Made by a program: the position numbers and the translations under genes
Virus record (IMG/VR): IMGVR_UViG_2713896896_000002
Location: 1 to 6,915 of that record
DNA length: 6,915 nt
From: a virus
Taxonomy: Duplodnaviria > Heunggongvirae > Uroviricota > Caudoviricetes
Direction: 5' to 3' (one strand)
The notes under the pieces: generated by a model
Databases searched by the model: none
What the model was told of the DNA's origin: nothing
Seen by the model: the letters and a program-made list of their open reading frames with translations, nothing else
Part shown: in pieces, positions 1-6,915 of the stretch
How positions within the stretch are numbered: position 1 is the stretch's first letter
How the letters are laid out: each line of letters starts with the position of its first letter

Positions 1-99
1 ACGCCTCGGGCTGGCTACTTAACCCCTGACCACTGCCTGGTAACTCAAAGTATTGCCCTGCGTTCTGTGGGGCGGGGAGGGTTGGTATGAAATAAAGGA

Positions 100-136
100 T
101 ACCCATAGGTATTCAAAAAGTAAATACCCATGGGTA
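100..136. promoter_or_regulatory. OL-like operator pair: two 12-bp palindromes TACCCATAGGTA (100-111) and TACCCATGGGTA (125-136)
   Basis: Second site is a perfect palindrome and the first differs at one position. Centres are 25 bp apart and sit about 45 bp beyond the 3' end of the repressor gene. The same TACC-N4-GGTA motif recurs in the repressor/cro intergenic region. Confidence 0.6.
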
Positions 137-178
137 AAATTTTGGGGTGTCTTAACTGGTGGCTGGTTGTTTGGTGAG

Positions 179-598
179 TTATGACGCGTTTTGTGCTTTC
201 TTTTTACGGATTTCTTCGTAGATCATATTGTAATACTGTTTTTTCTCTTCAAGAGTTTTTAATAAGTTATCCGTTTCACTTTCTGGCAGTTCGTCTAAGA
301 GATCTAAAAAAATACGTTGTCGTGGCGTTAGAACCCTTGTTTCATAATTGGAGGCTGTGTTCGTTGATGATGAAACGATACCATCCATCCATCCCCGGGG
401 TAACCCAAAGGACTCTTCGATAATCTCCACCATATCATCAGCGATCCGTTTTTTTCCTTTTTTCCCCTCTGGGTACAACATTCTTGATACATAAGAAGGC
501 TCGCGACCGATCTTTCTGGCCACGTTAACCGCTTTACCATCGCATTTCTCATCACGAATTTTGATGAGTTGCTGTCGTCTAAATTCATATTTGTCCAT
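179..598 (-). CDS. Prophage immunity repressor, XRE/Cro-CI family HTH, short form (139 aa) with no S24 peptidase domain
   Basis: ORF 179-640 on the minus strand. The HTH pattern (RRQQLIKIRDEK..GKAVNVARKIGREPSYVSRM...FGLPRGWMDG) fits XRE-family spacing if translation starts at Met15 (ATG = complement of 596-598); the longer ORF would start at 640 inside an operator. No Ser/Lys autocleavage domain: the protein ends about 80 aa after the HTH. Divergent from a cro-like gene, as for RacR/YdaS. No obvious SD for either start. Confidence 0.75.
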   Translation of the reverse strand: MDKYEFRRQQLIKIRDEKCDGKAVNVARKIGREPSYVSRMLYPEGKKGKKRIADDMVEIIEESFGLPRGWMDGIVSSSTNTASNYETRVLTPRQRIFLDLLDELPESETDNLLKTLEEKKQYYNMIYEEIRKKKAQNAS

Positions 599-699
599 AG
601 GTAAATAATAGATGCGATTACCGCAAGGTAAACAACCCATAGGTATTGACTTTTGTTTACCTGTGGGTATTCTTGACCGTAGTTTACTAAGGAGTAGCC
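599..699. promoter_or_regulatory. OR-like divergent control region: operator sites TACCGCAAGGTA (619-630, degenerate), AACCCATAGGTA (634-645), TACCTGTGGGTA (658-669); rightward promoter -35 TTGACT (646-651), -10 TATTCT (668-673)
   Basis: Three copies of the TACC-N4-GGTA palindrome lie between the divergent repressor and cro-like genes. A sigma70-like -35/-10 pair with 16-bp spacer overlaps site 658-669, and an AAGGAG Shine-Dalgarno (689-694) precedes the cro ATG at 700. The leftward repressor promoter was not confidently located. Confidence 0.6.
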
Positions 700-981
700 A
701 TGGAAGAATTAAGAATATTTCTCAATTCTCTTTCGTCAGATGAACAGCGTATGTTTGCATGTGAGTGTGGTACTAGCATCGGTTATCTAAGAAAGGCATT
801 GAGTAAAGGTCAAGTGTTAGGGGCATCGTTATGTGTCCTTATTGAGCGAGCCAGTAATGGTGAAGTTACACGTCAGCAACTAAGGCCTTTTGATTGGATG
901 AATATTTGGCCCGAGCTGGAAGATACCAAAACGTTAACACAACCACTTTCCAGGAGCTTGATTCATGATAATCAAGCATGA
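700..981 (+). CDS. Cro-like / YdaS-family HTH regulator (93 aa)
   Basis: First rightward gene after the operators, with a good SD. Sequence features (FACECGTSIGYLRKA..., ERASNGEV, LRPFDW) resemble the YdaS/Cro-like family as I recall it. Its 3' end overlaps the next gene by 17 nt. Confidence 0.7.
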   Translation: MEELRIFLNSLSSDEQRMFACECGTSIGYLRKALSKGQVLGASLCVLIERASNGEVTRQQLRPFDWMNIWPELEDTKTLTQPLSRSLIHDNQA

Positions 982-1390
982 GCACATCCGCATGGTGATG
1001 AATGCCTGGGCGCATCCGGACGGTGAAAAAGTTCCGGCGGCTGAAATAACCCGGGCTTATTTTGAGCTGGGTATGACGTTCCCGGAATTATATGACGACA
1101 GCCATCCTGAAGCCCTGGCTCGCAATACTCAGAAAATTTTCCGCTGGGTGGAGAAAGACACCCCTGATGCGGTTAAAAAAATTCAGGCGTTGTTACCAGC
1201 GATCGAAAAGGCAATGCCGCCTCTGCTGGTGGCCCGAATGCGCAGTCACAGTTCAGCCTATTTTCGGGAGCTGCTGGAGACGCGGGAGCGGCTGGTGAGG
1301 GATGCAGATGATTTTATTGCGGTGGCAATTGCTGGTTTCAACCAGATTAATCGCGGTGGCCCGGCAGGAAATGCCGTGGTGATGCACTAA
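965..1390 (+). CDS. YdaT-like protein (cII-position regulator of Rac-like prophages), 141 aa
   Basis: N-terminus MIIKHEHI... and overall size match my recollection of E. coli Rac YdaT (about 140 aa, starting MKIKHEHI). SD AGGAG at 950-954. Position immediately after cro is typical of cII analogues. Confidence 0.65.
   Translation: MIIKHEHIRMVMNAWAHPDGEKVPAAEITRAYFELGMTFPELYDDSHPEALARNTQKIFRWVEKDTPDAVKKIQALLPAIEKAMPPLLVARMRSHSSAYFRELLETRERLVRDADDFIAVAIAGFNQINRGGPAGNAVVMH
1225..1232 (+). other. Chi site GCTGGTGG
   Basis: Exact octamer on the + strand; two more copies occur at 6339-6346 and 6396-6403. Confidence 0.7.
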
Positions 1391-1413
1391 AAGCACGGTG
1401 TTCGGGGTTTTTT

Positions 1414-2376
1414 ATGAGCAGCAAGCTTCATGGTCTTGTCTGGGAAGGGTGTGCCTTCACCGGCATGATCTTATCCAGGGTGGCAGTGATGGCTCGTCTT
1501 GCAGACTACAGCAATGATGAAGGTGTGTCATGGCCTGCAGTAGAGACCATTCGTCGTCAGATTGGGGCAAAGAGTGAATCAACGGTTAAAGCGGCGATAG
1601 CGGAACTGGAAAAAAGCGGCTGGCTGACAAAGGAAGAGCGTAAGGTTGGCGGACGTAACGTAAGCAATATCTACCGGCTTAATGTGGAAAAACTCGAAGC
1701 TGCAGCAGCGGCGGCGCGAGAGGCATATAAACCGAAAAGAAAAATTAGCCCGGCAAAAAATGACCCGTTAACGGTTGACCCGTCAAATATTGACCCCTCA
1801 ACGGTTGACCCGTCAAATTTTGATGGATCAACCGTTGATAAAAAACGGTCGGTTAGGGGGGCGATGATTGACCCCGATCCGTCAGTATTAAAATCTGATC
1901 CATCAGATAAAAGATCTTCTTGTCCGGACGCTTCGCAACCGGACCCGCAGACGGCTGAACAGGATTTTTTTACCCGACACCCTGATGCGGTTGTGTTCAG
2001 TGCGAAAAAACGCCAGTGGGGAAGTCAGGAAGATTTGGCGTGCGCACAGTGGATCTGGGGACGAATCGTGAGTCTTTACGAGCAGGCGGCCAGCGATGAT
2101 GGCGAGATCACGCGACCGAAAGAACCAAACTGGACCGCGTGGGCCAATGACGTGCGCACAATGCGGATGCTGGATGGCAGAACTCACAGACAAATTTGCG
2201 AAATGTTTGGGCGGGTACAGCGGGATCCATTCTGGGTAAAAAACATCATGAGCCCGTCAAAGCTCCGCGAAAAATGGGACGAACTGGTCATCCGCCTGGG
2301 GCGTTCACCTGTACAGCGTTGTGTGAATCATATTTCTGAACCGGACACCGAAATTCCTCCGGGGTTCAGGGGGTAA
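1414..2376 (+). CDS. Replication initiation protein (lambda O analogue) with N-terminal winged-helix DNA-binding domain and DnaT-like C-terminus
   Basis: 320-aa ORF. The N-terminal region (VSWPAVETIRRQIGAKSESTVKAAIAELEKSGWL) looks like a winged helix. The C-terminal SEPDTEIPPGFRG closely matches the C-terminal end of E. coli DnaT as I recall it. Internal iterons encode a repetitive DPSNIDPSTVDPSNFDGSTVD linker. The gene is directly followed by a dnaC homologue, mirroring the host dnaT-dnaC operon. No clear SD for the ATG at 1414. Confidence 0.8.
   Translation: MSSKLHGLVWEGCAFTGMILSRVAVMARLADYSNDEGVSWPAVETIRRQIGAKSESTVKAAIAELEKSGWLTKEERKVGGRNVSNIYRLNVEKLEAAAAAAREAYKPKRKISPAKNDPLTVDPSNIDPSTVDPSNFDGSTVDKKRSVRGAMIDPDPSVLKSDPSDKRSSCPDASQPDPQTAEQDFFTRHPDAVVFSAKKRQWGSQEDLACAQWIWGRIVSLYEQAASDDGEITRPKEPNWTAWANDVRTMRMLDGRTHRQICEMFGRVQRDPFWVKNIMSPSKLREKWDELVIRLGRSPVQRCVNHISEPDTEIPPGFRG
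1760..1831. repeat. Iteron array inside the replication gene: five copies of TTGAYNNNTCAA-type 12-mer at 15-bp periodicity
   Basis: Copies at 1760-1771 (degenerate), 1775-1786, 1790-1801, 1805-1816 and 1820-1831. There is an exact 19-bp direct repeat AACGGTTGACCCGTCAAAT at 1770-1788 and 1800-1818. Each unit is an inverted repeat, TTGAC-CC-GTCAA. Confidence 0.75.
1832..1920. other. Putative origin unwinding region: A/T-rich tract with clustered GATC sites adjacent to the iterons
   Basis: GATAAAAAACGG followed by GATCCGTCAGTATTAAAATCTGATCCATCAGATAAAAGATCTTCT. GATC at 1876-1879, 1897-1900 and 1913-1916, with a direct repeat GATCCRTCAG. The layout parallels the lambda origin lying inside gene O. 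Confidence 0.55.
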
Positions 2377-2382
2377 CGAACC

Positions 2383-3129
2383 ATGAAAAATATTGCGACA
2401 GGCGGCGTTCTGGAACGTATCCGCAGACTGACCCCGCCACATGTAACCGCCCCATTCAGAACGGTAGCGGAGTGGCGCGAGTGGCAACTTGCTGAAGGCC
2501 AGAAGCGTAGCGAGGAGATCAACCGCCTGAATCGCCAGTTGCGGGTGGAAAAAATTCTGAATCGCTCAGGCATCCAGCCGTTGCACCGTAAATGCTCGTT
2601 TGCGAATTACCATGTACAGAACGACGGCCAGCGATACGCGTTAAGTCAGGCGAAATCCATCGCTGATGAACTGATGACCGGATGCACAAATTTCGCGTTC
2701 AGCGGAAAACCTGGTACCGGAAAAAACCATCTGGCGGCGGCTATCGGGAATCGCCTGCTGAAAGACGGCCAGACAGTGATAGTGGTTACTGTGGCTGATG
2801 TTATGAGTGCCCTGCACGCCAGCTATGACGACGGGCAGTCAGGCGAAAAATTTTTGCGGGAACTGTGCGAAGTGGATCTGCTGGTTCTTGATGAAATTGG
2901 CATTCAGCGTGAGACGAAAAACGAGCAGGTGGTGCTGCATCAGATTGTTGATCGCCGGACAGCATCGATGCGCAGTATGGGGATGCTGACAAACCTGAAC
3001 TATGAGGCCATGAAAACGTTGCTCGGCGAGAGGATTATGGATCGCATGACCATGAACGGCGGGCGCTGGGTGACTTTTAACTGGGAAAGCTGGCGCCCGA
3101 ATGTCGTCCAGCCAGGAATCACGAAGTGA
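2383..3129 (+). CDS. DnaC-family helicase loader (lambda P-position replication protein), AAA+ ATPase
   Basis: Walker [18 protein letters not shown] and Walker [10 protein letters not shown]. Strong end-to-end resemblance to E. coli DnaC as recalled (N-terminal MKN..., RSGIQPLH, C-terminal [22 protein letters not shown]...[10 protein letters not shown]). SD AGGGGG 9 nt upstream of the ATG. Confidence 0.92.
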
Positions 3130-3151
3130 TTTTTACCGGGAGGAAATTTTA

Positions 3152-3913
3152 ATGGAGACTGTTTTTGACGCACTGAAAGCGATGGGAAAGGCCACATCCA
3201 TAGAACTTGCTGCGCGACTTGATATCAGTCGTGAAGAGGTACTGAATGAGCTGTGGGAACTGAAAAAATCTGGTTTCGTTGATAAAACCGCGTACACCTG
3301 GCGTGTGGCTGGTAGCAATGCTCAGCAGGAACAAGCATCCCGGGCTGAATTTCATGAAGAAACTACCACGGCAACAGTAGCGAAAATCTCAGAGTGCGAT
3401 TTAACGGCGACGATTGAACAACGCGGACCACAAACGGCTGATGAGCTGGCTACGCTGTTCGGTATCACATCACGCAAAGTGGCTTCAACGTTGGCTCAGG
3501 CAATCAGCAAAGGTCGCCTGATTCGCGTAAATCAGAACGGTAAATTTCGTTACTGCATGCCGGACGATAATTTACCAGCAGAGCCGAAAGCCGCATTGGT
3601 AACGGAAACAGATGGTAAAGCCTTTCCTCAGCCAGCAGGTGTTGCGTTACCAGCACAGGAAACTGTAACACAGGAAGAAATTAAAACAGAAACTGTGGCG
3701 GACATTGTGCAGTCGCTGCCATCGTTCACCGAAACGCGGGCGGATGACCTGATTTTACCATCGCTGCATCTGGCAAACCGCGAACTGCGCCGGGCGAAAA
3801 ATCATGTCCAGAAGTGGGAGCGCGTCTGCGCCGCGCTGCGGGAGCTGAATAAACACCGGGATATTGTCCGACAGATTGTCGATTCCTCCAGTCGCGTTGT
3901 GTCGGAAAGGTGA
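3152..3913 (+). CDS. Hypothetical phage protein with two winged-helix-like repeats and a charged, probably coiled-coil C-terminus (253 aa; possibly DUF1627-like)
   Basis: Start placed at ATG 3152 because of SD GGGAGG at 3138-3143; the track ORF from 3101 would overlap dnaC-like. Two similar HTH-like segments ([30 protein letters not shown] and [32 protein letters not shown]). The family name is a tentative recollection. Confidence 0.7.
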
Positions 3914-3920
3914 GGCACTT

Positions 3921-4337
3921 ATGAGAAACGTTTTTACACCTGAATATCGGGAGCAACTGAAGGCGCGTATTGTGGAACTGGTGCGCAGAGATGGGAGGAA
4001 AACACGTAAGCAACTGGAGGATGAAACCGGAGCAACGAGACACCTGATAGAAGTTCTGGCGAAAGAGCTGGTAGTTAGTGGCACGCTATATGGTTCAGGC
4101 CATGGAATATTTCCTTCAGAACAGGCTCGTAAGGACTGGATAAAAGCCTGCAAAAAAATGTCGAGAGCGGCAGTGAAAAAGAAGAGCGACCCTGACCTGA
4201 TTTATTCATTGCCAGATGGTGAAATACGCCGTTACAACAGGAGACAGAACATAATTTGCCGAGAGTGCCGTCAGAGCGAAACTATGCAGCGCGTGCTGGC
4301 TTTCTGGAAGGGAAGTTTGCAGGAGGTGGTACTGTGA
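3921..4337 (+). CDS. Hypothetical protein (138 aa), basic, with N-terminal HTH-like segment
   Basis: Start at ATG 3921 with SD AAGGTGAGG (3907-3915) 5 nt upstream; the track start 3864 lacks an SD and overlaps the upstream gene. Tightly linked to the preceding ORF (7-nt gap), suggesting co-translation in one operon. Confidence 0.65.
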   Translation: MRNVFTPEYREQLKARIVELVRRDGRKTRKQLEDETGATRHLIEVLAKELVVSGTLYGSGHGIFPSEQARKDWIKACKKMSRAAVKKKSDPDLIYSLPDGEIRRYNRRQNIICRECRQSETMQRVLAFWKGSLQEVVL

Positions 4338-4464
4338 GCCAAATTAACAATCAGGACTGCGTGAAGTGAAAGAGAAAACATAATTCAAATCTGAATAATT
4401 AATCTCAGCACTGTAAATAAAATTTAATCCTTAACAGGAGGGATTCCTGCACCCTCAAAACATC

Positions 4465-4498
4465 AGGAGGCCGCCCGAAAGGGCGGTAATGAAAAATG
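4465..4498 (+). promoter_or_regulatory. Structured translation-initiation leader: SD AGGAGG (4465-4470), hairpin CCGCCC-GAAA-GGGCGG (4471-4486), start ATG 4496
   Basis: Perfect 6-bp GC stem with GAAA tetraloop sits exactly between a consensus SD and the start codon. Linear spacing is 25 nt, but about 9 nt if the hairpin is formed. A second weaker hairpin GAGGG-N9-CCCTC lies at 4438-4456. Confidence 0.5.
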
Positions 4499-4903
4499 AC
4501 TGAATTAACAAAAGAGCAATTAATCGAAGAAGCTAAATTAAAAATAGCGATTGCGAAATGCCACCCCAATTCAGGGGTGGCACGAGTAGAGGGTGAGTTA
4601 TTCAAAATTGCTCTGGCATCGCTGGAAGCAGAGCCGATAGCGTGGGAATACGGCGAAAACATAATCCTGTTTAATCCTGACACAGTTGAAGCATACGCAA
4701 AACGTGCAGAGATAACACCTAAACCTCTATTCACCGCTACACCTGTGTCACTGACACCAGAAGGATTGATTAAAGCAGTGCGTTTCTATGAACAGGTTAA
4801 GCGTGAAAATCCGCCAGTCGAAACCGGAGCATGGAAAGACGCGGTTGACTGGGTGCTCAAAGAGGCCTGTCGTGCAGCCATGCTTAAGGGAGATAAATCA
4901 TGA
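4496..4903 (+). CDS. Hypothetical protein (135 aa)
   Basis: Clean ORF. Its stop overlaps the next start in an ATGA arrangement (4900-4903). Preceded by a 158-bp AT-rich intergenic region and the structured leader. No family recognised. Confidence 0.65.
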   Translation: MTELTKEQLIEEAKLKIAIAKCHPNSGVARVEGELFKIALASLEAEPIAWEYGENIILFNPDTVEAYAKRAEITPKPLFTATPVSLTPEGLIKAVRFYEQVKRENPPVETGAWKDAVDWVLKEACRAAMLKGDKS

Positions 4904-5247
4904 TTAATCGAACCAAACTGGAGCACATCCTTGAGTATGCCTGGCAGCAGAGGCATTTGGGTCAGCACTGTAAAATTCCACCAGGAGATATGGTTGAAAT
5001 CGTGGAGATTGCCATGCGTAAGACTGGCAACTCTCCGGTAACTTCGGGCGGTTGGATAAGCTGTAGTGAGCGAATGCCAGGTGATGGTCAGCACGTAATT
5101 ATTTTATGTGATGGCGCATTCGTTCTTCATGCGCAATATCGAGACGGTGAGTTTTTCGATATTGTCCGCAATGGTAATGAATTTTTTGAAACACAGAGCC
5201 GCAATGTAACCGACTGGATGCCGCTACCAGAACCACGAAGGAGGTGA
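4900..5247 (+). CDS. DUF551-like phage protein (115 aa)
   Basis: C-terminal pattern GGWISCSERMPGDGQHVIILC...DGEFFDIV...VTDWMPLPEP matches my recollection of the DUF551 signature (W..P....V.....g....DWMPLPEP). Start overlaps the upstream stop, suggesting translational coupling. Confidence 0.65.
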   Translation: MINRTKLEHILEYAWQQRHLGQHCKIPPGDMVEIVEIAMRKTGNSPVTSGGWISCSERMPGDGQHVIILCDGAFVLHAQYRDGEFFDIVRNGNEFFETQSRNVTDWMPLPEPRRR

Positions 5248-5251
5248 ATCA

Positions 5252-5323
5252 ATGAGCTGGCCTGAGGCATTCACAACAGTAGGTATTGTACTGGCGGTGT
5301 ATTCGATTTGCCGCTGGGGGTAA
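5252..5323 (+). CDS. Small ORF, 23 aa, predicted single-pass hydrophobic peptide (MSWPEAFTTVGIVLAVYSICRWG)
   Basis: Not in the ORF track. Near-perfect SD AAGGAGGTGA (5238-5247) with 7-nt spacing to ATG 5252; stop TAA 5321-5323. It sits directly after the DUF551 gene in the same orientation. Confidence 0.5.
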   Translation: MSWPEAFTTVGIVLAVYSICRWG

Positions 5324-5329
5324 GGTATT

Positions 5330-5373
5330 AAAAAACGCCCCGCACACATAAGTTGGGCGCCTGAGATGCGGGG
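5330..5373 (-). terminator. Putative intrinsic terminator oriented for leftward (minus-strand) transcription
   Basis: 7-bp GC-rich stem CCCCGCA (5338-5344) / TGCGGGG (5367-5373). On the minus strand the stem is followed by CG then TTTTTT (complement of A-run 5330-5335). The loop is long (22 nt) and may fold further. There is no T-run after it on the plus strand. Confidence 0.4.
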
Positions 5374-5484
5374 ATAGGGAGTTGGTTAAATAGTTATACA
5401 ACAATACTTGATTTTGCATTGAAGCAAGGAGGAGATTGCCACATATTGAATCATGCACGTGTACGTCAAATGTGGGAGGTCATC

Positions 5485-5574
5485 GTGCTGGTTCTGAAAT
5501 GTGCGCTGGCTATTGCGGCTGTAATGGCAATTTATTGTCTTGTTATTGTTCTTATGAATCACCTCTCTGATTGA
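5485..5574 (+). CDS. Small ORF, 29 aa, very hydrophobic peptide (MLVLKCALAIAAVMAIYCLVIVLMNHLSD); candidate small membrane toxin-like peptide
   Basis: Not in the ORF track. SD GGGAGG (5474-5479) is 5 nt upstream of GTG 5485; an in-frame ATG at 5470 without SD would give 34 aa. Stop TGA 5572-5574. Composition resembles type I toxin peptides (single TM helix, short polar tail). Confidence 0.45.
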   Translation: MLVLKCALAIAAVMAIYCLVIVLMNHLSD

Positions 5575-5581
5575 TTTTATA

Positions 5582-5610
5582 TTGGCGAGGTGACGTGAGT
5601 TAAGTAGAAT
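5582..5610 (+). promoter_or_regulatory. Putative hok mRNA promoter: -35 TTGGCG (5582-5587), 17-bp spacer, -10 TAGAAT (5605-5610)
   Basis: Sigma70-like elements positioned so that transcription would start near 5617, at the GGGTGCTTGAGGC element typical of hok-family mRNA 5' ends. Confidence 0.5.
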
Positions 5611-5659
5611 TGCTGCGGGTGCTTGAGGCTATCTGTCTCAGGCATGAACACCAAAAGGC

Positions 5660-5750
5660 AGATAGAGAAAAGCCCCAGTTAACATTACGCGTCTTGCAGG
5701 ACGCTTAACATTAATCTGAGGCTCAATCCATGCTGAACACATGTAGGTTA
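5660..5750 (-). ncRNA. Expected position of a Sok-like antisense RNA overlapping the hok leader / mok-like start (boundaries not resolved)
   Basis: Inferred from the hok-family architecture. Candidate minus-strand promoter: -35 TTGCCT (complement of 5768-5773), -10 TAACCT (complement of 5745-5750). I could not identify a clean terminator, so the extent is approximate. Confidence 0.3.
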
Positions 5751-5786
5751 GCCTCTTACGTGCCGAAAGGCAAGGAGAAGCAGGCT

Positions 5787-5942
5787 ATGAAGCAGCAAAA
5801 GGCGATGTTAGTCGCCCTGATCGTCATCTGTTTAACCGTCATTGTTACGGCACTGGTAACGAGGAAAGACCTCTGCGAGGTACGAATCCGAACCGGTCAG
5901 ACGGAGGTCGCTGTCTTCACAGCTTACGAACCTGAGGAGTAA
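5787..5942 (+). CDS. hokD: Hok/Gef-family type I toxin (51 aa), closest in my recollection to HokD (RelF)
   Basis: MKQQKAMLVALIVICLTVIVTALVTRKDLCEVRIRTGQTEVAVFTAYEPEE carries the Hok signature (TM helix then RKDLCEVRIRTGQTEVAVFTAYE). SD AAGGAGAAG at 5772-5780. An in-frame upstream ATG at 5730 (track ORF 5730-5942) may play a mok-like coupling role. Confidence 0.85.
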   Translation: MKQQKAMLVALIVICLTVIVTALVTRKDLCEVRIRTGQTEVAVFTAYEPEE

Positions 5943-5950
5943 GAGACCAG

Positions 5951-6005
5951 GCGAGGGAGAAATCCCTCGCCACCTCTGATGAGTCAGGCATCCTCAACGC
6001 ACCCG
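5951..6005 (+). other. hok mRNA 3' structures: hairpin GCGAGGGA-GAAA-TCCCTCGC (5951-5970) and fbi-like element CCTCAACGCACCC (5993-6005) complementary to the mRNA 5' end (5617-5628)
   Basis: The 3' element is the reverse complement of GGGTGCTTGAGG at the predicted 5' end, with one bulged base. This is the hallmark 5'-3' closure of full-length hok mRNAs. The hairpin is a perfect 8-bp stem with GAAA loop. Confidence 0.6.
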
Positions 6006-6296
6006 CACTTACAACCGATGGCGCACGATACCAAATTATACAATTCTGATGATTCTGCCGTCTTTGCCAGCAGGCGCGGACGGTGTTTTCACGCATTCAA
6101 ATCTGACTGGTACCAGCATCCCCCATGCACTGAAGAACAGGCCGAATGGATAATTCAGTGTTACCGCAGGCGCGGATGCGAGGTTAAAAAAGCCCTTAGC
6201 CTCGACTACCGTCACTGGATAATCTCCGTCAGGCTCCCTTACTCCGAACGGCCGCCGCGTCCGTCCCGCACATTCCAGCAACGGATCTGGAGGTAA
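5979..6296 (+). CDS. Hypothetical protein, possibly Rem-like (Qin-prophage position between hokD and ydfU); 105 aa, or 92 aa from ATG 6018
   Basis: ORF with plausible protein-like composition (FKSDWYQHPPCTEEQAEWIIQCYRRRGCEVKK). Gene order matches hokD-rem-ydfU as I recall for E. coli K-12 Qin. No SD for either candidate start; the 5979 start would lie inside the hok mRNA 3' end. Confidence 0.5.
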   Translation: MSQASSTHPHLQPMAHDTKLYNSDDSAVFASRRGRCFHAFKSDWYQHPPCTEEQAEWIIQCYRRRGCEVKKALSLDYRHWIISVRLPYSERPPRPSRTFQQRIWR

Positions 6297-6297
6297 C

Positions 6298-6915
6298 GTG
6301 CGGGTATTACTTCGACCTGTTCTGGTACCGGAACTCGGGCTGGTGGTCCTTAAGCCTGGTCGTGAATCCATGCAGGTATTTCATAATCCTCGAGTGCTGG
6401 TGGAGCCGGAACCGAAAAGCATGCGCAGTCTGCCGTCAGGAGCTGTTCCTGCCGTTCGCCAGCCGCTCGTGGAAGATAAATCATTACTGCCATTTTTCAG
6501 CGATGAGCGGGCGATTCGTGCTGCTGGCGGCGCTGGCGCATTGTCTGACTGGCTCCTGCGTCATGTTAAATCCTGCCAGTGGCCTCATGGTGACTATCAC
6601 CACAGCGAAACCGTCATACATCGTTACGGTACCGGCGCGATGGTGTTGTGCTGGCACTGTGACAACCAGCTGCGCGACCAGACATCAGAGTCACTCGGGC
6701 AACTTGCTCAACAAAACTTGTCAGCATGGATGATTGACGTCATCCGTCACGCAATGAATGGCACACAGGAGCGGGAATTATCGCTGGCTGAATTATCCTG
6801 GTGGGCGGTCCGCAATCAGGTGGCGGACGCGCTACCGGAAGTGGTATTACGTCGTTCGCTGGGGTTGCGTGCGGAAAAAATCCGCTCAATGTACCGTGAA
6901 AGCGACATCGTACCG
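6298..6915 (+). CDS. DUF968/YdfU-like prophage protein, 5' portion (continues beyond window end)
   Basis: Open frame from GTG 6298 to the window edge (206 codons, no stop). SD GGAGG at 6289-6293. The GTG lies 1 nt after the upstream stop TAA (6294-6296). Cys/His-rich segment CQWPHGDYHHSETVIHRYGTGAMVLCWHCDNQ. The track ORF 6362-6733 is in another frame and looks spurious. Alternative start ATG 6370. Confidence 0.65.
   Translation, partial: MRVLLRPVLVPELGLVVLKPGRESMQVFHNPRVLVEPEPKSMRSLPSGAVPAVRQPLVEDKSLLPFFSDERAIRAAGGAGALSDWLLRHVKSCQWPHGDYHHSETVIHRYGTGAMVLCWHCDNQLRDQTSESLGQLAQQNLSAWMIDVIRHAMNGTQERELSLAELSWWAVRNQVADALPEVVLRRSLGLRAEKIRSMYRESDIVP
6339..6403 (+). other. Two Chi sites (GCTGGTGG) 57 bp apart at 6339-6346 and 6396-6403
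   Basis: Exact octamers in the same orientation as the site at 1225. Confidence 0.7.

Follow-up and report, generated by a model that had tools for sequence, protein, structure and literature searches.

The closest characterized switch to the one described here is PaaR2/YdaS/YdaT of CP-933P (Sp12; E. coli O157:H7) or DicA/DicC of Qin, and not RacR-YdaS-YdaT of Rac (E. coli K-12). YdaS and YdaT have been treated as analogs of Cro and CII, respectively (PMC8630535, PMC5917428, PMC9986795). There are precedents for the release of short repressors by antirepressors: GtgR of Gifsy is inactivated by GftA/FsoA (PMC3121763) and DicA is inactivated by Rem (PMC10448788). There are also precedents for leaderless translation of repressor mRNAs, in lambda cI and CP-933P paaR2 (PMC8630535).

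We analyzed a window of 6,915 nucleotides of viral DNA (the whole stretch, positions 1 to 6,915 of the Caudoviricetes record IMGVR_UViG_2713896896_000002 in IMG/VR). An earlier note, made from the sequence alone, had described positions 179-1390 as a RacR/YdaS/YdaT-type immunity module. These positions hold the repressor gene and, divergent from it, the genes for a YdaS-type Cro and a YdaT-type CII, and the gene ends fit: 179-181 is the stop codon of the repressor gene, and that of ydaT ends at 1390. The immunity switch as a whole spans positions 96-1390 (Table 1). The repressor segment was found in 821 of the 5,426 complete E. coli genomes in RefSeq (~15%), indicating that all three genes are real and conserved and are not chance open reading frames. 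The ECOR29 prophage locus is 96% identical to that of the window, and full-size prophages with lysis and tail genes bear the same immunity region. The window also contains hok/sok (5617-5942), its genuine post-segregational killer.

The region is the ordinary lysis/lysogeny control of a lambda-like prophage that is common in E. coli. Taking the evidence below together, we believe, with a probability of about 0.8, that it is a Rac/Qin/CP-933P-like lambdoid immunity switch with a chimeric repressor that is proof against RecA-stimulated autocleavage and that is released by an antirepressor, by stochastic Cro switching, or by both.

Table 1. Positions of the genes, protein domains, operators, and promoters of the immunity switch, numbered from the first nucleotide of the window.
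Feature	Positions	Strand	Basis and remarks
Candidate PL: -35 TTTACT (124-119), 17-nt spacer, -10 TATCCT (101-96)	96-124	minus	read from sequence
OL operator 1, ATACCCATAGGTAT, 14-bp near-palindrome	99-112		pattern search and conservation; overlaps candidate PL spacer and -10
OL operator 2, ATACCCATGGGTAA	124-137		pattern search and conservation; abuts candidate PL -35
Repressor gene, CI analog, 139 aa	179-598	minus	start, homologs, fold
Repressor DicA/GtgR-type helical tail, residues 91-139	182-328	minus	
Repressor linker, residues 75-90	329-376	minus	
Repressor DNA-binding head, residues 1-74	377-598	minus	HTH at residues 23-41
Candidate PRM: -35 TTTACC (632-627), 16-nt spacer, -10 TATTAT (610-605)	605-632	minus	promoter scan
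OR3-like operator, TTACCGCAAGGTAA	618-631		conservation; covers PRM -35
OR2-like operator, CAACCCATAGGTAT	633-646		pattern search and conservation; touches PR -35
PR: TTGACT, 16-nt spacer, TATTCT	646-673	plus	promoter scan and alignment conservation
OR1-like operator, TTACCTGTGGGTAT	657-670		pattern search and conservation; within PR spacer and -10
Cro analog, YdaS-like, 93 aa	700-981	plus	AAGGAG Shine-Dalgarno at 689-694
YdaT operator, TTGATTCATGATAATCAA	958-975		exact TTGATT-N6-AATCAA, in ydaS/ydaT overlap
CII analog, YdaT family, 141 aa	965-1390	plus	POU-like HTH head and tetramerizing helix

Comparison with described switches

The locus resembles CP-933P in its layout and in its CII analog. 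Both have a short, non-cleavable CI analog (the likeness to PaaR2 is by description) that diverges from Cro and CII analogs of the YdaS and YdaT types, a repressor mRNA that is probably leaderless, and, next in line, genes for O-like and DnaC-like replication proteins. The TTGATT-N6-AATCAA operator at the ydaS/ydaT junction is identical in the two, and YdaT matches PDB 8bt1 (E 6e-79). Unlike CP-933P, the window has no paaA2-parE2 toxin-antitoxin pair after the repressor gene. The Cro analog is only moderately similar to the Cro of the CP-933P type (PDB 8c7k and 8co2, E 1e-10 over 70 aa), and so the operators and the immunity presumably differ from those of CP-933P.

With DicA of Qin (antirepressor Rem) and GtgR/GfoR of Gifsy (GftA/GfoA), the repressor shares a length of ~135-139 aa, an HTH head, and the lack of an Ala-Gly site and S24 domain; with DicA and GtgR it also shares a C-terminal LPESE motif. 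The PL-side neighbors in related E. coli prophages (DUF1391/ydfA, ydfB, and dicB) are the same as well. However, the HTH_3 head of DicA is unrelated to the head of the repressor in the window.

That head is instead 70-85% identical (residues 1-74) to the heads of many S24 (PF00717) repressors of 221-242 aa, found in prophages of Salmonella, Edwardsiella, Yersinia, Pantoea, and Klebsiella (e.g., P0050, 221 aa). These S24 siblings have a homologous Cro (60-70% identity), and their OR and OL contain the same TTACC-N4-GGTAA operators, but their repressors run on into a complete S24 domain, including the A-G, GDSM, and FKKL motifs, where that of the window has a helical tail, and their loci have a lambda-type CII or another gene in place of ydaT.

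The likeness to Rac does not extend to the repressor. The genes stand in the Rac order, YdaT aligns with its Rac counterpart over the full length at 33% identity, YdaS is partly similar (54% identity over 28 aa), and homologs of YdaV (DnaC-like) and YdaW (DUF1627) are downstream of ydaT. The replication initiator is the DUF1376 protein YdaU in Rac and an O-like (HTH_36) protein in the window. RacR (158 aa) had no detectable homology to the repressor (BLASTP E 2.3; hhalign probabilities of 8.7% and 0.2%, over the generic HTH only). Thus, the assignment of the downstream genes to the YdaS and YdaT families in the earlier note is supported for YdaS by matches to PDB 8c7k/8co2 and Rac YdaS and confirmed for YdaT by matches to PDB 3c4r, PF06254, and Rac YdaT, whereas the assignment of the repressor to the RacR type has to be dropped.

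The repressor lacks an S24 domain

The open reading frame called by the program encodes 153 aa, and the true start of the repressor is M15 (ATG at 598-596, minus strand). This start is supported by the PGAP annotation of a 139-aa protein at the ECOR29 locus, by a match to PHROG 5736 that begins at residue 15, and by the N-terminal MDKYE found in all homologs. Some GenBank assemblies contain frameshifted repressor alleles with ydaS, ydaT, and O intact. We rejected these alleles as proof that the repressor is dispensable: they differ only by a homopolymer change from A7 to A8, are probably sequencing errors, and have an exact copy in 0 of the 5,426 RefSeq complete genomes.

No trace of an S24 domain was detected. 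A Pfam search of the repressor gave no match at E≤0.1, PF00717 included, S24 was not found in NCBIfam or PDB sequence searches, and no remnant turned up when S24 domains were compared with the window by tblastn. A motif search of the repressor found no Ala-Gly or Cys-Gly cleavage site, no GDSM, and no FKKL, and sequence comparison found no similarity to lambda CI or P22 C2. The AF2 model, built on a shallow alignment of 13 sequences, is all-alpha (mean pLDDT 80.6), with helices at residues 3-18, 23-30, 34-41, 54-63, 92-103, and 106-138, disorder at residues 72-90, and a C-terminal helical hairpin predicted with pLDDT 85-92. In Foldseek, the HTH matched XRE-type regulators and the Salmonella phage Rep repressor (Rep-Ant complex, 5d50), with weak E-values (1e-3 to 0.3).

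These results agree with the earlier note, which had described a repressor of about 139 aa with an N-terminal HTH and no S24 domain, and had considered RecA-stimulated self-cleavage unlikely. Two of the checks that it named for the repressor, structure prediction for a cryptic S24 Ser/Lys pair and alignment to lambda CI and P22 C2, came out in favor of its description. Because S24 is absent by Pfam, predicted fold, motifs, and tblastn, RecA-stimulated autocleavage of the repressor is very unlikely, and DNA damage probably cannot directly switch the repressor off.

A CI-type head joined to a DicA-type tail

By sequence comparison, the repressor is a natural chimera of the head of self-cleaving CI-family repressors and a DicA/GtgR-type tail. 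PF00717 is present in 79 of its 120 best homologs; these 79 match only residues 1 to ~75-100 (55-85% identity) and retain the A-G, GDSM, and FKKL motifs. DNA identity between the repressor gene and its S24 siblings collapses past codon 75. The recognition helix PSYVSRMLY is invariant between the repressor and these siblings, and one sibling shares 36% identity with lambda CI in its C-terminal domain. [quoted passage not shown]

The tail places the repressor with DicA and the Gifsy repressors GtgR and GfoR, a class of ~130-140 aa with an N-terminal HTH, no cleavage motif, and a C-terminal tail made of the LPESE motif and the helix after it. The tail motif of DicA and GtgR is at residues ~88-134, and the C-terminal motif common to the three proteins is L-[TS]-P-x-x-x-x-x-L-x-L-[FL]-x-x-L-P-E-S-E. 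The alignment with DicA is confined to the tail (33% identity over 46 aa, E 1e-7), that with GtgR is in the tail motif (43% identity over 21 aa, E 1e-3), and in NCBIfam the DicA model covers residues 98-150 of the 153-aa open reading frame. Scanning 1.84 billion proteins for the tail yielded 35 matches, all at the C-terminus or a few residues from it, mostly in proteins of 117-216 aa (a few were fragments of 55-90 aa). Among the heads examined in these matches, the HTH types differ. The tail is conserved across E. coli, Yersinia, and Serratia.

Cro and CII analogs, operators, and promoters

The two rightward genes encode analogs of Cro and CII. The Cro analog is conserved jointly with the repressor head; its score for PF15943 (25.8 bits) is under the cut-off of 30. 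YdaT is a member of its family by score (PF06254, 38.9 bits; cut-off 21) and by structure: it is nearly identical in alignment to PDB 3c4r (E 1.5e-87), and the matches to 3c4r and 8bt1 span 139 aa. The exact cognate site at the ydaS/ydaT junction agrees in both motif and position with OM, the site footprinted for CP-933P YdaT (PMC9986795), and with the Rac YdaT box (PMC11879457).

The putative operators, assigned from their conservation and position, are 14-bp TTACC-N4-GGTAA palindromes. There are five of them, of which three lie at OR and the other two at OL. A strict pattern search found four sites in the window compared to 0.23 expected, and four were reached in none of 200 shuffles. The OR3-like site was missed by this search because its center differs; it reads TTACC-N4-GGTAA in 6/6 aligned loci. 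Start to start, OL1 and OL2 are 25 bp apart and OR1 and OR2 are 24 bp apart. The OL sites are conserved in five loci from four genera, with a paired site at 24-26 bp in every locus examined, and the operators are kept in both S24-type and tail-type loci of E. coli, Salmonella, Yersinia, and Serratia. A "terminator" called at 136-100 was rejected, as it is the two palindromic OL operators.

The promoters fit these operators. For PRM, the positions of TAnnAT and GGTAAA are invariant in six loci. Its -10 ends only 6 nt ahead of the start codon (ATG at 598), and a Shine-Dalgarno sequence is lacking, so that the mRNA, from its predicted start, is probably leaderless. As calculated from the coordinates, the center of OR2 is ~42 bp upstream of that start. 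The position of the OR3-like site over the PRM -35 would mean that the repressor is negatively autoregulated. PR is predicted to drive a cro/ydaS-ydaT-O-dnaC-like operon. The element that we infer to be PL has 8 of 12 consensus positions, which is under the threshold of the scanner; its layout mirrors that of PR, and four of five loci keep the AGTAAA (-35) element. Transcription from this candidate PL would leave the window on the left, where related prophages (ECOR29) have the ydfA/dicB/kil/recE genes.

If the switch works as in lambda, CP-933P, and Qin, dimers of the repressor would occupy the OR1-OR2 and OL1-OL2 pairs, with their 24-25 bp spacing, and keep PR and PL off. Repressor bound at OR2, centered at about -42, would activate the leaderless PRM transcript, and OR3 would limit this activation. 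Cro would be expected to compete with the repressor for the same operators, and YdaT would activate a leftward establishment promoter after infection. Derepression would most likely come about through a trans-acting antirepressor from outside the window, stochastic Cro-driven switching, or both.

Route of induction

The suggestion in the earlier note that induction would go through an antirepressor or another route is reasonable for a repressor without S24. A box search, by a method that recovers the Gifsy-2 dinI box (17/20), found no LexA box in the window. The only good LexA box in ECOR29 (16/20) coincides with the start of a DNA-methylase gene that follows Q, and not with a candidate antirepressor. 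Unlike Qin and Gifsy, the window had no credible tblastn match to Rem or to a pair of small Gifsy-2 open reading frames near dinI (putative GftA), and neither did the ECOR29, Yersinia, and Serratia loci. With neither a LexA box nor a Rem or GftA homolog in the window, we still infer the route of induction. Antirepressors of the Rem and Gifsy types may recognize the tail or the head, and a tail in common with DicA and GtgR is therefore no proof of sensitivity to an antirepressor. We considered and rejected the gene in the rem position (6018-6296, phrog_1212) as an antirepressor: it is unrelated to Rem. It also occurs alongside the S24 repressor of phage vB_EcoS-689R5, and so is not specific to tail-type repressors.

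Alternative explanations

That the repressor has a cryptic ability to cleave itself despite the absence of S24 sequence similarity, a possibility that came up only as a refuting condition in the earlier note and that no observation favors, is extremely improbable, as the S24 core is a beta-barrel and the model of the repressor is all-alpha, with no A-G/C-G site, no Ser/Lys motif, and zero S24 matches in Pfam, NCBIfam, and PDB. There is somewhat more to be said for decay, in which a CI-type gene would have been truncated by deletion in a cryptic prophage, leaving no functional C-terminal domain: the head is derived from, or common to, S24-type repressors, and many of the carrier prophages are probably defective. 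However, we think this very unlikely, because the tail is a conserved module and not chance read-through, with 35 independent C-terminal matches on varied heads, is predicted confidently as a helical hairpin, and is kept from E. coli to Yersinia and Serratia, and because the gene is intact in 821 of the 5,426 E. coli genomes. The third alternative, also raised in the earlier note, is that of Rac: YdaS and/or YdaT are toxins held in check by the repressor, and loss of the repressor kills. Both families are called "toxins" in Pfam, racR is essential in K-12 and overexpression of ydaS/ydaT is toxic (PMC5700373, PMC5700377), Rac YdaT makes cells filament by way of rcsA (PMC11879457), and derepression would also free the genes under PL, which in related prophages include kil and dicB. 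But repressor loss kills with any inducible prophage (PMC5917428), Rac YdaT is toxic only via a host rcsA site (PMC11879457), and YdaT of the window is close to that of CP-933P, a non-toxic CII-like activator (PMC8630535, PMC9986795), with its operator placed exactly as expected for a PRE-type activator site. Aside from the historical Pfam names, the three proteins had no match to toxin-antitoxin families in Pfam or NCBIfam, and the true killer module sits elsewhere in the window. The same pair of repressor head and Cro is also found with a lambda-type CII, indicating that YdaT is an exchangeable regulator rather than a cognate toxin. The addiction-like reading is thus weakly supported and undercut by the literature, and we consider it improbable.

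A further alternative, possible though we do not favor it, is that there is no dedicated inducer and that the switch flips only stochastically or by general stress, as reported for DicA/DicC and PaaR2/YdaS. The cause would be bistability driven by Cro, a repressor that is unstable or is proteolyzed, or temperature. No antirepressor homolog was found in the window or in ECOR29, and no LexA box in the window or at an antirepressor candidate of ECOR29. DicA targets are derepressed without Rem, spontaneously, by urea, and by heat (PMC10448788), and the CP-933P switch is bistable, with PaaR2 unresponsive to mitomycin C (PMC8630535). On the other hand, the full-size prophages with lysis and tail genes argue for a usable route of induction, and antirepressors are small, diverse, readily overlooked by BLAST, and able to act in trans from other prophages (PMC3121763).

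Implications

The repressor is annotated only as a "hypothetical protein" even though ~15% of complete E. coli genomes carry the region. Recognizing its CI-type head and DicA/Gifsy-type tail corrects the "toxin YdaS/YdaT" labels, predicts prophages without a direct response to RecA, and suggests cross-immunity of cleavable and non-cleavable prophages. Repressors with the same head and operators and with either S24 or the tail are a matched natural pair that would allow a clean test of tail function and could show which part of a repressor is recognized by antirepressors such as Rem.

Tentatively, and with rather less than even odds, the ~50-aa tail may be a portable module that replaces the S24 protease on an unchanged head/operator/Cro cassette. 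It would provide oligomerization and possibly an antirepressor receiver, and would create, within an immunity type that already exists, an allele blind to SOS, with its own release by a separate antirepressor that is possibly shared among prophages. If so, the prophage would encode a natural dominant ind- repressor, because the recognition helix and operators match those of its cleavable siblings; it would stay silent through the SOS response and would also restrain homoimmune phages that are normally inducible. These findings do not overturn the current understanding, but extend the known class of antirepressor-type lambdoid switches.

Organization of the early region

The window, 6,915 bp long, represents a lambdoid prophage's early region. 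A full-size E. coli prophage adjoining yccA (in ECOR29) is 96% identical to it over 100-1400, and a 100-nt stretch taken from the repressor gene was present in 821 of 5,426 complete E. coli genomes. The coordinates given in an earlier note (179-1390) agreed with the gene ends. The mechanical ORF for the repressor (153 aa) begins 14 codons too early; the true start is MDKYE, with its ATG at 598, as in PGAP, PHROG 5736 and every homologue.

Genes and putative regulatory sites of the early region
Feature	Position	Direction or strand	Remark
Repressor, 139 aa	179-598	leftward	
YdaS-like Cro	700-981	rightward	
YdaT-like CII	965-1390		
O-like initiator	1414-2376		six putative 15-bp iterons inside
DnaC-like loader	2383-3129		
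DUF1627, DUF977, unknown protein, DUF551			after the loader, in that order
hok/sok module	5617-5942		after DUF551
Small phrog_1212 gene	6018-6296 (ORF listed from 5979)		after hok/sok
DUF968/YdfU gene, start only			last gene in window
OR3, putative operator	618-631		conservation and position
OR2, putative operator	633-646		conservation and position
OR1, putative operator	657-670		conservation and position
OL1, putative operator	99-112		conservation and position
OL2, putative operator	124-137		conservation and position
PR	646-673		TTGACT, 16 nt, TATTCT; overlapped by OR1 and OR2
Candidate PL	124-96	minus	TTTACT, 17 nt, TATCCT; overlapped likewise by OL1 and OL2
Candidate PRM	632-605	minus	TTTACC, 16 nt, TATTAT; -35 inside OR3

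The six tandem units in the O-like gene (1749-1838, consensus about TGACCCGTCAAnnnT) encode a repeated DPS(N/T)(I/V)D peptide and resemble the iterons of an origin that lies within its initiator gene, as in lambda O. The phrog_1212 gene (15563-15835 in the ECOR29 prophage, L001) has no Pfam match and lies between hok and DUF968/ydfU, the slot held in Qin by rem, the gene for DicA's antirepressor. It is unrelated to Rem. In ECOR29 a perfect CTGT-N8-ACAG with a GC-rich centre (L001 15478-15493) lies just ahead of its homologue, and also adjoins a parDE pair.

The repressor joins a CI-family head to a DicA-type tail

By sequence, the repressor is a chimera, with a head from the CI family and a portable tail of the DicA/GtgR type. 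Among its best 120 database matches, 79 were S24 (PF00717) repressors of 219-242 aa, from Salmonella, Edwardsiella, Yersinia, Pantoea, Klebsiella and others. These siblings align with only the first 53-77% of the protein, mostly at 60-85% identity and with an essentially invariant recognition helix (PSYVSRMLY). The A-G site, the GDSM serine and the FKKL lysine are all retained in them, and one has a C-terminal domain with 36% identity to its lambda CI counterpart. DNA identity to a Salmonella sibling was ~70% through codon 75 and at background level beyond. The last 50 residues match the DicA C-terminus (33% identity, E 1e-7) and the NCBIfam DicA model, and have the motif RVL..KE..LL.LF..LPE.E in common with Gifsy-2 GtgR. 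A tail-only scan of 1.84 billion representative proteins gave 35 matches, each at or a few residues from the C-terminal end of its protein. The tail-bearing proteins were mostly 117-216 aa, with a few 55-90-aa fragments, and their N-terminal HTH varied (HTH_3, CI-type, the head type found here, or none recognised). The earlier note had described the module as RacR/YdaS/YdaT-type; BLASTP and profile comparisons revealed no relation to RacR.

The absence of an S24 domain was supported by structure and by sequence. A Pfam search of the protein gave no match, and comparisons with lambda CI and P22 C2 found no similarity. The AlphaFold2 model (13 homologues as input, mean pLDDT 80.6) has four helices in residues 3-63, the HTH falling at 23-41; residues 72-90 form a disordered linker and residues 92-138 a helical hairpin. 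No part of the model is beta structure, a negative outcome for the cryptic S24 fold that the earlier note had named as a refuting result of structure prediction. Foldseek matches were XRE-type HTH proteins and Rep of the Salmonella phage Rep-Ant complex (5d50), with weak E-values and a consistent picture. Ala-Gly and Cys-Gly sites are absent from the repressor sequence, as are GDSM and FKKL motifs, and tblastn with S24 domains found nothing in the window. The earlier description of a short protein with an N-terminal HTH and no S24 domain, in which RecA-stimulated self-cleavage is improbable, is thus borne out, and that RecA cannot trigger self-cleavage of this repressor is well supported.

Head, operators and Cro are kept together

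With ≤3 mismatches allowed, the window contains four copies of the 14-bp palindrome TTACC-N4-GGTAA (0.23 expected; none of 200 shuffles reached four). The third OR site emerged when regulatory regions were aligned across six loci (two from E. coli, an S24-type one from Salmonella, and two Yersinia and one Serratia tail-type). The PRM -10 ends 6 nt before the repressor ATG, no Shine-Dalgarno is found there, and the TAnnAT positions were invariant in all six loci, which implies a leaderless repressor mRNA; lambda cI and CP-933P paaR2 are precedents (PMC8630535). The OR2 centre is at about -42 relative to the inferred PRM start, the spot from which lambda CI activates PRM.

Cro of the sister loci is 60-70% identical to that of the window, and the Yersinia and Serratia loci have a lambda-type CII (PF05269) where the window has YdaT. 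Cro, but not CII, is thus retained with the head: head, operators and Cro form one unit, and the C-terminal domain of the repressor and the CII gene are exchangeable. Sister prophages have varying cargo in the repressor-to-OL slot (L005 6745-8035, L010 10485-13914, L009 11308-12126): rexA-rexB in Salmonella; DUF3024, an AAA_15 ATPase and a DNA methylase in one of the Yersinia loci; a Bro-N protein in another. The window has no cargo there, with OL 42 bp past the repressor stop.

YdaS and YdaT are probably regulators rather than dedicated toxins

The two rightward genes next to the repressor are YdaS-like and YdaT-like, as the earlier note had proposed. YdaT matches PDB 3c4r (E 1.5e-87) and 8bt1, the YdaT structure from CP-933P (E 6e-79), both over 139 residues, and is 33% identical to Rac YdaT; Cro matches 8c7k and 8co2, structures of CP-933P-type Cro (E 1e-10), with a Pfam YdaS score just below cut-off. 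The published YdaT operator, TTGATT-N6-AATCAA, is found with 0 mismatches at 958-975, a putative site in the ydaS/ydaT overlap. The same position was footprinted in CP-933P and linked to a YdaT-dependent leftward promoter (PMC9986795, PMC8630535), and Rac YdaT also uses the motif (PMC11879457). A similar palindrome with 2 mismatches (CTGATTCGCGTAAATCAG, 3518-3535, inside the DUF1627 gene) is within chance expectation (at least two sites in 18 of 200 shuffles).

The module might also be read as an addiction switch, in which the repressor holds YdaS and YdaT in check as dedicated toxins. Nothing here points to that role for either protein. Among characterised YdaT proteins the nearest is a non-toxic activator (PMC8630535), the name 'toxin' stems from an old prediction (PMC5917428), and sister cassettes have an ordinary CII instead of YdaT. 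In the window, the genuine post-segregational killer is hok/sok, a complete type I toxin-antitoxin (Rfam sok model, 118.9 bits at 5617-5792; mok/hok ORF at 5730-5942, Pfam HOK_GEF, E 1.8e-23). A stem-loop lies past the mok/hok stop codon (~5950-5972). A lysogen that lost the repressor would very probably suffer, as with any prophage.

Repressor frameshift alleles with intact neighbours occur in some assemblies and were not used as evidence. Two A-runs at ~446-467 (minus-strand mRNA GGGGAAAAAAGGAAAAAAACGG) encode a GKKGKK loop just past the HTH. In related loci (L013-L015, ~10120), several GenBank assemblies have A8 instead of A7, with ~99% identity over the remainder of the gene and in the adjacent genes. 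Because the alleles differ only in homopolymer length and no exact copy of A8 was present in 5,426 RefSeq complete genomes, they are probably sequencing errors; a real mutational hot-spot is less likely.

Relief of repression

Based on position and on analogy with lambda, CP-933P and Qin, repressor bound to the OR1-OR2 and OL1-OL2 pairs (24-25 bp spacing) would silence PR and PL, and at OR2 would activate its own leaderless PRM, which OR3 would limit. Cro would compete for the same sites, and YdaT would establish repression after infection.

Both characterised tail-bearing proteins are inactivated by small antirepressors, DicA by Rem (PMC10448788) and GtgR by either GftA or FsoA; in Gifsy, LexA controls the antirepressor genes (PMC3121763). 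By analogy, an antirepressor may relieve repression here. We hold this to a probability of roughly 0.35-0.4 because the window contains no LexA box, and searches with Rem and with the small Gifsy-2 ORFs tried as GftA candidates found no homologue there or in the ECOR29 prophage. Stochastic or stress-driven switching with no dedicated inducer, which is compatible with the antirepressor route, seems to us somewhat unlikely.

In an E. coli prophage at the ompW site that shares this immunity region, the leftward operon encodes a 284-aa Ash and Rha-domain protein (L013 11924-12778; PF10554, PF09669), a family often annotated as phage regulators or antirepressors and a candidate to act against the repressor. 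After the Q gene of the ECOR29 prophage, a LexA-box-like TACTGTAAAAATATCCAGTT (L001 19094-19113; 16 of 20 consensus matches) sits at the annotated start of a DNA-methyltransferase gene, ~0.6 kb downstream of a gene for an ORF6N-domain protein, of an antirepressor-like family; the LexA-like sequence and the ORF6N gene both lie outside the window.

The closest known switch is PaaR2/YdaS/YdaT of CP-933P; the repressor falls in the class of DicA and the Gifsy repressors, and its head is in a CI/S24 subfamily. Judged from sequence comparisons, the S24 domain appears to have been naturally swapped for the tail on an otherwise unchanged immunity cassette, and this swap is the one feature of the uncharacterised switch worth follow-up.

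Follow-up and report, generated by a model that had tools for sequence, protein, structure and literature searches.

The window, by which we mean the whole 6,915-nucleotide stretch of viral DNA analysed here, covers the part of a lambdoid prophage that encodes its immunity and replication functions. A leftward repressor gene is followed on the opposite strand by a cro-like gene, ydaT, an O-like replication gene and a DnaC-like gene, the open reading frames from the repressor through to the DnaC-like protein all being intact. Prophages of about 95% identity to the window occur in numerous E. coli genomes, and at least 80% of its positions 1–1400, which carry the repressor, cro-like and ydaT genes, are matched in 814 of 5,426 complete E. 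coli genomes; the ECOR29 relative, a nearly complete 49-kb prophage located beside yccA, is 95.8% identical to the window over the same positions. The features of the immunity region other than its operators and promoters are:

598 to 179, minus strand: repressor gene, 139 aa, from the open reading frame list (phrog_5736, "transcriptional regulator", E = 1e-69)
700 to 981, plus strand: cro-like gene, probably of the YdaS type, 93 aa (phrog_35, E = 1e-22; 73% identical to the Cro of phage mEp043)
965 to 1390, plus strand: ydaT, a cII analogue, 141 aa (PF06254, 38.9 bits against a cut-off of 21; phrog_163, CII-like)
958 to 975, palindromic: candidate site for YdaT, the CII analogue, TTGATTCATGATAATCAA, exact, at the junction of the cro-like gene with ydaT

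The cro-like protein scores 25.8 bits against the YdaS_toxin family (PF15943), for which the cut-off is 30. The candidate YdaT site matches the consensus of the footprinted high-affinity OM site of the CP-933P YdaT protein, TTGATT-N6-AATCAA (PMC9986795), and its exact occurrence at 958–975 suggests that YdaT and its site are common to prophages with different types of repressor and operator. Further into the window, at 5617–5942, there is a hok/sok type I toxin-antitoxin locus, with an Rfam sok match of 118.9 bits at 5617–5792 and a Hok/Gef-family peptide (MKQQKAML...) encoded inside the open reading frame at 5730–5942.

The repressor, labelled "hypothetical protein" in RefSeq, consists of a helix-turn-helix (HTH) DNA-binding domain (residues 1–72), a disordered linker and a C-terminal helical tail. 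Since a Pfam search gave no match, not even with the isolated domain (first 73 residues) and a limit of E ≤ 10, and a PDB sequence search gave nothing significant, the DNA-binding domain can not be named from these libraries. The AF2 model (mean pLDDT 86) places the HTH at residues 23–30 and 34–40 of a helical N-terminal domain, the linker at approximately 73–91, and beyond it two C-terminal helices, one of them of 33 residues; the solved folds nearest to this model are those of the non-cleavable Salmonella-phage repressor SPC32H Rep, HigA antitoxins and the controller proteins of restriction-modification systems, all of them marginal matches with a best E of 1e-3. Against the DicA subfamily model (NCBIfam NF007257) the protein scores 24.3 bits, compared with a cut-off of 101, and only residues 84–136 align, weakly. 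Peptidase_S24 was not found in the repressor by the Pfam search, the C-terminus being short and helical, so that induction through RecA-stimulated autocleavage is not expected; by analogy, an antirepressor might conceivably serve as the route of induction. The late region of the ECOR29 prophage (L126, 31186–31773, outside the window) encodes an ORF6N-domain protein, and as ORF6N domains occur in phage antirepressors, this protein is a candidate inducer for a repressor unable to cleave itself. In two E. coli relatives (P0013 and P0019) the N-terminus of the repressor is swapped for an alternative frame (MNLDDNNSSKF...), which matches an out-of-frame open reading frame of the window at 328–588; these appear, from their sequences, to be frameshifted and decayed copies of the repressor carried by some strains.

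On both sides of the repressor gene lie copies of a 12-bp palindrome, TACC-N4-GGTA, which together with the promoters predicted around them form the following arrangement, the site names being those of the lambda operators to which they are analogous:

96 to 124, minus strand: putative PL, with TTTACT at 124–119, a 17-bp spacer and TATCCT at 101–96; inferred start at about 89
100 to 111, palindromic: OL1 analogue TACCCATAGGTA, exact, over the spacer and -10 of PL, centred at about -16.5
125 to 136, palindromic: OL2 analogue TACCCATGGGTA, exact, directly upstream of the PL -35, centred at about -41.5
605 to 632, minus strand: predicted PRM, with TTTACC at 632–627, a 16-bp spacer and TATTAT at 610–605, from the consensus scan
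619 to 630, palindromic: OR3 analogue TACCGCAAGGTA, exact, over the PRM -35 and spacer
634 to 645, palindromic: OR2 analogue AACCCATAGGTA, one mismatch, adjoining the PR -35
646 to 673, plus strand: predicted PR, with TTGACT at 646–651, a 16-bp spacer and TATTCT at 668–673, 9 of 12 positions in the consensus scan
658 to 669, palindromic: OR1 analogue TACCTGTGGGTA, exact, over the PR spacer and the start of the -10

An earlier reading made from the sequence only had reported the palindrome twice at 100–136 and three times at 619–669. The count of five sites stands, with the correction that the middle right-hand copy is inexact, carrying one mismatch in the half that faces the repressor gene. 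The same 13-nt stretch, ACCCATAGGTATT, is found at 101–113 and, within OR2, at 635–647. The sites are spaced by 24 bp (OR1–OR2), 15 bp (OR2–OR3) and 25 bp (OL1–OL2), and the left and right sets are separated by 509–534 bp, the figure varying with the sites chosen for the measurement. A further right-hand candidate at 592–603, TGTCCATAGGTA, lying across the repressor ATG, was rejected: it has two mismatches and no counterpart in distant relatives, and as sites with two mismatches are common (30 found against 18 expected), it is not significant by itself.

The exact sites are far too numerous to be a product of chance. The window holds four exact matches to TACCNNNNGGTA where 0.04 are expected, and not one of 200 shuffled sequences gave four; when one mismatch is allowed, the scan of all 6,915 bases adds only the site at 634–645 and a single unrelated one at 3134. 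A search of the rest of the prophage and a comparison with non-regulatory DNA, both of which the sequence-only reading had named as checks, came out in favour of operators: in the 49-kb ECOR29 element the only exact sites are the four of the immunity region, and among 80 closely related viral contigs (444 kb) 298 of 301 exact sites occupy immunity-region positions, with three located elsewhere. One-mismatch sites outside the immunity region of the ECOR29 locus number 17, against 11.4 expected for the whole locus, which is modestly above chance.

The hexamers of the predicted promoters keep a constant register to the sites. The earlier observation that one site of the right-hand set overlaps the spacer and -10 of the rightward promoter holds for 658–669 and the hexamers given above, the centre of this site being at about -16.5 from the inferred PR start; OR2 lies at about -41.5 from the inferred starts of both PR and PRM. 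The position of PR is conserved among relatives, and it would serve the cro-like gene and ydaT. The -10 of PRM ends six bases ahead of the repressor ATG, which places the inferred start at the A of the ATG (position 598), and the repressor mRNA therefore appears, from this spacing, to be leaderless. Among 40 related loci, 23 have a TANNNT hexamer 5–7 nt upstream of the repressor ATG and 37 are missing a Shine-Dalgarno core there; leaderless repressor mRNAs have been published for lambda cI, PaaR2 and RacR (PMC8630535; PMC9638921). The PL hexamers are weak, matching 8 of 12 positions and thus falling under the threshold of the consensus scan, and they were read in register with the PL of mEp043 (TAGACA/17/TATATT, upstream of N) and with the family alignment; in this register the left sites hold the same -41.5 and -16.5 positions at PL that their right-hand counterparts hold at PR. 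The site positions agree with lambda logic at all three predicted promoters.

Two further observations concern the left side. Just downstream of the inferred PL start, at 66–85, lies a G-rich tract, TGTGGGGCGGGGAGGGTTGG, which is C-rich on the strand transcribed from PL and is largely conserved among close relatives. A rightward pair of hexamers (TTCAAA at 112–117, a 17-bp spacer and TAAAAT at 135–140) was considered as the main promoter of this region and set aside, the orientation seen throughout the family being the opposite one; it would enter the repressor gene at its 3' end, and we judge it to be a probable by-product of the palindromes and the AT-rich spacer between them, an antisense transcript being the less likely alternative.

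The same arrangement was found far beyond E. coli. Scanning species-representative genomes for the DNA-binding domain yielded 41 loci spanning Enterobacterales, Neisseria, Burkholderiales and Xanthomonadales (with Yersinia, Edwardsiella, Klebsiella, Pantoea, Aeromonas, Neisseria, Paraburkholderia, Massilia, Xanthomonas, Stenotrophomonas and others among the genera), and the combined comparison set comprised 44 loci and 266 kb. This set contains 128 exact sites, compared with 3.7 expected from base composition; 66 of them fall in the 90 bp ahead of the repressor start codon and 50 in downstream pairs, and of the other 12, ten belong to such pairs as well, with a mismatch in the second site. Relative to the repressor start codon, the right-hand sites of most loci, whether in E. 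coli or in Neisseria, Paraburkholderia or Xanthomonas, are found at about -73, -48 and -33, with an exact or near-exact OR1 equivalent at -71 to -75 in 38 of the 44, an OR3 equivalent at -32 or -33 in most, and an OR2 equivalent whose repressor-proximal half is imperfect in 34 of 35. The GGTA|TTGA junction by which the PR -35 adjoins OR2 is conserved in 34–35 of 35 loci, and a GGTA|TTGA(C) junction likewise sets the PL -35 beside the first left site; in the family consensus the -10 elements of PR and PL both start with the final TA of a site, and the operator itself takes the form T-TACC-YRYR-GGTA-A. A left pair, with sites 25–26 bp apart and a TTGACA-like hexamer straight after the first of them, is present in 36 of the 44 loci, and in all 36 the left promoter is oriented away from the repressor gene. 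Paired sites always lie beyond the repressor-side genes in these related loci, and this, together with the inheritance of the motif with the DNA-binding domain at fixed distances from the ATG in distant bacteria, supports the proposal in the sequence-only reading that two sets, resembling OR and OL, flank the repressor gene.

What travels with the operators is the DNA-binding domain of the repressor. Its first 72 or so residues recur at 40–85% identity in many CI-like repressors identified by protein searches, joined to C-termini that include several kinds of S24 peptidase or short helical tails; at least three of these C-termini are unrelated to each other, and the motif is kept with all of them. 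The recognition helix SYVSRML and the loop KRIAD or KRIGE persist in nearly every locus that bears the motif, even where overall identity has dropped to 43%. Two Advenella loci (L121 and L125), in which the helix reads ASISHML or ATISHLL, have no TACC-N4-GGTA and carry other palindromes instead, and this coincidence of recognition-helix changes with loss of the motif is one of the grounds for reading the sites as operators of the repressor. In the same two loci, 60–30 bp upstream of the repressor ATG, there are inverted repeats with an ACCG(C/T)/(G/A)CGGT core and a longer spacer (for example CATACCGC-N8-GCGGTATG in L121), which may represent a respaced variant of the operator. In four Klebsiella loci (L088, L091, L092 and L093) the middle right-hand site and the YdaS-type Cro are both missing, with the -73 and -33 sites and the left set remaining. 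Relative to its cI start codon, the functional phage mEp043 has TACC-N4-GGTA sites at -72, -47 and -32, and a pair 25 bp apart precedes N. CharmingMan has the same layout and is alone among the loci in having a perfect dyad at the OR2 position; its cI gene additionally carries an exact copy of the site, TACCCGAAGGTA, at 3443–3454 of L003, 451 bp from the start of that gene. The CI of phage Tritos shares the C-terminal tail of the window's repressor, with a different N-terminus, and its locus has no such motif.

Variation at the population level was followed in 80 viral contigs with a 100% identical DNA-binding domain, 79 of which have complete flanks. In all 79 the spacings of 24, 15 and 25 bp are invariant, and the distance from OR2 to OL2 is 508–511 bp, being 509 bp in 69 loci and in the window. 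Apart from OR3, where one half-site has changed from GGTA to AGTA in 20 of the 79, the sites vary only in their central four bases and only by transitions that keep the Y-R-Y-R pattern. In these relatives (L005–L084) polymorphism within the region is highest at the central four bases, and could reflect neutral drift under an indirect-readout constraint, a tuning of affinity or exchange between sites.

The left pair may have a second role at the level of RNA. Read in the direction of the repressor transcript, the two sites pair with each other to give a terminator-like feature:

90 to 136, minus strand: hairpin formed by the paired OL sites (136 to 100) followed by UCCUUUAUUU (99 to 90), from a terminator-like match and RNA folding

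The hairpin has a 16-bp stem followed by the U-rich tract UCCUUUAUUU. A 116-nt RNA containing it folds at -26.8 kcal/mol (z = -5.95), and the hairpin alone, at -22.3 kcal/mol, is stronger than that of any other locus with an OL pair (36 in all). The terminator scan found no other terminator between the repressor stop codon and this hairpin; in 25 of 35 relatives there is a terminator-like match within 300 bp upstream of OL, about 20 of these being clear GC-rich terminators. Since the repressor gene and PL point in the same direction, transcripts from PRM must stop before the left operon, and as nothing terminator-like lies ahead of the hairpin on their path, the left pair may double as the terminator of the repressor transcript, serving as operator at the DNA level and as putative intrinsic terminator at the RNA level. 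The hairpin is located upstream of the inferred PL start, so that transcripts from PL would not contain it, and the same 37 bp would stop only those from PRM; repressor bound at OL might in addition act as a roadblock to transcription from PRM.

Taken together, the five TACC-N4-GGTA dyads are very likely the operators of a lambda-type immunity switch bound by the 139-aa repressor. The region has the divergent repressor and cro-like genes, short intergenic region and back-to-back predicted promoters of such a switch, three related dyads overlapping the intergenic promoters, and a second set over the predicted leftward early promoter beyond the repressor gene. In the mechanism we propose, repressor dimers would contact the sites through the N-terminal HTH domain. 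They would occupy OR1 and, 24 bp away, the intrinsically weak OR2 jointly and cooperatively, thereby blocking PR, and repressor on OR2, at about -42 of PRM, would stimulate PRM, lambda CI being an activator from the same position. OR3, lying over the PRM -35, would shut off repressor synthesis at high repressor levels, and occupancy of OL1 and OL2 would block PL, which is expected to serve the early-left operon on the kil and exonuclease side. Very probably the YdaS-type Cro recognises these sites as well, its preference among them being predicted as the reverse of the repressor's. Binding, filling order, activation and cooperativity are predicted by analogy with lambda and CP-933P.

The two sets had also been described as only about 500 bp apart and looping between them as unusually short in range. 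As a comparison within the family this is correct: OL lies at +462 from the repressor ATG here and at +583 to +2870 in the other loci with an OL pair, making this the shortest of the 36 separations, which is explained by the small repressor gene and by there being nothing between that gene and OL. As a statement about DNA looping it does not hold, since about 500 bp is a comfortable and ordinary distance for repressor-mediated loops, such as those of lac, ara and deo and those between the flanking sites of phage 186 CI. The tolerance of 508–511 bp among close relatives argues against a strict requirement for helical phase, and a loop between OL and OR held by repressor oligomers is best regarded as a candidate, suggested by analogy.

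Other explanations of the sites were weighed against this reading, two of which concern the left pair. Given that both the scan and the fold return the hairpin at 136 to 100 followed by a U-rich tract, with no other terminator after the repressor stop codon, the pair might be solely the terminator of the repressor gene, its likeness to the right-hand sites being incidental or the remnant of a duplication. That would leave unexplained why 36 of 44 loci have a pair with a TTGACA-like -35 between its sites and a -10 over the second one, why most loci with an OL pair carry a separate GC-rich terminator upstream of it, and why 101–113 is identical to 635–647 in OR2; a terminator-only role is accordingly very improbable, and the dual role of operator and terminator is more likely. 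Equally improbable is the idea that the left set marks not PL but the rightward promoter at 112–140, giving rise to RNA antisense to the repressor gene. The hexamers of that promoter are the sole pair near 100–140 to exceed the scan threshold (9 of 12), yet the TTGACA and -10 elements of the family are oriented away from the repressor gene, and towards N in mEp043, and in an AT-rich region with palindromic sites hexamer matches on the reverse strand are to be expected.

The remaining two concern the reader of the sites and whether they are still in use. A Cro homologue is present in 35 of the 43 loci related by their DNA-binding domain, so that in most of the sample Cro and repressor are inseparable by comparison, and the sites could in principle be read by the YdaS-type Cro or by another factor rather than by the 139-aa repressor. 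We regard this as highly unlikely, given that the four Klebsiella loci lacking a Cro homologue keep their -73 and -33 sites and their left set and that loss of the motif follows changes in the repressor recognition helix; moreover, in lambda and in CP-933P (PMC8630535) the two proteins bind the same region, which makes both of them, and not one alone, the expected readers of the sites. The frameshifted repressor genes of some E. coli relatives (P0013 and P0019) and the weak PL hexamers of the window would fit sites that are non-functional relics of a decaying cryptic prophage. Against such decay, with which we credit the locus only at very long odds, stand the intact repressor, cro-like, ydaT, O-like and DnaC-like reading frames, the invariance of sites and spacings in the 79 close relatives (central bases and the OR3 variant aside), and the nearly complete appearance of the ECOR29 relative. 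Operators of a lambda-type switch, read by the repressor, thus remain the preferred interpretation.

More tentatively, and with a probability that we put well short of even, the locus may belong to an undescribed CI domain, absent from Pfam, that has its own operator code, T-TACC-YRYR-GGTA-A, and is inherited as a cassette across Beta- and Gammaproteobacteria while its C-terminal sensor or oligomerisation domain is swapped. Such a cassette would comprise the domain, a three-site OR with a built-in weak OR2, a leaderless mRNA, Cro and an OL pair, the last doubling in this window as terminator or roadblock. The term mEp043-type immunity cassette is a definition made in this analysis and not one taken from the literature; its features, namely the MDKYE...SYVSRML...KRIAD domain, the -73/-48/-33 sites, the OL pair and a Cro probably of the YdaS type, are all present here. 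A search of the open-access literature found no operator study for the motif, the DNA-binding domain or mEp043, and this type of repressor and operator seems to be undescribed, though conserved in many proteobacteria. The analysis provides a concrete operator code and a promoter map, both predicted, for a very common type of E. coli prophage immunity. As the same domain and operators occur with cleavable (S24) or non-cleavable C-termini and with OL–OR distances of 0.5–2.9 kb, the family amounts to a natural series on induction mode and loop length in a CI/Cro switch.

Among known systems, the likeness to the OR/OL, CI and Cro of lambda lies in the divergent repressor and cro genes, the three dyads over PR and PRM with the middle one at about -42 from PRM, the promoter-proximal operators about 24 bp apart, the leaderless repressor mRNA and the further operator set that accompanies a leftward promoter beyond the repressor gene. 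The operators differ, with a 12-bp core, TACC-YRYR-GGTA, here and 17-bp operators in lambda, as does the left set, which has only two clear sites here; the repressor is without S24 and its DNA-binding domain is unrelated in sequence. Distances differ as well, OR2 and OR3 being 23 bp apart in lambda and 15 bp here, and OL and OR about 2.4 kb apart in lambda and about 0.5 kb here.

Small HTH repressors such as SPC32H Rep (PDB 5d50/5d4z) and the C-proteins, for example C.Esp1396I, have the folds nearest to that of the repressor, and SPC32H Rep is inactivated by an antirepressor and not by cleavage. These fold matches have E values of 1e-3 or above and come with no detectable sequence homology, so that they offer a lead and not membership. 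The operators of C-proteins are neighbouring dyads separated by about 15 bp, of which one serves activation and the other repression, and the 15-bp spacing of OR2 and OR3 here resembles this arrangement.

CP-933P, with PaaR2, YdaS and YdaT, resembles the window in having a small repressor without S24 and, probably, a Cro of the YdaS type (PMC8630535, PMC9986795), a YdaT with the identical TTGATT-N6-AATCAA site, a leaderless repressor mRNA and both OR and OL sets, but paaR2 is co-transcribed with the paaA2-parE2 toxin-antitoxin genes, whereas the repressor gene here stands alone. The Rac prophage, with RacR, YdaS and YdaT, shares the gene order, three intergenic inverted repeats and leaderless repressor transcripts (PMC9638921), but the architecture of RacR is unlike that of the window's repressor. 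For the PaaR2 half-site, GTTTAGTAA, the window contains one single-mismatch half-site, which is at chance level, and no repeat set, and for the RacR operators, (T/A)TAGGC-N3-GCCTA(T/A), no match was found in the window at up to two mismatches. With both motifs absent, the immunity encoded here is neither that of Rac nor that of CP-933P, despite the ydaS-type and ydaT genes common to all three.

Phage mEp043, the immunity region of which is known here from its sequence record, resembles the window in its cI DNA-binding domain (65% identical), its Cro (73%), sites of the same type at the same offsets and an OL pair upstream of N. It differs in that its CI, of 228 aa, carries an S24 peptidase domain, that OL is preceded by a canonical terminator distinct from it, and that OL and OR are about 1.17 kb apart. 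Between the prophage of the window and phage mEp043, cross-immunity is predicted.

Follow-up and report, generated by a model that had tools for sequence, protein, structure and literature searches.

The 6,915-nucleotide stretch of DNA analysed here (the window, to which all positions refer) is the early-right region of a lambdoid (Rac/Qin-like) Escherichia coli prophage, and its features are collected in Table 1. The initiator gene matches phrog_391, 'replication initiation O-like', with an E value of 1e-114. Its best copy in a complete genome is 98.8% identical and adjoins dicB and ydfC. The gene is common in the species, with at least 80% of it present in 1514 of the 5426 complete E. coli genomes, and relatives of the initiator are found in Shigella, Klebsiella, Yersinia, Citrobacter and Stx-phage genomes. 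The product of the following gene, a helicase loader, is 95% identical to YdaV of the K-12 Rac prophage versus 50% to the host DnaC. Rfam and tRNA scans gave nothing at the locus of the proposed origin, their sole product being sok far downstream.

Table 1 Features of the window, with the basis of each assignment or a remark.
Feature	Position	Strand	Basis or remark
Repressor	179-640	minus
Cro/YdaS-like gene	700-981
CII/YdaT-like gene	965-1390
Initiator gene, 320 aa, containing the proposed origin	1414-2376	+	ORF; phrog_391; Pfam HTH_36
N-terminal winged-helix DNA-binding domain, ~aa 1-104	1414-1725	+	AlphaFold2 model
Degenerate unit 0, ATGACCCGTTAA	1760-1771		2 mismatches to the pattern, in register
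Iteron 1, TTGACCCGTCAA	1775-1786		perfect 12-bp palindrome
Iteron 2, TTGACCCCTCAA	1790-1801
Iteron 3, TTGACCCGTCAA	1805-1816
Iteron 4, TTGATGGATCAA	1820-1831		palindrome with GATC inside (1826)
Half unit, TTGATAAAAAAC	1835-1846		in register, left arm only
Terminal half-site, TGATTGACCCC	1865-1875		abuts the first GATC
Conserved GATC element and low-stability tract	1876-1917		presumed DNA-unwinding element
Inverted repeat, GTCCGG-N11-CCGGAC	1922-1944		follows the low-stability tract
C-terminal domain, homologous to lambda O aa 171-270	1957-2292	+	BLASTP
C-terminal tail of 21 residues, matching the end of E. coli DnaT (SEPDxxIPPGFRG)	2311-2373	+
DnaC-like AAA+ helicase loader	2383-3129	+	Pfam IstB_IS21, Bac_DnaA
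DUF1627 and DUF977/Ren-like genes	3' of loader
hok/sok locus	further downstream in the window

The initiator appears to be built from two domains joined by a linker. Pfam places HTH_36 at residues 25-71, and the AlphaFold2 model of the N-terminal domain (mean pLDDT 82) has four helices followed by a β-hairpin wing and a further helix. The nearest solved folds to this model are dimeric ArsR, MarR and PadR winged-helix-turn-helix regulators, and the domain is presumed to be the iteron reader. It gave no BLASTP alignment with the N-terminal domain of lambda O, and HTH_36 is the only family that Pfam assigns to it. Residues 182-293 do align with lambda O residues 171-270 (39% identity over 112 aa, E 3e-25 by BLASTP), a homology from which the C-terminal domain is presumed to act in recruitment. 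The likeness to the host pair extends past the DnaT-like tail, as the DNA across the junction of the initiator and loader genes can be aligned with that joining dnaT and dnaC.

The linker between the N- and C-terminal domains is encoded by a repeat array, at nucleotides 347-433 of the gene. The pattern TTGAYNNNTCAA occurs exactly at 1775, 1790, 1805 and 1820, giving 7 strand-matches versus 0.14 expected, a number reached in 0 of 200 shuffles. These four exact units are 12-bp palindromes or quasi-palindromes, each with internal dyad symmetry, and together with two degenerate units (1760 and 1835) they make up an array in 15-bp register throughout. A first-pass annotation of this DNA had counted five units at strict 15-bp spacing; the spacing holds, whereas the count is revised to four exact and two degenerate. 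Its exact 19-bp duplicate was recovered as AACGGTTGACCCGTCAAAT at 1770 and 1800, on the 15-bp period, and Tandem Repeats Finder assigns 1749-1838 periods of 15 and 30. Translated, the array reads LTVDPSNIDPSTVDPSNFDGSTVDKK, in agreement with the DPS(N/T)(I/V)DPS repeat linker described previously. The arithmetic behind the remark that successive sites occupy alternating faces of the helix is likewise right, 15 bp corresponding to 1.43 turns, or approximately 154 degrees. When treated as single-stranded DNA the array forms a long hairpin (z -4.55), which is a by-product of the alternating half-sites. The window also contains four further 12-bp palindromes, which are evidently operators.

Approximately 40 bp of ordinary sequence separates the last full iteron from a tract of low stability. 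The 30-mer at 1886-1915 is the least stable of the initiator gene and the 8th least stable in the whole window, with a GC content of 23% and a dG of -31.9 versus a gene mean of -41.9 (sd 3.1), a difference of 3.2 sd. GATC sites are located at 1826, 1876, 1897 and 1913, the second and third opening two copies of GATCCRTCAG (GATCCGTCAG at 1876 and GATCCATCAG at 1897) and the last lying within an AGATCT at 1912-1917. An A/T-rich segment with three GATC sites and a GATCCRTCAG repeat had been proposed for this region; the GATC sites and repeats stand as described, while the AT tract is real but short. The half-site TGATTGACCCC that precedes the first GATC is, in relatives, the right arm of a 19-bp palindrome, GGGGTCAATGGTTGACCCC. 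On the other side of the tract, GTCCGG-N11-CCGGAC is invariant in the type-A relatives, and other inverted repeats are found there in some other members.

Judged in the window alone, the clustering of GATC is only mildly unusual (three sites within 40 bp have a P of approximately 0.08, four within 90 bp a P of 0.03), and the case for the GATC sites therefore rests on their conservation across relatives. No match to the IHF consensus was found in the window. The one exact match to a DnaA box (TTWTNCACA) in the window, at 1683-1691, was rejected as a chance occurrence, since it is absent at that position in all 18 relatives. The oriC-type 13-mer GATCTnTTnTTTT can be aligned to 1904-1916 on the minus strand with 2 mismatches, and two equal or better matches lie outside the origin in the window.

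We compared the gene with 19 homologues, from phages and approximately ten enterobacterial genera. Those in phages SfIV, SfII, phiP27, YeP1 and phiNP and in Klebsiella phages have N-terminal domains that are approximately 50% identical, and twelve further loci, in Mixta, Erwinia, Morganella, Edwardsiella, Symbiopectobacterium, Citrobacter and others, show 51-77% identity. The first-pass annotation had named absence of the repeats from orthologous initiator genes as grounds for rejecting its reading; when the comparison was run, a repeat array was found at the same position, upstream of a conserved GATC element, in 19 of 19 homologues (every intact gene). Most of these arrays keep the 15-bp phase, with one locus (L022) instead repeating a 42-bp unit. 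In the conserved element, GATCCRYMAG is separated by 12-24 bp from a GATCC, and AAAGATCT usually comes next. At least two GATC sites are present in all 19 family members and three in 14 of the 19, a conservation that argues for a function, with Dam, SeqA, the initiator and duplex destabilisation as the candidates.

The sequence of the iterons tracks the N-domain subfamily. Subfamily A carries TTGACCCNTCAA or its reverse complement TTGAGGGGTCAA, subfamily B AAATCTGACSCRTCA and subfamily C CCTCCAGAATCTGGAGG. The 12-mer of iteron 2 recurs in Erwinia, Edwardsiella and Mixta, where it is also present as the reverse complement TTGAGGGGTCAA. Length differences between arrays come in whole units. Of 80 close relatives, seven carry a 15-bp deletion that removes the degenerate unit at 1760 and one carries a 21-bp deletion, and the two Edwardsiella loci differ by 45 bp. 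Mutated iterons such as TTGCCCCCTCAA and TTGACCAGTCAA were seen in some close relatives, which suggests that many copies may sit in decaying prophages.

Such an array could be a mere low-complexity peptide linker, a DPSxx pentapeptide multiplied by replication slippage and without function at the DNA level. The units are indeed a multiple of 3 bp, the product is a Pro/Ser/Asp-rich flexible linker between folded domains, and the copy number drifts. The codons are nevertheless fixed to a degree that a linker does not account for. In counts made across the relatives without phylogenetic correction, 51% of linker Ser codons are TCA and 30% TCT versus 12% each elsewhere in the same genes, and Asp is written GAC in 70% of cases in the arrays versus 36% elsewhere, yet as GAT in 55 of 55 cases in the GATC element. 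At positions where the same amino acid is paired, the fraction of identical codons in these uncorrected counts is 0.75 for the iterons and 0.89 for the GATC element, above the 0.48 and 0.52 of the folded N- and C-terminal domains, respectively. In addition, the 12-mer is found in either orientation within one array, a reversal that changes the peptide from D-P-S/P to E-G-S/L, and the units are palindromic, a property that is meaningless for a peptide. The third GATC is read in three codon phases across the family (AGA-TCT, AAG-ATC-TCT and GAT-CTT). These patterns indicate that purifying selection acts on the DNA of both the repeats and the GATC element, and we regard a peptide linker without DNA function as extremely improbable.

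The family is also mosaic. No fewer than three different C-terminal domains are found joined to the cassette of N-terminal domain plus repeats. Conversely, phage HannyBb carries an unrelated N-terminal domain on the same C-terminal domain, with 90% DNA identity from 1909 onward, and has five 23-bp repeats at the corresponding position in the gene. This agrees with the classical picture of lambdoid O genes, in which an origin-specific N-terminal half and a recruitment C-terminal half are exchanged at the origin. Dam-like methylase genes lie directly 3' of the initiator in several phage relatives; since one is also found near the HannyBb initiator, with its unrelated N-terminal domain, these neighbours lend no specific support to a link with Dam.

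Mosaicism of this kind raises the question of whether the GATC and junction segment is simply a recombination linker, kept alike by exchange and containing no unwinding or methylation element. The segment does join different N- and C-terminal modules, and where a phage has just the C-terminal half in common with this gene, its N-terminal half being of another kind, the megablast alignment sets in precisely at 1876 or 1909, which is at the proposed origin. Recombination could also account in part, instead of selection, for the synonymous conservation at a mosaic joint. In the distant subfamily C, however, both the surroundings and the encoded peptide differ, yet the GATC sites are retained at their spacing of 15-24 bp, as is AAAGATCT, the latter in another reading phase. 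This suggests selection at the level of the motif rather than recent exchange, and it leaves only a slim chance that the segment is a linker and nothing else. The recombination-linker and origin readings are in any case compatible, since exchange could draw on the homology that a conserved origin core would provide.

Alternatively, the repeats may be protein binding sites that do not form an origin, serving in autoregulation, in copy control by handcuffing or as sites for another regulator, with initiation occurring elsewhere. Plasmid iterons are known to serve in control as well, and the four other 12-bp palindromes in the window are evidently operators. Against this, the position is identical to that of the mapped lambda origin, a conserved element of low stability adjoins the repeats and is accompanied by an inverted repeat, and no sigma-70-like promoter was found in or near the repeats. 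The replication operon has no other repeat array or AT-rich candidate, and the three or more different C-terminal modules are joined exactly at the GATC element. Binding sites with initiation placed elsewhere are thus, in our judgement, very unlikely.

We propose that 1760-1944 is the vegetative (theta) origin of a lambdoid E. coli prophage, located in the interdomain linker of its own initiator gene, and assign this reading a probability of approximately 0.8. Following derepression, rightward transcription would express the initiator and the DnaC-like loader. Dimers of the winged-helix N-terminal domain would then bind the 12-bp quasi-palindromic iterons, four of them strong and two weak, and the resulting nucleoprotein array may destabilise the adjacent 30-40 bp of GATC-bearing tract (approximately 1884-1917). 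Homology and gene order suggest that the lambda-O-like C-terminal domain, along with the DnaT-like tail, would bring in the loader with host DnaB. More speculatively, the unwinding region, with its conserved GATC sites, would be a likely target for Dam methylation and SeqA, which would add a layer of control. Because neighbouring sites 15 bp apart face nearly opposite sides of the helix, geometry would make a continuous spiral array more plausible than the wrapped O-some of lambda. The only small circular record with the module, 16 kb in size, was considered as evidence for autonomous replication. It was set aside, as two homopolymer-length differences break its initiator frame and the record can consequently be used neither for nor against the proposal. 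The literature searched contains no description of this origin or its motifs, and no binding or replication experiment on the family.

The likeness to the lambda ori-in-O arrangement drawn in the first-pass annotation is well founded, as the position in the gene matches, the C-terminal domains are homologous and the loader gene comes next. The four annotated lambda iterons lie at nucleotides 349-433 of O, placing both sets of repeats inside the initiator ORF at matching coordinates, and both consist of dyad-symmetric repeats, a low-stability tract and an inverted repeat (for the anatomy of the lambda origin, see PMC6022878 and PMC7466680). In contrast to lambda, the N-terminal domain here is HTH_36, and 12-bp units at 15-bp intervals are found in place of lambda units of 18-19 bp at 20, 24 and 23 bp. 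The loader is of the DnaC/IstB type as opposed to lambda P, and the initiator has a DnaT-like tail. The tract contains conserved GATC, whereas the lambda ori segment compared has none; it is set off from the last full iteron by the spacer of approximately 40 bp, and is both shorter and less extreme than the 39-bp tract of lambda. The proposed origin is a variant of a known lambdoid design, in an arrangement that a phage biologist would expect. It differs from lambda in the DNA-binding domain and iteron sequence, the 15-bp pitch, and the combination of a DnaC-type loader, a DnaT-like tail and a GATC element.

Other systems share individual components. The host dnaT-dnaC pair resembles the locus in the 21-residue DnaT-like tail, the DnaC-like downstream gene and the aligned junction, whereas outside the tail the initiator is unrelated to DnaT, a protein that works in PriA-dependent restart rather than at an iteron origin. 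The Rac prophage has the same operon order (repressor, YdaS-like, YdaT-like, initiator, YdaV-like, DUF1627/DUF977) and has been reported to contain an active origin, oriJ (PMC3945230). In contrast to the initiator described here, however, the K-12 Rac protein YdaU is a DUF1376 protein, unrelated save for the last 19 residues, and Tandem Repeats Finder detected no comparable array in ydaU. YdaU was accordingly rejected as an orthologue with a known origin; since only the tail is shared, oriJ belongs to a different initiator.

Origins outside the lambdoid phages offer a further comparison. Vibrio cholerae oriII, with its GATC-containing RctB 11/12-mers, and P1 oriR are alike in having short, closely packed sites and/or a GATC-studded unwinding region. 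They differ in that there is no protein homology and in that most GATC here lies beside the main iterons, not within them. Set against the oriC, P1 oriR and oriII class as a whole, the locus has the conserved GATC cluster and not the DnaA boxes. At oriII, RctB binds the GATC-containing 11/12-mers well only when these are fully methylated (PMC2865523), and the replication of P1 needs methylated DNA, as cited in the same work (PMC2865523).

A bolder version of the proposal joins three elements: a spiral filament of winged-helix dimers on the 15-bp array, unwinding that is gated by methylation (through Dam, SeqA or methylation-sensitive binding of the initiator to GATCCRTCAG) and a cassette portable onto at least three recruitment domains. 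We consider this combination rather unlikely as a whole. If true, methylation-gated unwinding would tie the replication of the prophage to the methylation cycle of its host.

Knowledge of the origin would provide a defined cis-acting element with which prophages of this type could be built or cured. It would also offer a clear case from nature in which one coding sequence is constrained both as protein and as DNA, and a test case for the effects of iteron spacing (15 versus approximately 22 bp) and GATC methylation on origin opening. Phage origins matter for immunity too. Lamassu is enriched at the O-gene iterons of lambda during replication (PMC12663957), which makes it useful to know where the origins of other prophages are located.

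The initiator and the loader gene that follows it bear a relationship to the host dnaT-dnaC pair that extends across the gene boundary. The final 21 residues of the initiator match those at the very C-terminal end of E. coli DnaT, and the DnaC-like loader gene downstream has 50% identity to DnaC. At the junction between the two genes (2373-2385), the DNA itself can be aligned with both the dnaT-dnaC junction and that of ydaU-ydaV, the initiator-loader pair of the Rac prophage. Together, the tail match, the DnaC identity and the aligned gene junctions suggest that the tail and a DnaC-type gene form a portable module. The DnaT-like tail is also retained in SfIV, Flotzy and locus L022, relatives devoid of any loader gene. 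The tail is possibly a docking peptide for loader or helicase.

Features of the window and of the HannyBb initiator gene
Feature	Location	Description
DnaT-like tail of initiator	window 2311-2373	SEPDxxIPPGFRG motif
Inverted repeat GTCCGG-N11-CCGGAC	window 1922-1944	immediately right of low-stability tract
12-bp palindromes of form TACCYRTRGGTA	window 100-111, 125-136, 634-645, 658-669	four found, 0.14 expected
hok/sok-type type I toxin-antitoxin locus	window 5617-5942	complete; Rfam sok match and HokD-like ORF
Five 23-bp repeats (CATCRGGTCAAAATG...)	L002 (HannyBb) 2846-2961	gene position as for window array

The initiator of phage HannyBb combines the C-terminal domain found in the window initiator with an unrelated N-domain, and no loader gene follows it. 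Several phage relatives that carry the conserved GATC pair right of the repeat array encode an adenine methylase directly after the initiator or one gene further on (733R5, YeP1, phiNP and Klebsiella phage 1 LV-2017; L003, L007, L010 and L011, respectively). The association of methylase and GATC pair may not be specific, because HannyBb has a methyltransferase near its initiator yet lacks the pair.

The inverted repeat bordering the low-stability tract is invariant among relatives that share the C-domain of the initiator. In other members this spot is occupied by inverted repeats of different sequence (GTCAGGC-N6-GCCTGAC, GGTTGCG-N1-CGCAACC and TCGTCA-N8-TGACGA), and lambda also has one at the corresponding place. 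None with arms of at least 6 bp occurs there in five members, and in any single sequence an arm of 6 bp is close to what chance alone would give.

Elsewhere in the window, two of the TACCYRTRGGTA palindromes occupy the gap that separates the repressor gene from the divergently oriented cro-like gene, and the other two are found past the repressor gene's 3' end. All four are probably immunity operators, possibly arranged for looping. The sok match (118.9 bits) overlaps the leader of the HokD-like ORF at 5787-5942.

NZ_CP148542.1 (L106) is a circular record of 15,977 bp deposited as a 'plasmid', which consists solely of the immunity-replication-lysis segment of the window's prophage, without any other replicon type assigned. 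Two differences in homopolymer length (CCCC to CCC and AAAA to AAAAA) break the reading frame of its initiator. Sequencing errors in a lambda-dv-like circle could account for the record, as could an artefact of assembly.

The number of repeats varies between relatives in steps of whole units. The arrays of Edwardsiella loci L018 and L020, from two species, differ by 45 bp in length. Of 80 close relatives (L026-L105, IMG/VR relatives from E. coli), seven have a deletion of 15 bp and one has a deletion of 21 bp. Point-mutated units, such as TTGCCCCCTCAA, are present in several relatives. When 1755-1925 is folded as single-stranded DNA, the array forms one long hairpin (dG -31.5, z -4.55), which may bear on whether cruciforms or hairpins form at the origin, and on defence systems that detect structured intermediates of replication.

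Follow-up and report, generated by a model that had tools for sequence, protein, structure and literature searches.

Gene content of the replication module

The window, by which we mean the whole stretch of DNA that was analysed, comprises 6,915 nucleotides (positions 1 to 6,915 of the IMG/VR virus record IMGVR_UViG_2713896896_000002). Positions 1414-3129 contain a replication initiator gene followed by a helicase loader gene, and the features of this segment and its neighbours are as follows.

179-640, minus strand: repressor, immunity region
700-981, plus strand: Cro/YdaS-like regulator (Pfam YdaS_toxin)
965-1390, plus strand: cII/YdaT-like regulator (Pfam YdaT_toxin)
1414-2376, plus strand: lambda-O-like replication initiator gene (PHROG 391), a 320-aa ORF
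1486-1626, plus strand: winged-helix (HTH_36) core, aa 25-71, of an N-terminal origin-binding domain that as a whole spans about aa 1-105
1749-1838, unstranded: iteron array, candidate origin, in which a 30-nt unit with the core TTGACCCGTCAA is present as five overlapping copies, repeating every 15 bp
1880-1919, unstranded: A+T-rich dip in the composition profile (GC 0.325), candidate unwinding region
1957-2292, plus strand: lambda-O-type C-terminal globular domain, aa 182-293
2314-2373, plus strand: DnaT-type C-terminal tail, predicted to be disordered, aa 301-320, QRCVNHISEPDTEIPPGFRG
2383-3129, plus strand: DnaC-like AAA+ helicase loader of 248 aa, YdaV orthologue
3152-3913, plus strand: DUF1627 protein, YdaW-like (Pfam PF07789, E 3e-95)
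3921-4337, plus strand: DUF977 protein (Pfam PF06163, E 1.6e-27)

The gene identities mark the segment 1414-3129 as the replication module of a lambdoid prophage of the Rac/Gifsy kind. The regulators at 179..1390 make up the immunity and early-right regions upstream of it, and the DUF1627 and DUF977 genes at 3152..4337 lie downstream. The gene order is the same as in E. coli prophage L002 and in the Rac prophage of E. coli K-12 (racR-ydaS-ydaT-ydaU-ydaV-ydaW), where the neighbours also agree and a DUF1627 gene (ydaW) follows the loader gene. The module itself is ordinary: the annotations of Rac, Gifsy-1, and prophages of E. coli in their thousands already contain an O-like initiator with a DnaC-like loader.

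The initiator matched phrog_391 ('replication initiation O-like') over its full length with an E-value of 1e-114, and its relatives in phage records are labelled 'DNA replication protein O' or 'primosomal protein I'. A winged helix (HTH_36) was found in the N-terminus, and the C-terminal globular domain, predicted with a pLDDT of 78-94, was 39% identical to that of lambda O in BLASTP (112 aa, E 3e-25). The linker (aa 109-173) and the stretch aa 298-313 at the tail both had pLDDT values below 50. The iteron DNA codes for this disordered linker, a PSxxD repeat that differs in copy number between initiator homologues, and a repeat and inverted-repeat search found the iteron core TTGACCCGTCAA to be dyad-symmetric. 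About 45 bp to the right of the iterons is the A+T-rich dip, with three GATC sites at 1875-1915. By analogy with lambda, in which ori lies inside the O gene, we regard the iterons as a candidate origin within the initiator gene. The dip at 1880-1919 is a candidate unwinding region. With its winged helix, in-gene iterons, and lambda-O C-terminal domain, the body of the initiator is, from these comparisons, of the lambda-O type.

The loader gene starts 6 nt past the initiator stop codon and shares the reading frame of the initiator. As with the winged-helix origin-binding domain, the DnaC homologue that the initial annotation had placed here was recovered when the alignment was run: the loader and E. 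coli DnaC were 50% identical over 242 residues (E 2e-89), and the homology extends over the full length, so that it takes in both the AAA+ motifs and the N-terminal region for DnaB binding. The Walker A and B motifs are conserved, and R10 and W32, which reportedly matter for DnaB binding, were invariant in alignment A2. In addition to matching phrog_50 ('DnaC-like helicase loader'), the loader passed the cut-off of the YdaV-type subfamily model NCBIfam NF009043 (504 bits against 389 bits), scored below that of the DnaC equivalog model NF005931 (304.6 bits against 357 bits), and was 95.2% identical to the product of Rac ydaV. By these family assignments it is a YdaV-type paralogue of DnaC, and at just 50% identity to DnaC it does not represent a recent capture. 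Since the gene directly after the initiator is DnaC-like, there is no lambda P-type loader partner at this locus.

The DnaT-type tail of the initiator

The initiator ends in ...VQRCVNHISEPDTEIPPGFRG, and the last 20 residues (aa 301-320) were aligned by BLASTP with aa 160-179 of MG1655 DnaT. It was found that 14 of the 20 residues were identical and 18 were positive (pairwise E 1e-7), with 11 identities in the last 13 residues, which bears out the initial annotation of a DnaT-like C-terminus. The tail also accounts for the sole significant match of the initiator to the PDB, namely DnaT in entries 2ru8, 6aep, and 9zbt (E 0.015-0.047 among 177,635 sequences). The conserved motif RD.N..S.PD..IP.GFRG, with the core PD..IP.GFRG, is present in the initiator. 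This motif turns up in hundreds of homologues and hardly varies among 105 DnaT orthologues, so the match goes beyond chance; the segment IP.GF[RK] is retained even in DnaTs of just 32-40% identity.

The description of the initiator as DnaT-like holds for this tail of about 20 residues and fails for the body. In a Pfam search of aa 180-320 with E-values up to 10, no DnaT domain was found, whereas the E. coli DnaT control scored 3.7e-21, and an hhalign comparison of the family C-terminal domain profile with that of DnaT gave a probability of 0.2%. The NCBI DnaT model NF002770 gave no full-length match; it touched the initiator at the tail only (model positions 160-179 of 179), with 16.4 bits relative to a cut-off of 201 bits. 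Neither an acidic DnaT-type linker nor homology to the DnaT N-domain was seen using BLASTP and NCBIfam. A DnaT-like nature of the whole C-terminal half was ruled out by the Pfam, NCBIfam, and hhalign results, and as far as these methods reach, the tail is the sole element common to the initiator and DnaT.

The E. coli dnaT-dnaC operon and the window are alike in that the tail ends the gene immediately before a DnaC-family gene. DnaT differs in its N-domain, which oligomerises, its acidic linker, which binds PriB, and its three-helix domain for ssDNA binding (PF17948, aa 84-154), which are all missing from the window initiator, and in being targeted by PriA/PriB instead of iterons (PMC13377028). 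A partial parallel is the DopC-DopE system of Cellvibrionales and Oceanospirillales (Brezellec et al. 2017, PMC5509034), in which DopC combines an HTH_36 N-domain with a DnaT C-terminal motif and its gene adjoins a helicase-handling gene of phage origin. However, dopC is chromosomal and without iterons, the partner of DopC is lambda-P-like, and the DnaT likeness of DopC, found by HHpred, is to the C-terminal domain in 2ru8, whereas the window initiator shares the extreme tail only.

The tail was found on many kinds of initiators. One initiator body bears three alternative tails (alignment A1), and the GFRG-type tail also occurs on the bodies of P0074, phage Flotzy, Rac YdaU, and Gifsy-1 O, as well as on initiators with a DnaT domain. 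At least five unrelated C-terminal domains bear it. Rac YdaU ends in LRQVNTVSLPDSAIPPGFRG, 6 nt before ydaV, but consists of a DUF1376 N-domain and an 'FDP..W.EW..(F/Y)R' C-terminal domain that are unrelated to the HTH_36 and lambda-O-type body; nucleotide similarity between Rac and the window starts only inside the tail-coding DNA. The 'replication protein O' of Gifsy-1 (Salmonella) ends in GRDVNHISAPDKTIPTGFRG and is followed by a 'DnaC homolog' that is 55% identical to the loader of the window, but its N-terminal domain is of the lambda-O type and its C-terminal domain is of another type. Lambda itself has iterons inside the initiator gene, a loader gene immediately downstream, and the similar C-terminal domain described above, but its O has a different N-terminal family (lambda O N-domain rather than HTH_36) and ends in ...LDLTNTDWIYGVDL, and the partner P (PF06992) is not an AAA+ protein; the window has a DnaT-type tail and a DnaC-type loader. 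The amino acids were kept across 51 distinct tail-coding sequences, in which every synonymous codon of Pro, Gly, and Arg was used. In these alignments the tail acts like a portable module of its own, at the level of the protein.

Tail type and helicase loader type

The type of tail was compared with the type of loader gene that follows. Lambda-type tails were followed by a lambda P homologue at 11 of 11 species loci, and P also followed both of the initiators (2/2) that join a DnaT-type C-terminal domain to a lambda-type tail. Thus, lambda P follows 13/13 lambda-type-tailed but 0/54 GFRG-type-tailed initiators (Fisher's exact p = 4e-14, for loci that were chosen by similarity to the initiator family and are not phylogenetically independent). 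In this set it is the short disordered tail, and not the globular C-terminal domain of the initiator, that tracks the loader type. The same counts support the part of the initial annotation that proposed DnaC-type rather than lambda-P-type loading of DnaB. Nothing was found to indicate an involvement of PriA or PriB, so that the proposed 'restart-primosome-like' route would apply at most to the final step of DnaB-DnaC recruitment.

The 54 GFRG-tailed initiators consist of 52 species loci together with P0306 and P0277. For 53 of them (51 of the 52 loci), a search within ±2.5-4 kb, two of the contigs being shorter, found no phage homologue of P, DnaC, or DnaB, and none was found near 23 of 78 close relatives of the window either. 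This implies that the host DnaB and DnaC are used at such loci. A viral-contig scan with alignment A1, which yielded only 87-100% identical relatives and was uninformative for covariation, was used for the count of DnaC presence and absence. A one-to-one pairing of the GFRG tail with a dnaC-like gene was rejected, as such a gene was present at only 1/52 species-level loci; the tail is not specifically paired with a phage DnaC paralogue.

The lack of one-to-one pairing led to the host-DnaC interpretation and to a reverse test that started from the dnaC-like genes. Of 80 viral contigs that carry a dnaC-like gene, 72 had an upstream gene ending in PD..IP.GF.G, with gaps of -10 to +6 nt (4 of the 80 upstream ORFs picked were short overlapping ORFs). 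A few initiators that precede a dnaC-like gene end in GGTDDDFI (L160) or F[IP][SE]EDF (four viral contigs), and the initiators of Burkholderia, Ralstonia, and Pseudomonas phages have tails of other types. The tail diverged along with the adjacent DnaC-like protein: the strict motif was found at 50% identity or more, PPGF or PPGW at 37-52%, and another tail at about 30-38%.

Possible roles and origin of the tail

For this pair of a lambda-O-family initiator with a DnaT-type tail and a YdaV-type loader, we consider it fairly probable that the tail recruits DnaB and that the host dnaT-dnaC genes are a domesticated phage cassette. The gene identities, the domain architecture, the tail match, and the statistical association of tail and loader types are results of the comparisons above; origin function, the binding partner of the tail, and the order of events belong to the proposal. 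In the proposed mechanism, the initiator would bind the iterons and open the adjacent A+T-rich DNA. The exposed tail, with its core PD..IP.GFRG, would then serve as a short linear motif to bring in host DnaB, which would be held by the DnaC paralogue of the phage or, in relatives that lack this paralogue, by host DnaC, after which DnaB would be loaded.

From the association of tail and loader types we infer that the tail recruits DnaB-DnaC(-like) complexes, which would also give the tail of DnaT a role. A 2026 cryo-EM study (PMC13377028) stated that the recruitment of DnaB-DnaC by PriA/PriB/DnaT is unknown and did not discuss residues 155-179, and in the literature that we searched, no described function of DnaT 155-179 or of YdaU/YdaV was found. 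The comparative data nominate the DnaT 155-179 tail as the motif that recruits DnaB-DnaC. Counting against the tail model, Ducos et al. (2026) favoured DnaT's N-terminal domain as the part that recruits DnaB/DnaC, on the analogy of DnaA. A more far-reaching version, which we put forward tentatively and hold to be possible rather than probable, is that the tail (RD.N..S.PD..IP.GFRG) is the element by which DnaT in the preprimosome hands over to DnaB-DnaC, that the same peptide serves phage initiators of a large enterobacterial class for the recruitment of DnaB bound to host or phage DnaC, that dnaT-dnaC is a domesticated cassette, and that tails form an address code. If so, initiator tails would be swappable addresses that set the helicase-delivery system of a replicon, with GFRG specifying DnaC, and W..PE.W..L or NTDWI.G specifying lambda P.

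The tail could instead have DnaB as its partner, or some other factor that enterobacteria have in common. It may be that the tail docks a host factor other than DnaC (DnaB itself, PriA/PriB, or SSB) and that its association with dnaC-like genes is indirect, given that all the hosts use DnaC; this seems rather unlikely to us. A host-encoded partner is what the 53 of 54 GFRG-tailed initiators without a nearby phage loader call for, a direct DnaB-DnaT contact was speculated on by Liu et al. (2014), and acidic-aromatic tails like the C-terminus of SSB occur upstream of some dnaC-like genes. An argument against PriA or PriB as the partner is the mature PriA/PriB/DnaT/fork structure (preprimosome entry 9zbu), whose DnaT chains, listed at 154 residues, lack the tail. 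It also speaks against such a factor that the tail diverges along with the adjacent DnaC-like protein, and that a Vibrio phage with a PPGW-type tail carries a DnaC-like gene of its own. Its Vibrio host has DciA and is not known to have DnaC or DnaT.

Another possible role of the tail is suggested by the finding that DnaT without residues 154-179 has roughly half the affinity for ssDNA and lower cooperativity (Liu et al. 2014); with dT30, the Kd of DnaT 84-153 was about twice that of DnaT 84-179 or the full-length protein, and its Hill coefficient was lower. The tail might serve ssDNA binding or the cooperative self-assembly of the initiator or DnaT, and not the recruitment of a partner. We hold this to be improbable, in view of the occurrence of a tail predicted to be disordered on at least five unrelated C-terminal domains, and of the strict exclusion of the tail from lambda P-partnered initiators, which this role would leave unexplained.

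The initial annotation had taken the module for a captured host dnaT-dnaC pair, in which a DnaT-like tail was joined to a domain for origin binding. The tail identity (14/20) and the order of tail and dnaC-like gene, which mirrors dnaT-dnaC with a gap of 2 nt in K-12 and 6 nt here, would fit such a capture, but we find it very improbable. The body of the initiator is lambda O-like (E 3e-25) with no DnaT domain, and the loader is 95% identical to YdaV, only 50% identical to DnaC, below the DnaC equivalog cut-off, and in a separate NCBIfam subfamily. Moreover, the tail-associated phage dnaC-like genes, at 48-58% identity to DnaC and with many initiator bodies, are more diverse than the host lineage, and the C-terminal domain and tail of DnaT together form the C-terminal half of many phage initiators: aa 74-179 of E. 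coli DnaT matched phage initiator PHROGs to their C-termini with E-values of 1e-27 to 3e-25. The arrangement of tail and dnaC-like gene is widespread and diverse among phages, and the enterobacterial dnaC gene has been described as domesticated from a phage (Brezellec et al. 2016, PMC5109545). Given this phage-side diversity, the DnaT C-terminal half in phage initiators, and the published origin of dnaC, transfer from phage to host is likelier than the reverse, and we take the host dnaT-dnaC operon to be, most likely, a relative of such a phage cassette that was domesticated, and not the source of the cassette. This suggests an extension of the published idea, in which the C-terminal half of dnaT came along with dnaC.

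Finally, conservation at the nucleotide level, as a Shine-Dalgarno or translational-coupling signal for the next gene or as a recombination linker between phage modules, is scarcely credible: although TTC AGG GGG TAA, which precedes the next start, looks like a ribosome-binding site, the preferred codons are AGG and GGG, and the mosaic junction between the initiator and Rac ydaU-ydaV sits in the tail-coding DNA, all four Gly, three Pro, and four Arg codons are used with the amino acids fixed, and the tail is kept before many unrelated downstream genes at gaps of -58 to +133 nt.

Gene layout of the replication region

The window (6.9 kb) covers the immunity and early-right region of a lambdoid prophage, and its DNA is ~88% identical to that of prophages carried by many E. 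coli genomes. The initiator is 100% identical to its counterpart in the IMG/VR contig UViG_2675903352_000017. The genes are arranged in the following order:

179-640, minus strand: gene in the repressor position
700-981: Cro/YdaS-like gene
965-1390: cII/YdaT-like gene
1414-2376, plus strand: gene for the 320-aa initiator
2383-3129, plus strand: gene for the 248-aa AAA+ protein, the DnaC-like loader
next after the AAA+ gene: genes for DUF1627, DUF977 and DUF551 proteins
last: hok/sok locus

This is the same layout as racR-ydaS-ydaT-ydaU-ydaV-ydaW of the Rac prophage in E. coli K-12. The repressor-position ORF (153 aa) is transcribed divergently and has YdaS/YdaT-like neighbours; it had no Pfam match at E values up to 0.01. 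The hok/sok type I toxin-antitoxin locus is complete (5617-5942), with sok matching its Rfam model at 5617-5792 on the plus strand (118.9 bits vs. a gathering score of 59) and a Hok/Gef toxin ORF at 5787-5942 (Pfam E 7e-24). The initiator and DnaC-like genes lie in one reading frame, separated by TAA and two codons, CGA ACC (2374-2385), and one stop-codon readthrough or mutation would join the two proteins into a single chain.

Resemblance to DnaT and DnaC

The initial annotation had proposed that the initiator ends like E. coli DnaT and that the next gene encodes a DnaC homologue, and pairwise alignments against the dnaT-dnaC locus of MG1655, taken as reference and translated, confirmed both matches. 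The initiator C-terminus is QRCVNHISEPDTEIPPGFRG; in BLASTP its last 20 residues aligned with DnaT (14/20 identical, pairwise E 1e-7), with no alignment outside them, and in a phmmer search of all PDB sequences DnaT entries were the sole matches, through the last 21 residues. Over its full length the loader shares 50% identity with DnaC (E 2e-89); its identity is 95% with Rac YdaV and 55% with the Gifsy-1 "DnaC homolog". It keeps the Walker A/B motifs and conserved N-terminal residues, passes the NCBIfam model NF009043 for a DnaC-related subfamily (504 bits vs. a 389-bit cut-off), and falls below the DnaC equivalog cut-off (304.6 vs. 357 bits).

The initiator belongs to PHROG 391, "replication initiation O-like", along its full length (E 1e-114), and its residues 182-293 share 39% identity with the lambda O C-terminal domain (E 3e-25). 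Pfam found no DnaT domain in its C-terminal 141 residues, in a search in which DnaT itself was positive, and profile-profile comparison of the C-terminal domain with DnaT returned a 0.2% probability. The DnaT-like part of the initiator is only its disordered last ~20 residues.

Residues 109-173 are also predicted to be disordered, and their coding DNA contains five overlapping 30-nt copies with a 15-bp period at 1749-1838, the repeat core being dyad-symmetric (TTGACCCGTCAA). Beyond this array the GC content drops to 0.325 at 1880-1919. Repeats followed by a GC dip are the lambda arrangement, and they mark a candidate origin within the initiator gene. Three GATC (Dam) sites occur within ~40 bp of the A+T-rich stretch to the right of the iterons (1875-1915), above the chance expectation of ~1 per 256 bp, and this cluster may tie firing of the candidate origin to methylation state.

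Tail type and loader type

In an alignment of 30 initiator family members, the body (wHTH, linker and C-terminal domain) was conserved and the tail took three forms: PD..IP.GFRG or DYS.IP.GFRG; HWNSPEAWENTL; and DW.DGIE.DL..GVLP. The second and third are lambda-like because lambda O ends LDLTNTDWIYGVDL. The GFRG tail was also found on the unrelated body of protein P0074, on the phage Flotzy initiator, which has a different C-terminal domain type, on initiators with a genuine DnaT domain as C-terminal half, on the unrelated body of Gifsy-1 O, and on Rac YdaU, which has a DUF1376 N-domain instead. Among 51 distinct tail-coding sequences, all synonymous codons were in use at the fixed Pro, Gly and Arg positions, and therefore selection is on the peptide. 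In 105 DnaT orthologues, tail residues R161, D162, N164, S167, P169, D170, I173, P174, G176, F177, R178 and G179 were 97-100% conserved, equal to the DNA-binding core, and DnaTs just 32-40% identical to that of E. coli still have IP.GF[RK] at the end.

The relation of tail to loader was evaluated in 79 loci, from a scan in which each species was represented by one genome, by extracting each initiator tail and searching ±4 kb for homologues of lambda P, DnaC and DnaB. All 11 loci with a lambda-type tail had P downstream, none had a DnaC-like gene downstream and none lacked all three homologues, whereas of 52 loci with a GFRG-type tail none had P, one had a DnaC-like gene and 51 had none of the three. 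Four further loci were looked up as a swap control: a DnaT-type C-terminal domain with a lambda-type tail was followed by Phage_lambda_P (2/2), and the same domain type with a GFRG tail had no loader downstream (2/2). Pooled, P followed 13/13 lambda-type and 0/54 GFRG tails (Fisher's exact p = 4e-14), with loci that are phylogenetically non-independent. The comparative evidence supports the earlier proposal that loading is of the DnaC type and not the P type, by way of a DnaT-like handle.

In the opposite direction, the test started from 80 viral contigs whose dnaC-like gene either had 48-58% identity to DnaC or was close to that of the window. The gene directly upstream ended PD..IP.GF.G in 72/80 (gaps of -10 to +6 nt), and the upstream genes showed at least five body types; four ended F[IP][SE]EDF and a further four had no assigned ending. 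Close relatives of the window's initiator with downstream room had the loader in 55/78 cases and lacked it in 23/78. In loci L090-L094 (Escherichia albertii, E. ruysiae and relatives) the initiator tail, NHISEPDTEIPPGFRG, is identical to the window's and a DUF977 gene lies 40 nt after the initiator (compared with window 2376-3921), so the dnaC-like and DUF1627 genes are missing as a block. In phages more distant from E. coli, tail decay goes along with loader divergence: PPGFN in an Aeromonas phage (loader identity 52%), PPGWE in a Vibrio phage (37%), and a different tail in Burkholderia, Ralstonia and Pseudomonas phages (~30-38%).

Other endings were also seen. Some initiators whose next gene is dnaC-like have acidic-aromatic ends in place of GFRG, GGTDDDFI in L160 (an uncultured Serratia MAG) and FIPEDF or FISEDF in the IMG/VR loci L201, L205, L212 and L236; they recall the C-terminal peptide of SSB and may serve as a different adaptor. 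A fourth tail class, W..IW.Q..EQ, occurs on related initiators in Providencia, Proteus, Yersinia and Buttiauxella (L101, L103-L106, L108, L119, L144, L151, L153, L154); no homologue of P, DnaC or DnaB lay within 4 kb of these. A fifth, acidic tail (D.EER......D.SDRFDD) is found on DnaT-domain initiators such as P0321, with no loader found nearby. Enterobacterial prophage replication modules appeared under the labels Bacillota bacterium, Veillonella parvula, Martelella alba, Vagococcus sp. and Chryseobacterium sp. (L091, L094, L128, L134 and L157), which probably reflects bin or assembly contamination and not true host range.

Proposed role of the tail and direction of transfer

As the simplest reading, we infer that the tail acts as a short linear motif. 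It would couple an origin-bound initiator, or a fork-bound DnaT, to helicase delivery of the DnaC type; host DnaB-DnaC would serve phages that lack a paralogue of their own, and the phage of the window brings a YdaV paralogue, perhaps competing for DnaB like lambda P. The partner of the tail could instead be DnaB itself or another host factor. A modest contribution to ssDNA binding is a further possibility, and one has been reported for DnaT residues 154-179 (PMC4132743). The short-linear-motif reading is consistent with the literature, in which DnaT is thought to recruit DnaB/DnaC by a mechanism that "remains unknown" (PMC13377028, PMC4132743). The 2026 structure paper makes no mention of the DnaT tail (PMC13377028), and the mature preprimosome entry 9zbu lists DnaT chains with 154 residues. 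A useful by-product is a hypothesis, open to testing, on what this conserved, unstudied tail does.

The feature is genuine, and the module that contains it is a replication cassette of the ordinary Rac/Gifsy type. The initial annotation's evolutionary reading, a captured host dnaT-dnaC pair, is not upheld and should probably be reversed: more likely, a phage initiator-loader cassette was the source of dnaC and of the C-terminal half of dnaT. Several PHROGs of phage replication initiators are matched, as far as their C-termini, by residues 74-179 of E. coli DnaT (E 1e-27 to 3e-25). When 1.84 billion cluster representatives were searched exhaustively, only 176 DnaT relatives emerged, many of them 270-540-aa phage-type initiators with the DnaT C-terminal half. 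An HTH_36 plus DnaT C-terminal architecture was noted in DopC by the Brezellec group in 2017 (PMC5509034). Enterobacterial dnaC has been described as domesticated from a phage (Brezellec et al. 2016, PMC5109545). The host dnaT-dnaC junction also resembles the phage junction in DNA: GAACC.GACA.C.AAATTCC.CC.GG.TTCAG.GGGTAACG...ATGAAAAA.

What the first reader, a model, noticed from the sequence alone, without database searches (positions are those of the whole stretch)
3152..4337. Two co-oriented unknown genes directly after the helicase loader: tandem winged-helix protein plus small basic protein
The 253-aa protein has two HTH-like repeats, a Pro/Thr/Glu-rich linker and a charged C-terminus. 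The 138-aa protein follows after a 7-nt gap with its own SD. This is the ren/nin position of lambdoid phages, where replication accessory and exclusion functions are found. A DNA-binding duo of unknown role here could act in replication control, as an antirepressor, or in exclusion.
Basis: partly seen in the sequence, partly recalled or inferred. Interest (0 to 1): 0.5.

Follow-up and report, generated by a model that had tools for sequence, protein, structure and literature searches.

The report
YdaW and Ren-like prophage genes
The two genes after the helicase loader are real but already catalogued prophage genes, a YdaW-family double winged-helix protein and a long relative of phage lambda's Ren protein; they are very common in E. 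coli prophages and their biochemical role is still unknown.

Summary
ORF1 (3152-3913, 253 aa) and ORF2 (3921-4337, 138 aa, pI 9.9) are co-oriented, 7 nt apart, each with its own Shine-Dalgarno sequence, and both are under purifying selection (dN/dS 0.16-0.24).

They are not unknown genes. ORF1 is a full-length DUF1627/YdaW protein (Pfam E 3e-95). ORF2 is DUF977/LygF (E 1.6e-27) and falls in the same PHROG family as lambda Ren (phrog_142: ORF2 4e-38, Ren 1.6e-41). A profile-profile comparison with Ren gives 95.7% probability over a shared C-terminal motif.

The AlphaFold models show two winged helices, two disordered acidic linkers and a C-terminal helical hairpin in ORF1. ORF2 has one winged helix plus a Ren-type tail.

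The window is a Rac-type immunity and replication region. Both families always sit at the distal end of lambdoid replication modules, whatever the initiator or loader type, and they are usually but not always adjacent. The pair occurs in 937 of 5426 complete E. coli genomes.

Most likely, by inference, they are accessory proteins of the replication module with a Ren-like anti-exclusion role. No biochemical function is known. Verdict: ordinary and already catalogued; modest interest.

The parts
3138..3144 (+). Shine-Dalgarno sequence (GGGAGGA) of ORF1, 7 nt before the ATG
   Evidence: read directly from the sequence
3152..3913 (+). ORF1: YdaW-family protein, 253 aa (DUF1627, phrog_630)
   Evidence: PF07789 E 3.2e-95, 316.6 bits against a cut-off of 28.1. 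phrog_630 E 2.5e-127 over the full length. 88% identical to K-12 YdaW over residues 1-151. dN/dS 0.24.
3152..3316 (+). ORF1 winged helix 1 (aa 1-55); the most conserved part of the family (L34 and W50 invariant)
   Evidence: AlphaFold2 pLDDT 88-96, pattern H-H-H-E-E. Alignment A1. Weak hits to TrmB, HTH_20 and MarR_2, all below the Pfam cut-offs.
3389..3565 (+). ORF1 winged helix 2 (aa 80-138)
   Evidence: AlphaFold2 pLDDT 91-94. Weak match to the Ren-like phrog_142 (8.8e-6). Weak matches to ADAR1 Z-alpha and Z-beta and to AspA in the PDB sequence search.
3566..3739 (+). ORF1 acidic Pro/Thr/Glu/Ala-rich disordered linker (aa 139-196), ending in the conserved [IL]-P-x-F-T motif
   Evidence: pLDDT about 41 over 142-180. 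Composition and pI 4.2. The motif column is conserved in A1.
3740..3910 (+). ORF1 C-terminal helical hairpin (aa 197-253): the family-defining module, a probable oligomerisation or partner-binding domain
   Evidence: Helices 205-234 and 236-252 with pLDDT 88-97. On its own it hits only DUF1627 (1.1e-40). It is kept in family variants that carry one, two or three winged helices.
3907..3915 (+). Shine-Dalgarno sequence (AAGGTGAGG) of ORF2, overlapping the ORF1 stop codon
   Evidence: read directly from the sequence. The ORF1-ORF2 gap is 7-16 nt in 133 of 135 related loci.
3921..4337 (+). ORF2: DUF977/LygF protein, 138 aa; a long-form homologue of lambda Ren
   Evidence: PF06163 E 1.6e-27. phrog_142 E 4e-38 over the full length; lambda Ren hits the same family at 1.6e-41. 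BLASTP against Ren E 7e-8. dN/dS 0.16-0.21.
3939..4112 (+). ORF2 winged helix (aa 7-64), followed by a basic helix (aa 67-86, nt 4119-4178)
   Evidence: AlphaFold2 pLDDT 93-96. Foldseek finds only generic GntR- and MarR-type winged helices.
4236..4319 (+). ORF2 C-terminal Ren-type motif (aa 106-133: N-R-R-Q-N-I-I-C-R-E-C-R-Q-S-E-T-M-Q-R-V-L-A-F-W)
   Evidence: hhalign of the DUF977 profile against the Ren profile: probability 95.7%, E 1.1e-8, 27 columns. The AlphaFold2 model has low confidence here.
2383..3129 (+). Context: DnaC-type helicase loader (YdaV-like), the gene immediately upstream
   Evidence: NF009043 E 5.7e-152. phrog_50 E 2e-83.
1414..2376 (+). Context: O-like replication initiator carrying origin-type iterons at 1749-1838
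   Evidence: phrog_391 E 1e-114. Five copies of a repeat with 15-nt spacing.

Best explanation
The two ORFs are the last two genes of the early rightward (pR-type) operon's replication module in a Rac-type lambdoid prophage, probably from Escherichia albertii. The gene order is RacR-like repressor, YdaS, YdaT, O-like initiator with its origin, DnaC-type loader, YdaW-family protein (ORF1), then Ren-like DUF977 protein (ORF2).

Shown:
- Both are expressed-type, selected genes.
- ORF1 has two small winged-helix heads on flexible acidic linkers, plus a conserved C-terminal helical hairpin.
- ORF2 has one winged helix, a basic helix and the C-terminal motif it shares with lambda Ren.
- Both families are found at the distal end of initiator-loader modules, whatever the initiator or loader type.

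Inferred:
- ORF2 does what Ren does in lambda. It is a non-essential accessory of the phage replication complex that stops the phage's own O/loader-dependent replication from being aborted by exclusion or abortive-infection systems (RexAB in the case of lambda).
- ORF1 is an oligomeric, multi-headed nucleic-acid-binding or protein-binding adaptor acting at the same step, either on replication intermediates or on a host or defence factor.
- The two act as independent modules that are often, but not obligatorily, paired.
For: Identity. Pfam, PHROG and NCBIfam hits. Annotated orthologues ydaW-lygF in phage Rac-SA53 and 'DUF1627 / Ren-like exclusion protein' in Shigella phage POCJ13. Near-identical proteins from E. 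albertii.

Link to Ren. Both proteins fall in the same PHROG family over their full length. BLASTP gives E 7e-8. hhalign gives 95.7% probability and E 1.1e-8.

Structure. AlphaFold2 models.

Synteny.
- All 79 evaluable close ORF1 loci have ORF2 next, and 69 of 77 have the DnaC-type loader upstream.
- Of 75 ORF2 loci, 54 follow ORF1, 14 follow the loader directly and 7 follow the initiator directly (phages HannyBb and mEp460).
- In the five look-ups of distant DUF1627 genes (25-53% identity) where upstream genes were visible, the gene lies at the distal end of the replication module. It sits directly after an IstB/DnaC-type loader in two loci (L250, L252) and after a lambda-P-type loader in one (L251). 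In the L248/L249 prophage it follows a Ren-like gene that itself follows the initiator. In L247 it follows an unannotated 266-aa gene. The sixth locus (L246) has no upstream sequence. Downstream neighbours vary.
- In L248 the order is initiator, Ren-like protein, DUF1627 protein, so the pair is kept in reversed order.
- The gap is 7-16 nt in 133 of 135 loci.

Literature.
- Lambda ren mutants are Rex-sensitive, with suppressors in O and P. Ren interacts with RexA and RexB in two-hybrid assays. Ren is said to accompany all initiator-loader modules (supplement of bioRxiv 10.1101/2021.04.19.439022).
- Over-expressed K-12 ydaW was a screen hit that blocked the retron-Sen2 toxin RcaT (bioRxiv 10.1101/2020.06.22.160242). 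The K-12 form carries only the two winged helices.
Against: - No biochemical function is known for Ren, DUF977 or DUF1627, so the mechanism is argued by analogy and position only.
- Significant similarity between ORF2 and Ren in direct comparison is limited to 27 C-terminal columns. Lambda Ren does not reach the DUF977 Pfam model. Foldseek against viral models did not recover Ren.
- The pair is not obligate. The PPompW phages and the distant relatives, except the L248/L249 prophage, have DUF1627 without DUF977.
- No Rex-like system lies in the window.
- ydaW as a retron blocker is an unvalidated over-expression hit with a truncated protein.
- No binding site for either protein was found in the window.
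Confidence: 0.5

Rival explanations
1. Both proteins are ordinary sequence-specific transcription regulators of the MarR/ArsR/GntR winged-helix type. They would control delayed-early or host genes, or act as antirepressor-like factors, and their position after the replication genes would be incidental.
For: Both proteins give many weak hits to winged-helix transcription-factor families: TrmB, HTH_20, MarR and ArsR. Foldseek finds MarR, GntR and AraR DNA-binding domains. K-12 YdaW is listed among predicted transcription factors (PMC9308461).
Against: Every transcription-factor family hit is below its curated cut-off. Neither model shows the MarR or ArsR dimerisation helices. No palindromic or repeated candidate operator is associated with the genes. 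The tie to the end of replication modules across unrelated initiator and loader types is hard to explain for a general regulator.
Confidence: 0.2
2. They are stand-alone anti-defence proteins that bind and neutralise host toxins or sensors directly (for example retron RcaT or RexA/B), with no role at the replication fork. The winged helices would then be protein-binding or DNA-mimicking surfaces.
For: ydaW was a blocker hit for RcaT toxicity. Ren interacts with RexA and RexB in two-hybrid assays. PHROGs files the Ren-like family under 'moron, auxiliary metabolic gene and host takeover'. The long acidic linkers of ORF1 are reminiscent of DNA-mimic segments.
Against: The ydaW hit was not followed up. 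Suppressors of ren map to O and P, which points to the replication complex. There are no significant hits in PADLOC. Anti-defence genes are usually highly variable in position, whereas these have a fixed slot.
Confidence: 0.2
3. The winged helices of ORF1 are Z-alpha-type domains that recognise left-handed or otherwise unusual nucleic-acid structures formed at the replicating phage origin.
For: The DUF1627 profile's best PDB sequence hits are ADAR1 Z-alpha and Z-beta, ZBP1 and PKZ Z-alpha domains (summed E 1.5e-8; single-domain E 0.0083 and 0.28). The fold is the same minimal one, with an invariant wing tryptophan in winged helix 1.
Against: The Z-DNA contact residues Asn173 and Tyr177 are not conserved in either winged helix (by my own mapping of the A1 alignment onto ADAR1 numbering; the ADAR1 residue roles and the identity of the 2l54 mutant are from memory). 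The profile matches the ADAR1 Z-alpha chain 2l54, whose sequence as printed has Ala at both positions, better than it matches the wild-type domain. The Pro-Pro wing motif is absent. AspA, ArsR and MarR proteins score similarly.
Confidence: 0.03

Closest known systems
Bacteriophage lambda Ren (96 aa; gene ren directly after O and P)
   Same: ORF2 and Ren fall in the same PHROG family (phrog_142) over their full length. Both have an N-terminal winged helix and the C-terminal motif N-x-[IV]-x-x-E-C-R-x-S-x-x-M-x-R-V-L-A. Both are the gene that closes the replication module in the pR operon.
   Different: ORF2 is 42 residues longer, with an extra basic helix and a beta-hairpin between the winged helix and the tail. 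Lambda Ren does not reach the DUF977 Pfam model. Here ORF2 is separated from the loader by ORF1, and the loader is DnaC-type rather than P-type. Protection from Rex is untested.
YdaW of the E. coli K-12 Rac prophage (b1361) and ydaW of phage Rac-SA53
   Same: ORF1 is 88% identical to K-12 YdaW over residues 1-151 and sits in the same place after ydaV. Rac-SA53 has the full-length orthologue followed by lygF.
   Different: K-12 YdaW is a deletion remnant that lacks the second linker and the C-terminal helical domain. The window's copy is intact.
LygF / DUF977 (PF06163) proteins of Escherichia, Shigella and Salmonella prophages
   Same: ORF2 matches the Pfam model over its full length (2-134 of 134). 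It is 60-70% identical to the LygF proteins of Rac-SA53, POCJ13, mEp460 and HannyBb.
   Different: None of substance; ORF2 is simply a member. The name LygF is positional and implies no function.
Tandem winged-helix proteins (ScpB, ESCRT-II subunits, SelB WH2-4)
   Same: Two consecutive small winged helices. These are the best Foldseek PDB matches (ScpB E 3.9e-4).
   Different: TM-scores are only 0.2-0.33. In ORF1 the two winged helices are separated by a disordered linker rather than packed together. There is no sequence similarity, and those proteins have no equivalent of the C-terminal DUF1627 hairpin.
Z-alpha / Z-beta domains of ADAR1, ZBP1 and PKZ
   Same: The same minimal alpha1-beta1-alpha2-alpha3-beta2-beta3 fold, and the best PDB sequence similarity for winged helix 2.
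   Different: The residues that contact Z-DNA are not conserved. In that respect ORF1 resembles the non-binding Z-beta domain or the ADAR1 Z-alpha chain 2l54, which has Ala at both positions.

Membership tests
DUF1627 (PF07789) / YdaW family | Match to the Pfam model above the gathering score and over the whole model | tested here: met
   E 3.2e-95, 316.6 bits against a cut-off of 28.1; residues 88-242 cover model positions 1-155 of 155. phrog_630 E 2.5e-127 over 1-249.
DUF1627 (PF07789) / YdaW family | Family architecture: N-terminal winged helix or helices, a variable acidic linker, an I-P-x-F-T motif and a C-terminal helical domain | tested here: met
   Alignment of 47 members at 21-89% identity. 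AlphaFold2 model.
DUF977 (PF06163) / LygF | Match to the Pfam model above the gathering score and over the whole model | tested here: met
   E 1.6e-27, 96.6 bits against a cut-off of 22.1; residues 2-134 cover model positions 2-134 of 134.
Lambda Ren family (phrog_142, 'Ren-like exclusion protein') | Sequence homology to lambda Ren | tested here: met
   ORF2 hits phrog_142 at 4e-38 and lambda Ren hits it at 1.6e-41. BLASTP E 7e-8. hhalign 95.7% probability, E 1.1e-8 over 27 C-terminal columns. Caveat: lambda Ren does not hit PF06163.
Lambda Ren family (phrog_142, 'Ren-like exclusion protein') | Gene placed at the distal end of the initiator/helicase-loader module in the pR operon | tested here: met
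   Window layout. Of 75 related loci, 54 have ORF2 after DUF1627, 14 directly after the loader and 7 directly after the initiator. Lambda layout.
Lambda Ren family (phrog_142, 'Ren-like exclusion protein') | Confers resistance to Rex (RexAB) exclusion; interacts with RexA and RexB | not testable with these tools
   This is a genetic phenotype known only for lambda. It needs plating assays of deletion phages.
Z-alpha (Z-DNA/Z-RNA-binding) domain | Conserved contact residues: Asn173 and Tyr177 in helix 3 and the Pro-Pro-x-Trp wing (ADAR1 numbering) | tested here: not met
   By my mapping, winged helix 2 has Ala at both the Asn and Tyr positions, and winged helix 1 has Leu at the Asn position. 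Only the wing Trp of winged helix 1 is kept. The residue roles are from established knowledge of ADAR1 Z-alpha.
MarR/ArsR/TrmB-type transcription repressors | Score above the curated family cut-off and the family's dimerisation helices | tested here: not met
   All such Pfam and NCBIfam hits are below cut-off, for example MarR_2 at 19.9 against 27 bits and ArsR NF033788 at 23.2 against 55. The models show bare winged helices without flanking dimerisation helices.
Known anti-phage defence system proteins (PADLOC) | Significant match to a defence-system model | tested here: not met
   Only weak hits from winged-helix-containing models (best E 1.3e-4, a CARF-associated HTH).

The most novel reading that the evidence does not exclude
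DUF1627/YdaW and the Ren-like DUF977 protein together form a widespread phage 'replication-shield' module, with matches in about half of complete E. coli genomes. The multi-headed winged-helix protein and the Ren-like protein would coat or mask the phage's replication intermediates, or the initiator-loader complex, so that sensors of abortive-infection systems (RexAB, retron toxin-antitoxin systems and others) are not triggered. That would give Ren, unexplained since 1980, a mechanism and a large family.
Probability: 0.2. Interest if true: 0.65.

Novelty: already known. Interest (0 to 1): 0.27.

Why it matters
Practically, the result turns an 'unknown duo' into two named families, and it shows that the small protein is a long-form Ren.

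Ren's mechanism has been open for over forty years. Matches to the two-gene stretch occur in about half of complete E. coli genomes, often in several copies, including in Stx-converting phages.

If the replication-linked anti-exclusion role were confirmed, these genes would be a common determinant of which prophages can replicate in hosts that carry abortive-infection systems. As it stands, nothing here departs from what databases already record.

Tried and rejected
- Fold searches gave only generic winged-helix or tandem winged-helix matches and no specific family: ORF1 against the PDB, ORF2 against the PDB and ORF2 against BFVD viral models. Lambda Ren was not recovered structurally.
- PADLOC gave nothing significant.
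- NCBIfam gave no family for ORF2 and only sub-threshold HTH hits for ORF1.
- Pfam scans of the isolated C-terminal segments returned only their own DUFs.
- hhalign of ORF1 against ORF2 aligns winged helix 2 with the ORF2 winged helix, but not significantly (E 0.047, probability 1%). A common origin of the two genes is therefore not shown.
- The Z-alpha reading was considered because of the PDB sequence hits. It was rejected on the contact residues.
- The repeat search found no operator or iteron associated with the two genes. The promoter and terminator scan found none between the loader and the end of ORF2 on the + strand.
- The genome-contig scans (an exact 47-mer, then peptide patterns) found nothing, so the source species rests on the best protein hits (E. 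albertii).
- Thomason & Court 2022 (PMC9529316), on Ren, is not held in the library.
- The lambda Ren search in IMG/VR returned only near-identical copies.

Full report
**Observation.** The window encodes, on the + strand, ORF1 (ATG 3152 to TGA 3913, 253 aa) and ORF2 (ATG 3921 to TGA 4337, 138 aa). They are 7 nt apart. GGGAGGA at 3138-3144 precedes ORF1. AAGGTGAGG at 3907-3915 precedes ORF2 and overlaps the ORF1 stop codon. The longer frame from 3101 is not used, because every homologue starts METV.... No promoter-like or terminator-like site on the + strand lies between the loader gene and the end of ORF2. ORF2 is basic (pI 9.9). ORF1 is mildly acidic overall (pI 5.9), with an acidic Pro/Thr/Glu/Ala-rich linker and a charged C-terminus. 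Against orthologues in phage Rac-SA53 and Shigella phage POCJ13, dN/dS is 0.16-0.24 for both genes.

**Context.** The window is the immunity and replication region of a Rac-type lambdoid prophage. In order it holds:
- a RacR-like repressor (179-640, minus strand; phrog_5736);
- a YdaS/Cro-like gene (700-981);
- a YdaT/CII-like gene (965-1390);
- an O-like initiator (1414-2376; phrog_391, E 1e-114), with five copies of a repeat spaced 15 nt apart at 1749-1838, as in lambdoid origins;
- a DnaC-type helicase loader (2383-3129; NF009043, E 5.7e-152);
- downstream, unknown nin-type genes and a hok/sok locus.

The best protein hits are from Escherichia albertii (ORF2 99% identical). No complete E. 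coli genome holds the whole window at high identity.

**Identity of ORF1.** It is a full-length member of DUF1627 (PF07789, E 3.2e-95; phrog_630, E 2.5e-127). This is the YdaW family. ORF1 is 88% identical to K-12 YdaW over residues 1-151, after which the K-12 protein diverges at the known Rac deletion. The family is narrow: 182 cluster representatives at E ≤ 0.001 among 1.84 billion proteins.

An alignment of 47 members at 21-89% identity and the AlphaFold2 model (mean pLDDT 75.9, above 90 in the folded parts) give this architecture:
- winged helix 1, residues 1-55;
- a disordered stretch, 57-73;
- winged helix 2, residues 80-137;
- a disordered acidic linker, 142-180;
- a conserved [IL]-P-x-F-T motif;
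- a helical hairpin, 205-252.

Family variants carry one, two or three winged helices but always the C-terminal module. That module hits nothing except DUF1627. Foldseek finds only generic tandem winged-helix proteins (ScpB E 3.9e-4, TM 0.2-0.33).

In a PDB sequence search, winged helix 2 resembles the Z-alpha and Z-beta domains of ADAR1, ZBP1 and PKZ. The Asn and Tyr residues that contact Z-DNA are replaced, and the profile matches the ADAR1 chain 2l54, which has Ala at both positions, better than it matches the wild-type domain. I therefore reject membership in that family.

**Identity of ORF2.** It is a full-length DUF977 protein (PF06163, E 1.6e-27), annotated LygF or 'Ren-like exclusion protein' in phage records. 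ORF2 and lambda Ren both match phrog_142 over their full length (4e-38 and 1.6e-41). Direct BLASTP gives E 7e-8. A profile-profile comparison of 51 DUF977 proteins with 19 Ren proteins gives 95.7% probability and E 1.1e-8 over 27 C-terminal columns (N-x-I-x-x-E-C-R-x-S-x-x-M-x-R-V-L-A-x-Y). The model shows a confident winged helix (7-64) and a basic helix (67-86), with a low-confidence C-terminal part. Caveats: lambda Ren does not reach the DUF977 Pfam model, and fold searches did not recover Ren.

**Synteny.**
- In IMG/VR, all 79 evaluable close relatives of ORF1 have an ORF2 homologue next to them, and 69 of 77 have the DnaC-type loader upstream.
- Of 75 loci holding ORF2 relatives, 54 have ORF1 upstream, 14 follow the loader directly and 7 follow the initiator directly. 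Phages HannyBb and mEp460 show the last arrangement.
- The ORF1-ORF2 gap is 7-16 nt in 133 of 135 loci.
- DUF1627 occurs without DUF977 in the PPompW phages.
- In the distant relatives (25-53% identity) with visible upstream genes, DUF1627 still lies at the distal end of the replication module. It sits directly after an IstB/DnaC-type loader in two loci and after a lambda-P-type loader in one. In the L248/L249 prophage it follows a Ren-like gene that follows the initiator. It is followed by unrelated genes such as Ead/Ea22, RdgC-like, Rrf2-like and DUF1367.
- In that L248/L249 prophage the order is therefore initiator, Ren-like protein (phrog_142, E 7e-13), DUF1627 protein, so the pair is kept but reversed.
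- The two-gene stretch matches with at least 80% coverage in 937 of 5426 complete E. coli genomes. Some match is present in 2769 genomes, at up to eight places per genome.

**What is known.** Ren has a genetic phenotype only. Lambda ren mutants grow poorly on Rex-positive lysogens, and suppressors map to O and P. Ren interacts with RexA and RexB in two-hybrid assays. Ren-type genes are said to accompany all initiator-loader modules. The authors state that Ren's function is unidentified (supplement of bioRxiv 10.1101/2021.04.19.439022). DUF977 was recognised as a winged helix in 2009 (PMC2686095). Over-expressed K-12 ydaW appeared among the blockers of the retron-Sen2 toxin RcaT in a genome-wide screen, without follow-up (bioRxiv 10.1101/2020.06.22.160242). 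That allele holds only the two winged helices. No paper in the library assigns a function to DUF1627.

**Mechanism.**
- Shown: both are selected, co-transcribed early genes with winged-helix domains, fixed at the end of the replication module.
- Inferred: ORF2 works like Ren, as a dispensable accessory at the phage replication complex that keeps the phage's own replication from being aborted by exclusion systems. ORF1 is an oligomeric, multi-headed adaptor acting on DNA or on a protein at the same step.
- I give this about 0.5 overall. The identity part is near certain. The mechanism part is about one in three.
- Rivals are plain transcription regulators (0.2), stand-alone anti-defence binders (0.2) and Z-alpha-like structure readers (0.03).

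**Novelty and verdict.** Both genes are already catalogued as families, the Ren link is already in PHROGs and RefSeq annotation, and near-identical proteins are in public databases. What this analysis adds:
- the direct Ren comparison;
- the domain map of YdaW;
- the rule that both families occupy the 'ren slot' across different replication-module types;
- the finding that the pairing is frequent but not obligate.

Interest is modest. It comes only from the prevalence of the genes and from the unsolved function of Ren.

Noticed in passing
window 1749-1838: Five overlapping copies of a repeat with 15-nt spacing (TTGACCCGTCAAAT-like), plus nested inverted repeats, lie inside the O-like initiator gene. 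At protein level they encode a DPS/T-rich repeat. This looks like the phage origin of replication, as in lambda.
   Followed up: partly
window 5617-5942: A hok/sok-type toxin-antisense locus. Rfam sok (RF01794) matches at 5617-5792 with 118.9 bits, E 2e-27. A 70-aa mok/hok-like reading frame lies at 5730-5942.
   Followed up: partly
window 605-673: An inverted repeat (616-635 and 653-672) and divergent promoter-like hexamers lie between the RacR-like repressor gene (179-640, minus strand) and the YdaS-like gene (700-981). This is the probable operator and promoter region of the immunity switch.
   Followed up: no
window 3389-3565 (ORF1 winged helix 2): The best PDB sequence matches of the DUF1627 profile are eukaryotic Z-alpha and Z-beta domains (ADAR1, ZBP1, PKZ). 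The profile fits the ADAR1 Z-alpha chain 2l54, which has Ala at the Asn173 and Tyr177 positions, better than wild type, so the Z-DNA contact residues are missing.
   Followed up: yes
L248 3662-4729 (also L249): In a prophage whose DUF1627 protein is 53% identical to ORF1, a 109-aa Ren-like protein (phrog_142, E 7e-13) lies upstream of the DUF1627 gene instead of downstream. The two families are neighbours in the reverse order.
   Followed up: partly
proteins P0246 and P0258: Two chimeric proteins join the N-terminus of a replication initiator (replisome-organiser or DUF1376 type) to the C-terminal part of DUF1627. They are probably deletion derivatives in decaying prophages, like the K-12 Rac ydaW remnant, rather than natural fusions.
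   Followed up: no
window 4338-4495: A 158-nt AT-rich intergenic stretch follows ORF2. It holds a GC-rich hairpin (GCCGCCC-GAAA-GGGCGG, about 4463-4478) just before the start of the next gene (4496). The hairpin scores as terminator-like only on the minus strand.
   Followed up: no
L250 4792-5937: In one distant relative the DUF1627 gene is followed by a gene with RdgC and FtsK-gamma domains. RexA is reported to be structurally related to RdgC (PMC11077077), and rdgC was a retron trigger in the Bobonis screen. This may be coincidence.
   Followed up: no
window 4496-5247 and 5979-6296: Three downstream nin-region genes of unknown function: phrog_660 (4496-4903), a DUF551 protein (4900-5247, PF04448 E 1.2e-17) and phrog_1212 (5979-6296).
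   Followed up: no

Follow-up and report, generated by a model that had tools for sequence, protein, structure and literature searches.

The window analyzed here is a stretch of 6,915 nucleotides belonging to an Escherichia albertii contig, identical in sequence to BBVE01000051.1 (assembly GCA_001514555.1), and it holds the early-right region of a Rac/Qin-like lambdoid prophage with about 88% identity to E. coli prophages. The gene order begins with a cI-like repressor on the minus strand, followed by Cro/YdaS-like and YdaT-like genes and a replisome organizer (HTH_36), and continues with a DnaC/IstB-like ATPase, a DUF1627 gene, and a DUF977 gene. After these come the three ORFs studied here, encoding proteins of 135, 115, and 23 aa, then a ~270-nt unannotated stretch, hok/sok, a 105-aa ORF, and the start of a DUF968 gene. 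The ORFs had been described as lying between the replication module and hok, which agrees with this order, the DnaC-like, DUF1627, and DUF977 genes being upstream and hok/sok, identified by a Pfam Hok match and an Rfam sok match at 118.9 bits, being downstream. The closest relatives of both larger proteins in the homologue searches also carry the name Escherichia albertii. The features of the region are the following, numbered from the first letter of the window:

4388..4495, plus strand: leader of ~110 nt, kept before the ORF whatever gene lies upstream
4391-4408, plus strand: imperfect palindrome CTGAATAATTAATCTCAG in the leader
4438-4456, plus strand: leader hairpin 1
4465-4470, plus strand: AGGAGG of the leader
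4470-4487, plus strand: leader hairpin 2 with a GAAA tetraloop, separated by 8-9 nt (4487/4488-4495) from the ATG at 4496
4496-4903, plus strand: 135-aa ORF, from the ORF list
4900-4903, plus strand: ATGA stop/start overlap of the 135-aa and 115-aa ORFs, from direct reading of the sequence
4900-5247, plus strand: 115-aa ORF encoding the DUF551 protein, from the ORF list and Pfam
5239-5244, plus strand: Shine-Dalgarno (SD) AGGAGG of the small ORF, lying within the 3'-terminal codons of the DUF551 gene, 7 nt 5' of the ATG at 5252
5252..5323, plus strand: 23-aa ORF, from the ORF list, with the peptide MSWPEAFTTVGIVLAVYSICRWG (MSWPEAF…VYSICRWG)
5330..5373, minus strand: hairpin (7-8 bp stem, ~20-nt loop) with U6, a possible reverse-facing intrinsic terminator
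5787-5942: hok (Pfam PF01848), inside the mok frame 5730-5942

The three ORFs run in the direction of the phage genes around them, as part of a densely packed operon, and the chaining proposed for the string, first by an ATGA overlap and then by an SD, is borne out by the sequence at both joints. The 115-aa ORF ends in …PEPRRR before its stop codon, not in the usual …PEPPQEVNQ, through a 1-nt indel, which places the stop 4 nt before the ATG of the small ORF, where most copies overlap.

The two larger proteins can be divided into the following segments:

135-aa protein, ~aa 1-88: module A (MTELTKEQL…IALASLEAEP…), from the alignment with homologues
135-aa protein, ~aa 89-135: module B, starting with GLIKAVRFYEQVKRENPPVETGAWKDAVDWVLKEAC…, from the alignment with homologues
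115-aa protein, aa 1-47: module C (MINRTKLEHILEYA…GNSPVT)
115-aa protein, aa 51-112: DUF551 domain (Pfam PF04448, E = 1.2e-17, 64.9 bits, cut-off 22)

The Pfam profile search yielded no match for the 135-aa protein, which matches phrog_660 (E = 3.8e-48) and also phrog_5117, and for which the homologue search found 1,723 homologues. The 115-aa protein matches phrog_924 and phrog_60, the latter covering both larger window proteins with their order kept. The alignments show that both proteins are made of interchangeable modules, which elsewhere are fused to one another or to Ead/Ea22 domains. Module A is joined directly to the DUF551 subtype of the window in one protein (P0074), whereas modules A and B are followed by a further C-terminal "…KLPDKAMDYLKRNGLISVEDVLR" module in two others (P0003 and L067). 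The body of the 135-aa protein is preceded by the Ead/Ea22 N-terminus (PF13935) in P0070, and the window's DUF551 subtype is combined with an Ea22 coiled coil in P0160. The joints between the modules are short conserved linkers, for example …LEAEP… and …GNSPVTPDGWISCSERMP….

As the homologue searches and alignments show chained modules, we place both proteins in the mosaic Ea22/Eaa/DUF551 gene pool. This pool has been described as mosaic before, with DUF551 as a portable domain and with the Ea22 variant V2 of Stx phages carrying DUF551 (PMC10834534). The Ead_Ea22 model (PF13935) matches neither larger window protein at E <= 0.1 in the Pfam search, so that the analogy with Ea22 is drawn from the shared modules only. 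The profile searches against PDB sequences gave nothing below E = 0.1 for either larger protein, and their AlphaFold2 models are of low confidence (pLDDT 60.4 and 48.8), leaving both proteins without support at the level of the fold. Among the Nin families (ren, ninA-ninI), no Pfam, NCBIfam, or PHROG match was found for any of the three ORFs, the sole Nin-type match nearby being the upstream DUF977 gene, which is named "Ren-like exclusion protein" in PHROGs.

The preliminary description assigned the three ORFs an AT-rich upstream region and a structured leader of their own. The region upstream of the ORFs is indeed AT-rich, with a GC content of 0.42-0.43 compared to 0.49-0.55 in the flanks, and the leader contains a strong hairpin, as hairpin 2 (4470-4487) folds with -16.9 kcal/mol (z = -4.7) and 0/200 shuffles fold as well. 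The leader, however, is not particular to these ORFs but is a portable junction element, standing before many genes and also occurring within longer strings of genes. At least 8 unrelated genes were found directly 5' of leader copies, and at least 6 different first genes follow it, each starting 5-9 nt past the hairpin. Among the matches listed, 102 viral loci have enough sequence to look for the leader, and in 82 of them it lies on the strand of the small ORF, 473-2,728 nt 5' of it. The interval between the two is filled with 1-8 variable, packed genes, whose junction gaps range from -8 to +10 nt among the matches listed.

The AGGAGG of the leader is separated from the AUG by 25 nt, with a 16-nt hairpin in between, and the loop of hairpin 2 occurs in the variants GAAA and GGCA, which are both GNRA loops. 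From this spacing, the GNRA loops, and the constant 5-9 nt after the hairpin, we infer a start site at which the hairpin would draw the SD toward the AUG. In the covariation test of the leader hairpins, 95% of the alignment cells are paired, with just one double change, which does not exceed the shuffles, the copies being ~95% identical. An apparent compensatory change in hairpin 1 was dismissed because the changed bases do not pair. The Rfam search of the leader gave no match; a boxB/nut-like or put-like role of the hairpins was set aside, as the leader has no boxA-like sequence and Rfam lends it no support.

To trace the small ORF at the other end of the string, we combined tblastn with exact look-up and scans for DNA patterns. 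The tblastn search with the 23-aa peptide found 27-codon matches in about 90 phage records. Their starts lie 4 nt inside the 3' end of a gene annotated as Ea22, EaA, DUF551, or hypothetical, whereas in none of the matched phage records inspected is the small ORF annotated. The family follows the pattern M[ST]WP[ED]A..T.G…A…VYS[IV]CRWG, with a typical length of 27 aa, a single predicted membrane pass, and one hydrophobic core. The window allele has the motifs of both ends, and its SD and position are likewise conserved; it differs by an in-frame 12-nt deletion which shortens the core by 4 residues. Its uncharged stretch spans 15 residues, compared to 19 in the 27-aa form, so this allele may be weakened. 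Both the 27-aa and the 23-aa alleles are found behind an identical DUF551 gene in E. albertii, the 27-aa allele in sister prophages.

The pattern scan of viral contigs detected at least 120 loci, and the copy statistics are based on 119 copies among the matches listed. Within these matches, 116 of the 119 copies are intact and indels of the small ORF are multiples of 3, giving variants of 23, 25, and 27 aa which remain in frame. The start of the small ORF overlaps the upstream stop as ATGA in 103 of 111 copies, again among the matches listed. The ORF was found behind at least four unrelated upstream C-termini, and in all four types the SD lies inside the last codons of the upstream gene, while in one of them the small ORF has a GTG start. 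Substitutions exchange hydrophobic residues for hydrophobic residues.

We weighed these patterns against the alternative that the 23/27-codon ORF is not a gene and that the DNA or RNA itself has a role here, for example, as a recombination joint or as an element upstream of the hok promoter. Such a role would fit the very high nucleotide identity, and also the position, about 25 nt separating the small ORF from the hok/sok promoter in 58 of ~119 copies among the matches listed. In the same set, however, hok does not come next in about half of the copies, most of which instead have strong bidirectional terminators or convergent toxin-antitoxin genes downstream. The ~270-nt insert before hok/sok in the window belongs to a minority downstream class among these matches. 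This insert holds a second hydrophobic small ORF as well as the minus-strand hairpin 5330..5373.

The short uncharged stretch of the window allele also speaks for a noncoding role, as does the failure to find the peptide in the enterohemorrhagic E. coli (EHEC) ribosome-profiling supplements of PMC5597208 and PMC4765031. The same holds for annotation, where RefSeq calls the upstream gene alone or nothing at the E. coli matches and most submitters leave the ORF out, with only a few entering the peptide, under the name of a hypothetical protein or a bacteriophage protein (e.g., P0241). Against this stands a purifying selection which is specific to the ORF frame, with a pN/pS of 0.39, the two alternative frames having 0.91 and 2.09, and 18 of 19 third codon positions are variable (both among the matches listed). 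The intact copies, the in-frame length variants, the conservative exchanges in the core, and the SD and start codon kept behind four unrelated C-termini, once with GTG, all argue in the same direction. We conclude that the small ORF very probably represents a real protein-coding gene family and consider a purely noncoding role improbable. The remark that a small hydrophobic ORF of this kind is easily missed by annotation proved apt, because the ORF has a coding signature, yet is uncalled in RefSeq and unannotated in phage 933W.

Of the 5,426 complete E. coli genomes, about 1,900 contain DNA matches to the small ORF, at as many as 9 sites in a genome, and the ORF is also found in 933W, VT2-Sakai, and virulent Vequintavirinae phages. 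According to the genome-contig scan, its range approximates Escherichia plus Shigella, other matches being due to chance or to contaminants in MAGs. The peptide is absent from the Pfam, NCBIfam, and PHROGs family matches, and in Pfam the 23-aa ORF does not match Hok/Gef (PF01848). The KdpF model gives a sub-threshold match to the peptide (E = 0.024; 14.7 bits, the cut-off being 26.85). The peptide motif is not mentioned in the literature searched. A fusion of the peptide with DUF551 was suspected from shared clusters; none is present in four members of these clusters (P0242, P0243, P0257, and P0259).

The three ORFs had been proposed to move as a unit, with loss of co-occurrence in related prophages named as an outcome that would speak against it. 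In 50,697 phage records and 5,426 complete E. coli genomes, the region was not found at a coverage of 80% or more; the best coverage is 57%, and the matches are piecewise. In E. albertii prophages, the three ORFs are linked in 10 of 10 places, even with different replication or late-region modules. Outside this narrow lineage, the ORFs do not stay together, and the modules recombine inside genes, so the idea of a travelling trio has to be given up.

A further proposal was that the three ORFs form an inserted moron, an autonomous unit protecting the lysogen by superinfection exclusion or an anti-phage function, with the 23-aa peptide as the membrane partner of two soluble proteins. The stable linkage in E. 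albertii and the GC content below that of the flanks are compatible with such a unit, and so is the place itself, as the DUF977-hok slot carries defense-type or toxin-antitoxin cargo in other prophages, namely, a SIR2 family protein in O55:H7 CB9615 and ParDE in O111, and also Doc and QueH. The description of this site as a slot for variable accessory cargo is therefore well founded. The terminator facing the opposite way, which was thought to bound the unit on the right, is present as a stem-loop with U6 on the minus strand (5373..5330), but its folding energy of -14 kcal/mol does not set it apart from shuffled sequences (z = -1.06), and the consensus terminator scan did not list it.

Other observations oppose an autonomous unit. 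The consensus scan found no sigma-70-like promoter in 4200-5570, where a weak promoter could escape it, and the terminator scan found no terminator on the plus strand after 5323, while the ORFs are co-oriented with their neighbors in a packed operon. A single block present or absent between conserved neighbors was not found, the block being stable only within E. albertii, and in E. coli and phages the modules assort independently, the peptide standing behind many unrelated proteins. In addition, the genes and the peptide occur in virulent Vequintavirinae, and window-type modules are also located close to the ends of the prophage in Stx-converting phages and their relatives, in PhiR12_1 beside the integrase gene. 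This occurrence in virulent phages and near prophage ends is a poor fit to a lysogen-specific function. Neither the 135-aa protein nor the peptide, be it in its 23-aa or its 27-aa form, has a match in PADLOC-DB 2.0, and the 115-aa protein has only a nonsignificant HamB match there (E = 0.066). The region is not a three-gene unit and very probably not an autonomous moron, and a lysogen-protecting role, the exclusion or anti-phage function originally considered, appears quite unlikely. That no function could be assigned to the ORFs from the letters alone still applies after the PADLOC, PDB, and AlphaFold analyses.

The main functional rival is counter-defense, while a lysogen-protective moron is less likely. 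Here, the proteins would be counter-defense or host takeover factors, their rapid shuffling would result from an arms race with host immunity, and DUF551 would serve as a portable target-binding domain. This would agree with the extreme modular diversity, in which the leader and the small ORF are the sole fixed parts, with the packing of the strings in the orientation of the phage genes, and with the presence of the modules in both temperate and virulent phages. The portability of DUF551 (PMC10834534) also points this way, and elsewhere the domain is fused to a dATP/dGTP pyrophosphohydrolase domain, too. However, the literature found contains no demonstrated anti-defense activity for DUF551, Eaa, or Ea22 proteins, and our structure and sequence searches link the window proteins to no known anti-defense family.

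The published phenotypes also differ from counter-defense, concerning instead the lysis-lysogeny decision and stress tolerance. Deletion of ea22 leads to a shorter latency, a larger burst, lower host survival, and less lambda lysogenization (PMC7093339). Deletion of the DUF551 protein YfdS makes cells sensitive to H2O2, and YfdS over-supplied together with YfdQR contributes to blocking replication initiation (PMC4776307). Overall, we regard a counter-defense function as rather unlikely.

The reading that we prefer, with a probability of roughly 60%, is that the region is a short, two-gene case of the Ea22/Eaa/DUF551 strings, which are shuffled by recombination and have the leader at one end and the small ORF at the other. 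Under this reading, the string would be transcribed by read-through of the early-right operon, without a promoter of its own. The GNRA hairpin between the AGGAGG and the AUG would shorten the 25-nt gap to about 9 nt, so that initiation would depend on the folded RNA, and the downstream genes would be translated by coupling. By analogy with Ea22, the two proteins might be early-expressed adaptors which bind host or phage partners and, as the deletion studies suggest for Ea22, tune the lysis-lysogeny balance or the host physiology. The adaptors would be co-expressed with a small peptide, predicted to span the inner membrane in an N-out, C-in orientation, the 23-aa window allele being possibly a weakened form; our confidence in these functional assignments, which are drawn from analogy, is low.

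The three-ORF string as first posed matters little, since it adds just another combination to the Ea22/Eaa/DUF551 "dark matter" which fills the variable slots of lambdoid prophages. The small-protein candidate is more concrete, having a coding signature, a fixed position, and a presence in reference Stx phages and in the ~1,900 of 5,426 E. coli genomes. The conserved ends and the combinatorial interior provide a handle for cataloguing accessory strings and for asking what selects the shuffling. A more speculative extension, less likely than not, is a portable "cassette frame," in which the leader and the 27-aa peptide gene are fixed ends around reshuffled Ea22/Eaa/DUF551 modules and the peptide is a common partner of the proteins or of hok/sok. 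If this is true, the peptide would constitute a new and widespread phage small-protein family, present in about one-third of E. coli genomes and missed even in 933W. The combination of a portable leader with a bracketing conserved peptide appears to be undescribed in the literature searched.

Among known systems, the Ea22 or Ead/Ea22-like proteins (IPR025153, PF13935) are related to the window proteins through the common mosaic gene pool and the …LEAEP… joint. Both groups consist of early accessory genes with no enzymatic signature. The window proteins differ in having neither the Ea22 N-terminal segment nor the long coiled coil, and their genes are located in the nin-equivalent early-right region, not in the exo-xis region, and are split into two coupled genes.

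YfdS of the E. coli K-12 prophage CPS-53 resembles the 115-aa protein in carrying DUF551 in a small prophage accessory protein encoded in a packed string (yfdQRST), whereas its N-terminal module and the neighboring genes are unlike those of the window. In 933W, the genes L0141-L0140-L0139 before sokW/hokW encode an Ea22-like plus DUF551 protein and then a coiled-coil protein. After L0139, a 27-aa ORF, MTWPEAFANVGTVMAVVLVVYSICRWR, overlaps the stop codon, and hok/sok follows about 25 nt on, which is the same arrangement of ends. The 933W string is composed of other protein modules at another place in the genome, and the window has the extra ~270-nt insert before hok/sok.

In the T4 genes 38 and 25, a hairpin bridges a distant SD and the AUG. 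The leader of the window would be analogous, with its SD 25 nt from the AUG and a hairpin that would cut the effective spacing to about 9 nt, although it is unrelated in sequence. The small peptide, finally, resembles single-pass peptides of the inner membrane such as KdpF, AcrZ, and CydX, which are about 25-30 aa in length and have one hydrophobic helix. It is distinguished from them by being phage encoded, and its conserved polar ends suggest that it has a specific partner.

Other prophages fill the slot between the Ren-like DUF977 gene and hok/DUF968 with cargo quite unlike that of the window. E. coli O55:H7 CB9615 (L129) has a SIR2 family protein there and O111 (L002) has ParE/ParD, while a Doc toxin or QueH occupies the slot in rows H61-H75 of the similarity search. 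The slot is a cargo hot spot, holding defence-type genes at times. At its upstream border, the ORF finder placed two genes in the window:

3101-3913, DUF1627 ORF
3864-4337, DUF977 ORF, TTG start at 3864

These coordinates overlap by 50 nt. The gene callers used on the sister contigs chose later starts for both DUF1627 (253 aa) and DUF977 (138 aa), and with these starts the two genes no longer overlap.

The 5' edge of the portable leader carries an imperfect palindrome:

4391-4408, CTGAATAATTAATCTCAG

In the consensus of the other leader copies the palindrome is perfect, CTGAAT-AATTAA-ATTCAG. The element may bind a protein or form a weak stem in the RNA.

The DUF551 protein usually ends in …PLPEPPQEVNQ*, with the stop codon overlapping the ATG of the small membrane peptide. 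Relative to this ending, the window has a 1-nt indel (5228-5247) giving …PLPEPRRR*, so that the stop now lies 4 nt upstream of the peptide ATG; the Shine-Dalgarno (SD) sequence of the peptide ORF is retained despite the indel. The 27-aa form of this peptide gene is also found in known phages:

phage 933W (L150) 1501-1584, unannotated, between L0139 and sokW
Vequintavirinae phage TH18 (L005) 2001-2084, behind "EaA protein"

933W is the reference Stx2 phage, and TH18 stands for the virulent rV5-like phages in which the gene follows "EaA protein". Temperate and virulent coliphages thus have these accessory strings in common.

A second small hydrophobic ORF, conserved and unannotated, lies before hok:

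5474-5479 (+), SD GGGAGG
5485-5574 (+), 29-aa ORF with a GTG start, MLVLKCALAIAAVMAIYCLVIVLMNHLSD

Its end lies a few nucleotides 5' of the promoter-like site of hok, ahead of the -35 hexamer. In the E. coli loci L127-L130 the ORF is retained, with synonymous or conservative changes, in contrast to the divergence upstream of its SD. The region has matches in 1,839 of 5,426 E. coli genomes, with no annotated feature at this position in any of the 25 E. coli matches listed, and the ORF has no match in Pfam, NCBIfam or PADLOC. The opposite strand carries two candidate elements:

5603..5574 (-), promoter-like site TTAACT-18-TAAAAT
5373..5330 (-), hairpin followed by U6

Together these could delimit an RNA of about 240 nt antisense to the 29-aa ORF. 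The 29-aa ORF and this candidate RNA, adjoining hok/sok, resemble in layout a type I toxin-antitoxin pair, a likeness based only on consensus matches.

Follow-up and report, generated by a model that had tools for sequence, protein, structure and literature searches.

A putative hairpin-bridged translation initiation region before unrelated early genes of Escherichia lambdoid prophages

Split initiation regions in phage T4 and a comparable prophage leader

To our knowledge, ribosome binding sites bridged by a hairpin are textbook curiosities from two genes of phage T4. Gene finders and calculators of ribosome binding site (RBS) strength take a distance of 25 nt between a Shine–Dalgarno sequence (SD) and its AUG as non-functional. 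The class of mechanism is already known. As read from the T4 genome, the gene 38 leader is TAAGGAG-AGGGGC-TTCG-GCCCTT-CTAAAT-ATG, with a hairpin of -14.1 kcal/mol, and the gene 25 leader consists of AAGAGG, an 18-nt hairpin and 8 nt. Mutations that destabilise the stem reduce initiation at both genes (PMC3014915; PMC7297116).

The locus described here lies in a stretch of 6,915 nucleotides (the window, whose numbering is used throughout), which is the early-right region of a Rac-type lambdoid prophage. Its genes come in the following order, which is matched in the complete phage vB_EcoS-666R9.

First, a repressor-like gene, on the minus strand
Second, YdaS-like and YdaT-like genes
Third, a replication initiator gene, then a gene for a DnaC/IstB-like ATPase
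Fourth, DUF1627, then DUF977
Fifth, a gap of 158 nt that holds the leader, then a 135-aa Ea22-like ORF
Sixth, DUF551, then a hok/sok module

The elements of the leader, and the ORF behind it, are these.

4411 to 4435, plus strand: AU-rich motif CTGTAAATAAAATTTAATCCTTAAC, the 5' portion of the full leader, near-invariant among copies of the module
4436 to 4442, plus strand: SD1 (AGGAGGG), the first SD-like sequence
4438 to 4456, plus strand: hairpin 1, made of GAGGG (4438-4442), the loop ATTCCTGCA and CCCTC (4452-4456), with SD1 predicted to be sequestered by the anti-SD-like arm
4465 to 4470, plus strand: SD2 (AGGAGG), the presumed functional SD
4471 to 4486, plus strand: hairpin 2, made of CCGCCC (4471-4476), GAAA (4477-4480) and GGGCGG (4481-4486), the putative bridging stem-loop
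4487 to 4495, plus strand: spacer TAATGAAAA, A-rich and SD-free, between the stem and the start codon
4496 to 4903, plus strand: ORF of 135 aa, ead/Ea22-like (phrog_660/5117), its ATG (4496-4498) standing behind SD2 and hairpin 2, which together we call the cassette

The first-pass annotation had placed an AGGAGG 25 nt upstream of the ATG of the 135-aa ORF, and the positions of the two (4465-4470 and 4496) bear this out. It had also described a perfect CCGCCC-GAAA-GGGCGG hairpin as filling the gap between them; the hairpin is indeed perfect, but the gap is not literally filled, the window sequence dividing the 25 nt into 16 nt of hairpin and 9 nt of spacer. An in-frame TGA (4490-4492) closes the frame upstream, so that the ATG at 4496 is the first possible start, and RefSeq homologues of the ORF are annotated with the equivalent start. 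Another ATG, at 4489, opens an ORF of merely four codons, which in the window is out of frame; since a variant has this ATG in frame, it is not a conserved feature.

Such an arrangement, if loosely defined (a 4-mer SD core, a 6-bp stem and a start codon, each of any sequence), turned up at least once in 19% of shuffled windows; under a strict definition (GGAGG, a GC-rich 6-bp stem, and an ATG opening an ORF of at least 60 codons) it was found in none of 2000 shuffles. The exact element is kept in thousands of prophages, and the arrangement is therefore not a matter of chance. The 135-aa ORF also stands apart from its neighbours: the other gene starts of the window have an SD-like duplex of -5.6 to -10.2 kcal/mol at 4-8 nt (DUF1627, at 3101, is the exception), whereas the sole strong SD of this ORF lies 23-25 nt from its ATG. 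As to the exception, the longest DUF1627 ORF shares its first 29 nt (3101-3129) with the end of the DnaC-like gene and has no SD-like sequence within 10 nt; its true start may lie further downstream, or it may be translationally coupled.

In T4 gene 38, as in the prophages, the unit follows a stop codon, and a strong SD (AAGGAG in T4) abuts a GC-rich stem with a stable tetraloop, with a short, A/U-rich, SD-free spacer before the AUG. The SD–AUG distance is 22 nt in T4 and 22-25 nt in the cassette, and the hairpin energies are -14.1 kcal/mol and -12.4 to -16.9 kcal/mol, respectively. The sequences, however, are unrelated, with a UUCG loop in T4 and GAAA in the cassette, and the residual spacer is 5 nt in T4 as against 6-9 nt. 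Moreover, the T4 region, which has been demonstrated by experiment, belongs to just one gene, expressed late by a virulent phage, whereas the putative region described here is repeated in the early operons of temperate phages, where it precedes several unrelated genes. At the T4 gene 26-25 junction there is likewise an SD (GAGG) far from the AUG, at 27 nt, with an 18-nt hairpin in between; but this stem is AU-rich and weaker (-7.7 kcal/mol), its effective spacing is 11 nt, and the structure, which is kept among close relatives and lost in distant ones, is bound to one gene junction and not portable.

Because its anatomy matches that of T4 gene 38, a constitutive hairpin-bridged initiation region is the best reading of the element, and on balance we incline to the view that it is a split (non-contiguous) region of the gene 38 type and not a switch. 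When the early operon of such a Rac-type lambdoid prophage is transcribed, the 30S subunit would pair with AGGAGG at 4465-4470 of the mRNA, and the 16-nt GC-rich GAAA hairpin, which starts at the next base, would stay folded and be looped out. The ATG, 25 nt off in sequence, would then be separated from the SD duplex by 9 single-stranded nucleotides and the width of the helix base. We infer that ribosomes start at the ATG by way of SD2 and the folded hairpin, and that the hairpin helps rather than hinders translation. The SD and hairpin would together form a portable unit, put by recombination 6-9 nt before the start codons of several unrelated small early genes that lack an SD of their own. 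Searches of the literature for the sequence of the element, and for split SDs in lambdoid prophages, gave nothing specific; neither the element, nor how abundant it is in E. coli prophages, nor its use before unrelated genes appears to have been described.

Predicted folding of the leader and variation in its stems

The 39-nt context of hairpin 2 folds in RNAfold with -16.9 kcal/mol (z = -4.5), and none of 200 shuffles was equally good. For the bare stem-loop the energy is -12.4 kcal/mol with 6 bp, or -14.4 kcal/mol with 7 bp, the optional seventh pair in RNAfold being G4470·U4487, which overlaps the last base of SD2. Within the native context of 146 nt, each stem base has a pairing probability of about 1, and the GGAG core of SD2 and the A of the ATG are predicted to be 61-90% and 96% unpaired, respectively. 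SD2 gives the strongest duplex with the anti-SD (-10.3 kcal/mol) within 40 nt 5' of the ATG, and throughout the spacer (4487-4495) the corresponding energies are at or above 0 kcal/mol. The duplex of SD1 with the anti-SD has -10.8 kcal/mol. In the window version, SD1 is predicted to be mostly paired in hairpin 1 (unpaired probability 0.03-0.36), which has -5.8 kcal/mol and is present in both the MFE and the centroid structures.

The first-pass annotation had drawn two functional suggestions from the hairpin. One, that folding moves a remote SD close enough to the AUG for initiation, as is known for a few genes of phages, gains support: the anatomy is like that of T4 gene 38, at least five families of ORFs follow the stem behind SD-less spacers of 6-9 nt, and their neighbours have ordinary SDs (see below). 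The other, that it could be a translational switch, is not supported, because the stem is too stable (predicted to be folded nearly always, with a pairing probability of about 1 and -12 to -14 kcal/mol) and has neither a competitor, no conserved alternative partner having been found for either arm of hairpin 2, nor an upstream ORF in the window that reads through it. Hairpins that sequester an SD, RNA thermometers included, offer a further comparison, in that hairpin 1 pairs SD1 with CCCTC, and GGGCGGU is present in the 3' arm of hairpin 2. The cassette differs from them in that SD2 lies outside the stem and is largely unpaired, and in that hairpin 2 is predicted to be too stable for physiological melting.

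Might the hairpin instead be inhibitory? The real SD would then be the cryptic GGGCGGU locked in the stem (or no SD would be used), with weak translation of small, possibly toxic early genes; the exposed AGGAGG would be at most a standby site, and the 30S subunit would slide in when the stem breathes. With the stem open, the 3' arm and the following U (AGGGCGGU) would indeed form an interrupted duplex of -7.1 kcal/mol with the anti-SD at 8 nt from the ATG, a gap like that of other SDs in the window and a strength comparable to the SDs of some neighbouring genes. Several of the downstream products are short membrane proteins or unknown proteins, and a deletion variant of the leader, GGGGATCCCTCAGGCCCGAAAGGGCGGTAGTGAAATG, which is without SD2 and half of the 5' arm and has kept the 3' arm, lies about 45 nt 5' of the ATG of an intact DUF7167 ORF at three IMG/VR loci (L274, L290 and L307). 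Yet a stem of this stability would almost never expose its 3' arm, the consensus AGGAGG adjoining the stem is kept in essentially all copies, and copies with the spacer AACAGATA are without the U that completes the cryptic SD. Moreover, in T4 gene 38, where the layout is the same, the hairpin activates initiation (PMC3014915). An inhibitory role seems to us unlikely.

Across copies, 94-96% of the cells of hairpin 2 are paired, and in the first unbiased scan all six pairs were kept, through C-to-U changes, in 32 of the 45 variant copies. Changes in this stem are mostly C-to-U in the 5' arm, which keep G·U pairs in RNA of the plus strand and would break pairs on the minus strand, and a change of G4470 to A turns the flanking G·U into A-U. 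Compensation, from G-C to A-U, is seen at 4473/4484: among contigs with A4473, T4484 is found in 7 of the 21 from IMG/VR and in 6 of the 13 from metagenomes, as against about 1-2% of copies with G at 4473, the contigs with the exchange being mostly of one lineage. Mismatches at the second pair, 4472/4485 (CGGCCC and CAGCCC; 18 contigs), are never compensated, targeted scans found no double changes at 4476/4481 or 4474/4483, and among distinct stem haplotypes there are 10 pair-preserving and 10 pair-breaking changes. Formal counts of covariation do not exceed those of shuffled controls. Comparative support for this stem is real but modest, and the fixed geometry in front of different genes is the stronger argument. 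The variation in hairpin 1, 99% paired in 52 unique copies, is uninformative; the single double change seen there (G-to-T with C-to-T) gives U·U, and is not compensatory.

Most copies of hairpin 2 have the loop GAAA and a minority GGCA, TAAA or AAAA, so a GNRA loop is usual and not obligatory. This bears on the suggestion that the hairpin is the site of an RNA-binding protein of phage or host (for antitermination of the boxB/N type, or as a translational operator), which would make it a true switch. The boxB of the lambda nut site is a short GC stem with a GNRA-type loop in a lambdoid early transcript; the GAAA tetraloop on its GC stem is superficially similar, and there are several copies per operon. 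We consider such a site very improbable indeed. The loop is a tetraloop, not the pentaloop of boxB, and is not strictly kept; the cassettes stand directly 5' of start codons, several to an operon, and far from the early promoters, after the replication genes. No boxA-like sequence adjoins the hairpin (matches in the window are fewer than expected by chance, and lie elsewhere), there is no N-like gene in the window, and Rfam holds no match: a search of the whole window against Rfam 15, with E up to 10, returned at the leader only a spurious snoRNA match (E = 4.7). A nut site of the lambda type was rejected on the absence of boxA near the hairpin, on the tetraloop and on the location behind the replication genes.

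Some other candidates were also set aside. A Rho-independent terminator was rejected, as the stem is followed on the plus strand by UAAUGAAAAAUG, with no run of U, and a scan gave no site on that strand; on the minus strand a terminator-like site at 4478-4463 is weak and of chance frequency (2 found, 1.8 expected). No promoters were found in a scan of 3800-5400. A small ORF in the leader was rejected as well, in that the TAAATAAAATTTAA stretch closes all three frames and no canonical start comes after it.

Distribution of the cassette and the genes behind it

The leader (about 120 nt; the query was the 123 nt of window positions 4378-4500) is found in 2,688 of 5,426 complete E. coli genomes, in up to nine places per genome and with 80-98% identity. 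Among species-representative genomes, real matches are confined to Escherichia and Shigella, so the evolutionary depth is small and a deep phylogeny is unavailable; conservation of the cassette could in part reflect recent spread. (Matches in Labrys and in a Bacillota MAG proved to be chance matches to hairpin 1.) The Rac and Qin prophages of E. coli K-12 do not have the cassette. Scans of IMG/VR and of metagenomes provided 339 copies of the SD–hairpin core. Hairpin 2 is kept in every one of them, with varying loops and linkers, and GGAG of SD2 is present in every copy that was collected with an anchor not constraining it.

The annotated genes behind copies of the leader vary (DUF7167, DUF551, ead/Ea22-like, DUF4014 and hypothetical proteins). 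The core stands 6-9 nt 5' of the ATG in at least five unrelated gene families, with spacers that contain no SD, and across the other gene contexts the total SD2–ATG gap is 22-25 nt. The spacers, including one longer case with a GGAG of its own, are as follows.

DUF7167 (phrog_1997): TAGTGAA and TAGTTAA, 7 nt
Ea22-like protein: TAATGAAAA, 9 nt, and TAATGAAA, 8 nt
72-aa membrane protein (phrog_1832): TAAGAA, TAATGA and TAATAA, 6 nt
43-aa ORF: AACAGATA, 8 nt
MQEIKENI family (phrog_6418): TAACAAATA, 9 nt
Q-like protein (phrog_79): TGGAGATAATA, 11 nt, with its own GGAG within the spacer

Neighbouring genes of the same operons have ordinary SDs, 5-8 nt from their starts. Operon L022, for example, has two genes that are each preceded by a cassette, and the three genes in between have ordinary SDs. 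When 2.2 Mb of related phage DNA was scanned for the succession of SD, stable hairpin, SD-less spacer and ATG, this cassette was the sole family found. IMG/VR yielded no relatives of DUF7167 with a different leader, all returned copies being 98-100% identical.

In many copies of the leader, homology ends at the ATG or within a few bases of it, and the flanking genes differ between prophages. This, together with the restriction to Escherichia and Shigella and the lack of significant covariation, is what would be found if the leader were a neutral or recombination-promoting linker at the mosaic junctions of lambdoid genomes, with a functionless hairpin carried along. We think this distinctly improbable, as the hairpin is never lost in the 339 copies even though loops and linkers vary, the common variants are those that keep the pairing, the genes downstream are without another SD, and the smallest form of the cassette, at 33 nt, is too short to be a useful target for recombination. 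A suggestion that we put forward tentatively, and would not press, is that the SD–hairpin unit is both a self-sufficient initiation cassette and a crossover point for the shuffling of genes among Escherichia lambdoid prophages. If so, any ORF recombined 6-9 nt past the stem would be expressed at once without an RBS of its own, and this would explain how one 22-nt element comes to head many unrelated accessory genes in half of E. coli genomes.

At 51 loci the smallest form just mentioned, TCAGGAGG-hairpin-spacer, is all that separates a stop codon from the ATG that follows, 33 nt in total. Therefore SD and hairpin can move together when the remainder of the leader, hairpin 1 included, is missing, and, since the core alone fills the junction, the presumed functional unit is SD2 with hairpin 2. 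The early operons are polycistronic and tightly packed, and the occurrence of the cassette in their few long gaps, and directly after a stop codon, would also suit an element mainly concerned with the stability or processing of intercistronic RNA, whose position between SD and ATG the ribosome merely tolerates; it might be a barrier to 3' exonucleases for the upstream message or, given the conserved AU-rich single-stranded stretch upstream in the full module, a protective 5' structure after cleavage by RNase E in the AU-rich leader. As the main function we regard this as improbable, since it leaves unexplained both the constant distance of 6-9 nt from stem to start and the SD that always abuts the 5' side. 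Such a role would in any case be compatible with a split initiation region, and so is not truly an alternative to it.

In other prophages the AU-rich motif of the full leader is followed directly by GGAGG, 7 nt and the ATG of a different gene (MS/LNTQK...), without a hairpin. Because the same motif elsewhere precedes an ordinary GGAGG and ATG, it belongs to the shared initiation region, and SD1, judged by its 7-nt spacing to the ATG, acts as a normal SD in this hairpin-less version of the module. The motif itself may be a place where S1 binds or RNase E cuts. The stop codon before the 33-nt junction belongs to the gene that is served by the AU-rich motif and first SD. The motif of window positions 4411-4442 (CTGTAAATAAAAT..AATCCTTAAC and GGAGG) is likewise seen 7 nt from the ATG of a 70-aa gene (MS/LNTQKIINTEKYNEW...), with no hairpin, an example being on the minus strand of L022 (4971-5006 of the reverse complement); operons with the 70-aa gene carry the SD–hairpin cassette once or twice further downstream.

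Two loci, L224 (Shigella flexneri SFBU1023) and L226 (E. coli ECMA0423), have a leader that stops right after GGGCGG and is followed by unrelated DNA (GGAGCAGTCACACATCTG...). The break may be the endpoint of an insertion or deletion at the base of the stem.

Implications, and other structures in and beyond the window

If the cassette works as in T4, a mechanism so far linked to two genes would be common in E. coli, with thousands of prophage copies and at least five gene families. The natural set of spacer and stem variants would then show what kinds of structure the 30S subunit can tolerate, and in what way, between an SD and its start codon, the prediction of start sites and of expression would be affected for prophage accessory genes (including those of Stx-converting phages), and a compact structured RBS part would be available for synthetic constructs. 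If it does not, a widespread strong SD has been made useless by distance, which would itself need explanation.

Finally, we draw attention to several further structures. An AT-rich inverted repeat, CTGAAT-AATTAA-ATTCAG, lies about 95 nt 5' of the ATG in most full-length copies of the leader; its consensus was taken from L004 and L005 (around locus positions 1500-1520), and at window positions 4392-4409 it is degenerate (CTGAATAATTAATCTCAG). A protein might bind to this repeat, or its RNA might fold into a weak hairpin. Within the 135-aa ORF, 63 nt past its start, there is a perfect 9-bp hairpin, TGCCACCCC-AATTCA-GGGGTGGCA (4559-4582; codons CHPNSGVA), which is probably not conserved, because homologues encode GGA or GMA, not GVA, at the 3' arm. 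Further downstream, the hok/sok type I toxin–antitoxin module is complete (5617-5971): sok has an Rfam match at 5617-5792 (118.9 bits), the Hok/Gef ORF occupies 5730-5942, and directly 3' of it is a perfect 9-bp hairpin (5950-5971).

An environmental repeat, GGAGTCCTCCCGAAAGGGAGGTA, which is unrelated to the prophage cassette, gave 79 matches (L312-L402), up to four per contig and about 270 nt apart, on metagenome contigs mostly of the Ga0315xxx, Ga0209xxx and Ga0307xxx series. It is interleaved with hairpins of the tetraloop type (CCTTGCTTTCGCAAGG and CCCCCGATTTCATCGGGGG) that are flanked by GGAGTCC/GGACTCC, and these arrays look like structured repeats.

Follow-up and report, generated by a model that had tools for sequence, protein, structure and literature searches.

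Organization of the locus and the translation-start signal

The ORFs of the window, i.e. of the whole 6915 nt stretch of DNA that was analysed, identify it as the early-right region of a lambdoid prophage. A repressor-like gene is located on the minus strand at positions 179–640, and the window further contains cro/cII-like ORFs, a replication initiator-like ORF (1414–2376) and a DnaC-like ORF (2383–3129). Two accessory genes of the Ea22/EaA type follow: an early accessory gene at 4496–4903 and, on the plus strand at 4900–5247, a gene encoding a 115-residue protein with a DUF551 domain (Pfam PF04448, E = 1.2e-17). A hok/sok locus occupies positions 5617–5942 of the plus strand. Within it, the sok match (Rfam RF01794, 118.9 bits) spans 5617–5792, and mok (5730–5942) and hok (5787–5942) were taken from the ORF list, hokD being annotated in relatives. 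A promoter-like site for hok, TTGGCG-17-TAGAAT, was located by a promoter scan at 5582–5610 on the plus strand. The nearest DNA matches to a 1.7 kb query were E. coli prophages with 91–94% identity. The region is regarded as a mosaic because no complete genome covered at least 80% of this query.

A small protein gene lies at 5252–5323 on the plus strand and was defined from the ORF list, its homologues and selection tests. It consists of 23 codons followed by TAA and its product is MSWPEAFTTVGIVLAVYSICRWG. The start codon ATG is at 5252–5254 and the stop codon at 5321–5323, and the window sequence around the signal and the frame reads ...CCACGAAGGAGGTGAATCAATGAGC.... The Shine–Dalgarno (SD) sequence AAGGAGGTGA, identified by reading the sequence, occupies 5238–5247 on the plus strand with its GGAGG core at 5240–5244. 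The core is separated from the ATG by 7 nt (tgaatca) and the complete 10-mer by 4 nt. A first-pass annotation of this DNA had described a consensus ribosome-binding site followed after 7 nt by an ATG that opens a 23-codon frame, with 5238–5323 as the limits of the whole; the sequence and the ORF list agree with it in each respect. The upstream DUF551 gene terminates within the SD sequence, whose last three bases (TGA, 5245–5247) are its stop codon.

Shuffled sequences would be expected to contain 0.07 occurrences of the pattern AGGAGGT-N3-8-ATG; the 6915 nt window has one, and the exact 10-mer AAGGAGGTGA is likewise found only once. By length the 23-codon frame would not stand out, since positions 4800–5800 are overlapped by 22 entries of the ORF list with 20 residues or more; it is rated above chance because of the SD sequence and the comparative evidence presented below.

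No Rfam match was obtained within 5238–5323. Simple scans of both strands, which weak promoters can escape, gave no promoter-like site near these positions. The predicted RNA fold of 5205–5335 has an energy of −32.2 kcal/mol (z = +0.44 relative to shuffles) and is not unusually structured. A hidden RNA element at the small ORF was rejected on the basis of the missing Rfam match and the ordinary fold.

The small-protein family and its annotation

Judged from its sequence, the window ORF is a member of an unnamed family of proteins that are normally 27 residues in length, with the consensus MTWPEAFTTVGIAMAVALVVYSICRWG and the pattern M-[TSN]-W-P-[ED]-A-F...V-G-x-x-x-[AS]...Y-S-I-C-R-W-G. Its N-terminus, MSWPEAF, fits the family motif M-x-W-P-[ED]-A-[FL], and its C-terminus with the stop codon, YSICRWG-TAA, fits [YF]-[SA]-[ILV]-[CF]-R-W-[GRW] followed by a stop; the sole variant without the C-terminal Arg is that of phage SJ46. 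Phage 933W has a 27-codon homologue between L0139 and sokW/mokW, at 58826–58909 on the complementary strand of AF125520.1, and E. coli NCTC86 and strain P4 each have one 5' of hokD. All three are unannotated and have the same start and stop as the window ORF. Further unannotated homologues were found in the lytic Vequintavirinae TH18 and Av-05, in the xis-int-proximal early region of YYZ-2008 and Stx2a_WGPS2, in vB_EcoS-666R9 and ArgO145 and in P1-like phage-plasmids of Escherichia and Salmonella.

A near-full-length copy is carried by 1633 of 5426 complete E. coli genomes (~30%), at 3110 places, often several and at most seven per genome. Copies were also detected in 95 phage records using tblastn, including Stx phages such as 933W, lytic Vequintavirinae and P1-like phages, in 180 plasmids (IncY in all three that were inspected) and in at least 526 IMG/VR contigs. 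A scan of one genome per species, performed with a strict pattern that distant relatives may escape, gave matches in Escherichia and Shigella and in two tiny contigs from Acinetobacter and Xanthomonas assemblies, which are probably contaminants. Examination of the CPS-53, Rac and Qin regions of E. coli K-12 gave no homologue, and these three regions are therefore silent on the family in the published K-12 initiation-profiling data.

At the places examined, the family is unannotated in RefSeq and in most phage records apart from an occasional N-extended form of 45 residues, sometimes called by PGAP, whose extension is an out-of-frame reading of the DUF551 C-terminus. That annotation had overlooked a small protein here, as was suspected from the first reading of the DNA, is thus borne out. 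The identical 27-residue product has occasionally been called, under the names 'prophage protein' and 'bacteriophage protein' or as a hypothetical protein, examples being the entries of E. coli 042 ('putative prophage protein'), O111 strain CVM9545 and FORC28_2400. These entries belong to the same family and match 27-residue relatives found here exactly. They differ from the window product by a four-residue deletion and two or three substitutions, do not include the 23-residue allele and carry no function, family name or domain.

Searches of Pfam, NCBIfam, PHROG, PADLOC and PDB sequences gave no match for the family, only sub-threshold scores driven by composition. The KdpF model TIGR02115 scored 12.5 bits (E = 0.12) against a cutoff of 26.85 and DUF883_C (PF19029) scored 14.5 bits against a cutoff of 27. 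The best PHROG matches had E values of at least 0.0035, the N-extended forms of 45–52 residues also being searched, and PADLOC and the PDB gave zero matches. No paper was found in a literature search with the motif YSICRW. The supplements of a small-gene Ribo-seq paper on O157:H7 Sakai did not yield the peptide motifs, and prophage, hok and DUF551 go unmentioned in the main text of an Enterobacteriaceae microproteome preprint. Term searches of the paper on the Ea22 NMR structure (PMC10834534) and of a review of the exo-xis region (PMC8614690) returned no membrane ORF after Ea22. The Ea22 V2 variant of Stx phages is stated to carry DUF551 (PMC10834534).

The family is placed among the mostly unannotated, widespread small membrane proteins of phages and prophages, a kind that is itself familiar. 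Annotation is known to overlook small hydrophobic proteins, and this family is a clean example. Its carriers include 933W, the reference Stx phage, as well as P1-like phage-plasmids and lytic phages that are being considered for therapeutic use. A single added HMM could let annotation pipelines recover thousands of genes. The family amounts to a solid lead and an annotation gap; it will not surprise specialists and opens no long-standing question.

Selection on the reading frame and extent of the mobile module

Selection was assessed on 30 distinct nucleotide versions of the ORF by parsimony on a neighbour-joining tree, with recombination ignored. 80 synonymous and 54 non-synonymous changes were counted, corresponding to an ω of ~0.22 (binomial p = 9e-18); ω is this low despite the 80:54 ratio because only 25% of the sites are synonymous. 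The ORF frame had a pN/pS ratio of 0.21; the remaining forward frames, with ratios of 1.3 and 1.8, both contain stops in every sequence. Met1, Trp3, Pro4 and Trp26 (numbering of the 27-residue form) are invariant among the 30 distinct sequences, and all seven changes at Gly11 are synonymous. Nearly all replacements stay within the groups V/I/L/A/F/M or T/S/N/A. Length variants of 23, 24 and 27 residues were observed, with all indels in frame. The ORF is intact in 93 of 95 loci; decayed copies are those of POCJ13, in which the Trp3 codon has become a TAG stop, and of the IMG/VR contig L053, in which the stop codon is lost.

The amino-acid sequence is under purifying selection. Conservation at the amino-acid level across related prophages, which the first-pass annotation had named as a check on the frame, was found for this frame only (ω ~0.22). 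The forward ORF is very probably a real protein-coding gene, as far as can be judged from comparative sequence data, and the earlier view of a genuine small gene gains support from the in-frame indels and from the ATG and stop positions kept across contexts.

In blastn comparisons, matches to the region have their left edge at the SD sequence or the ATG and their right edge exactly at the stop codon. The mobile module has thereby been shown to run from its own ribosome-binding site on the left to the stop codon on the right. The genes that precede it are Ea22-like or DUF551-type early-operon genes, with at least four unrelated C-termini: ...PLPEPPQEVNQ (DUF551), ...RNGLISVEDILR, ...NDLKNIEQKVNQ (L0139 of 933W) and ...RAAMLKKKGMNQ (EaA of the Vequintavirinae). 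The nucleotides GAATCAATGA are common to three of the four. Since unrelated upstream genes share GAATCAATGA, the module includes its own translation-initiation region and therefore imposes the last codons on whatever gene is upstream. At the SD position, relatives have CAGGAGGTGAATCAATGA or GGAGGAT-N8-ATGA.

The ATG overlaps the preceding stop codon (ATGA) in 90 of 93 loci, and hok is found within 450 nt downstream in 67 of the 93, both fractions being indicative only as the sample is redundant. The window differs at this junction. Its DUF551 protein ends in ...PLPEPRRR* rather than the usual ...PLPEPPQEVNQ*, and as a result of this 1 nt difference in DUF551 the stop codon has moved to a position 4 nt 5' of the ATG and the SD sequence has become the perfect AAGGAGGTGA. 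The junction reads TGA-atca-ATG in place of ATGA, so that the start abuts the preceding stop and the SD sequence is contained in the last codons of the preceding gene.

The downstream neighbours vary and include the hok promoter, DUF4222, an ea22-like gene and convergent genes. The hok promoter-like site is 259 nt 3' of the small ORF stop in the window and ~10 nt in loci of the 933W type; in several other contexts the next gene starts 3–8 nt past the stop. The small ORF is not taken to be an element of the hok promoter because the family also occurs without hok. A regulatory leader peptide or uORF was rejected, there being no fixed downstream gene and the peptide being under purifying selection. 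The placement of the gene in these genomes shows it to be a portable unit, shared by lambdoid, P1-like and Vequintavirinae phages, with a translational link to early accessory genes.

The predicted membrane peptide and alternative readings

Every variant retains the apolar run and G11xxx[A/S]15, with GRAVY values of 0.86–1.7. The first-pass annotation had proposed a single transmembrane helix. The hydrophobic run stands, with 19 residues in the 27-residue relatives; the run of 15 apolar, uncharged residues in the window product (AFTTVGIVLAVYSIC) is below the canonical transmembrane length.

With moderate confidence, we propose that a lambdoid-prophage gene at 5252–5323 encodes, under translational coupling, a microprotein that spans the inner membrane once and works by packing its helix against a membrane partner. 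Ribosomes would reach it from the early gene that precedes it, through coupling or re-initiation, with help from the strong SD sequence. Expression would take place during early lytic transcription, here from the rightward early transcript, which extends from the side of cro across the replication genes. In the predicted topology, one helix of the peptide crosses the inner membrane and a Trp lies close to each of the two interfaces. From the charges, its acidic N-terminus (Glu5) would be outside and its basic C-terminus inside, the basic residue being Arg21 in the window product and Arg25 in the 27-residue form. The invariant small-xxx-small face G11xxxA15 would pack against another transmembrane helix, a step that rests on one conserved motif, and the partner may be a membrane protein, of the host or of the phage, or a second copy of the peptide. 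General phage biology offers as candidates host membrane proteins of DNA entry or exclusion, division, proteolysis and transport, as well as membrane toxins. Because of the selection, the fixed packing motif and the coupling to early genes, the peptide is a candidate for a factor by which the phage contacts a membrane protein of the host, be it during infection, in exclusion or in the lysis–lysogeny decision. The first-pass annotation had mentioned regulators or toxins of membrane complexes, a role that for this family stays a prediction.

In E. coli, larger membrane proteins are modulated by small inner-membrane proteins with a single pass, such as KdpF, AcrZ, MgtS and CydX. As generally described, this class consists of proteins of 20–50 residues with one hydrophobic helix and a strong SD sequence that are often co-transcribed and act by helix–helix contact, and the family resembles it in these respects; its sequence, however, is unrelated, and it is phage-borne and mobile between phage types. 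The exo-xis/Ea22 accessory genes of lambda and Stx phages offer a likeness of position, as they occupy the same early non-essential region and the small ORF follows Ea22-like or DUF551-type genes; lambda is not among the matches listed (tblastn, 60 of the 95 phage records).

The window copy itself is a shortened allele. It has arisen by a 12 nt in-frame deletion between GGTG repeats that removes V-A-L-V, relatives reading ...ATG GCG GTG GCG CTG GTG GTG TAT...; the other copies seen encode 27 residues or, in phage SJ46, 24 residues. The window ORF was classed as a deletion allele of the family because its 23 codons and 15-residue run fall short of the 27 codons and 19 residues that define the usual form. 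The 23-residue allele was absent from the 5426 complete E. coli genomes. Two full-length megablast matches had 79.8% identity over 104 nt, i.e. with the extra 12 nt present. Its product was also absent from a collection of 15 billion proteins, in which five of eight 27-residue variants that were looked up are present.

For these absences the window allele could be a decaying copy, and a real family with a non-functional relic in the window, its helix cut too short by the deletion, is the alternative to be weighed most seriously, even if we consider it rather unlikely. Such a relic would agree with the apolar run of 15 rather than 19 residues and with the insertion score: the summed value on the Hessa scale is +0.39, the least favourable of all variants, most relatives having values of −0.6 to −2.7. 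The frameshifted C-terminus of the upstream DUF551 protein (...PEPRRR* versus ...PEPPQEVNQ*) and the precedent of decayed family copies, POCJ13 with its stop at Trp3 and L053 with its lost stop, point in the same direction. Against decay, the deletion is in frame and has left the ATG, the perfect AAGGAGGTGA, G11xxxA15 and the YSICRWG end intact, the adjoining hok/mok genes are also intact, and phage SJ46 provides a natural variant of 24 residues. Both Trp residues are kept and the distance from Trp3 to Trp22 still spans 20 residues; as four residues correspond to approximately one helical turn, the conserved ends stay roughly in phase. The window allele may still work.

A peptide that damages the membrane, like a type I toxin, a holin or a depolarising peptide, rather than one that regulates another protein, is improbable. 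It is suggested by a size and hydrophobicity like those generally ascribed to TisB, Ibs, ShoB or DinQ-class toxins, by the frequent position beside hok/sok (67 of 93 sampled loci) and by a weak PHROG holin match of the N-extended form (phrog_785, E = 0.067). As in Hok/Gef toxins, to which the family is physically linked in many prophages, the product is a small hydrophobic membrane peptide, yet the sequences are unrelated, and the small ORF has an open SD sequence and lacks an antisense RNA, a fold-back mRNA and a mok-like leader. The same applies to the type I class at large (Hok, Ldr, Ibs, TisB, ShoB, DinQ, ZorO). The small hydrophobic peptide is there, but no sign of an RNA antitoxin with its own promoter was obtained, the only Rfam match being the separate sok at 5617–5792 and no promoter-like site having been seen near the ORF on either strand in scans that weak promoters can escape. 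Nor is the SD sequence hidden in a structured mRNA: the start region folds no better than shuffles (z = +0.44), and a strong, unsequestered consensus SD sequence with upstream coupling is the opposite of the tight translational repression of type I toxins. A mid-operon position in YYZ-2008, P1-like phages and Vequintavirinae and the absence of a lysis-cassette context also argue against a toxin or holin.

It is very unlikely that translation itself is the function, with the ORF serving as a coupling or spacer device, for example in protection from Rho or in feeding the next gene. The nearly universal ATGA overlap and a next gene 3–8 nt past the stop in several contexts would suit such a device. 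Purifying selection on the peptide, with invariant Trp3, Pro4, Gly11 and Trp26 and conservative replacements, is not expected of a pure spacer, and in hok contexts no further gene lies between the small ORF and an independent promoter.

That the ORF is not a separate gene, being either a C-terminal tail reached by frameshifting from the DUF551/Ea22-like protein or a product of conservation at the DNA level or on the antisense strand, has very little probability: its frame is open for ~18 codons upstream in DUF551 contexts, as in the occasional 45-residue PGAP form, but no fusion protein is found among the cluster members, the ATG is invariant, the SD sequence is properly spaced in all contexts, unrelated upstream genes included, and homology between contexts starts at the SD sequence or ATG and ends at the stop codon. 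A DUF551 fusion had been suggested by 90% clusters that mix the 27-residue peptide with DUF551 proteins of 121–185 residues; the sequences show none, and the mixed clusters are for this reason treated as a clustering artefact that arises via partial entries. On the antisense side, a 249-residue 'ORF C38' is annotated in Stx2 phage II (NC_004914), and a pN/pS of 0.25 is seen in one antisense frame, an expected by-product of wobble positions that coincide with those of the forward frame. Of 28 sequences, 2, 8 and 21 have stops in the respective antisense frames (two in the coincident-wobble frame), and no start or stop is conserved in these frames. An antisense gene was rejected on these grounds and 'ORF C38' is most likely an over-call.

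Returning to the reading as a helix-packing microprotein, one specific and highly speculative form of it would make the peptide a phage counter-measure that neutralises membrane-acting suicide toxins such as Hok by helix–helix contact. If true, it would explain the frequent hok/sok linkage in prophages and also the presence of the family in the strictly lytic Vequintavirinae and in P1-like phage-plasmids, phages that shut off host transcription and would otherwise trigger Hok-type abortive infection. The idea draws on the hok linkage, the phage distribution and the conserved packing motif.

Second small hydrophobic ORF and candidate antisense RNA

A second small hydrophobic ORF lies at 5485-5574 on the plus strand, where a GTG start preceded by the Shine-Dalgarno sequence GGGAGG (5474-5479, plus strand) opens a frame for a 29-aa hydrophobic product, fM-LVLKCALAIAAVMAIYCLVIVLMNHLSD; the hok promoter directly adjoins it on the downstream side. 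The region 5414-5616 was matched at 83-87% identity by approximately 2600 of 5426 E. coli genomes and carried no annotation at nearly all places among the matches listed, the ORF being annotated occasionally as a 29-aa hypothetical protein. In ATCC 25922 and Z0117EC0054, both the homology and an AGGAGGT Shine-Dalgarno sequence start just ahead of the GTG, and the DNA upstream of these signals is divergent and contains stops. A hand count for a single pair, the window versus ATCC 25922, gave four synonymous and four non-synonymous differences, and the coding case is therefore weaker than that for the 23-codon small ORF at 5252-5323.

The stretch of about 290 nt separating the small ORF from the hok promoter is missing in the 933W-type loci. 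Of the complete genomes, no more than 25 have it at full length, strain P4 being one of them. On its minus strand a terminator-like hairpin, CCCCGCA...TGCGGGGCGTTTTTT, was read from the sequence (within 5324-5413, at 5327-5375) and closes the predicted fold. A promoter scan placed a promoter-like site at 5603->5574, also on the minus strand. Together, site and hairpin could delimit a transcript, some 240 nt long, from the strand opposite the second small ORF, in an arrangement that would resemble a type I toxin-antitoxin system. The predicted fold was not unusual (z -1.5).

DUF551 gene end and doubtful annotations

The DUF551 gene directly upstream of the small ORF ends in the window as ...PLPEPRRR* (5230-5247), the usual end in the family being ...PLPEPPQEVNQ*. 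The alteration is caused by a 1-nt difference, which also converts CAGGAGGTGA to a perfect AAGGAGGTGA.

The N-terminus of 933W L0139 (positions 1047-1517 of the extracted locus L001), VDNSWCVVETVTLDAATRTAAGGE..., is the conserved DUF551 C-terminus read out of frame, as does the N-terminal extension METVTLDAATRTAAGGES-M... of the 45-52-aa PGAP calls. The annotated starts of L0139 and of the PGAP forms are doubtful. ORF C38 of Stx2 phage II (NC_004914.3; 201-950 of locus L095), annotated as a protein of 249 aa, occupies the strand opposite L0139, the small ORF and the hok leader. Several features with better support overlap it, and it has probably been over-annotated. Its 933W counterpart lies at 1014-1763 of L001.

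The 90%-identity clusters containing the 27-aa peptide, the longer form of the small ORF product, have DUF551 proteins of 121-185 aa as representatives. The peptide is not present within these representatives, and the co-clustering appears to be a linkage artefact arising via partial entries at contig ends. The cluster names could mislead readers.

Altered copies and copies in other assemblies

Two copies of the small ORF are decayed or altered. In Shigella phage POCJ13 (1201-1284 of L008) codon 3 is changed from TGG to TAG, and in an IMG/VR contig (1501-1620 of L053) loss of the stop gives a 39-aa product.

P1-like and 933W-like copies of the small ORF were found on very short contigs of two non-enterobacterial assemblies, Acinetobacter idrijaensis (L012, 369 bp) and Xanthomonas pisi (L013, 431 bp), the latter contig also carrying hok. 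Both assemblies seem to have been contaminated here with DNA from E. coli or a phage.

Follow-up and report, generated by a model that had tools for sequence, protein, structure and literature searches.

[quoted passage not shown] In the relBEF operon of the Qin prophage of Escherichia coli K-12, hokD/relF is the distal cistron of a longer message that starts upstream. Described hok loci (R1 parB; hokW-sokW of Sp5/933W; hokD) possess the three components hok, mok and sok and no upstream peptide gene, whereas at the locus considered here a gene for a 29-amino-acid (aa) peptide is added, which is physically part of the locus and is followed by a canonical hok leader. An upstream peptide is unmentioned in the passages retrieved from a 2026 survey of Hok (bioRxiv 10.1101/2025.08.07.668861), from the hokW paper (PMC8621323) and from the hok and icsP literature, and the peptide sequence was not found in the literature searched; the 29-aa peptide gene beside hok appears undescribed. 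The peptide resembles Hok in being small, in its predicted single membrane pass and in its occurrence on prophages and plasmids, but shares no sequence similarity with it, as BLASTP against the Hok protein encoded next to it gave no alignment and PF01848 did not match.

The analysis concerns a window of 6,915 nucleotides of viral DNA (the whole stretch IMGVR_UViG_2713896896_000002:1-6915), for which an original prediction had proposed a candidate second type I toxin-like module upstream of hok, in a layout as in tisB/istR or zorO/orzO. The tisB/istR-1, zorO/orzO, dinQ/agrB and shoB/ohsC systems are indeed similar with respect to peptide size (about 29 aa), comparable hydrophobicity and an unannotated intergenic site. 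The present locus differs from them in that no complementary sequence was found nearby, in that there is no long structured 5′ untranslated region, no LexA box by sequence reading and no homology, and in that the candidate terminator is not conserved together with the ORF. The ibs/sib and ldr/rdl loci likewise have a very hydrophobic short ORF, and at the present locus a minus-strand promoter-like site just beyond the stop codon could yield a fully overlapping antisense RNA, but here the antisense promoter is poorly conserved, the terminator is absent in most flank types and no Rfam family matches; in addition, ibs/sib and ldr/rdl are tandem repeats of one unit, in contrast to the present pairing with a toxin of another kind.

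Genes for small inner-membrane proteins are often missed by annotation. KdpF (29 aa), MgtS, AcrZ and YohP resemble the peptide in size and likewise have one hydrophobic helix, a short leader of the ordinary kind and a normal Shine–Dalgarno sequence, but are chromosomal partners of specific transporters or kinases, whereas the 29-aa peptide is found on mobile elements and tied to a toxin locus. The relBEF operon provides a precedent for hokD as a downstream cistron, with the difference that in K-12 Qin relB and relE stand upstream and take the place of the region, so that Qin lacks the 29-aa ORF. As Qin, the sole K-12 site checked, is without the ORF, data sets from K-12 probably do not cover the gene. 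On balance we favour, with some confidence, the reading that the ORF encodes an undescribed hok-associated 29-aa membrane peptide that is probably co-transcribed with hok and is not an independent type I toxin.

The window covers part of a lambdoid prophage, namely its immunity, replication and early-right region, with a repressor-like gene on the minus strand and a rightward order of cro/cII-like, O-like and DnaC-like genes, DUF1627, DUF977, DUF551 (4900-5247) and later DUF968. The hok locus sits between DUF551 and DUF968 (Table 1). Its Rfam leader, which matches at 118.9 bits (gathering score 59, E 2e-27), directly follows the peptide ORF, in agreement with the predicted position upstream of hok. 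The hok promoter, the −10 hexamer of which is kept in all 73 unique hok-linked sequences, ends 7 nt upstream of the leader 5′ end as defined by Rfam. The equivalents of the mok/hok gene in relatives are annotated hokD or MokW-like, and PF01848 matches the hok-equivalent genes in the related loci L250, L252 and L253. As there is no obvious intrinsic terminator 3′ of hok, read-through into downstream phage genes is suggested. Two observations concern the 3′ side of hok. A 105-aa ORF (5979-6296) starts within the part of the hok mRNA that is expected to fold back from the 3′ side, and the sequence CCTCAACGCACCC at 5990-6002 complements GGGTGC-TTGAGG, the 5′ end of this mRNA.

Table 1. Coordinates of features around the 29-aa ORF, counted from the first nucleotide of the window.
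Feature	Position	Strand	Remark
23-aa ORF, MSWPEAFTTVGIVLAVYSICRWG	5252..5323	+	12-nt-deleted (4-codon) copy of a 27-aa small membrane ORF family
Weak terminator-like hairpin with U6	5330..5373	−	Fold −14 kcal/mol; outside the conserved 29-aa module
Putative −35 hexamer TTGAAG, sigma-70-type	5419..5424	+	TTGAA[G/T] conserved in most divergent flanks
Putative −10 hexamer CATATT	5442..5447	+	Nearly invariant in nine representatives
Leader motif GTGTACGTCAAAT	5459..5471	+	Nearly invariant while surrounding bases vary
Shine–Dalgarno sequence GGGAGG, 5 nt before GTG	5474..5479	+	GGAGG or GGAGA in nearly all versions
29-aa membrane-peptide gene, GTG start, TGA stop, product MLVLKCALAIAAVMAIYCLVIVLMNHLSD	5485..5574	+	Conserved coding frame
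hok promoter TTGGCG-17-TAGAAT	5582..5610	+	9/12 consensus match
hok mRNA leader and Sok-target region	5617..5792	+	Rfam RF01794, full-length model match
mok/hok reading frame, 70 aa from ATG 5730	5730..5942	+	From the ORF list
Hok proper, 51 aa	5787..5942	+	hok CDS within the mok/hok frame

Coding evidence and distribution of the 29-aa ORF

The hydrophobic peptide with a strong Shine–Dalgarno sequence is encoded where it had been predicted. It forms one very hydrophobic helix that ends in a short acidic tail, has a GRAVY value of 1.95 (1.89 for KdpF) and reaches 2.84 in its best 19-residue window, which equals or exceeds those of IbsC, TisB, ZorO and KdpF. Type I toxin-like size and composition, with 29 residues and a hydrophobicity comparable to TisB, ZorO and Ibs, are thus borne out.

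Around 110 related loci, gathered from E. coli genomes, phages, plasmids and IMG/VR, provided 37 distinct DNA versions of the ORF. Exactly 29 codons are present in 35 of these, the two non-intact versions being one with a 2-nt deletion and one without a stop codon. In the main set, the 22 codons considered (leaving out the 18 bases that served as search anchor) have 10, 7 and 18 variable sites at codon positions 1, 2 and 3, respectively, and pN/pS is 0.33, the lowest value among the six frames. Six divergent members show pN/pS of 0.20-0.61 and pS up to 0.81, with synonymous changes located in the codons for the invariant Y, C and L residues. Compared with the ORF, the flanks have diverged much more rapidly, while the Shine–Dalgarno sequence and the start codon stay in place; GTG is almost universal as start codon and is replaced by ATG at the same position in Shigella pINV. 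Homologues at about 50% amino-acid identity (MSDDISLAMEGALAVVAVVGVYCLVVFLMDRLGN, MLAALKGFVAILAVVAIYCLVVVLMDRLSD and MLIIKGVLAIVIVVAIYCLVVTLWERLSD) extend the family, and distant homologues retain the common core A(I/V)YCLV..LM(D/E)RL(S/G)(D/N). In the only clearly decayed, frameshifted copy (L097), the frame, the Shine–Dalgarno sequence, the −35 and the −10 are all lost together.

The ORF, being conserved as a coding frame, is far beyond chance, and the amino-acid-level conservation in relatives on which the original prediction depended is found. Start codon, Shine–Dalgarno sequence and frame are conserved under purifying selection and together constitute the evolutionary signature of translation; on this comparative evidence, the 29-codon frame is a real gene under purifying selection. 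That the conservation would instead reflect regulatory DNA upstream of the hok promoter, with an incidental open frame, has very little probability. The 3′ end of the ORF does abut the hok −35 and RefSeq does not call the ORF, but variation follows the codon positions with pN/pS lowest in the ORF frame, the exact length persists, a GTG is exchanged for an ATG with Shine–Dalgarno sequence and start otherwise conserved, the homologues at about 50% identity carry many synonymous changes, and the ORF is kept where hok is lost.

The conserved block is present in 2501 of 5426 complete E. coli genomes (~46%). Among 143 matching plasmid records, 124 are from Shigella, mostly pINV. A profile search of 1.84 billion representative proteins retrieved only 17 clusters. 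A scan of genome contigs with an 18-base degenerate AT-rich pattern gave almost only chance matches in unrelated phyla, and one match in E. albertii that was too near the contig end for use. As far as these searches reach, the peptide family is confined to mobile elements of Escherichia and Shigella.

On the virulence plasmid pWR100 of S. flexneri M90T (2501-2590 of the extracted locus L006) the 29-aa ORF is intact, with an ATG start, the Shine–Dalgarno sequence AGGAGG and a TTGAGT-17-CATATT hexamer pair. The ORF is located ~290-380 nt upstream of the start codon of icsP (icsP CDS at 2881 of the same locus) and is followed by a truncated remnant of the hok leader, of which only a stump is left ~290 nt upstream of icsP. 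The ORF region on pINV belongs to the much-studied upstream regulatory DNA of icsP.

With respect to annotation, RefSeq has no feature at the position of the ORF in four related genomes, so that the ORF is unannotated there as the original prediction had stated; older GenBank records, for example that of REL606, label it 'membrane protein' or 'conserved hypothetical protein'. The 29-aa peptide had no match in Pfam at E up to 10, PF01848 included, nor in PHROGs, and NCBIfam returned only sub-threshold transmembrane noise (13.9-16.4 bits at a cutoff of 116 and 12.4 bits at a cutoff of 240.95). In phage HannyBb (2478-2767 of locus L002), the deposited annotation consists of two hypothetical minus-strand CDSs across the peptide ORF and the hok promoter; located on the strand opposite to the conserved ORF, these are probably gene-caller artefacts.

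Promoter, leader and antisense candidates

A TTGAA[G/T] hexamer is separated from CATATT by always 17 nt of variable spacer sequence, and the TTGAAG/CATATT pair was found in 61 of 73 unique hok-linked sequences. The near invariance of the −10 hexamer refers to nine representatives with mutual identities <85%. With 8 of 12 consensus positions matched, the pair would place the transcription start near 5454 and leave a leader of ~30 nt; it coincides with the left edge of the shared block, as between-locus homology begins at ~5418, at the −35. We infer that TTGAAG-17-CATATT is the peptide gene's own sigma-70 promoter. Loci of the L250 and L252 type are without it, and there the ORF follows the preceding gene at a distance of a few tens of bases. 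A 14-nt direct repeat, TTGATTTT(GC/AT)ATTG, occurs at 5408-5421 and 5571-5584, 163 nt apart, with the copies just upstream of the −35 of the peptide gene and of hok; as it is seen only in window-type flanks, it may be due to chance.

Between the putative −10 and the Shine–Dalgarno sequence, nine divergent flank types share a leader motif with the consensus GT(G/A)TACGTC(A/C)AAT, for which no complementary partner was found in the window. The motif was considered as a LexA box, which was rejected because spacing and half-sites do not fit on reading the sequence. A long structured leader that sequesters the ribosome-binding site was not found. RNAalifold on 12 divergent sequences detected no conserved structure at the leader and translation start (−8.1 kcal/mol, 0 compensatory pairs), and single-sequence folds of the leader differ among flank types.

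A leftward terminator to the left of the peptide, claimed by the original prediction, exists as a structure insofar as the minus strand forms a hairpin from the arms CCCCGCA (5338-5344) and TGCGGGG (5367-5373), followed by CG and a run of six U at 5330-5335. As a terminator it would be marginal. The loop has 20 nt, with a 5-bp stem and a 14-nt loop as the alternative fold, the minimum free energy is no better than that of shuffled sequence (z = −0.43), a standard terminator scan did not report the hairpin, and close relatives carry non-compensated changes in either arm. The hairpin and the T-run are limited to flank types with the 27-aa ORF discussed below; the E. coli B, DUF1971-junction and pINV types and the type commonest in IMG/VR are without them, and the region is present in only ~25 of 5426 genomes.

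A leftward small RNA in the style of tisB/istR or zorO/orzO, starting within ~5393-5469, stopping at this hairpin and pairing with the peptide leader, would gain from the existence of the hairpin with its U6 run and from the lack of a conserved minus-strand protein gene to the right of it, as a 58-aa antisense ORF stays open in no more than 37 of 52 versions. However, the hairpin is weak, uncompensated in its arms and outside the conserved module, and the TATAAC (5393-5398) and TTGACG (5464-5469) hexamers that had been put forward on the minus strand do not form a conserved −35/−10 pair. Complementarity between the leader or translation start and ~600 nt on either side does not exceed that of shuffles, the best leader duplex energy being −36.9 versus a shuffle mean of −36.2. 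An inverted-repeat search detected none involving 5450-5500, and, with up to 3 mismatches allowed, the 22-mer complementary to the leader occurs at no second site. Rfam reports no family in 5330-5600 at E up to 1. With a weak hairpin limited to some flanks, no complementary RNA partner found nearby and a poorly conserved antisense promoter, the tisB/istR-like layout is rejected on the sequence evidence and we regard it as highly improbable.

A cis-antisense RNA for the 29-aa ORF is a separate possibility of low probability. The best minus-strand promoter candidate, TTAACT-18-TAAAAT from 5603 to 5574, matches 9 of 12 positions, occurs in 41 of 73 unique sequences and would yield a fully overlapping antisense RNA. 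According to this alternative, the locus is an independent type I module, in which a membrane toxin is held down by an antisense RNA that starts just past the peptide stop codon and in the window ends at the 5330-5373 hairpin. The size and hydrophobicity of the peptide, which match Ibs, TisB and ZorO, are in line with such a module, as are the almost universal combination of a weak GTG start with a strong Shine–Dalgarno sequence, the favourable placement of the promoter candidate with the window-type hairpin and U6 run ~230 nt downstream of it, and the adjacency to another type I toxin. Nevertheless, we consider it unlikely, as position 2 of the candidate −10 varies between A, G and C (TAAAAT, TGAAAT, TGCAAT, TGTAAT), hok-less loci with an intact ORF do not have the −35, other flank types are without a terminator-like site on the minus strand, Rfam has no match at the locus, the ~30 nt leader is without conserved structure to sequester the ribosome-binding site, and in L250- and L252-type loci the ORF is an ordinary operon member close behind the upstream gene.

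Linkage to hok and a second small ORF

The hok leader follows the ORF in 93 of 105 loci with enough flank, and the three distant members examined (P0054, P0050 and P0048) are each located directly upstream of a PF01848 gene. The peptide stop codon is separated from the hok −35 by 7-8 nt in the window, L252 and L253 types, and a standard scan found no plus-strand terminator between 5575 and 5617. Comparison of these loci shows the physical fusion of the peptide gene to the hok promoter region. A predicted hairpin at 5558-5594 (UCACCUC...GAGGUGA) spans the peptide stop codon together with the −35 of hok and recurs in most variants; it is without a U tail, its changes are mostly one-sided, and it might affect read-through or processing. 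In locus L250, a perfect palindrome, CGATATGGGAATTCCCATATCG, follows the peptide homologue at 1655-1700, and the hok promoter region after the palindrome is of the 933W type (…AAACGGTTTGCGGGAAAAGGAG…) and not of the window type.

The linkage is not absolute in either direction. The ORF is intact without hok in 11 DUF1971-junction loci and on pINV, so that the function of the peptide need not depend on hok. Many hok loci are without the peptide ORF, for example that of 933W, the homology of which to the window starts at 5597. Mosaic breakpoints at ~5418 and ~5590-5597 indicate that the peptide and hok modules can be exchanged separately. Consistent with a moron cassette are the own putative promoter and the mosaic boundaries; an own terminator was not found. 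The peptide could thus be a stand-alone, moron-type small membrane protein functionally unrelated to hok, for example with a role in superinfection exclusion, in the timing of lysis or in modulating a host membrane protein, with both genes being cargo at a permissive early-right spot. Intactness in three contexts without functional hok (two DUF1971-junction variants and pINV), the separate exchange of the modules and the promoter in most loci argue for this alternative, to which we assign a minor probability, as it has to accommodate the linkage to hok in most loci and in all three distant relatives examined, the constant stop-to-−35 spacing across divergent members and a peptide module without a terminator of its own.

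A second small ORF is located upstream. The 23-aa ORF that had been noticed together with the 29-aa ORF was confirmed as a small membrane ORF and is a deleted copy of a conserved 27-aa family, M(T/S)WPEAFTTVGIAMAVALVVYSICRWG, encoded at 15 related loci with an own Shine–Dalgarno sequence at each. The upstream genes of the family vary and include DUF551 and other unnamed ORFs. The family (MTWPEAFTTVGIAMAVALVVYSICRWG) is represented at 1396-1479 of locus L249 (933W) and at 1434-1517 of L250; tblastn found it in 93 phage records, and existing annotation goes no further than hypothetical or 'bacteriophage protein'. In 933W the 27-aa ORF is directly upstream of hokW, and in L250 the order is 27-aa ORF, a 34-aa relative of the 29-aa peptide, and hok. 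The proposed A-[VI]-Y-[SC]-[IL] core is literally present in both peptides of the window, but relatedness does not follow, with no BLASTP alignment between the two families; the 27-aa family has no detectable similarity to Hok either. The 27-aa peptide was joined in one cluster with 121-aa DUF551 proteins, which looks like a clustering artefact since these proteins end in ...PLPEPPQEVNQ and do not contain the peptide.

The reading we favour, of a hok-associated membrane peptide, would combine these observations as follows. Positions 5419-5574 would constitute a compact gene module of ~170 bp with promoter, short leader, Shine–Dalgarno sequence and ORF, the predicted product of which is a 29-residue single-pass inner-membrane peptide. 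The family would travel together with prophage hok loci (hokD/hokW type), on their upstream side. Transcription would start from the own TTGAAG-17-CATATT promoter or, in the promoterless variants, derive from the upstream phage operon. As no terminator separates the peptide gene from hok, we infer that the transcript runs through the hok promoter into the mok/hok message, so that the peptide would be the first cistron of an extended hok transcript. In the membrane, the peptide may act as a companion of Hok, either as a second membrane-active peptide or as a modulator of Hok action, and it would have no divergent or antisense small RNA of its own controlling it. A more far-reaching version, which we hold only tentatively, is that hokD/hokW-type prophage loci are larger cassettes, in which the 29-aa and/or the 27-aa MTWPEAF... 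peptides are encoded upstream, are co-transcribed and act with or on Hok in the membrane, where they could serve as a second toxin, apply a brake at the protein level or time Hok-assisted lysis.

Comparative sequence evidence thus points, as the main result, to a widespread unannotated small-protein gene as a regular upstream companion of prophage hok loci. It places an apparently undescribed gene, not annotated in RefSeq, in ~46% of complete E. coli genomes and on the Shigella virulence plasmid. Constructs with hok deletions and reporter fusions may unknowingly include or cut the peptide gene. If the peptide is toxic or modulates Hok, the interpretation and the engineering of prophage hok loci would change; even as a mere accessory, the 29-aa peptide would add a widespread small protein, and the 27-aa family a second one, to the catalogue of missing small proteins of pathogenic E. 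coli and Shigella.

Follow-up and report, generated by a model that had tools for sequence, protein, structure and literature searches.

Hok/sok loci of plasmids, phages and the Escherichia coli chromosome

The tac/fbi, ucb/dcb and metastable-hairpin scheme of the plasmid R1 hok mRNA was reportedly established by the Gerdes laboratory. The R1 hok/sok locus (an IncFII-type locus, L007) carries a 5′ GGCGCUUGAGG which pairs with a 3′ AAGCGCC, a hairpin after the stop codon, a Sok promoter that overlaps the Shine-Dalgarno region of hok, and a protein of the Hok/Gef type. The hokW/sokW subtype received its name in phage 933W in 1999 and was tested functionally in 2021 (PMC8621323), and mokW, hokW and sokW have been annotated in 933W since the original submission. 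Takada et al. describe HokW as toxic and counteracted by sokW expressed from its own promoter, with RNase III and Hfq contributing partially (PMC8621323).

The hokB and hokC loci of E. coli K-12 are not prophage-borne, and in hokC the 3′ end has been lost to IS186; IS186 or IS150 abut hokC, hokE and hokA. According to a review of earlier work, the chromosomal hokA, hokB and hokC do not cause post-segregational killing (10.1101/2025.08.07.668861), thus an intact structure does not guarantee activity. Within prophages, hok is enriched about four-fold (10.1101/2025.08.07.668861).

The locus described here lies in the window, i.e., the whole 6,915-nt stretch of DNA that was analysed. Judged from its sequence, the region 5582-6005 is very probably a hok/mok/sok type I toxin-antitoxin module of the hokD/hokW subtype, located in a lambdoid (Rac/Qin-like) E. 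coli prophage (Table 1). Such a module is of an already known type and is not a new system, since hokD is annotated across E. coli, hokW/sokW has been tested, and the enrichment of hok in prophages has been published. The 471-nt region is found at a coverage of at least 80% in 3,925 of the 5,426 complete E. coli genomes (~72%), with a median of 2 places per genome and a maximum of 10, and its PGAP name in these genomes is hokD. It is also found in 78 phage records, 933W among them. The novelty implied by the first-pass annotation is not upheld, as the same module is widespread and already described.

Table 1. Features of the hok/mok/sok locus in window coordinates.
Feature	Position	Strand	Basis and remarks
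hok/mok promoter-like site, TTGGCG-17-TAGAAT	5582..5610	+	consensus scan; also in relative L001
tac element, GGGTGCTTGAGG / GGGUGCUUGAGG, hok mRNA 5′ end	5617..5628	+	start of Rfam RF01794 match; fold
Predicted Sok antisense RNA: 14-nt single-stranded 5′ tail, long hairpin, U-tail	5662..5738	-	annotated Soks and fold
ucb-like box, AGCCCC	5670..5676	+	pair tables of full-length and truncated folds; agrees with Rfam consensus structure
mok Shine-Dalgarno GAGG (dcb region)	5718..5721	+	masked in the full-length fold, accessible in the truncated one
mok ORF, 70 aa, in-frame N-terminal extension of hok	5730..5942	+	translation; like mokC and mokW
Predicted Sok promoter: -35 TTGCCT 5773-5768, 17-nt spacer, -10 TAACCT 5750-5745	5745..5773	-	read from sequence
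hok toxin ORF, 51 aa	5787..5942	+	full-length match to Pfam HOK_GEF (PF01848; 1-42 of 42 model positions), E = 7.2e-24
Post-stop hairpin, GGCGAGGGA-GAAA-TCCCTCGCC, 9-bp stem, GAAA loop	5950..5971	+	sequence, fold
fbi element, CCTCAACGCACCC / CCUCAACGCACCC, complementary to tac	5992..6004	+	folding, conservation
Junction of the 92-nt gap, as seen against public sequences that are otherwise identical	6011..6012	+	alignment; the missing piece begins with terminator AACCCGCTCCGGCGGGTTTTGTTTTTT

Leader and folds of the hok mRNA

The -10 of the putative hok promoter lies 6 nt before G5617, the expected transcript start, and aligns with the -10s of K-12 hokB, hokC and hokE, whose leaders begin at the same point, as does the Rfam model. 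This model, RF01794 ('sok'), represents the hok-mRNA strand, so that its match to 5617-5792 (118.9 bits against a gathering score of 59, over the full model, 1-157) identifies the leader and does not alone show the antisense RNA. The tac element occurs in 82 of the 84 loci examined: the window, L001, L002, L003, and 78 of the 80 IMG/VR loci with a 98-100% identical Hok. The remaining two IMG/VR loci have the relE-linked, leaderless form of K-12. The fbi element is located 375 nt downstream of tac, to which it is complementary save for one bulged C.

The minimum free energy (MFE) structure of 5617-6005 pairs 5617-5628 with 5992-6004 in 12 base pairs with one bulge. Its free energy is -155.5 kcal/mol, compared with -116 +/- 5.6 kcal/mol for shuffled sequences (z = -6.98), and none of 100 shuffles was as good. 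The tac-fbi pairing has a probability of ~0.99, which is unchanged when the sequence is extended at the 3′ side to 6500 or at the 5′ side to 5200. In the full-length fold, the ucb box is paired to the Shine-Dalgarno region of mok. Truncation of the 3′ end at 5980-5990 changes the predicted fold: tac re-pairs with the box at 5670-5676 and the GAGG is freed. A further alternative predicted on truncation is a local 5′ metastable hairpin, in which 5619-5629 pairs with 5635-5645. The predicted folds of the window reproduce the R1 hok mRNA scheme, which is also the structure in the Rfam consensus.

Conservation of this structure was followed by projecting the MFE structure of the window onto 69 distinct aligned sequences, of which 67 are prophage copies and the other two are hokB and an R1-type hok. 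Over the whole structure, 93.8% of the cells are paired, compared with 34-46% when the partners are slid, a contrast which is overstated because the structure derives from one of the aligned sequences. The double changes, e.g., in hokB and R1, are real: 28 pairs are changed on both sides, whereas shuffles give 5.5 +/- 1.7. For the tac-fbi helix, the paired share of the cells is 99.6%, with covariation of tac and fbi seen in hokB and R1, and for the post-stop hairpin (helix 17) it is 99.2%, with 4 pairs changed on both sides. The fbi variants within the 80 viral loci all keep the pairing, either as a change of the bulged C to T or as a C to T change giving a G-U pair. A chance complementarity of tac and fbi is rejected by the shuffle z-score, the Rfam score and the covariation.

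The first-pass annotation had proposed a hok/sok-type locus with a full regulatory leader and an mRNA closed by its own ends, and the Rfam match, the folding and the conservation bear this out; the long-range pairing within 5617-6005 in particular is recovered in the predicted fold. All of the sequence features it listed are present with only small shifts in coordinates, e.g., the 3′ element ends at 6004 and not at 6005.

Toxin, mok and the Sok antisense RNA

The Hok protein of the window differs from K-12 HokD at one residue (I9V) and its frame has no premature stop. The mok frame, with GAGG located 8 nt upstream of its start, is the one from which gene callers predict a 70-aa product in relatives, and the translation of hok is probably coupled to it. 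The mok of R1 lies in another frame, whereas the mok of the window is in frame. As a separate observation, the codon of Hok Tyr47 is TAC followed by G (5925-5928, plus strand), i.e., a UACG context. In the hokC, hokD and hokE mRNAs, TadA performs A-to-I editing in the UACG context, so that Tyr becomes Cys at the site that corresponds to Cys46 of HokB in the alignment (10.1101/2025.08.07.668861).

The position of the Sok RNA was predicted by carrying sokW of 933W and sokB, sokC and sokE of K-12 over by alignment. All of their 5′ ends fall on 5738 and their 3′ ends on 5662-5668, on the minus strand. The 5′ tail of the predicted Sok (5725-5738) is identical to that of 933W, and the whole Sok region differs from it at three bases in or next to the hairpin loop. 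Both hexamers of the putative Sok promoter are invariant or nearly so in the 69 sequences; the promoter agrees with 8 of the 12 consensus positions, which is under the threshold of the scan.

The stretch 5725-5744 (both strands) is by far the most variable of the prophage hok loci, which are otherwise ~95% identical. Its mean column entropy is 0.9, compared with 0.155 overall, and 17 variants are found in 67 sequences, all with the mok ATG kept. It consists of the Sok 5′ tail over mok codons 1-3 and the 6 nt that separate the Sok start from its -10. This variability might reflect a diversified specificity of Sok and target between co-resident copies. Sok tails of co-resident copies were compared in two genomes only: the pair was identical in one and differed in the other. 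The Sok 5′ tail together with its target is the one hypervariable spot of these loci, which may be of interest to specialists.

Comparison with the related loci

The mokW/hokW/sokW locus of 933W and Sakai Sp5 (AF125520; PMC8621323) has 94% nucleotide identity to the window over 5597-6010, the positions at which the homology begins and ends. The shared elements are tac, ucb, the mok start, the Sok 5′ tail, the predicted Sok promoter and fbi. HokW is also 51 aa long and differs mainly in its last 8 residues, and hokW, like the locus of the window, has no terminator directly after fbi. The two loci differ in their location: the 933W locus lies near attR and is followed by a YgiW-like gene, whereas the locus of the window lies in a nin-like region before DUF968-RusA-Q.

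The hokD gene (relF) of the K-12 Qin prophage has 96.7% nucleotide identity to 5773-6011, including the post-stop hairpin and fbi, and it is followed by a DUF968 gene (ydfU) and Q, as in the window. It keeps the terminator, with rem inserted before ydfU, but lacks the whole leader (promoter, tac, ucb, Sok and mok start), in place of which stands relBE. Since K-12 hokD is homologous only from 5773, 14 nt before the ATG, the K-12 copy is the derived one and the window represents the common state. The first-pass annotation was right on K-12, where hokD follows relE, and right to describe the present locus as prophage-borne and not linked to relBE, which the gene context and the profile matches support. 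The idea that a hokD without relBE is unusual is rejected: the relE-linked form accounts for only 2 of the 80 viral loci, and the form with the full leader is the norm in viral loci and in complete E. coli genomes alike (78 of 80 and ~72%, respectively).

The hokC (gef)/mokC/sokC and hokB/mokB/sokB loci of K-12 have the same 5′ leader, an in-frame mok, and Sok 5′ ends at the same position. The tac of hokC is identical to that of the window, and hokB shows compensatory changes in tac and fbi. The R1 locus shares the architecture and the order of elements, with about 44% protein identity (PMC8621323); its Sok hairpin is shorter than in the window, and a terminator hairpin stands right after its fbi. 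The comparison with R1 and the K-12 loci, proposed along with the initial description, found the regulatory elements undisrupted and hok uninterrupted.

Prophage context and neighbouring reading frames

By its gene order, the surrounding DNA is a lambdoid prophage of the Rac/Qin type. A repressor-like gene is followed by YdaS-like and YdaT-like genes, an HTH_36 replication initiator, a DnaC-like loader, DUF1627, DUF551, hok, a 92-aa ORF, DUF968, RusA, Q, holin, lysozyme and terminase, which places hok between the replication genes and DUF968-RusA-Q. The DNA on the left side of hok appears to be a site of variable cargo. In some otherwise syntenic prophages (L103 1068-3612, L094), the DUF551 gene just upstream of hok is replaced by three genes whose domains, PF20275 CTD10, PF20293 MC6 and PF10088 DUF2326, are of the conflict-system type. 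In UPEC 26-1, the same slot holds QueH.

Two short reading frames precede hok. The first is a very hydrophobic 29-aa ORF (MLVLKCALAIAAVMAIYCLVIVLMNHLSD, 5485-5574, plus strand), which starts with GTG, has GGGAGG 5 nt upstream and stops 8 nt short of the hok -35. Of the 82 related loci, 17 retain it, mostly with conservative changes, and the ratio of synonymous to nonsynonymous codon differences is 36:36. This is the small peptide ORF that had been reported upstream of hok; PGAP calls no gene at 5485-5574 and the ORF is unproven. The second is a 23-aa ORF (MSWPEAFTTVGIVLAVYSICRWG, 5252-5323, plus strand), beginning 5 nt past the DUF551 stop codon and closely preceded by AGGAGG. No fuzzy match to it was found in relatives at up to 16 mismatches; similar ATGA(G/C)CTGGCCTGA starts occur ~295 nt before hok in other viral loci.

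The missing terminator and the 92-nt gap

Over its 6,915 nt, the window has 0 mismatches (100.000% identity) to contigs from the assemblies GCA_008326605.1 and GCA_053700355.1, save for 92 nt which are absent from it at 6011|6012. The description of the locus as intact is therefore valid within 5582-6005, but the intrinsic terminator after fbi is missing. In UPEC 26-1, phage Evi and K-12 hokD, a strong intrinsic terminator, AACCCGCTTCGGCGGGTT with a T-run, is located within 7 nt of fbi. A terminator follows fbi in L001 and R1, and it is found directly 3′ of fbi in roughly 90% of the 80 viral loci (at least 69 by a strict pattern, and several more with variant hairpins). The adjacent terminator is a typical, not a strictly defining, feature of hok loci, because the working hokW is also without one.

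The missing sequence was also considered as a known RNA family, for which the only match was a sub-threshold one to isrK, an Hfq-binding sRNA of Salmonella Gifsy-1 (Rfam RF01394). Intact relatives of the locus match this model over its full length with 28.3 bits, compared with a gathering score of 50. The match (L097 7842-7923, corresponding to window 5951-6011 and the missing 92 nt) spans the post-stop hairpin, fbi and the terminator. The window itself has no isrK match because the terminator half is missing. Their settings are similar: IsrK and the intact hok relatives each lie in a lambdoid prophage, with a small ORF and a Q-type antiterminator region downstream. IsrK is transcribed from a promoter of its own, and hok is not mentioned in the IsrK paper. 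With a match below the curated threshold, the resemblance may serve as a lead only.

The 6011|6012 junction is absent from the 5,426 complete E. coli genomes searched by megablast, and from the GTDB representatives, IMG/VR and the JGI metagenomes searched by exact-pattern scans. Because none of these collections contains it, the gap is to be explained either by a deletion private to the source strain or by an artefact. The latter, arising in the assembly or in the production of the window, with the real locus intact and terminated as in GCA_008326605.1, is a serious possibility, although it falls somewhat short of an even chance. The full identity of both flanks of the gap to two public assemblies and the lack of the junction in all four collections argue for it, as does the retention of the 92 nt in all 10 contigs with an identical downstream 92-aa ORF. 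The breakpoints share no repeat beyond a microhomology of 1 nt, which points in the same direction, yet a clean internal loss of 92 nt without repeats is atypical of assembly errors. Moreover, prophages commonly carry private deletions, and the window itself has no mark of editing. As a consequence of the gap, an in-frame ATG at 5979 is joined to the downstream 92-aa ORF, giving a 105-aa ORF (5979-6296, plus strand) which overlaps fbi. No such protein was found by exact look-up in the protein collection, and no Shine-Dalgarno sequence precedes 5979.

A real deletion could also have left the copy decaying or rewired, which is unlikely. Such a copy would lack a defined 3′ end 20-40 nt past fbi, its 3′-processing timer would be altered, and read-through would bring both hok-promoter and early-operon transcription into DUF968-rusA-Q. 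The lack of any terminator-like site at 5900-6915, where relatives have a clear one, is in favor of this reading, and so are the conservation of the terminator in roughly 90% of the 80 close relatives and the decay of other chromosomal hok loci by IS insertion or truncation. However, hokW of 933W also has no adjacent terminator, the next one being located ~430 nt downstream, after L0136, and yet hokW/sokW is functional (PMC8621323). Extension at the 3′ side leaves the tac-fbi pairing unchanged, and every other element is unmutated. For the end of the hokW mRNA near fbi, the 2021 paper contains neither transcript sizes nor a mention of a terminator (PMC8621323). The functional weight of the gap is uncertain because the closure is unaffected and a working hokW/sokW does without the adjacent terminator. 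A stronger form, in which the loss is both real and meaningful, is highly improbable. It would resemble a small 'nin-type' deletion removing the only intrinsic terminator between the hok promoter and DUF968-RusA-Q, by which the constitutive promoter of the toxin-antitoxin module and un-antiterminated early transcription would be coupled to the late-gene antiterminator and the hok timer would be changed.

Proposed mechanism and biological role

The elements, the structure and the conservation described above are the observed part of the regulation of the locus; its mechanism is drawn by homology to R1 hok/sok and hokW/sokW. A weak constitutive promoter, with the -10 ending at 5610, would produce a stable hok mRNA from ~5617. 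In the full-length RNA, tac would pair with fbi and ucb would cover the mok Shine-Dalgarno sequence, so that the RNA would be neither translated nor bound by Sok. Slow trimming of the 3′ end would then remove fbi, allowing tac to re-pair with ucb, which would expose the mok ribosome site and the Sok target. As long as the short-lived Sok RNA (5738 to ~5665, minus strand) is made, it would block the translation of mok and thereby that of the coupled hok. When its synthesis stops, e.g., because the element is lost, transcription is shut off or the prophage is induced, Hok would be made and would damage the inner membrane. With the terminator missing, the transcript of the hok promoter would run into the 92-aa ORF and the DUF968 gene, and the tac-fbi closure is predicted to persist.

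By the same analogy, which would extend to the expression, RNA processing and toxicity of the window copy, its role is most likely that of a canonical Sok-controlled Hok switch. Prophage maintenance or abortive infection had been proposed as its purpose, but the one tested function of the subtype is to aid phage release after induction (PMC8621323). Assistance of lysis on induction may be at least as plausible as maintenance or abortive infection. That host lysis and phage release after induction would be the main role, as in Sp5 hokW/sokW, with rightward early transcription swamping or occluding the Sok promoter, is a tentative proposal, a little less probable than its opposite. In the study of Takada et al., mitomycin C led to a RecA-dependent loss of sokW and appearance of HokW, and phage release was halved without the locus (PMC8621323). 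The locus of the window belongs to the early-right operon and has the replication genes and Q on its own strand, and its Sok 5′ tail is the one found in sokW. However, this is a single study, of a copy located elsewhere in the phage genome (near attR in 933W), and the occlusion of the Sok promoter is itself presumed. Furthermore, R1 hok/sok lowers the plating of T4 (cited in PMC8621323), which leaves room for a role in defence.

For a Sok-controlled Hok switch, which is a textbook module, the importance of the locus lies in little beyond its right annotation. If the loss of the 92 nt is real, the copy would provide a natural test of how far the 3′-processing 'timer' of hok depends on the 3′ end of the mRNA.
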